Made by a program: the position numbers and the translations under genes. The notes below the pieces were generated by a model. That model saw only the letters and a program-made list of their open reading frames with translations, was not told the origin of the DNA and searched no databases. From a virus (lineage: Duplodnaviria; Caudoviricetes), in the IMG/VR virus record IMGVR_UViG_3300006029_000082, positions 1-25,311 of that record: DNA of 25,311 bases; one strand, 5' to 3'. This document shows, one piece after another, positions 1 to 25,311 of this stretch (position 1 is its first letter; each line of letters begins with the position of its first letter).

Positions 1-94
1 CCGAGTAATCTTGAGCAGGAAAAATGGGTTTGTAAGTAGGCTTAGAATTAATAATATTTTGACGTGTTGTTCTCCACGCGTCTAGCAATCCCAT
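1..94 (-). CDS. 5' end of a gene downstream of portal (runs off window), N-terminus MGLLDAWRTTRQNIINSKPTYKPIFPAQDYS
   Basis: Translated by hand; ATG overlaps the portal stop (TAATG), AGAGGG upstream, frame open to the window edge; not in the ORF track. Confidence 0.75.
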   Translation of the reverse strand, partial: MGLLDAWRTTRQNIINSKPTYKPIFPAQDYS

Positions 95-2265
95 TACTCT
101 ACCCTCTTATCATTTTCAATTGATTGATGTTCCAGCCTCTCTCTCGCCAAACTCGCCTCGACTTCAAGTTTTGCACTACCGCTTTCAGCATCAGCGGCGA
201 TTTGTGCGGCTGTTTGTTCCATATCCGCAGAAATCTTCTCTCTTTCAATCGCAAGTTTTTGCTCCAGTTCCATAACTTTCAATTGCATTTCTTGCTGTTT
301 AATTTCCATATCAGCCTGTAACTCTTGCATCTTTTCACTATGGTCAATCTGCATTTCTTCGCGTTTTATAATTAGCTTATCGTTTTCGATTTTCATCTGC
401 GACTGCATAAACATTTCATTTGCGTCTGGTTTTGGTGGCGGTATGTCAGACCCGTCTGGGGCTGGTTGTGTAAAATATTTCTCTGCTTCAACCCCGCCTT
501 CTTTAACTAAGTCAACGAGTGCAGAATAAACATTTTGACGCGATACAATTGACCCACTGTCAAAACCCATATTTGCCGCAAGTTCCTTCTGGGCATTGAG
601 GACATTTGTTAAAGCCGACACGCGCATTTCGTCGTTGCCATGACCAAGACCAACCATAACCGTGACGTCGTATTCCGTATTCCAATTCCGTGGATCCATT
701 GGCACCCATTGATTATTTAATCGGATTACGCGCTCTTGGTTTTGATGCATTGAAACGCATTTCAATATTTTTTTGAATAAATCTTTTACGCCACCATCAG
801 CAAATAACCGACCAATCATTTCGATACGCTGTTGCGACATATTGAGCATTAATTTTACGCCCGTCGCAGTTTGGTTTGGATTTAAAGAATCCTGATCAAG
901 TCCCTGAGAATGTTTTGTGACGCCAGTGCGAACTTCTTTTATTTGATCTGCATATTCTAACGCCGATAATACATCTCCGCCTACCGGAGCGGCTGTCATT
1001 TCTCTGACCATGCCTGGCTGTTTGACGCGTACAATTCCTCCAGGGCGACTATTCAATAAGTCGTCCATATTACACATACCTTCAACCACTTCAGTCCGGT
1101 GGTTATTCTGTAAGTATATGTTGTCGAGTAAATTACGTAGTAAACTTGTTTTTACATCTTGGATCATAAAAGTTTGATCTGCTATCGACATACCAAAAAA
1201 TCGGTGTGGCATTGGTATTGGAACAATTGTCGAAAATGGTGGCTCTTCAACTTCTTCTTCATCTAAGATTAGATAACTGCCGGAACCACCAGCTAAGACG
1301 CGTATCCACTCCGCGATGCCGTCGCCGTTGCGGTCAGCTTTTAAATAACAATCATAAAGCCAAATCTCACGACGTGTTGGGTCATACGAATCTTCGCCTG
1401 TATGACTGCCACCAAAATCAGCGTCGTCAATTTGCTCTCGCAATAATTTTTCAGTTGTAAAATCTTCTTCATCGAGTGTCGGTATTTGATCGACTAAACT
1501 TTGCTTATATCCGAGGGCAATTAAATCTGAGGCGGTGTAACGAGTTCGACTGGCGACAAAATTAGCTTCATCGAGAGTGCGCGCTTTCCGCTCTATGTAA
1601 AAATCTTCCGGTGCAACTGTCTCGACGACGCAACGTCCTTTTGTTTTTGTACGACGAATTTTTACTGAGTGTCCACTCGAATAAGAAGGTGTTGAAGCGG
1701 GAGCCACATCGCCGTCGAATAACCCCAGTTCGGCGGACATTTGCTCCTCATAGGAATGCTCAACCGCCTCAACCTCTGGATCAGCTAAAAGAAGTGTTAC
1801 TTCTTCCATGCTCAAATTTTCATACGTCTCAGTCGTGACGTCTTTTTTATTTTCGTAATAAGTTTTAAAAATGCCAATGCCTGATAGCAAAGCATCTTTG
1901 AACCCTTCGTGCAGTAGTTGCACTCCAGGGTTATCTTTTAAAAATATATGATTTACATATTTGGTTGCTTGCTCGGCACTTGCCTCGTCTTCAGGGCCGA
2001 CAGGCGCAAACTTTACAACTTCGCCGGAGCCCGTGAAGGGTTTTAACAAACTTGGAAGCATTGATTCAACCGTATCCATAACATCAGACGATATTACAGC
2101 CGAGCGACCCTCAACTTCATTACCCATTGGATACGACAAATAATATTCCAAAGCCTTTTCACGTCGACGCTGTAACTCGCCACCGTGATACCCAGCACTT
2201 GTGCGAATACCTTCGGCGATCAGTGACTTCAGTGTTTCTTTGGTAACCTTTTTACGTTTAGCCAT
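94..2265 (-). CDS. Phage portal protein with long C-terminal coiled coil
   Basis: 723 aa; GNEVEGRSAVISSDVMDTVE, PMPHRFFGMSIAD, RNLLDNIY, TATGV motifs typical of podovirus-type portals; located downstream of terL. Confidence 0.9.
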   Translation of the reverse strand: MAKRKKVTKETLKSLIAEGIRTSAGYHGGELQRRREKALEYYLSYPMGNEVEGRSAVISSDVMDTVESMLPSLLKPFTGSGEVVKFAPVGPEDEASAEQATKYVNHIFLKDNPGVQLLHEGFKDALLSGIGIFKTYYENKKDVTTETYENLSMEEVTLLLADPEVEAVEHSYEEQMSAELGLFDGDVAPASTPSYSSGHSVKIRRTKTKGRCVVETVAPEDFYIERKARTLDEANFVASRTRYTASDLIALGYKQSLVDQIPTLDEEDFTTEKLLREQIDDADFGGSHTGEDSYDPTRREIWLYDCYLKADRNGDGIAEWIRVLAGGSGSYLILDEEEVEEPPFSTIVPIPMPHRFFGMSIADQTFMIQDVKTSLLRNLLDNIYLQNNHRTEVVEGMCNMDDLLNSRPGGIVRVKQPGMVREMTAAPVGGDVLSALEYADQIKEVRTGVTKHSQGLDQDSLNPNQTATGVKLMLNMSQQRIEMIGRLFADGGVKDLFKKILKCVSMHQNQERVIRLNNQWVPMDPRNWNTEYDVTVMVGLGHGNDEMRVSALTNVLNAQKELAANMGFDSGSIVSRQNVYSALVDLVKEGGVEAEKYFTQPAPDGSDIPPPKPDANEMFMQSQMKIENDKLIIKREEMQIDHSEKMQELQADMEIKQQEMQLKVMELEQKLAIEREKISADMEQTAAQIAADAESGSAKLEVEASLARERLEHQSIENDKRVE

Positions 2266-2490
2266 TTAACCTACTAACTGAGCCGCCGCTTTTGCCGCTT
2301 CTTTTGAGTAAGGGCCGTGATCGACAATATTTCCGTCATTGTCAGCCAACGCCCACTTTCCGAAATGTAAATGTTTAGGGGTTAATACTCCTACCACGCT
2401 TGAAGCATCTTTTTTTTCATCTAGACGCCTTTCAAGCGCGTCTACTCTTTTCAATAATTCTTGGTAGGCAACTTCTAATCTAATTGACAT
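2266..2490 (-). CDS. Small hypothetical protein (74 aa)
   Basis: AAGGA RBS, abuts the portal start, short N-terminal coiled coil. Confidence 0.7.
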   Translation of the reverse strand: MSIRLEVAYQELLKRVDALERRLDEKKDASSVVGVLTPKHLHFGKWALADNDGNIVDHGPYSKEAAKAAAQLVG

Positions 2491-2504
2491 TTGGGGGTTC
2501 CTTT

Positions 2505-4049
2505 TTAGTTAAATTCGTCGTCTGGCATCATCGCGTTTGCACCTAATAATCCGACGGCTCCGTAAATAGGTATTTTACTTTTAATTATGCCTTCAGTTAA
2601 AACTTGTTTTGGGGTTAAACCTGTCACCCGTGATGTTCTTTCGATTGCTTGATTAACTTCTTCAATCATTGGACGTGAGCCAGGATACCTTGCACCCTCT
2701 CTCGCTTTTTTTGCCCCTGCCCAAGCAACTTCTTGAAATTCTCTTGGAGAAATTCCATGTTTTTTTGCTAAATTAATAACAACTTCTTCATACGCGCCAT
2801 AACTGTCACCTTGAGGCATTTGTAACTTCGGATCGAAAAGTTGGCTCATTTGTTTATCAACTGTCGCGCTAGATTTGTCTCCAAGGAAATTATTTTGGAA
2901 ATTGAATCGTTTTGGGTCTGCTGTATCAATGCCCTTGTCGGCAAATTTTTTATACATATTGATATTGCCAGCGATATACTGCCCACCCGCTGGGAACGGC
3001 ATATCGTAAGCATTTTCCGGGTATGGAATATTATTTTCTTTCAAAAAATTACCATACATCGCTGTTCGTAAATTTTCTTTAGGAGCCGCTCCGCCAGTCG
3101 TCGCCGCCATTGGTTGTGCAAATTTTTCTTTGAACGCTTTACGCCCTGCATCTGGGCCTAACTCTTTTATAAACGCCTCTTCTAACTGCCTCATGTAATA
3201 CCAGTTATTAGAATTTTTTATTTTCGTGCCTTCTTTAAAAGCATCTTCTAATCGAGCAATCCCGTCTGGGTGTTGCGCCCTTAAACGAGCAGTTGCTCTT
3301 GTCTCAGGTTTTTTTGCCCAAGAATCTTTTTGAGTGCTTGAGCCGATCTTATAAGGTTTAGGATTAACATCCGATCTTTTACTAACATCGAACATTGGAG
3401 TGTAGTTACCCGCGTCAATATCTTTTTGAGCTTTGGTAACTTGTTTCGATATAGCAAGTGCTTCTGGAGAATTTTGTTTTGATGGAAATACAAGCGTTGC
3501 CGGATACTCTTCACCAGCTTCTACTTTTTCATCCCAACGATATTGTTTATCAGCCGAAGTTCCCAGTTTTTTCTTCGCCAACTCTTTTTGAGTTTGTTTA
3601 AAAACAGGTGGCACAACTGGTGGGTATGTTGGTAGCGGTTGTGGTACACTGTCAGTATTTGACAAGACAGGAACGCCACTAGAGGCGGGTTGCGGCTCTC
3701 CACTACCAGCTTTTACATTACCAGTTTTTGCATCCCCTAACAATCCTTTTTTTACACCTTCTTTTATACCAGCGACTGTTCCTGGCACTGGTATCATTGC
3801 AATACCCGCACCCGCCATGCCTAACTTTGCAAGCGCATCTAAATAATCACCGCGACCAAATGCTTCACCGGATGCGCGGCTGTCGTTGACTATTCCTTTT
3901 ATGTCAGCCTGTGGGCCGACTATATCTGCGCCACCTAATAAGCCAGTTTTCATTTGTTGATATGTCGGCACATTTAACCCAAGGCGTCGACCAACATCAA
4001 TAGGATCAGGGATACGATAATCGTATAATTTATCTAATAAACCCGCCAT
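2505..4049 (-). CDS. MAGLLD-leader protein with C-terminal HhH-GPD/DNA-glycosylase-like domain
   Basis: GAGGA RBS; motifs NWYY, MAATT..P.EN, PKRFNFQNNFLGD..ATVD, Y..LAKKHGISPREFQEVAW recall a phage HhH-fold family; Gly/Ala-rich hydrophobic N-terminal region and Pro-rich linker. Confidence 0.55.
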   Translation of the reverse strand: MAGLLDKLYDYRIPDPIDVGRRLGLNVPTYQQMKTGLLGGADIVGPQADIKGIVNDSRASGEAFGRGDYLDALAKLGMAGAGIAMIPVPGTVAGIKEGVKKGLLGDAKTGNVKAGSGEPQPASSGVPVLSNTDSVPQPLPTYPPVVPPVFKQTQKELAKKKLGTSADKQYRWDEKVEAGEEYPATLVFPSKQNSPEALAISKQVTKAQKDIDAGNYTPMFDVSKRSDVNPKPYKIGSSTQKDSWAKKPETRATARLRAQHPDGIARLEDAFKEGTKIKNSNNWYYMRQLEEAFIKELGPDAGRKAFKEKFAQPMAATTGGAAPKENLRTAMYGNFLKENNIPYPENAYDMPFPAGGQYIAGNINMYKKFADKGIDTADPKRFNFQNNFLGDKSSATVDKQMSQLFDPKLQMPQGDSYGAYEEVVINLAKKHGISPREFQEVAWAGAKKAREGARYPGSRPMIEEVNQAIERTSRVTGLTPKQVLTEGIIKSKIPIYGAVGLLGANAMMPDDEFN

Positions 4050-4059
4050 GTGATCCTCA

Positions 4060-5214
4060 TTATATAAATGGTACGCCAGAGTTTATTTCTTGCTGGTACT
4101 TATTTTTATTTCTTTGTAATACTTTCACACGATCCAACACGTCTTGATCCCAAGTGACATAATTGCGAGTAGCGTTTGGTTGCGTTCCAATACGGCTCTG
4201 CTCATCCAAGAAACGAGTGCCAGGAATACCCACGCTTTTTAAAAATTCTGAAGCCTTCTCTGGGCTTCCGTGAATATCTATTAGTTTTCTATAAATTTCC
4301 GCTCCACTTGCGGCATCTCCAGAGTTTTTTATTTCAAACATAGACGCATCATTTCCAAATGATTTTAATAAATTATCAGCCTCTTCTTGAGTTGCAAATT
4401 TTTGAGATACTGGTTCTTTTTGCCCTTTAGGATAAACTCTAAAATTAGGTTCCATAATTCCGCTGAGAGCTTGTTTAATAAAATTAGGTTGTGCGCTTAA
4501 CGGTGCGTCCCAATCTAAATACTTCGCAATATCTTCGTCTGGGATGTCTAATTTGTAAAGTTGAGATTTTGTAGGAATTTTCCCTAATTCGTCCGCTACA
4601 CGGTTTGCCGTGCTTTTCATTGATTCGTCATAATCGGCAGTATTGTAACGCTTGCGAAGTTCACTAGGAGTTTCATGCATCATCGCATTTTCCCAAACCT
4701 CCATTGCCTCATAATCTTCACTTCTTTCGGCTTGCTTATATTTTTGCATCATGATTTCTTCGGCATCGTAATCTCTTGGCGAATACTGTTTTGCAACATT
4801 AGGTTTTTCCGCACTATAAAAACCATGACCATAAGCCTGATTTCCCTCACCTGACCCTATCTTATCCAAGCGAGGCCGTCCCTGTGGATACCCTGGCTCG
4901 GGTTTCCATTTGTTGGGGCCGCCATGATACAGGTTCATTCCCACAGTCGATGAGGGTCGGGCTGGAGATAATAAGCTCGGTAAACTAATCGTACCAGCCG
5001 CATCAAAGACACTTTTAAAAGCGGGGTGAGTTACTGGTGCATTAGCTGGCAGTCTCATTGCCGTGCCTAAATTATCAAAACTTTTTGCCGCATCGATCAG
5101 CAGACCTGGGTAAGTCATTTGACCCCGTCCCGTTTTATCATAGCCGAAGGGATAAAAACTTCCCCTACTCACTATATTTGGGTCAGGTGCCATTAAATCT
5201 AATAAACCCGCCAT
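4060..5214 (-). CDS. MAGLLD-leader protein with ADP-ribosyltransferase-like (polyvalent-protein ART type) domain
   Basis: LYHGG..KIGSGEGNQAYGHGFYSAE..VAKQY..LYKLDIP..LDWDAPL..GIPGTRFLD..NYVTWD, a pattern recurrent in phage large polyvalent proteins. Confidence 0.65.
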   Translation of the reverse strand: MAGLLDLMAPDPNIVSRGSFYPFGYDKTGRGQMTYPGLLIDAAKSFDNLGTAMRLPANAPVTHPAFKSVFDAAGTISLPSLLSPARPSSTVGMNLYHGGPNKWKPEPGYPQGRPRLDKIGSGEGNQAYGHGFYSAEKPNVAKQYSPRDYDAEEIMMQKYKQAERSEDYEAMEVWENAMMHETPSELRKRYNTADYDESMKSTANRVADELGKIPTKSQLYKLDIPDEDIAKYLDWDAPLSAQPNFIKQALSGIMEPNFRVYPKGQKEPVSQKFATQEEADNLLKSFGNDASMFEIKNSGDAASGAEIYRKLIDIHGSPEKASEFLKSVGIPGTRFLDEQSRIGTQPNATRNYVTWDQDVLDRVKVLQRNKNKYQQEINSGVPFI

Positions 5215-5232
5215 AAAAACACCCTTAAAATA

Positions 5233-5285
5233 ATATCAACAAATATGATATTCGCTATTGACTAATTGTGACAAGTCACTATTAT
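5233..5285 (+). promoter_or_regulatory. Sigma70-type promoter with two operator-like palindromes
   Basis: ATATCA-N7-TGATAT 5233-5251; TTGACT 5258-5263, 16-bp spacer containing GTGACAAGTCAC (5268-5279), TATTAT 5280-5285. Confidence 0.75.
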
Positions 5286-5319
5286 ACTCCTATAAACGAA
5301 ATACTTAGGAGAAGACAAA

Positions 5320-5802
5320 ATGATTACGAGATACAAAATTGAAGAAACAACTACAGTTCCAAGCAACCCAAACGATGAGGCTACAATTTACGTTTCAGAA
5401 CTTTTTAATTCTGTAAAAGAAGCGCAAGCATTTATTGATAAACGAAATGTCCTTCACGCAGAAATCGTTCGTGAATATAAAATAATTGATGTTGTTTGTG
5501 GTTACGCAAATAACAGTGGTTACAGCGACATTCACCCATACGAAATTGTTAAAGTTATTTCTGATAAAACAATAGAAATCAGAGAAATGGACGCTGAAGA
5601 ATTACCTTGGAAGCGTGATTTTCACGAAGGTGGTTTTTTCGGACATACAGCAAATCAAGACAAACAAAAATGGGATATTAAACCCAACGCAAAAAAACAA
5701 CCGATAAAAGCACAATTAAAAAAAGATGGCTACTTTCACTCAAATGTTGGGAAACATTACATCGAAGCAGAGCCTCGCAGATTTTACGATTACAATTTTT
5801 AA
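5320..5802 (+). CDS. Phage hypothetical protein (160 aa)
   Basis: AGGAG RBS; YSDIHPYEIVKV..GGF.GH..NQ..Q.W..PRRFYDYNF pattern familiar from phage accessory genes. Confidence 0.8.
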   Translation: MITRYKIEETTTVPSNPNDEATIYVSELFNSVKEAQAFIDKRNVLHAEIVREYKIIDVVCGYANNSGYSDIHPYEIVKVISDKTIEIREMDAEELPWKRDFHEGGFFGHTANQDKQKWDIKPNAKKQPIKAQLKKDGYFHSNVGKHYIEAEPRRFYDYNF

Positions 5803-5864
5803 AACAAACCAGGCGGCGGGTTAACACCCCCGCCACCCCTTTAAACAAATAGGAGATCGACAAA

Positions 5865-6218
5865 ATGACCTCACCAACAGAACTCAAAATGACCTTACCA
5901 ACAGAAATGATGGACGCTTGCCCTTTTGATAATATTTTTGTTTGTTCTGATATTGATGAACAAACAAATGAAAAAATCTGGTTAATTAAAATTCCATTGA
6001 TGAGGGGGTCAGATTGCCTCACTGTAAATAAAAAATTTACATCACGTTTTAGCGCAGAAATTTGGGGTGCCAAAAATTTAACTGTTCAAGCACTTGTAAA
6101 TTTTGTTCTTGAATCAAATGATTTTCAAGAACGAATTTTTAACTGTTGGCCCCCTTTTGAAGACGATCGTGGGATTGATTTAGACGTTTTGCTTTGTTCC
6201 TCCAGAATAGACACTTAA
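5865..6218 (+). CDS. Hypothetical protein (117 aa)
   Basis: TAGGAG RBS; follows the previous gene after a hairpin. Confidence 0.75.
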   Translation: MTSPTELKMTLPTEMMDACPFDNIFVCSDIDEQTNEKIWLIKIPLMRGSDCLTVNKKFTSRFSAEIWGAKNLTVQALVNFVLESNDFQERIFNCWPPFEDDRGIDLDVLLCSSRIDT

Positions 6219-6234
6219 TAATAATCAACCAAAA

Positions 6235-6262
6235 TAACCCCCCTCACTCAATTGGGGGGTTA
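6235..6262. terminator. Hairpin at convergence of the + island and terL transcription
   Basis: TAACCCCCC-N10-GGGGGGTTA with A/T-rich flanks. Confidence 0.5.
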
Positions 6263-6369
6263 ATAATTTTAACCTTACATCTTTTACAAACTAAGACCCT
6301 GTCCTCAGTGTCAGGGTCAAATTTATGCCACATAAAATAACAATAAATACTGCAACAAAAATTAGACAA
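6244..6369 (-). CDS. Possible small Cys/His zinc-binding protein (41 aa)
   Basis: TTG start overlapping the terL end; IYCYFMWHKF..LVCKRCK (C-x4-H..C-x2-C); start uncertain. Confidence 0.35.
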   Translation of the reverse strand: MSNFCCSIYCYFMWHKFDPDTEDRVLVCKRCKVKIINPPIE

Positions 6370-7681
6370 ATTGGTTACTGTTTGGGTAATCCAATTTAGA
6401 CTTCCACGGCTTACGATATGCACCGAACGACGCCATGCCTTCACGGTATCCGACACAAAGATAACGCATCGCATCGGCAAAATGCGAGTTATCGTCATGT
6501 AGCGGTAAACCAGACGTCTCTTTAACGCGATAATTTTTTAATGCCTTCAACAAGTCATGGCAATGAGTAGAGCTAATCCAAACACGAGGTAATAAAGCGC
6601 GTACCGCCTCAATCCCTTCGGCAACTTTTCGCATAGGGACAATGGTAGGATTGATACCAAGTTGACGGAGTATGTCAGAGCGGCGTTGTGCAGTTGCTCC
6701 AAGTATTCTGGTATCCGTGTCGTGAGGAAATAAATGATCGCCATAACTATACCCTTTATCAAATGCTCGTTGCTGTAATACCTGGACGTAGTGTGCTAGA
6801 CCCTCACCGGATGCCTGATAATCGTCAACGATCCTTATCTGTGATCCAGACGTCTCTTGCCAAAATATAACCGTTGTCTTATCTCGGACACCTAAATCCC
6901 AGCTTGTGTTTACAAGTAAATTTTCGTCGTGTGGTACGTTTCCAATGCGCTCTTCATGCTCGGCCTTTGCGAGTTGCTCGGCGTAGTACGCGCCCGTGAT
7001 TGAGGCCGTCCAGTCGCACTCCATTTCCTGACGATATATATTGTCGGATAACTGCTCTTTCAGTTCGTCGAGTTCTTCCTGCGGCAGTACATTCGTCTTA
7101 CTGGCTGGAAATAAACAGGCAAACCACTTTGAGTTTCCGGCGTCCATTTCGGCCTTTGCTTGGTCGTAGATGGCCTTAAATGCGTCGTCGCCCTTTGGCG
7201 TCCCTATCCATAAAACTTTGCCCTGGCGGTCTGCAATAGCTGGCCTGACAATAGACGGAAACACCTTTGCGCTGATGTCTGCATACTCATCAAAAATTAC
7301 GGCGTCTAAAAATAAGCCTCGGATTTGTTCCGACGAATCATTAGAGCCTGATAGTAGATGTATTGTTATACGCCCAGTCGGGTGGGGTATTTCGACCCTG
7401 AGTTTAGCGGCGTTATATTTAACCCCTGGGAACATCTCTGTAGCGTCCTTCACGTACTGAAATGCGACCTTCTCAGCCTGACTAAAGGTTGGTGCTATAT
7501 AAGCCCCCTGCGGGTTTTTGTGGACGCATTCAAACAGCGATCTAACGAGCCAGTGTATCGCCATATACGTCTTGCCAAAACGACGATGCATCACGCAGAC
7601 ATTATAGCGTGTGGAGTTGTCGTGGAATTTCTTTTGTAGCGGCCTCGGTGTATATGGGACGATTATTTTTTTAGGGGGCAT
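6362..7681 (-). CDS. terL: Terminase large subunit
   Basis: Walker A HRRFGKT, Walker B AVIFDE, coupling motif IGTP, nuclease SWDLG and SHFADAMRY. Confidence 0.95.
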   Translation of the reverse strand: MPPKKIIVPYTPRPLQKKFHDNSTRYNVCVMHRRFGKTYMAIHWLVRSLFECVHKNPQGAYIAPTFSQAEKVAFQYVKDATEMFPGVKYNAAKLRVEIPHPTGRITIHLLSGSNDSSEQIRGLFLDAVIFDEYADISAKVFPSIVRPAIADRQGKVLWIGTPKGDDAFKAIYDQAKAEMDAGNSKWFACLFPASKTNVLPQEELDELKEQLSDNIYRQEMECDWTASITGAYYAEQLAKAEHEERIGNVPHDENLLVNTSWDLGVRDKTTVIFWQETSGSQIRIVDDYQASGEGLAHYVQVLQQRAFDKGYSYGDHLFPHDTDTRILGATAQRRSDILRQLGINPTIVPMRKVAEGIEAVRALLPRVWISSTHCHDLLKALKNYRVKETSGLPLHDDNSHFADAMRYLCVGYREGMASFGAYRKPWKSKLDYPNSNQFV

Positions 7682-7692
7682 ATGGCACCAAT

Positions 7693-7794
7693 TTACTTAC
7701 CCTTTTTTTTACCCATAATTTTTTTTACACCCTTTTTATTTTTTTTGGGTGGGCGTCCTACATTTTTTCCGTATGTTCCTTTTCCTTGTGGCAT
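7693..7794 (-). CDS. 33-aa very basic peptide MPQGKGTYGKNVGRPPKKNKKGVKKIMGKKKGK
   Basis: Translated by hand; AAGGA RBS; AT-hook-like GRPPK; below the ORF-track cutoff. Confidence 0.75.
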   Translation of the reverse strand: MPQGKGTYGKNVGRPPKKNKKGVKKIMGKKKGK

Positions 7795-8039
7795 TTATTT
7801 TCCTTTCCGAAAACTTGTGTGTTCTGCCTGTTTGTATCCTACCATCATCATCGCCGAGCCGTGGCCCCAGGGCGGTGCGGGCTCGGATAAAGGGGGGGTG
7901 CCTTTTTGTCGCATAATGCATTATATGGTAAATAGGTTATTGTTTGTTATCAATGACTTAACATTTATTGCGATATTATGAACGTTATTTTATGCTAAAA
8001 ACACAAGATGTTGTGTCTAACATTCGTTCGATCCAACGA

Positions 8040-8501
8040 TTAATTGAGCTTGGATTTCCCTGATTTCGCGCGCGAAACTTGCGTTTGACGTCCGTCAAAT
8101 GCGGGTTCATTTGCCACGCTCTCACTATCATCAGCCCAAGCAATTGTGTAACTTCCTATCGTACCTTTGACTTCGACTGATTGTTTACTTTCAGCTTTTA
8201 ATACTGGTATTAACTTCTCAGCTTTCCATCGATAATGATTTAACATCTTGTCAGCCTTAATCACTTCGTCGCGTGTTGTTGCTACTCGGATCAACGTCTC
8301 GCTCTCTTGTAGCAACGTCTCAACATTCTGTATCAATGCTTGCTTGTAATCTTCAGCGAGTTCTTTATCAGCTTGCCGCCATCGCCAGAAATTACTTTGA
8401 TCTGGGAAACCATCGCGACCATTACAAATGTCTTTTAGAAATTCTCCGTCACCAAACCTAAGTAAGATTTGCTTGCAGATTTCCGCATTTTTCTTAGCCA
8501 A
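8040..8501 (-). CDS. terS: Terminase small subunit (Sf6-like HTH N-terminus)
   Basis: ICKQILLRFGDGEFLKDIC..FPDQSNFWRW..Y..A, RWKAEKL; start probably TTG 8501 (GGAG 6 nt upstream) rather than ATG 8513. Confidence 0.85.
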   Translation of the reverse strand: MAKKNAEICKQILLRFGDGEFLKDICNGRDGFPDQSNFWRWRQADKELAEDYKQALIQNVETLLQESETLIRVATTRDEVIKADKMLNHYRWKAEKLIPVLKAESKQSVEVKGTIGSYTIAWADDSESVANEPAFDGRQTQVSRAKSGKSKLN

Positions 8502-8513
8502 CGTAATCTCCAT

Positions 8514-8548
8514 AAAAAAATCCTTGGTCTAATTTTAGACGCAAGGAT
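8514..8548 (-). terminator. Intrinsic terminator in front of terS
   Basis: ATCCTTG-C-GTCTAA-AA-TTAGAC-CAAGGAT followed by TTTTTT. Confidence 0.6.
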
Positions 8549-8629
8549 ACACGCAATATTTTAAAGCAATACCGAATTATGTCTACTAATCGTTTAACAA
8601 ATATTAGTTCGCAAAATAACATATTGTTT

Positions 8630-9043
8630 TCATTCATATAATTTTATTATGTCCTCGAATTTAGTGTAGTCCATGTGGTCACCATCAACGATGCAGTTAA
8701 TTACATGGTTTAAATCACGATAGCCAAACCGCCTCATTATCTCCCTGCTCCATCGCAAATACTTCCGCACATAAGCTGGCTCCTCAATCTCATCAACAAA
8801 GTTAGCTCGACCATTTGGAACGTCGATAGATTTATAATCTAATATCTTGACCGCGACATCACTTCGCAAATACGAGACAGCTTTTCGTATCTCCATTGCC
8901 GCATCTTCTAACACGGAGTTTAAAAGATTATCCTCAACCCATTTTTGTATTATATCCTGACGTACTTTTGCTAGCGTCTGCTTAGTCGCAAACTGCCAGT
9001 CTTTTGACTGCTCACTAACATCAATATAATCGTCGTCGCTCAC
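8630..9043 (-). CDS. Hypothetical protein, candidate late-transcription activator/antiterminator
   Basis: Last gene of the replication operon before terS (lambda Q position); function inferred from position only. Confidence 0.4.
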   Translation of the reverse strand: MSDDDYIDVSEQSKDWQFATKQTLAKVRQDIIQKWVEDNLLNSVLEDAAMEIRKAVSYLRSDVAVKILDYKSIDVPNGRANFVDEIEEPAYVRKYLRWSREIMRRFGYRDLNHVINCIVDGDHMDYTKFEDIIKLYE

Positions 9044-9627
9044 TTAAACTGCCTCAAAAAATTACGCGAGTTTACTTGCTCAACAGGCTCGACTTCATAA
9101 GGGCAACTGTTGAGGTTACAGGGCATTGTCTGAATGTTTGGACGCCCATGTCCCTTACGACCATAAGTGCTAATACTGCACGTCTCACAGCGTCCAGTGA
9201 CGTGTAAATTACGAGACATTCGCCTTATTGTTTCCCAATCCTCCTCATACATTGCTATCGACATATTTCTTAAATATGTTTTGACTAAATCAAACTTATC
9301 CAACGTCGATAATTTCTTTGTTAGCAATCCAATCTGACTTCTGAACCTCGTCAAAAGTGTCACTGCATTCCGTTCCCGTTCCTGCATAATCGTGATATTT
9401 GTATTGCCCTCACTAAAATGTAGATTGTCGATGAACTCAGCTAACTTATTTTCGTCTCCACTTAATTTATTCAGCAACCTTCTAGTCCTGGTCAGTAGCT
9501 TTTTAGTTGTCGACAACTCTTTTAATAACTTTTGATTGTTTAATGTTTGATCGAGCAACTTGCCCTCAAGATCACGAACCTTTTTTTCGTATTCCTGCCG
9601 CACGTCATGTATGTAATTTTCACTCAA
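9040..9627 (-). CDS. Coiled-coil protein with C-terminal Cys cluster
   Basis: Heptad-rich N-terminus; CETC..C.LNSCPY; 4-bp overlaps with both neighbours. Confidence 0.7.
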   Translation of the reverse strand: MSENYIHDVRQEYEKKVRDLEGKLLDQTLNNQKLLKELSTTKKLLTRTRRLLNKLSGDENKLAEFIDNLHFSEGNTNITIMQERERNAVTLLTRFRSQIGLLTKKLSTLDKFDLVKTYLRNMSIAMYEEDWETIRRMSRNLHVTGRCETCSISTYGRKGHGRPNIQTMPCNLNSCPYEVEPVEQVNSRNFLRQFK

Positions 9628-10196
9628 AACGGAATCTCCATATCTTTCACAATGCCTTTAACCTCCGCTAGTTTACTGCCAGGCATTTCATCTTTGCAGT
9701 ACGCCAGAACTCGAAACTTATTTTCAAATGCCTCGACACATCGTGCCGCCTCATCCAAGCAATAGGTCTTAATTCCTTCACCCTCTGGACTAGTTGCAAA
9801 CTGATAGGCATCTTCCCACGTCTCAAACAAACAATACGCGACACCGTCCGTCCTCCAGCTTGCCAAAGGATTAGGGTCGAGTGGCTTGTGGCCTTGCCTC
9901 TCTGCTTCCCGATCCAAAGCCGCCCAAGCCTTGACCATACTCGCTGAGTGCTTTTCAACCGCAAATTCATCATCATTATCAATAGCACGATCTAATTTTG
10001 CCGCTGTAATACCAAACTTCTGAGCCATCGCAGTACCGACGAGTTTTGGGAGACGATCTATGCCCCACTTCATCTCCATCTTCCGAGCGATTTCATCCGC
10101 CGGACGAAGTGAATAATACTTCGCCATCTTTTCGATGACACTGACATCTTGGGGGTTCGTTAATCGATCAGGTTTTATCATTTTACGATATTTCAT
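9624..10196 (-). CDS. Conserved phage hypothetical protein
   Basis: ME.KWGIDRLP.LV motif seen downstream of primase-helicases in alphaproteobacterial phages; GGGAG upstream. Confidence 0.75.
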   Translation of the reverse strand: MKYRKMIKPDRLTNPQDVSVIEKMAKYYSLRPADEIARKMEMKWGIDRLPKLVGTAMAQKFGITAAKLDRAIDNDDEFAVEKHSASMVKAWAALDREAERQGHKPLDPNPLASWRTDGVAYCLFETWEDAYQFATSPEGEGIKTYCLDEAARCVEAFENKFRVLAYCKDEMPGSKLAEVKGIVKDMEIPF

Positions 10197-10263
10197 CTCA
10201 TCATCTCCCTACTTAAAAAATCGTTCTCCCGTGTTCTCCCGTAGCTAAAATAGCAAGCAACTT

Positions 10264-10386
10264 TGCGCCAGTTGTGCGCCAGTCTGAATCTGGCGCGCCA
10301 GTGTGCTATTTTACTTAGGGAGAAAAGTAGACTGGCGCAGACATTTTGCGCCATTCGTGCGCCAGTTGAAAAACAAGACTGGCGCA
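10264..10386. repeat. Iteron-like cluster of GCGCCA(GT) repeats, putative replication origin
   Basis: 8 copies in both orientations at 10264, 10275, 10290, 10295, 10331, 10347, 10358, 10378. Confidence 0.7.
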
Positions 10387-10398
10387 ACTTATTTCTGC

Positions 10399-12573
10399 CT
10401 AATTTGGCAGTAAATTTAAGTCGACTTCGACGCATTTTCTGCTCTTCCTTTGCTTCTCATCTAAATATGTATCCTCAAAAAGTACACCCGTATCGAGCCA
10501 GGTTTTTACAATCTGTTTTGCTTCATTTTCACTCTTATCGACCATCTCGGTAATTAAATTCCCGACCCATCTTTTGCCTGATTGTTTTTGAGCAGACCAC
10601 TTGCCGCCCTCATATAAATGCTTATCAATCGCCAACAAAATATCCCGTGCTTTATCCGGTGTGATGTCGTCAAAGGCATCAGGTGGCGACCAGGGTGCCA
10701 CGACGCCGACACTGTCACCATCGCCAATTGCCGCATTGCCAATATTAATAGAATGCCGTTGAAGCCAATAAGCTCCTGCACTGGGTGGCGACATATTAGC
10801 CTTGGCGTCATCGAGCCGGATGAACCAGTGTCTGCGCTCCATTTTAATGCCAAATAAGTCGGCTTCCTTTTCATTCATTACAGTAATCGTTCGTGCGCTT
10901 CTAACGGCTCCTGAGAGGCTTGAGGCACCTCTTGCTTGGTTGATGTCACCCGCCATTTGATTGTTTGCTTGTGGCGGCTTTCTGACGTGATGCACGAGGT
11001 CAATCGCACATCCGGTGTCGTGTGCAATTTGAGCAAATGTCGTCAAAACATCGTCTATTTGTTTGTTATTATTTTCATCCGCATAGTGCGCCTTAACAAA
11101 CGGATCGATGGACAAGACTTTTATGTTATTCTTGAGGATTGCCTCGGTAAGTTGCTCCGCGTGTGGCGTCGCAACAACCGCGTCATTAATCTTATCTGCA
11201 ACAATAAGTTTTTGATCCCGCCCACTATTTAAAAATAAACTTCCAATTAGTTTTTCTTGAGGTATTTGGAAGTGCTTTTGTATGGCGATAACACGCCGTA
11301 GTAGCTCGTCCTGTGGGTCTTCTAAGTTGTAGTGCCAGACGTTGCATTGCTTGTGAACAGTGTCGTGTGTAAGCTGTCTGCCCGTAGCGATGGCTATCGC
11401 ATCAGTTAATGCGACGGTCGTCTTGCCGACGCCCCCAGGGGAAATCGTTGTCGCAACATAATTCTCAATTAAATGTCTACCGTATATAAATTGCCTCGTT
11501 GGTAAATTCGCAACATTTAGTGCATTAGCATCGATTTTAAACGCCGTAATATCGCCCGTATGTTTTTCCTCAAGGTGCGTCTTGATCCCTTCCTCAGTTG
11601 GCTCTGGGTAGTCGTACTTGCGACGTGCGCCCGCAATAGCAACGCCGACCTCTCTGTCTGTGTCATTTTGATTGTATCCTTCTTGGGTAAAATTTCTTGC
11701 CATGACCAAGATTTCAGCATTGGTCTTACCAGTGGCGACCCAATGAGCGACAACTTTAATCATCTTGTTATGCCACTCATCGCCGCCGGACATAATGTCC
11801 CTGGCTATTTGATCTATTTCTAAATTTTGGTACACGGGGAGATTCAGTCCGGCAGGAGGGGAACCGTCCTCAATCGCCCCGTGATCAGCTTTCGTTTGGC
11901 ACTCAAATGCCGCTGGAAAGCTGTTATACAATTTGACCGCGTTGACAGGCTCACGCTCTTGACGTGGCGGCACAAACTTTACTAGTTCTTCAGTGTATCC
12001 TTTTTTAATCTTACCCTGACTTGGGTAGCTGACAGTCCCTGCAAGTCGCATAATGCGCCGTGGATCAATCACCTTATCGCTGTCAAACTTATTGACCATT
12101 CCGGTCTGTATATCGGCCCAGGCTTTAAAATTTTCTAACGGGTGTTCCCGCTCCCAATATGCGTGCAATCGGGGCTCCGGTGTGCGGCCTGTTAATACGA
12201 CAAAATTTTGCTTGATTGGAGCTTCAGTCTTTAATTTATCTGTAGAGTATTTTGTGTCGTGGTCTGAAAAATTGAAATACGCACACAATACGTCTTGATC
12301 TGTCGCGGCACTGCCGGAAAAAATATCACCACGTCTTGGGTTCACTCCAACGTAAACATTCTTACCGTCAATATTTTGCTTTTTTGCATACTCAACTGCG
12401 TCGTCACGGTTAGTAACTTTAAAGTATTGCCATTGCCACCGACCACCATCAACGCCACTGTCAATCTGGATCAAGGCGTCTGGATAATCTGCTTCACACC
12501 TTGAAAATAATTTATCGAGGTGGAGACGAATATCTGATTCGTTAGGTGTTAAGTTTTGGGGCATGGCATCCAT
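10399..12573 (-). CDS. Primase-helicase (RepB-type AEP primase plus AAA_25/RepA-type SF4 helicase)
   Basis: N-terminal VYVGVN, SDHD, TG..RLHAYW, DPRRIMRLAGT; C-terminal Walker A SPGGVGKTT, Walker B VLSIDP, LVHHVRK, ARGASSL. Confidence 0.9.
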   Translation of the reverse strand: MDAMPQNLTPNESDIRLHLDKLFSRCEADYPDALIQIDSGVDGGRWQWQYFKVTNRDDAVEYAKKQNIDGKNVYVGVNPRRGDIFSGSAATDQDVLCAYFNFSDHDTKYSTDKLKTEAPIKQNFVVLTGRTPEPRLHAYWEREHPLENFKAWADIQTGMVNKFDSDKVIDPRRIMRLAGTVSYPSQGKIKKGYTEELVKFVPPRQEREPVNAVKLYNSFPAAFECQTKADHGAIEDGSPPAGLNLPVYQNLEIDQIARDIMSGGDEWHNKMIKVVAHWVATGKTNAEILVMARNFTQEGYNQNDTDREVGVAIAGARRKYDYPEPTEEGIKTHLEEKHTGDITAFKIDANALNVANLPTRQFIYGRHLIENYVATTISPGGVGKTTVALTDAIAIATGRQLTHDTVHKQCNVWHYNLEDPQDELLRRVIAIQKHFQIPQEKLIGSLFLNSGRDQKLIVADKINDAVVATPHAEQLTEAILKNNIKVLSIDPFVKAHYADENNNKQIDDVLTTFAQIAHDTGCAIDLVHHVRKPPQANNQMAGDINQARGASSLSGAVRSARTITVMNEKEADLFGIKMERRHWFIRLDDAKANMSPPSAGAYWLQRHSINIGNAAIGDGDSVGVVAPWSPPDAFDDITPDKARDILLAIDKHLYEGGKWSAQKQSGKRWVGNLITEMVDKSENEAKQIVKTWLDTGVLFEDTYLDEKQRKSRKCVEVDLNLLPN

Positions 12574-12577
12574 AATT

Positions 12578-12603
12578 AAAAGGGAGAGGTGTTAACCCCT
12601 CCC
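12578..12603 (-). terminator. Intrinsic terminator/attenuator between ssb and primase
   Basis: GGGAGGGGT-TAAC-ACCTCTCCC-TTTT. Confidence 0.65.
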
Positions 12604-12610
12604 GACTTAG

Positions 12611-13186
12611 TTAATCCCAGTCTTCCACTGCATCGTCGCTTGATGCTGGTGTAGGGGCTGGTGTAGGGGCTGGTGTAGCGGCAAGTTCATCGAACTCCTT
12701 TGGACGGTCACCCCACTTGGTAATCTTTAACTCCGGCGCATAATTGGTGCCGTGCTTGGAATCAACGGGGTTAACTTTCACGCACTCAACCAAAGGTAGC
12801 TTCCCAGCTTTTCCTTCGTCACTTTTTAGATACTCATCATAAAGAGTATTCATCTCATTATTGACGGCTCCGGCAGTTGACGAAAATTCTCTCAACCCGC
12901 CAATTTTTGGGCTGAAGACATTGAGTAAAAATCCGCGCTTAAAGTTACCTTCACCGACCGCGTCACCCGCACCGACTTCAGTGTCAAATATTTTCTCTGG
13001 AGCTTGCCCAGCTTCAAACTTAAAAATACCAGTTTGAATGTTTTTAAAATCAAAATACGCCTTAAACTTTTCGATCTCATACTCGTCGCCACTATCGTCT
13101 TTTGTATACCAGCGACCAGCTTTTGCATTGTACTTACAATAAGTGACAAAATCTCCGCCGCCACCAGTTGGTAATCCTAATCCCAT
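12611..13186 (-). CDS. Putative single-stranded DNA-binding protein
   Basis: Lies between nuclease and primase; aromatic beta-rich core, (PTPA)n linker from a 12-bp tandem repeat near 12646-12678, acidic-aromatic tail DDAVEDWD. Confidence 0.65.
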   Translation of the reverse strand: MGLGLPTGGGGDFVTYCKYNAKAGRWYTKDDSGDEYEIEKFKAYFDFKNIQTGIFKFEAGQAPEKIFDTEVGAGDAVGEGNFKRGFLLNVFSPKIGGLREFSSTAGAVNNEMNTLYDEYLKSDEGKAGKLPLVECVKVNPVDSKHGTNYAPELKITKWGDRPKEFDELAATPAPTPAPTPASSDDAVEDWD

Positions 13187-13246
13187 TTCTATTTCCTCTT
13201 CACTACTTACAAATTAGTCCGCACTTAACCCAGCGAACCTTTGGGG

Positions 13247-13996
13247 TTAATAACCAAAAATTTCTTTTGCTTTGGCTCTGAAAGCCGCACCACTAAAATA
13301 AAACATGTCGTAATCAGGAATGACCGCGTCTGCGGCTTCCTCTTTTGTTTCAAACTTGTCTAAAAATCTTTCTAACCGCATCGCAATTTGGCGAATTTCT
13401 TCTAAACTTTTTTTCGCCTCATCCGGTTGCAATGTATAAATCGCGTGTTTTTTGGGTGAGGCATATAAAACGTCAATCGAGTGATTTGACTTTGCGTGCT
13501 GATACACAGCCATTTGCCTTTTGTGCGGCGCAGACATTTTGCCAGGGATAGCCTTGGTTGTTTTTAAATCAACGACCTTGCCATCATCATCAAAAGTAAA
13601 ATCGGTAAAACCCAGAATTGGAACTGGTACATTGTCTAAATTAATGACAACTTTTTCTTGATAGCCAGTTGGCTCGGCATAATTTTTTAGTCCTTCAAGT
13701 GTCTGCTCAATAAAACCTGGGAACTCATCCAAATGTTTTTTTCTTTGGTCTTGAGGAAAGCCCATTGCCGTCGTGCTGTTGAATTTTTTGGTTGCCTCTT
13801 CTAAAGCATCTAAAAACTCATCTTCTAAACAACTTTGAACACCATGCTCGACACAAATCCCGCGCGCCGCGTTCAATCCGGCATTGTCATAAATTTTAAA
13901 AAGGTAGCTTACAATCCAAGCACCGAGACAGCCCTGCGCCTTATTTAAACTTGAGGGGCTAAGATGTTTTATTCCAAATCGTTCAAAACTATTCAT
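13247..13996 (-). CDS. PD-(D/E)XK exonuclease
   Basis: HLSPSSL, RG..VE, GFTDF..VVDLKT, QMAVY; start placed at ATG 13996 behind GAGGA. Confidence 0.85.
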   Translation of the reverse strand: MNSFERFGIKHLSPSSLNKAQGCLGAWIVSYLFKIYDNAGLNAARGICVEHGVQSCLEDEFLDALEEATKKFNSTTAMGFPQDQRKKHLDEFPGFIEQTLEGLKNYAEPTGYQEKVVINLDNVPVPILGFTDFTFDDDGKVVDLKTTKAIPGKMSAPHKRQMAVYQHAKSNHSIDVLYASPKKHAIYTLQPDEAKKSLEEIRQIAMRLERFLDKFETKEEAADAVIPDYDMFYFSGAAFRAKAKEIFGY

Positions 13997-14004
13997 TATT
14001 TTCC

Positions 14005-15345
14005 TCAATCCAAACACATACAATCGACAATTTCATCATTGTCTGTGAAGAAATCACCTTGGTTAATAGTCATGTTTAGTAAATCTTTGTATGGCGGTCG
14101 GTCTTTATCAAAAGTTGCGTTGATTAAATTTTCTTGTTTAATCCACCAATTCGCCAAATTTGGCCTATCTCGCATAATACCTTGAAGTAATTTTTTACCC
14201 TTTAAAAAACATAAGTCACAATTCCCAAGCGGAGTTCTGCCATTGACGCCATCTAAAGCTAAATCAAAAGGTTGCTCATTCCAAAATTTTGCAACGTCTC
14301 TAGCAGTAATGTCCGCGTGAACAAGCGGCATAACATTGACGCCCCAATTATTTGTTTTAGTAGAATTTTTTTCAAACCGACGTGGCTCATCGGCTCGGAT
14401 GCCAATAACATTTGCCCACTTTTCAAACCCATGAATCGTCCTCATTAATCCTGTTAATGGATAGATTTTTAATTCCGACGTGCAAAATCTTGCTAGGGCA
14501 TTTGGAAGGTAGTTTTTTTTCTTTATTAATTTAGAAAACGGTTCGCCGTCTCTTGACGCTGAATTATGGCTAACAATATTAAATCCAACATTAATTAATG
14601 GAGCCTCTTTAATTTTTGGTTCTTTGCAAATAAAAATAGGAGCAGTACGACCATTTTCTATTGCTAAACTACCAAACCGCTGATCAACTAATTTTGTTAA
14701 CTTATCAACATCGGCAACTTTCCCTACCCAAGATTTTTTTCTTGGCTCTTTTGGTAAGTTAAATATTGCAGTTTTTTTTGTGCATCCAGCAATTTGATCT
14801 AAGGTTAAATTTAATCCTTCATCGTCTTCCATAGTATTAATGACGTTAGACGCGTAAACGATGTCATATTTTCTATGCAAAGCGTCAAATTTATGAGAAT
14901 TATTGCTAAAGTTTGCGCCAAAATCAAAACCAATTACATTAAACCCCTGGCTCAACAAAACCTCTACATGGTTAGACTTTGGCCCAGACCCAAAATCTAA
15001 TATAGTATCTGACTTTTCCGCTATTTCAGCGACACGGCGAGGAACTATTGCATTTTTACCAATTGCCCCAGAACATCCACTTCTTGACGTGCGGTTAGTA
15101 ACTTTTATAAAAGGTGCAGTTTCATCCCATTCAACCCAAGTTATAGGAACATTCCAGCGCGTTTGACATTGTTGAACAAAATCTAACGTCTCAGGTAACT
15201 CCTTGCCAGTGTTCGCAAACGCGACCACAACTCCATCTGGTAATTTCCCGTCATATGCATTTAATATCGACCACAACATAAAAGCACTTGTTCTACCTCC
15301 AGAAAAACTGATTAAAGCTGGTGTTGGAATTTTATAAGGATTCAT
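14005..15345 (-). CDS. PAPS-reductase/DndC-like PP-loop protein with inserted SAM methyltransferase domain
   Basis: SFSGGRTS, FANTGKE, RFCTSELK, GIRADE..R, GNCDLCFLK, C-terminal CMC; insert has ILDFGSG and YDIVYASNVIN; start ATG 15345 behind GGGGAAG. Confidence 0.85.
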   Translation of the reverse strand: MNPYKIPTPALISFSGGRTSAFMLWSILNAYDGKLPDGVVVAFANTGKELPETLDFVQQCQTRWNVPITWVEWDETAPFIKVTNRTSRSGCSGAIGKNAIVPRRVAEIAEKSDTILDFGSGPKSNHVEVLLSQGFNVIGFDFGANFSNNSHKFDALHRKYDIVYASNVINTMEDDEGLNLTLDQIAGCTKKTAIFNLPKEPRKKSWVGKVADVDKLTKLVDQRFGSLAIENGRTAPIFICKEPKIKEAPLINVGFNIVSHNSASRDGEPFSKLIKKKNYLPNALARFCTSELKIYPLTGLMRTIHGFEKWANVIGIRADEPRRFEKNSTKTNNWGVNVMPLVHADITARDVAKFWNEQPFDLALDGVNGRTPLGNCDLCFLKGKKLLQGIMRDRPNLANWWIKQENLINATFDKDRPPYKDLLNMTINQGDFFTDNDEIVDCMCLD

Positions 15346-15790
15346 TATCTCTTCCCCACTGTGCAATTAAAACGGCCTCAGCCCTGCCGTCATCTTTGGC
15401 GCGTTTAAAGTCATCTGCATTTTTTGGAAATAATCGTGTTGCGAGTTGTCGGCTTGCTGACTTGTCCCGACCCAATGAAAAATGTCTTTTCCATTTTGAT
15501 GGTGTCACTAAACTGTACGGAATTTCTAAAGTTGCTAATACACCTTTGATAACCCCGTAGCCCTGCCCAAAATTAAAGGCCGACTGCTTGCCCATGCCGA
15601 AAGAATTTATGGATTCTATATATGTGTGTCTTGGTGTGAACTCTTTAAATAAATTTGCTAACGCAACGGCGTTTAATTCTTTATCGAATACGGGCATATC
15701 GTGAACTTCGACAAACGTATGCTTTTCTTTCACCCCGCTATAATAAAAACAGAGCGCGCCAGTCTTGCCTGGATCGATGCCGCAGATCAA
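15332..15790 (-). CDS. ruvC: RuvC-like Holliday junction resolvase
   Basis: GIDPG, YIE, SAFNFGQGYG, P.KWK, DDGRAEAVLIA. Confidence 0.85.
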   Translation of the reverse strand: MICGIDPGKTGALCFYYSGVKEKHTFVEVHDMPVFDKELNAVALANLFKEFTPRHTYIESINSFGMGKQSAFNFGQGYGVIKGVLATLEIPYSLVTPSKWKRHFSLGRDKSASRQLATRLFPKNADDFKRAKDDGRAEAVLIAQWGRDNESL

Positions 15791-15987
15791 AGTTTTAGTC
15801 CGGCTAAAAAGTCATCAGGCAAAGATACATTTTTCTCATTTGCTAATTGAGCAATCTTAGCTCTAATTTTTATGTCGTTTGGAATCCCGTTTTTAAGCCA
15901 ATTGCTCACTCTATTTTGCGGGAAATTCATTTCATCGGCTACATACGTACTGCCGCCAATTTGACTTATAATTTCAGATGTGTTCAT
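15787..15987 (-). CDS. cro: Cro-like HTH protein
   Basis: 66 aa, IISQIGGSTYVA..VSNWLKNGIP; first gene of the lytic early operon. Confidence 0.75.
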   Translation of the reverse strand: MNTSEIISQIGGSTYVADEMNFPQNRVSNWLKNGIPNDIKIRAKIAQLANEKNVSLPDDFLAGLKL

Positions 15988-15990
15988 ATT

Positions 15991-16052
15991 ATATCAAATT
16001 TCCTGATAAAAGTTTCCATAGGAGATAATATCAGGTAACATGATATTGTCAA
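15991..16052 (-). promoter_or_regulatory. Lytic promoter with two operators
   Basis: Minus-strand TTGACA (16052-16047)-16bp-TATTAT; ATATCA-N7-TGATA(T/A) at 15991-16009 and 16028-16046. Confidence 0.75.
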
Positions 16053-16075
16053 ATTTAATTTTAAGGAGAGAGAAA

Positions 16076-16735
16076 ATGCAAAAAAAAGAAATAATGAAGA
16101 ACGTAGTCAATTTTGACGAGAAGGTTATGGAAACTTTCAATGATCGAAGTCAATTTATTCCAGAAGGATCGATGGGTGACCCCCAGTCATCAAACTTTTA
16201 TAAAAAGTACCCTGAGATGTGCGATTATTTTGCAAGGAAGGCAGACGGGCCTTGGACTAAATACTATGAATTAAAAGCTCGTTATCAAAGACGGGCTTAT
16301 AGAATGTCAGCGGAAAGTAAGATTGCCAAATTTGTGCAAAGAAATATGACAACTTCTCAAATAACATCTTTTTTTATGGAAAGATTCTGGAGAGCTATGA
16401 GAACGCACACGTTTCACGTGGGTGTTACCTTCACCGAAATAATGGACGAGATCGATTTTGAAACACACGAAAATACTGTAAGAAGAATTTTAAAAGACGG
16501 AATTTCTTTTGGTTACTTTGGGGAGCAAACTTCGTCGTATAAAAAATCAGTTAAAAAATACTATCCAACGGATGTGCTGATAAAATTTTCTATTGATTTT
16601 AATCGATCAGAATTTTTGTATTACAAAGCCAACGATATGCAGAACTTATCAAAAGAGTTAGACGAACGCCTAATCGAAAAACCTGACGCTGGCAGTAGTA
16701 ACCAAGACCTTAACTCGGATGCGCCACCTTTTTAA
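16076..16735 (+). CDS. Putative winged-helix DNA-binding protein
   Basis: GVTFTEI..HENTVRRILKDGISFGYF..KKYYPT fits wHTH helix-turn-helix plus wing; AAGGAG RBS favours ATG 16076. Confidence 0.55.
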   Translation: MQKKEIMKNVVNFDEKVMETFNDRSQFIPEGSMGDPQSSNFYKKYPEMCDYFARKADGPWTKYYELKARYQRRAYRMSAESKIAKFVQRNMTTSQITSFFMERFWRAMRTHTFHVGVTFTEIMDEIDFETHENTVRRILKDGISFGYFGEQTSSYKKSVKKYYPTDVLIKFSIDFNRSEFLYYKANDMQNLSKELDERLIEKPDAGSSNQDLNSDAPPF

Positions 16736-16738
16736 ATC

Positions 16739-16801
16739 CATAACAATTTTTGTTATGAATCGTAACAAAATTTGTTATGGTATTATCAAGTAACTTGTAT
16801 T
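16739..16801. promoter_or_regulatory. Three tandem 19-bp palindromes with 22-bp period
   Basis: CATAACAATTTTTGTTATG 16739, CGTAACAAAATTTGTTATG 16761, degenerate TTATCA-N7-TGTATT 16783. Confidence 0.6.
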
Positions 16802-16832
16802 AACTTTTTGTTCATAACTAAGAGGGCCATTT

Positions 16833-17201
16833 ATGAACAATCAAAATTTAAATATCAATTTACTTGATGCTACACATAAAGACGAGTATAACCCATTTGA
16901 GGTTTTTTACTACGAAACACACGAGGAAGAAATTTTGGCTGAAACAAGACGACCAATCGAGTTTGTCCAGGCAAGTGGTGAGCGGCTAAAAAAAGTAAGA
17001 CAGGCGTTAGGTCTTACTCAAGTCGAGTTATGTGAAAAACTTGACGTAAAACAGAATGCCTATAGTGCTTGGGAAAATGGGAAACTTTTAATGGATCCAT
17101 TTGTCGCCAGTATTTTATCTACAAAATTTGGTGTTACCCTGGACTATATCTATAACGGTGTCGAAAAAGATTTGCCGGAAGAAATACGCAAAAAGATATA
17201 G
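16833..17201 (+). CDS. XRE-family HTH repressor
   Basis: GERLKKVRQALGLTQVELCEKLDV..YSAWENG..FGVTLDYIY.G; no S24 peptidase domain. Confidence 0.85.
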   Translation: MNNQNLNINLLDATHKDEYNPFEVFYYETHEEEILAETRRPIEFVQASGERLKKVRQALGLTQVELCEKLDVKQNAYSAWENGKLLMDPFVASILSTKFGVTLDYIYNGVEKDLPEEIRKKI

Positions 17202-17256
17202 TATCACGCAATGTGATATTATTTAGTTGACATATCAGCTAACCTGATATTATGAT
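17201..17256 (+). promoter_or_regulatory. Promoter with two operators
   Basis: GTATCA-N7-TGATAT 17201-17219; TTGACA 17227, ATATCA-N7-TGATAT 17232-17250, TATGAT 17251. Confidence 0.75.
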
Positions 17257-17287
17257 CTCCTTAATTTTTTATTTAAGGAGATTTTTT

Positions 17288-17509
17288 ATGAATAGACAAC
17301 ATTCAGAAATAGCGATTGAAAAATTAAATCGCATCAAACGTGAATTGCGAACTGCAATGGTTCACGCCGAGGCAACCGATACTTTTATCTGCTGTGCAGA
17401 TTTAATTCGCACACTGGAAGATTCACTTTCAGCCGTCGACGCATCAATCAGCGATCAGACAACTAATCATTTGGAAACTTTTAAAAGTCAGCCGGAGTTA
17501 GCGATATGA
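17288..17509 (+). CDS. Hypothetical protein
   Basis: TAAGGAG RBS before ATG 17288. Confidence 0.7.
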   Translation: MNRQHSEIAIEKLNRIKRELRTAMVHAEATDTFICCADLIRTLEDSLSAVDASISDQTTNHLETFKSQPELAI

Positions 17510-17628
17510 TTAGAGAGATTTTTGAGACGTTAAGTTTGAAAACTTTTATCACAGAATTTTTAGGACTTTTTTGTTTGCTGGCTTCGGTTTTTATTTTCTT
17601 TTTTTGTGTCGAGCCGTTATTTACATGA
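17506..17628 (+). CDS. 40-aa single-TM peptide MIREIFETLSLKTFITEFLGLFCLLASVFIFFFCVEPLFT
   Basis: Translated by hand; ATGA overlaps at both ends, GGAG upstream. Confidence 0.6.
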   Translation: MIREIFETLSLKTFITEFLGLFCLLASVFIFFFCVEPLFT

Positions 17629-17792
17629 TTGATTTTTCAACGTGTCAAATGACCGATGTTCTTTTGCGAAAGAAACAATCTAAGTATTTAGAACTTATTT
17701 TGCTCGAAAAAGAACCCCGCCTAAAAACGGAAATAAGTAACGCAATGAAAAGCATTAATTCAGAAAAATTTAAAGTAGATACTTTTGCTTGA
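17625..17792 (+). CDS. Hypothetical protein (55 aa)
   Basis: ATGA coupling to the upstream peptide. Confidence 0.55.
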   Translation: MIDFSTCQMTDVLLRKKQSKYLELILLEKEPRLKTEISNAMKSINSEKFKVDTFA

Positions 17793-18081
17793 ACCACAAA
17801 TTTGCGACTGGTGCGGCTCTTGGACACGTCCAGAGTTTCACCAGTCCAAATATATTTGCGGAAGATGTCGGCGGCCCCTAGCTGATTGTTGCGACGGTGA
17901 GCAAGCCCAACCGGATTTGAAAGAATATAAACAAATGAATTGTTATTTTTGCGGGACACCTTTGACCTGGGGTGGCGATCACGATGTTGAAGATAGTGAG
18001 GATTACGACATGGAAACAAATTTAAGTTGCCAAGAGTGTAACGCATTTGTCCTCGTTTATAAGGCAATGGAAAATGATTAA
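17785..18081 (+). CDS. Double zinc-ribbon protein
   Basis: CDWC..CGRC..DCCDGE followed by MNCYFC..WGGDHD..TNLSCQEC. Confidence 0.7.
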   Translation: MLEPQICDWCGSWTRPEFHQSKYICGRCRRPLADCCDGEQAQPDLKEYKQMNCYFCGTPLTWGGDHDVEDSEDYDMETNLSCQECNAFVLVYKAMEND

Positions 18082-18100
18082 AAAATAAATAGGATTTAAT

Positions 18101-18361
18101 ATGACTGACAATGTAAATCACCCCCCTCATTATAATCAGGGTAATATCGAATGCCTGGATGCTATCGAATCAGCATTAACTGAAAGTGAATATATAGGGC
18201 ATTTAAAAGCAAATATTTTAAAATATATTTGGCGGCTTAATCTAAAGGGTGAGCCAATTGAAAATGCTGAAAAGGCCAATTTTTATTTATCTCGCTTAAT
18301 TTACAAACTTGGTGACGAAAATTTAATTGCTTACGTCAAAAGACGTGATAAAAATGGGTAA
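18101..18361 (+). CDS. DUF3310-family protein
   Basis: DNVNHPPHY..IECLDAI..NILKYIWR..KG..KA.FYL. Confidence 0.9.
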   Translation: MTDNVNHPPHYNQGNIECLDAIESALTESEYIGHLKANILKYIWRLNLKGEPIENAEKANFYLSRLIYKLGDENLIAYVKRRDKNG

Positions 18362-18893
18362 GCACTCAGACTTCCCCAGGCGACCGCGTGATTTTTATCC
18401 GACGCCATTTGAGGCTGTCGTTCCGCTATTAACTCATTTGGATGACCATACGCAATTTGATGAGCCGTGCGCTGGGAATGGAACGCTGATTAGCCATTTA
18501 GAGAGCCGTCAGCACATTTGCACACGGGCCACGGACATCGAGCCCAAAAGTAATATTATATCGACTGAGAACGCTTTAAAATTGACCGATTGTGCCGGAG
18601 ACTGCTTTATTACGAACCCCCCGTGGCCTATGCCAGGTCAAAATGGTGATCCAACCGTGAAGCTGGCGCAACATCTCAGCGACATCGCGCCGTGTTGGTT
18701 ATTGCTAAATGCCGACGTCATGCACAATAGATACTTTGGCAAACTATCGGATCGATGCATAAAGATCGTCTCGGTGGGAAGGGTAAGCTGGGAACAAAAC
18801 CGCATTAAGGGAAAAGAAAATTCGGCGTGGTTTTATTTTAACAAAAATTGTTTAAACAAATTTGCACCAATATTTTACGGGAGAGCGGCGTGA
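18354..18893 (+). CDS. Small N6-adenine DNA methyltransferase
   Basis: RDFYPTP, EPCAGNG (motif I), ITNPPW (motif IV). Confidence 0.85.
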   Translation: MGKHSDFPRRPRDFYPTPFEAVVPLLTHLDDHTQFDEPCAGNGTLISHLESRQHICTRATDIEPKSNIISTENALKLTDCAGDCFITNPPWPMPGQNGDPTVKLAQHLSDIAPCWLLLNADVMHNRYFGKLSDRCIKIVSVGRVSWEQNRIKGKENSAWFYFNKNCLNKFAPIFYGRAA

Positions 18894-19129
18894 ACGCGAA
18901 TCAACTCGCTGTAACAGCAAAACAGGCATTTGAACTTGTCGGCTGTAAAAATGAGCGGCAATTTCGGAATGAAGTTAAAAAGGGAATCTGGCCCAAACCT
19001 GCGATAACGAGGTCGCGTCCTATGCGTTGGAGCGTGTCGGAACTTCAACAAAGGTTGAAAAAAGAATCAAACCGCGCCACGATTGAAGATCACAAAAACG
19101 ATCTTGATGAAATGCTGGGATTAATTTAA
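18890..19129 (+). CDS. xis: Excisionase/AlpA-like protein
   Basis: GTG start overlapping the MTase stop; ..VKKGIWPKP..RW; coupled to integrase by TAATG. Confidence 0.7.
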   Translation: MNANQLAVTAKQAFELVGCKNERQFRNEVKKGIWPKPAITRSRPMRWSVSELQQRLKKESNRATIEDHKNDLDEMLGLI

Positions 19130-20358
19130 TGAAAAAAATTAGACATTTAATTTCGAAAAAAGACCACGGTTTTTATTGGCAGATCACGCCAGCTATGAAA
19201 AAGGCTGGCTTTAGAGCGCAAAATTTAGGCAAGGATAAAATTGCCGCCGAGATTAAAGCAGAAGAATTGAATTGCGAATGGGACAAATATAAACAAGCGG
19301 GTGAGCCACTTGAGCAAATGACCAACCGTGACTTCAACTCGTTGATACATCGATTTCAAAAAAACCCCACTTTTTATGGTGAACTATCTGGGGTGTATAA
19401 AGACGAATTAGATCGTGAATTTAAACTTATTGGCGACAAAATTGGAGCGGCAAAAGTTCACGCCTTACGAAGAAAACACGTCCGCACAATTTACGACGAC
19501 ATGAGTAATGCTGTCAGTATTAAAAAGGCAAATAAAAATTTTAAAGCGATACACCGCCTTCTTGCTTTTGCCGTTGAAATTGGCTGGGCTGATTTTAATG
19601 TTGCGACAGGCATGGAAAAAATATCGATAAAAGGTCGCTACCAAAAATATGAGCCGGATGAAATTAACTTATTAATGCGCGTTGCTTTAAATCGATACTT
19701 AGATTGCCGTGGCCCGTTGAATTGTTTGGCGGGTAGTACAATAAGAACCACGTCGCGTCGTTCACTTGCTATTGCAATTTCGATTGCTTATGACACCTCG
19801 CTCCCAAGGCAAGATATTTTAGCCCTAAAGTATTCCGATTTTGACGGTAAAGGATTTTCTCTACGTCAGTTAAAAAAACGCGGCGATAGAAATTTATATT
19901 TACCCGTAACACCAAGAACAATGGCCCTAGTATCACAGGGCGACGTCGTGCAACTAAAATCAGATCAACATATTTGCATTAACGAGGAAACTGGCAAACC
20001 CTGGGAACTTAAATTATTTTCAAAAGCATTTTTAAAATTGTCACGTCGCGCCGGATTACGATCTCAAAAAAATCAGCGGGAACAAGAAAAAGACGCTAGA
20101 ACTTTTCACGACATCCGCCGGACGGCTATGACCGAGATGGGCGACAACCAAGCAACCAATGTTGAGATAGCCGCGTTTTCTGGACACGCGCCAAACAGCA
20201 CGGCCTTAAATGATTATGTAAAGCCTGGGAAAAAAGCCGCCGTTAATGCTCTTAATAAAAGATTTAGCGACGAATCACAAAACGTGATATCCGACGAAAA
20301 TTCCGAAAAACCATCTGCGACAGTAACAACTCTCCACAAAACTTCAGACCACTCCTAA
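19129..20358 (+). CDS. int: Tyrosine integrase
   Basis: YDTSLPRQDIL, FHDIRRT, SGH, DY; adjacent to attP. Confidence 0.9.
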   Translation: MKKIRHLISKKDHGFYWQITPAMKKAGFRAQNLGKDKIAAEIKAEELNCEWDKYKQAGEPLEQMTNRDFNSLIHRFQKNPTFYGELSGVYKDELDREFKLIGDKIGAAKVHALRRKHVRTIYDDMSNAVSIKKANKNFKAIHRLLAFAVEIGWADFNVATGMEKISIKGRYQKYEPDEINLLMRVALNRYLDCRGPLNCLAGSTIRTTSRRSLAIAISIAYDTSLPRQDILALKYSDFDGKGFSLRQLKKRGDRNLYLPVTPRTMALVSQGDVVQLKSDQHICINEETGKPWELKLFSKAFLKLSRRAGLRSQKNQREQEKDARTFHDIRRTAMTEMGDNQATNVEIAAFSGHAPNSTALNDYVKPGKKAAVNALNKRFSDESQNVISDENSEKPSATVTTLHKTSDHS

Positions 20359-20363
20359 ATTTA

Positions 20364-20537
20364 AAAGTTGGAAGAAAGTTGGAAAAGTTGGAAGAGTGGG
20401 GCGAACGAGGGGACTTGAACCCCCAACCCCCGGCATCACAAGCCGGTGAATTTCCCAGACTTCTAGGCCTCTTCCCACTTTAAATACACTCCGTATACAC
20501 TCAGTGTACACATACCGACATCGTTAAAGTTGGAAGA
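20364..20537. repeat. Putative integrase arm-type and Xis binding sites
   Basis: AAAGTTGGAA at 20364, 20375, 20384, 20526 and an inverted 1-mismatch copy within 20471-20481; TACAC repeats at 20485, 20496, 20507 (11-bp period). Confidence 0.7.
20397..20448 (-). mobile_element. attP: attP core = 3' two-thirds of tRNA-His(GTG)
   Basis: CA-CCGGC-TTGTGAT-GCCGG-GGGTT-GGGGG-TTCAAGT-CCCCT-CGTTCGC-C-CCA; D-arm and 5' acceptor strand absent. Confidence 0.9.
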
Positions 20538-20563
20538 AATTATCTAAAATCATTTGAAAATTA

Positions 20564-20615
20564 ATATCATATTTCCTGATATTTTAGTTGACATAGTGTG
20601 ACAAGTCACTATAAT
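20564..20615 (+). promoter_or_regulatory. Consensus sigma70 promoter with two operator-like palindromes
   Basis: ATATCA-N7-TGATAT 20564-20582; TTGACA 20588, 16-bp spacer with GTGACAAGTCAC (20598-20609), TATAAT 20610. Confidence 0.85.
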
Positions 20616-20652
20616 CAGGGGCAAGACAACGAAATAACTTGGAGAACAACTA

Positions 20653-20832
20653 ATGGAAAGTATTAATTTTACAGATTTTATTCAAGATTGGGACGAGTCA
20701 TTAAACGCACGTTATGGTTACAATCAAGAAACTTTAGATGCAATTCAACAAGGAGAAGCAGAATTTGAAAATTATTGGAGGTTTCAACCTGGAGGACGGG
20801 AAGGTCTTATTGATGCACGGCGGTATCGTTAA
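20653..20832 (+). CDS. 59-aa acidic protein MESINFTDFIQDWDESLNARYGYNQETLDAIQQGEAEFENYWRFQPGGREGLIDARRYR
   Basis: Translated by hand; GGAG RBS; first gene after the promoter; missed by the ORF track. Confidence 0.75.
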   Translation: MESINFTDFIQDWDESLNARYGYNQETLDAIQQGEAEFENYWRFQPGGREGLIDARRYR

Positions 20833-20849
20833 CCCCCTCCACATATCCC

Positions 20850-20890
20850 ACCAGCCCCTGGCTATTAAATTAGCAGGGGCATTTCGGGTA
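20850..20890 (+). repeat. Structured intergenic repeat, copy 1
   Basis: ACCAGCCCCTG-GCTATTAAATTAG-CAGGGGC-ATTTCGGGTA. Confidence 0.7.
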
Positions 20891-20918
20891 ACAGAAACTT
20901 TAACCAGGAGAATAACTA

Positions 20919-21182
20919 ATGAATAAACTTTTAAACTTGGTACCAAAAAAATACCAATACATGGTAGAGGTTGTTGAAGAATCTTGCGGCGTTGTTGAAG
21001 TGGTTTTGAAGGAAGGTTACGAATATGACGTTGGATCAAGTTTAGCTTGTTACGAGAGATGTGATCCAGATTTTTGTAATGCTGACGGGACTGAGTCCGA
21101 ATACAAAATTAAGAAATGTATCGCTGATGACATTTCATTTACGGTCGAAATACCTACCGCCGAATGGCGCAAAAATCATTAA
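20919..21182 (+). CDS. Acidic hypothetical protein (87 aa)
   Basis: AGGAG RBS. Confidence 0.75.
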   Translation: MNKLLNLVPKKYQYMVEVVEESCGVVEVVLKEGYEYDVGSSLACYERCDPDFCNADGTESEYKIKKCIADDISFTVEIPTAEWRKNH

Positions 21183-21200
21183 TCGGGGGTAACACCCCCT

Positions 21201-21242
21201 ACCAGCCCCTGACAACTTTACGTTGCAGGGGCTTTTCGGGTA
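21201..21242 (+). repeat. Structured intergenic repeat, copy 2
   Basis: ACCAGCCCCTG-ACAACTTTACGTTG-CAGGGGC-TTTTCGGGTA. Confidence 0.7.
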
Positions 21243-21274
21243 GAATTAACATAAATCAAATAGGAGCAAGAATA

Positions 21275-21583
21275 ATGCAAAAATTAAATATTTGGGAAAA
21301 TCCAAAAAATGGCGAAAAAAGAATTTATTGCAATGATGGGCAGATTGCCAAAGTTTGGATTGAAAAATGCGAGCCTAATAATTGGGGAGAAGATTACCAA
21401 ATAAAATTTCGGTCAAATGATCCAATGGAATTTAACCACCAACATCGTGAAGGTTGTGGCACATTTACCGATATGGCGAACAACGTATTTTGTTATGCAG
21501 TTGGTGCAACGCCATCAACTCCATCAAACGAGCTTCCTAAAAGTTTTAACGACTTGATACAATTAGCAAAGGAGCAAGAATAA
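21275..21583 (+). CDS. Hypothetical protein (102 aa)
   Basis: TAGGAG RBS before ATG 21275; W.....KRIY.N motif. Confidence 0.75.
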   Translation: MQKLNIWENPKNGEKRIYCNDGQIAKVWIEKCEPNNWGEDYQIKFRSNDPMEFNHQHREGCGTFTDMANNVFCYAVGATPSTPSNELPKSFNDLIQLAKEQE

Positions 21584-21765
21584 TGGCAATGACAGTTGCT
21601 GAACGAAAAGACGTAAGCCGAAAAAATCGTGTTGAAAATAAAATTTACGAAATTAAGGGTGAAAAGGTAGGTGTAAAAGAAATAACAATTAATTGCCTCG
21701 ATCACCCCGAAGCTAGAAAAAAGGTTAAAGACTTTTCTCAAAAACTTATTGATCAGGCGCGTTAA
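21583..21765 (+). CDS. Small basic protein, possible RHH-like regulator
   Basis: MAMTVAERK..R N-terminus followed by a beta-strand and helix; AAGGAG RBS. Confidence 0.55.
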   Translation: MAMTVAERKDVSRKNRVENKIYEIKGEKVGVKEITINCLDHPEARKKVKDFSQKLIDQAR

Positions 21766-21784
21766 TTCGCGCCTTTTCTTTTTC
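21755..21784 (+). terminator. Intrinsic terminator
   Basis: AGGCGCG-TTAATT-CGCGCCT-TTTCTTTTT. Confidence 0.8.
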
Positions 21785-21875
21785 TATAACCCACAGTGTG
21801 TCTCCAAAAACTTCTAAACAAATATCGCTCGTGACCCCAAAACCTAAAAAACCAACTATGGTATCGCACTTAAAC

Positions 21876-22322
21876 TTAACTCCTTAAAAATAATAAGCGT
21901 TCTGACTCTCTCCGTAAAACTAATCCACGAAGCCGTTTTCCCGATGCACGATTCCACCTGATCATCTCATTAATACAACCAGTGTAATCAAATCGATTTA
22001 ACTTTAATCTTGCCGTACTTCGTTGCCACGACCCGCTCCCTAAATTATATATCCAGGAGCAAATTGCACTAAACTGATTTTCTGATAATGGGACTTTTAC
22101 CATACGGTGAATTGCCTTTTCCGCACTTTGCAGATCACGCTTTAAAAGTTTTTCTGCGTCTTCTCGACTAATGGGATTTTCATTCCCCGTTAATCTTTTA
22201 CCATCAAAGCCCCTGGTACTTCCAAATCCATATGTTTTTCGATGTCCACTACATATATATATATCAGAGCGAAAGCCCTCGTAAGTTTTCACCAAATCTA
22301 ACCCAGCCTGATTAATCTTCAT
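21876..22322 (-). CDS. Endolysin, GH24 lysozyme
   Basis: YEGFRSDIYICSGHRKTYGFG (E-x8-C-x5-T), NQFSAI, YNLG, GLVLRRESE. Confidence 0.92.
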   Translation of the reverse strand: MKINQAGLDLVKTYEGFRSDIYICSGHRKTYGFGSTRGFDGKRLTGNENPISREDAEKLLKRDLQSAEKAIHRMVKVPLSENQFSAICSWIYNLGSGSWQRSTARLKLNRFDYTGCINEMIRWNRASGKRLRGLVLRRESERLLFLRS

Positions 22323-22762
22323 TTATTGCGGATGGCCCTAGAGCCAAACCAAAATGACAGTATTGCCGCCCATAAAGAATTAATATCTTGAGACCAAATA
22401 ATTTGCAACGCGTCTCCGGCATTGGTGCCAGCGTTAATCAAAGAAAATAATGCAACTATTTCTACAGTAACAAATAAAGCGAGGAATACATAAGTCACGA
22501 CGGGTCGAACTGAGCCTCGCAGACCATCGATAAAACCGACGCCTGTCAGCTTATCGTGTTGATGCAGGCTCTGAATTTCTTTTATATCAGCTTCGGCATT
22601 TATTTCTTCTAACCTTTCCCCGTGTCCCTGAGACTGCGCCTTCATCTGCATTTCTAATACTTTTAGCTCGTGAGACTTGTCAGAACGATCAGTAAAAATT
22701 TCAAATACTTTAGGAAGCATTGAGCTACCAAAACCAAGTAGACTTCCGAGAAGTGTAATCAT
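22319..22762 (-). CDS. Putative holin (GTA 3TM-holin-like)
   Basis: Hydrophobic N-terminus, LRGSVRPVVTY, TM segments, FWFGSR; directly upstream of the endolysin. Confidence 0.7.
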   Translation of the reverse strand: MITLLGSLLGFGSSMLPKVFEIFTDRSDKSHELKVLEMQMKAQSQGHGERLEEINAEADIKEIQSLHQHDKLTGVGFIDGLRGSVRPVVTYVFLALFVTVEIVALFSLINAGTNAGDALQIIWSQDINSLWAAILSFWFGSRAIRNK

Positions 22763-23061
22763 GTTTGACTCTCCAATAATAAAACGTCAGCCACAAATCC
22801 GGCAATTGACACTGGTTGACCATCGTCAGTTCTTGATGCTCTGGAAGCAAAATAAGAGGGCTGTATGCCGTCTTGCAAAGCGCGTGACCGCTCAATGCAA
22901 ATATCAGACAATAACGCCTGTGCTGAACTTCCAATCTTTGGCCCTGCCGCAAAGACCTCACATATTTCTAAATTTTCGGGATCGTATCCGATGGAAACGT
23001 GTACTTTATTATTCTCATACTCAGCAGTATGCGTTATACATATTCTTCTATTCGGTAACAT
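22759..23061 (-). CDS. Stand-alone TSCPD/NrdJ C-terminal-like domain protein
   Basis: LPNRR..EVF..G.K.GS..ALLSD..SRALQDG. Confidence 0.65.
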   Translation of the reverse strand: MLPNRRICITHTAEYENNKVHVSIGYDPENLEICEVFAAGPKIGSSAQALLSDICIERSRALQDGIQPSYFASRASRTDDGQPVSIAGFVADVLLLESQT

Positions 23062-23068
23062 TTTTACC

Positions 23069-24169
23069 TCAAATAATCATTTCGGGGGTTACATAATTTG
23101 ATGCGACTTGACCAAATTTTTTATGGTAGGTTGTAGATTCTGCTTTTCGTTCTGAAAAATAAGATAGCCTTTTAGAATAAGCATCTTTACTTGCCAGTGT
23201 TCGATGCTGAGTTACTGTCATTCCCATATCTTCTTTGACCTGGGCGTGATGAAGGTGACCGCAATGAGCGTATCGATATTTTGTCTTACCCCAAATTTCT
23301 GGGAATGTTGCCGCAAACACTGAAGTCAAAGTAGAAAACTTTTTTAAATGACCGTGGTGAAAAGCAAGCATTGTATCGCCGTGATGGTGGACGTAGTAAG
23401 GAAGGTCGCTTGTATCAATTGTCACCCTGGGGTTATCTTCATACAAGGCGTCAAACATATGGCGCAACCAAATCGACGACGTAATGTCGTGGTTGCCCTC
23501 CGCCATAATAACGTGGACGTTTTCATGTTTAGTAAGTGACGCGTCTACAACTCGTCGTAATAACTTTATTGACGATGCAATAATATTATTAGGCTCACCA
23601 TCGCTATTTAGTTGGTGTCCGGATAAAGGTGTTTCACTTCTCAATCCAGGGTAATCAGAATGCAAAAAATCGCCAAGCTGACAGATAATCGCCGTGTGTG
23701 CTTTCGGCGAATTGTTTATCATTTCCGAAAAACAATTTATTAAAACATCTTCCGCCGTTTTATTGTCCCAGTCATCACCGAGCATCCCCAAATGGAAATC
23801 TGTTAAGGTATACAAATTTAATAAATCTGGTAGCGATTGTGCTGGGCAATTAATTGGTTTTAATCGTGGCAAATTTTCTGACATTGCCAAAACGCCATCA
23901 CGAAAAATTTGCTCTTGTTTTTCTTTGTCGGCTGTAGTTTTTACCCAGGTTAATTTTACTTCACCTTCAGCATCGTAGAGCGTGCTTTCACCTAAAATTT
24001 TTAAACTAGCGTTTGGAGAATTGAGACTGGAACCAATTCTACTTTCAATTGACCGACGTCGAGAAAACACACTTCGGACACTTGTTTCTAAAATTTTACT
24101 TAGCTCAGTTGCTCCGTGTTTTTGAAATAGTTTAATAAACTCATCATCTGAACATTTTGCTAGGGCCAT
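23069..24169 (-). CDS. Calcineurin-like metallophosphoesterase with N-terminal HTH
   Basis: TDFHLG, LGDFLH, EGNHD, HHGH, GHLHH. Confidence 0.85.
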   Translation of the reverse strand: MALAKCSDDEFIKLFQKHGATELSKILETSVRSVFSRRRSIESRIGSSLNSPNASLKILGESTLYDAEGEVKLTWVKTTADKEKQEQIFRDGVLAMSENLPRLKPINCPAQSLPDLLNLYTLTDFHLGMLGDDWDNKTAEDVLINCFSEMINNSPKAHTAIICQLGDFLHSDYPGLRSETPLSGHQLNSDGEPNNIIASSIKLLRRVVDASLTKHENVHVIMAEGNHDITSSIWLRHMFDALYEDNPRVTIDTSDLPYYVHHHGDTMLAFHHGHLKKFSTLTSVFAATFPEIWGKTKYRYAHCGHLHHAQVKEDMGMTVTQHRTLASKDAYSKRLSYFSERKAESTTYHKKFGQVASNYVTPEMII

Positions 24170-24181
24170 AAATAAGATTCC

Positions 24182-24418
24182 TTAAATTGCTTTTTCCTCT
24201 ATTTTTCCCTCACCATCTTTTTTTTCTTTTTTAACTTTGACGCAACCAGCCCTTGCCTCAACAATAACGTGCTTGCCTTGGTAGATAACTTTTATAATAT
24301 TTGCCCCTCGTAAGAGGCACTCTGAAAATGTTTTTGTGGGTGGCAATGGATCATTAATAATAGTCGGGATGCCAACTTCTCCGGTGTAAATAAATAGGAA
24401 CACTACAGCTTTAAACAT
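24182..24418 (-). CDS. Small hypothetical protein with hydrophobic N-terminus and Cys pair
   Basis: GGAG RBS; 78 aa. Confidence 0.65.
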   Translation of the reverse strand: MFKAVVFLFIYTGEVGIPTIINDPLPPTKTFSECLLRGANIIKVIYQGKHVIVEARAGCVKVKKEKKDGEGKIEEKAI

Positions 24419-24421
24419 TAT

Positions 24422-24772
24422 TTACTCCACAGTTGGATGTTTTCCGTTGTGCATTTTTTCTATCTTAGACAGTCTATCATCATTGTTTGTGACCATAACA
24501 AGAATACGTTCTAACTCTCTATTATTTCGTTCTAGCCTCTCTGGTGACATAATCCCCGACAAAACATGGGTCTTCTGTGCGTTCAAATCTATAAGATTTT
24601 CTTGGCGATCAGTTCTTTTATCTAGGTCTCTAAGTCGATCTTCGTAATCACGAGTTATTTTTTCTAACTGTTGTATAACCGCAGATAGTTTTTGCTTAAC
24701 TATCGCCGCCGCTGACACAATGCTTACCAGCATACCGCCTACGGTTATTATTAACTTCGCATCAATCTCCAC
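24422..24772 (-). CDS. Membrane-anchored coiled-coil protein
   Basis: N-terminal TM helix then heptads; position between tail and lysis genes. Confidence 0.7.
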   Translation of the reverse strand: MEIDAKLIITVGGMLVSIVSAAAIVKQKLSAVIQQLEKITRDYEDRLRDLDKRTDRQENLIDLNAQKTHVLSGIMSPERLERNNRELERILVMVTNNDDRLSKIEKMHNGKHPTVE

Positions 24773-24777
24773 TTGGC

Positions 24778-25272
24778 TTACTCAGGAGCGGGGTATTTTG
24801 ATTTAACTGCCTGACGTTTTACTTCCAGAGCATCTGCATCAGTTGCACGACCTTCTACCTCTTTTTCCCACAGAGCTACCATTAGCTCGTCTACACTAGG
24901 GTATGCGTTTTGACGGTATGCTTTATAATTGTCTGCATAGAACTCATCGTATGTTGGAACACCGTCTGAGTTTTTACCGTCTTTGTCAGTTCCTTGGTAG
25001 ATAACTTCTGCTGGCACTGTTGGCTCTTTGTATTTGGTAATGCGTTTCCACTTACCGTCTTTGTACTCAGGGTGGGGGGTGTTAGCTATCTGACTCCCTG
25101 TACCCTCAGAGACTTCTTCGACTTCTCTGATGAAGTAAACTGTCCCACCTTCATCGTATAACTGCTCGTCTACCTTGGCGTTGCTTGTCATACCACCGTC
25201 AGGTCTTTTGACTACAGACAGATTGTGCAAGATCGCTACTTGTTGGTTATTTTTGTTTTCTATTACGTACAT
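24778..25272 (-). CDS. Putative tail-fibre assembly/accessory protein
   Basis: C-terminal YKAYRQNAYPS..L..AL....VKSKYP pattern; GGAGG RBS. Confidence 0.55.
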   Translation of the reverse strand: MYVIENKNNQQVAILHNLSVVKRPDGGMTSNAKVDEQLYDEGGTVYFIREVEEVSEGTGSQIANTPHPEYKDGKWKRITKYKEPTVPAEVIYQGTDKDGKNSDGVPTYDEFYADNYKAYRQNAYPSVDELMVALWEKEVEGRATDADALEVKRQAVKSKYPAPE

Positions 25273-25311
25273 TATCTTCCTCCTAAAATTTTGCCATCTA
25301 ACTCCATATTA
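25272..25311 (-). CDS. 3' end of an upstream gene (..NMELDGKILGGR*)
   Basis: Open frame from the window edge, TAATG overlap with the next gene. Confidence 0.45.
   Translation of the reverse strand, partial: NMELDGKILGGR

Follow-up and report, generated by a model that had tools for sequence, protein, structure and literature searches.

The tag of T4 internal proteins is removed by the head protease, and encapsulin cargo-loading peptides, which are non-viral, short, Gly/Leu-rich and mostly C-terminal, load enzymes into an HK97-fold shell. Work with T4 IPIII fusions indicates that a short N-terminal peptide is enough for loading, and in P22 the loading of ejection proteins needs the scaffold and not the portal (PMC8402733). 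For phage polyvalent proteins, both packaging and injection have been predicted (Iyer et al. 2017, PMC5512222). How podophages that have no head protease choose their internal proteins is the question addressed here; in P22, just the need for scaffold is known. We analyzed a 25,311-nucleotide stretch of DNA (the window) from an uncultured, aquatic short-tailed phage, in which genes with a common GLLD start lie on the minus strand beside the portal gene. The best explanation, to which we give a probability of about 0.5, is that these genes occupy a polymorphic slot of the head operon, that their products are cargo packed into the head and co-ejected, and that the leader is a copy of a scaffold helix.

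Results

A variable slot beside the portal gene encodes proteins with GLL leaders

The terminase large subunit gene (terL; 6362..7681) forms the upstream border of the variable slot, and an Sf6-like terminase small subunit gene lies at 8040..8513; these and all features given below are on the minus strand. Cargo 1 (384 aa; 4060..5214) is directly followed by cargo 2 (514 aa; 2505..4049), a conserved 74-aa pre-portal protein with no family match and no GLL (2266..2490) and an SU10-type portal (94..2265; PF23899, E 2.7e-204). The start of cargo 3 (1..94) overlaps the portal stop; the complete protein, of 348 aa, is encoded in L001, L003 and L346, the last of which is a contig matching the window. 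The window's three slot proteins were left unnamed by Pfam, PHROGs and NCBIfam, the sole match being to phrog_873 (E 8.5e-5, 68 residues). A promoter and terminator scan gave a result at chance level, and no portal relatives were found in genome_contigs.

The three starts that the first-pass annotation had singled out are present on the minus strand at 5214 (MAGLLD), 4049 (MAGLLD) and 94 (MGLLD), together with internal GLL at residues 36, 102 and 500 of the 514-aa protein and at residue 37 of the 384-aa protein. The leader of cargo 1 (5197..5214) is predicted to form a short helix over residues 2-8; that of cargo 2 lies at 4032..4049. The naive chance of three GLLD starts in about 40 genes is ~1e-9, for a motif picked post hoc. 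The proposed check on homologous loci was run, and GLL was enriched and the C-terminal domains were variable. Among relatives with an SU10-type portal, all 16 genes of at least 250 aa in the terL-portal interval, which come from eight of the nine distinct close loci where this interval can be seen, carry GLL among their first 25 residues; the ninth locus (L015) has no terL-portal gene of that size. GLL was found within 40 residues in about 7 of 269 ordinary genes (sorted by eye), and the post-portal gene of the relatives retains M[GS][LI]LD while the remainder diverges. GLL lies within six residues of the start in 5/120 and 34/120 homologs of the two enzyme domains described below, and within 40 residues in 20/120 and 51/120. 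Our search of largely open-access papers found nothing relevant on the motif or the system.

Cargo 1 and cargo 2 carry predicted enzyme folds

The N-terminal parts of the two complete proteins had been described as Gly/Ala/Pro-rich, which is correct but incomplete, as each also holds a conserved module: NTD1 in cargo 1 (residues 10-78; 4981..5187) and NTD2 in cargo 2 (residues 41-100; 3750..3929). The accompanying description of the C-terminal parts as enzyme-like agrees with predicted folds in cargo 1 and cargo 2. Cargo 3 yielded no enzyme-like domain and no Pfam, PHROG or NCBIfam match and is not an enzyme cassette.

Cargo 1 is predicted to consist of its leader, the undescribed NTD1 and an H-Y-type ADP-ribosyltransferase (ART) fold with a variable insert (residues 90-371; 4102..4947). 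The joint best structural matches of the ART model are a diphtheria-toxin catalytic domain and a chain of the cyanophage A4 pre-ejectosome (9k3a_B, residues 1418-1604; Z 8.3, rmsd 4.8, 153 aligned). H97 and Y133 are invariant in 87/87 alignment members and Asn351 is present in 86/87. Judged from the motif rather than from a superposition, Asn351 is the likely third ART position, which in the H-Y-D clade of ART-PolyVal is an acidic residue. Cargo 1 has no Pfam match to ART-PolyVal (PF18760), and two of the 87 alignment members match it weakly. The same ART domain is present in 37 of the best 150 NTD1 clusters and is also found inside proteins of 1000-5000 aa. NTD1 is fused to many polyvalent-type domains: 40 of 101 other NTD1 proteins match Pfam, chiefly ART-PolyVal (19), LPD23 (14) and PcfJ (3), with zincin (2), lysozyme (2), PBECR1 (1), ParB-like (1) and GNAT (1) as rarer partners.

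The C-terminal part of cargo 2 (about residues 236-461; 2667..3344) is predicted to adopt a helix-hairpin-helix (HhH) DNA-glycosylase fold, its model matching Ogg (3n0u; Z 9.5, rmsd 3.7, 179 aligned) and then mostly other HhH glycosylases. K380 and D398 are invariant in 85/85 sequences. The predicted HhH fold and the conserved Lys and Asp of this superfamily occur together, and the two residues follow its 18-residue spacing rule. Cargo 2 has no Pfam match to DUF7178 (PF23802); its Atlas feature score is 0.96 with a TM of 0.80 to a cluster containing DUF7178 in 18%. Glycosylase homologs are found fused to a T7-gp16-like N-terminus (phrog_342), and no cargo 2 relatives were found among annotated phages. 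NTD2 is helical and hydrophobic and is common to unrelated cargo of SU10-type phages. Residues 51-80 of cargo 2 were considered as a P22-scaffold-like helix-turn-helix (8i1v_H; Z 3.3, rmsd 1.0, 30 residues), a match that we rejected as too generic. PDB sequence searches with both cargo profiles and the scaffold returned nothing significant.

Cargo domains are exchanged between near-identical phages, and one slot homolog is found in virions

That interchangeable effectors are swapped at their C termini, as had been supposed, can be seen between near-identical phages. In L005, whose portal is 99.6% identical to that of the window, residues 1-126 of the cargo 2 homolog are 84% identical and are followed by an unrelated C-terminal domain, to which domain searches assigned no identity; the neighboring 74-aa gene stays the same across this swap. 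In the same comparison, cargo 1 varies by inserts and cargo 3 acquires an additional domain of about 110 aa at its C terminus. A conserved N terminus and a variable C-terminal predicted enzyme adjoin the portal.

A virion location is supported by published mass spectrometry for one slot homolog, phiGT1 gp5, the sole homolog with virion data. Its gene occupies the portal-scaffold slot; the protein matches the A3 profile (E 2e-51), begins MAGMFD and has neither GLL nor NTD1. In phiGT1 virions gp5 was detected with 12 spectra (SC/MW 0.29), as were two proteins classed as non-structural, at 0.18 and 0.15 (PMC10386132 Table S3). Overall, we consider it probable that the slot products are packaged polymorphic cargo. 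Of the initial proposal of a GLLD-tagged injectable cargo, GLL enrichment, C-terminal swapping, the predicted enzyme folds, the absence of MuF and the virion location of a slot homolog are supported, whereas the role assigned to GLLD itself is no more than plausible, as most homologs of the enzyme domains are without it.

The scaffold of the phage carries GLLD

The phage's own scaffold carries GLLD, as do scaffolds of the clade, and GLL lies within 40 residues in 67 of 98 members of the scaffold cluster. Of the ejection proteins, the first (phrog_4287) has GLGALGGLL at its C terminus; the second carries, in this clade, a pair of GLL motifs near its N terminus. The GLLD of the phage's own scaffold and the GLL of its ejection proteins are new observations. 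The tag had been suggested to dock on portal or capsid; because the motif is also in the scaffold and the ejection proteins, a scaffold- or capsid-linked site is favored over the portal.

Further, GLL use follows head type in counts made with a crude gene caller and with relatedness ignored: GLL is within 40 residues in 15/31 SU10-head cargo proteins (leaving 16/31 without it) versus 2/38 for three other head types, and in 18/34 slot genes with SU10 heads versus 0/44. A motif discovered in scaffolds only with a local background, AAxxI[ES]GLL[ND], ranks SU10-head above phrog_9953-head cargo (p 5e-6 to 4e-5, relatedness ignored and crude gene caller used). In the reciprocal test, the phrog_9953-type scaffold motif failed to pick its own cargo (p 0.25-0.6), and a search for scaffold motifs against a global background returned acidic low-complexity stretches and yielded no support. 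The resemblance of leaders to their own scaffold was only marginally closer than to foreign scaffolds (mean percentile 0.58, n=26, p 0.09). The few tree-independent pairs gave, for the ART, 3.1 the same way versus 0.1 opposite (p 0.25) and, for the glycosylase, 0.6 versus 0. GLL as a loading tag is plausible on this sequence evidence, at somewhat less than even odds in our judgment, because most enzyme homologs have no GLL and both kinds of test, reciprocal and phylogenetic, gave weak results.

Discussion

Our preferred mechanism is as follows. The slot is a polymorphic part of the head operon in SU10/LUZ24-type podophages, and its genes would be expressed late together with the portal. The GLL[DN] leader probably copies, in short form, the scaffold N-terminal helix and would dock at the same internal site. 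During procapsid assembly the GLL helix would bind either the inner face of the capsid or the network of scaffold proteins, several GLL copies per protein adding avidity. The cargo would be kept when the scaffold departs and would leave the head together with the ejection proteins; NTD1 and NTD2 may serve a second step, oligomerization or membrane passage. The injected enzymes could then act immediately on host proteins, NAD+ or DNA, like T4 Alt and polyvalent proteins.

The larger common N-terminal domains could do the loading. In this fairly unlikely alternative the cargo is packaged by folded NTD1 and NTD2 in the manner of MuF, GLL being accessory or an inherited low-complexity motif. In its favor, NTD1 has a predicted fold (pLDDT about 70-90), occurs with four head types, has many fusion partners and has GLL upstream in just 50/141 NTD1 proteins. 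On the other side, a module common to unrelated heads would be a poor capsid-specific binder, GLL without either module is seen in cargo 3 and in several slot genes, the leader changes with head type in the sister pairs L266/L111 and L124/L129, and the GLLD of the scaffold is left unexplained.

Rather improbable, in our estimate, is that GLL is a membrane-insertion or ejection motif, as in gp7/gp14-like and gp20/gp15-like ejection proteins, that aids envelope crossing and has no loading role. The GLL of both ejection proteins fits this account, as does Pa223 gp56, which has assigned transmembrane helices and ends GGLLF (10.1101/2025.06.11.659172), and internal GLL of the cargo lies in Gly/Ala-rich surroundings, clustered at both protein ends. 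However, the closest match to the leader (GLLD/GLLN) is on the scaffold, which in P22 exits before infection, and GLL at the start of proteins is followed by Asp in 30/35 cases whereas internal GLL is followed by Gly in 31/96, which possibly reflects two uses of the motif.

We give still less credence to the slot genes being late morons that act in the producing cell, with a common start that arose by recombination reusing a single 5' cassette and serves no function at the protein level. The leaders had been described as alike on otherwise unrelated genes; the motif is indeed common, but leaders 1 and 2 have 18 identical bases and are thus not independent at the DNA level, so copying accounts for part of the pattern. 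Tandem genes in L013 and L014 have longer common starts, and many relatives have no slot genes altogether. Against this, leader 3 and the scaffold write GLLD in codons that differ from those of leaders 1 and 2, and the leader is the sole conserved part of cargo 3 (just the first 23 or so residues) across a clade with portals 56-100% identical; homologous domains also occur in or fused to ejection proteins, and phiGT1 gp5 was detected in virions. Finally, a protease cut site for head maturation, as in T4, would suit a motif that recurs at protein starts, internally and again close to protein ends but is very improbable, as cutting at residue 3-5 trims almost nothing and no head-protease family was matched among the terL-adaptor genes scanned in this clade.

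Returning to the scaffold-copy reading, a tag common to scaffold, ejection proteins and optional enzymes means that a few point mutants could test how internal proteins are selected. If true, it would give a sequence rule for proteins injected at time zero, where anti-defense activities are expected. A more general version, which we put forward tentatively and hold to be doubtful, is that SU10/LUZ24-type podophages load any protein into the procapsid, be it an ejection protein or an exchangeable enzyme, by a tag of 4-6 residues that copies the docking helix at the scaffold terminus (GLL[DN] here), other heads having their own tags (RxAAL-like with phrog_9953, FDF-like in phiGT1). Under such a scaffold-mimicry code, injected cargo would be readable from sequence, including an undescribed family of virion-delivered DNA glycosylases, and podophage heads would be loadable by design. 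NTD1, which matches 947 clusters, would together with NTD2 anchor polymorphic phage effectors independently of MuF. The predicted packaged HhH glycosylase offers a concrete new target, as does the predicted ART fold that had gone unnoticed in the A4 ejectosome.

Among known systems, polyvalent proteins have the same repertoire as NTD1 proteins (ART-PolyVal, LPD23, zincin, PBECR1) and lie among portal-terminase genes, according to the accessible text of PMC5512222, in which neither the leader nor a glycosylase is mentioned. Domains of this repertoire stand in a virion-gene context here too. However, polyvalent proteins have at least two disparate effector domains per polypeptide, whereas the window proteins are small, with one or two domains and one predicted enzyme fold each in cargo 1 and cargo 2 (some relatives combine domains), and lie in a tandem slot, each having a short leader plus an N-terminal module not described before. 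MuF toxins, as described in PMC5512222 and PMC9503650, likewise have a constant N terminus and a variable C-terminal enzyme beside the portal. The window differs in having two or more kinds of N-terminal module together with a common tag, no evident small neighboring gene that, like an immunity gene, covaries with the cargo and, as noted at first pass, no MuF domain (no Pfam match at E 0.1 or better for either complete protein, nor any among the slot proteins scanned). T4 Alt is also a packaged, injected ART, but T4 is a myovirus with an R-S-E-type ART, whereas here a podovirus has a predicted H-Y-type fold and no head protease was found. P1 Dar proteins are internal anti-defense proteins anchored on the inner capsid and co-ejected (PMC12810830); they are a fixed set loaded sequentially via DarA-Hdf, and resemble the slot proteins by description only. 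Encapsulin cargo-loading peptides are an analogy only. The loading of P22 gp7, gp16 and gp20 depends on the scaffold through their N-terminal parts; Pa223 has the same order of portal, small gene, scaffold and capsid, and a cyanophage A4 pre-ejectosome chain matches the ART-like fold. The ejection proteins of P22, Pa223 and A4 are essential conduits with no described common tag, whereas the slot genes are optional and exchangeable.

The head operon carries a polymorphic set of GLL-leader genes

The window is a single 25.3-kb contig from an aquatic phage, with genes for terS and terL and for a portal of the SU10 type (PF23899, E 2.7e-204). When we re-read the sequence, the three GLLD starts and every internal GLL site lay where the first-pass annotation had placed them. 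Cargo 1 (384 aa; 4060-5214, minus strand) and cargo 2 (514 aa; 2505-4049, minus strand) begin MAGLLD, and cargo 3, which begins MGLLD at position 94 (minus strand), is cut by the window edge. The related contig L346 has the same genes followed by an intact, 348-aa cargo 3, a protein of 87 aa, a scaffold and an SU10-type capsid protein; the scaffold is phrog_3927, as assigned on the copy in the related locus L005 (98% identical to that of L346). By a naive calculation, with a motif picked post hoc, three GLLD starts would arise by chance with a probability of ~1e-9. Leaders 1 and 2 have 18 bases in common, and leader 3 and the scaffold GLLD use codons that differ from theirs.

We compared nine close loci, all distinct, in which the stretch between terL and portal (the slot) can be seen: the window, L005, L007, L013-L016, L020 and L025. 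Eight of the nine contain one to three slot genes of at least 250 aa, and all 16 such genes have GLL within 25 residues of the start; L015 has no gene of this size between terL and portal. In L005, the portal of which is 99.6% identical to that of the window, cargo 2 matches at 84% over residues 1-126 and then continues into an unrelated C-terminal domain with no family match found, cargo 1 has different inserts and cargo 3 has an extra C-terminal domain. One contig from a 2024 seawater run, which carries no flag as a potential source of the record, matches window positions 3622-4170 and 4816-5301, with different letters in between. Distant pelagiphage-like relatives mostly show terL-portal-scaffold with the slot genes absent, and the cargo is therefore optional. 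Overall, we conclude that the GLL-leader genes are a real, non-random, polymorphic cargo system of the head operon.

Several other features were seen in the window and related loci. A shared ~350-aa domain with no family match replaces the glycosylase in slot 2 of L005 (6958-8544), L357 (719-2308) and L020 (3742-5295). Two small genes on the opposite strand (5320-5802 and 5865-6218, plus strand) sit inside the late operon, with terL on one side and cargo 1 on the other, and L005 has a different gene in place of the first. The phage is likely temperate because it has genes for a tyrosine integrase (19129-20358, plus strand), an HTH-like repressor candidate (16833-17201, plus strand), a lysozyme (21876-22322, minus strand) and a metallophosphoesterase (23069-24169, minus strand).

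Predicted folds and conserved N-terminal modules of the cargo proteins

Residues 90-371 of the cargo 1 model (mean pLDDT 79.7) match H-Y-type ART folds in structure comparison. A diphtheria-toxin catalytic domain ties as best match with residues 1418-1604 of chain B in the cyanophage A4 pre-ejectosome (PDB 9k3a; Foldseek E 5.9e-3; Z 8.3, rmsd 4.8, 153 aligned); from the chain numbering, chain B is likely gp27, and "ribosyl" does not occur in the main text of the A4 paper (PMC12002296). His-97 and Tyr-133 are invariant in the alignment and the third site is likely Asn; the predicted protein may therefore be a transferase, an NADase or binding-only.

The cargo 2 model (pLDDT 80.6) matches HhH glycosylases, best of all Thermotoga Ogg (Z 9.5, rmsd 3.7, 179 aligned); the protein is similar to DUF7178 clusters and keeps Lys-380 and Asp-398 in 85/85 sequences. 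The product of 14005-15366 (minus strand) is PAPS-reductase-like with an inserted methyltransferase domain, and we speculate that this possible DNA-modification gene could protect phage DNA from the phage's own glycosylase. Cargo 3 is low-complexity with one hydrophobic stretch, is conserved only over its first ~23 residues (12 sequences) and was assigned no family in family searches. The optional C-terminal domain of ~110 aa (in the cargo 3 genes L004:2303-3631, L005:11180-12595 and L007:10189-11655) starts VIC, has a GY..WA.P motif and gave no family match.

Conserved N-terminal modules of cargo 1 (NTD1, residues 10-78) and cargo 2 (NTD2, residues 41-100) are each found on several C-terminal domains. 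The NTD1 profile matched 947 representatives; among the best 150, the window-type ART domain occurs in 37 and the glycosylase in 1, and 140 C-terminal parts fell into 26 groups. Of 101 other NTD1 proteins scanned from these 150, 40 had Pfam matches, mostly ART-PolyVal and LPD23 and more rarely zincin, PcfJ, lysozyme, PBECR1, ParB-like and GNAT. The same repertoire is described for polyvalent proteins in PMC5512222 and PMC9503650, where head packaging is predicted from such gene contexts.

GLL recurs in scaffold and ejection proteins

In the scaffold cluster, 67/98 members (fragments and near-duplicates counted) have GLL within 40 residues of the start, as ALEGLLDF in the window clade, where the N-terminal helix resembles, by eye, the scaffold's own C-terminal helix. 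GGLL forms the C-terminal end of the first ejection protein, and the second carries a GLL close to its N-terminus. After removal of similar leaders, GLL lay within 40 residues of the start in 15/31 cargo proteins of SU10-type heads versus 0/21, 2/13 and 0/4 for other heads, and among slot genes in 18/34 versus 0/44 (relatedness ignored in both counts, which overlap and include some mis-called starts). The motif occurred in 21/283 other gene clusters, 14 of them scaffold, ejection or further slot genes by eye, and is missing from most homologs of the cargo domains and NTD1 proteins.

Motif discovery on scaffolds alone gave no support with a global background and, with a local background, yielded AAxxI[ES]GLL[ND], which separates SU10-head cargo (p 5e-6 to 4e-5). 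The reciprocal test with another head type and local background gave no significant separation, matching of cargo leaders to their own scaffold gave p 0.09, and a tree test, run without five rows whose starts were truncated or mis-called, was underpowered.

In scaffolds of several head types (L005:12838-13893, L230, L363:6344-7282, L362:5741-6733), a single short helix seems to occur twice, once at each end; it is DAAxAIxxLL-like or RxAIEAA-like, or FD-like in Sulfitobacter phage phiGT1, and the repeat suggests that each scaffold has two docking helices. In phrog_9953-type heads, cargo proteins often begin with a helix that is RxAAL- or DAL-like (7/21 versus 1/31, the pattern chosen after viewing; L122, L147, L151, L158, L164, L192 and others), and second ejection proteins there start similarly. 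In another head type (L201, L202, L210, L227-L229, L239, L247), a GL[DP]-like motif lies near the second ejection protein start, and the third ejection protein carries the glycosylase domain as a fusion.

Probable virion location and a proposed loading mechanism

In most loci where the gene context can be seen, homologs of the ART and glycosylase domains have head, nozzle or ejection genes around them; these loci represent at least four types of portal, and some of the homologs carry a fused gp16-like N-terminus. The portal of phiGT1 is of the SU10 type (31%, E 6e-92), and the gp5 of this phage, which starts MAGMFD and precedes a small gene and the scaffold, matches the cargo 1 profile at E 2e-51. 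Table S3 of PMC10386132 gives 12 spectra for gp5 from virions and an SC/MW of 0.29, against 0.67 for portal, 0.059 for scaffold and 0.18 and 0.15 for two non-structural proteins. GLL and NTD1 are both absent from gp5, and its detection offers modest support for packaging. We put the probability that the slot products are packaged in the virion at about 0.75.

Because GLL is common to scaffold, ejection proteins and optional enzymes, the simplest account would be a short helix docking on an internal assembly site, with capsid protein, scaffold core, the 87-aa protein or portal as candidate receptors. That GLL acts as a loading tag, as the first-pass annotation had proposed, we hold only tentatively, at a little under even odds, and scaffold mimicry as a general loading code we consider less likely still. 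Two small proteins may act as the tag's receptor or adaptor: the clade-wide 74-aa pre-portal protein (2266-2490, minus strand) and the SU10/LUZ24-wide 87-aa pre-scaffold protein (L346:13242-13505).

In P22, ejection protein loading is reported to require scaffold and not portal (PMC8402733), and in Pa223 one ejection protein is located around the portal (10.1101/2025.06.11.659172). P1 Dar proteins are described as anchored to the inner capsid (PMC12810830), and the accessible part of PMC8954989 names no packaging signal. A literature search, with most subscription journals outside its range, found no description of the present system. It would work like MuF, polyvalent and T4 internal-protein cargo. 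It differs from MuF toxins in that Pfam found no MuF domain, and from polyvalent proteins in that each complete window protein has a single predicted enzyme fold; the head genes scanned matched no head-protease family of the kind that would process a T4-type targeting sequence.
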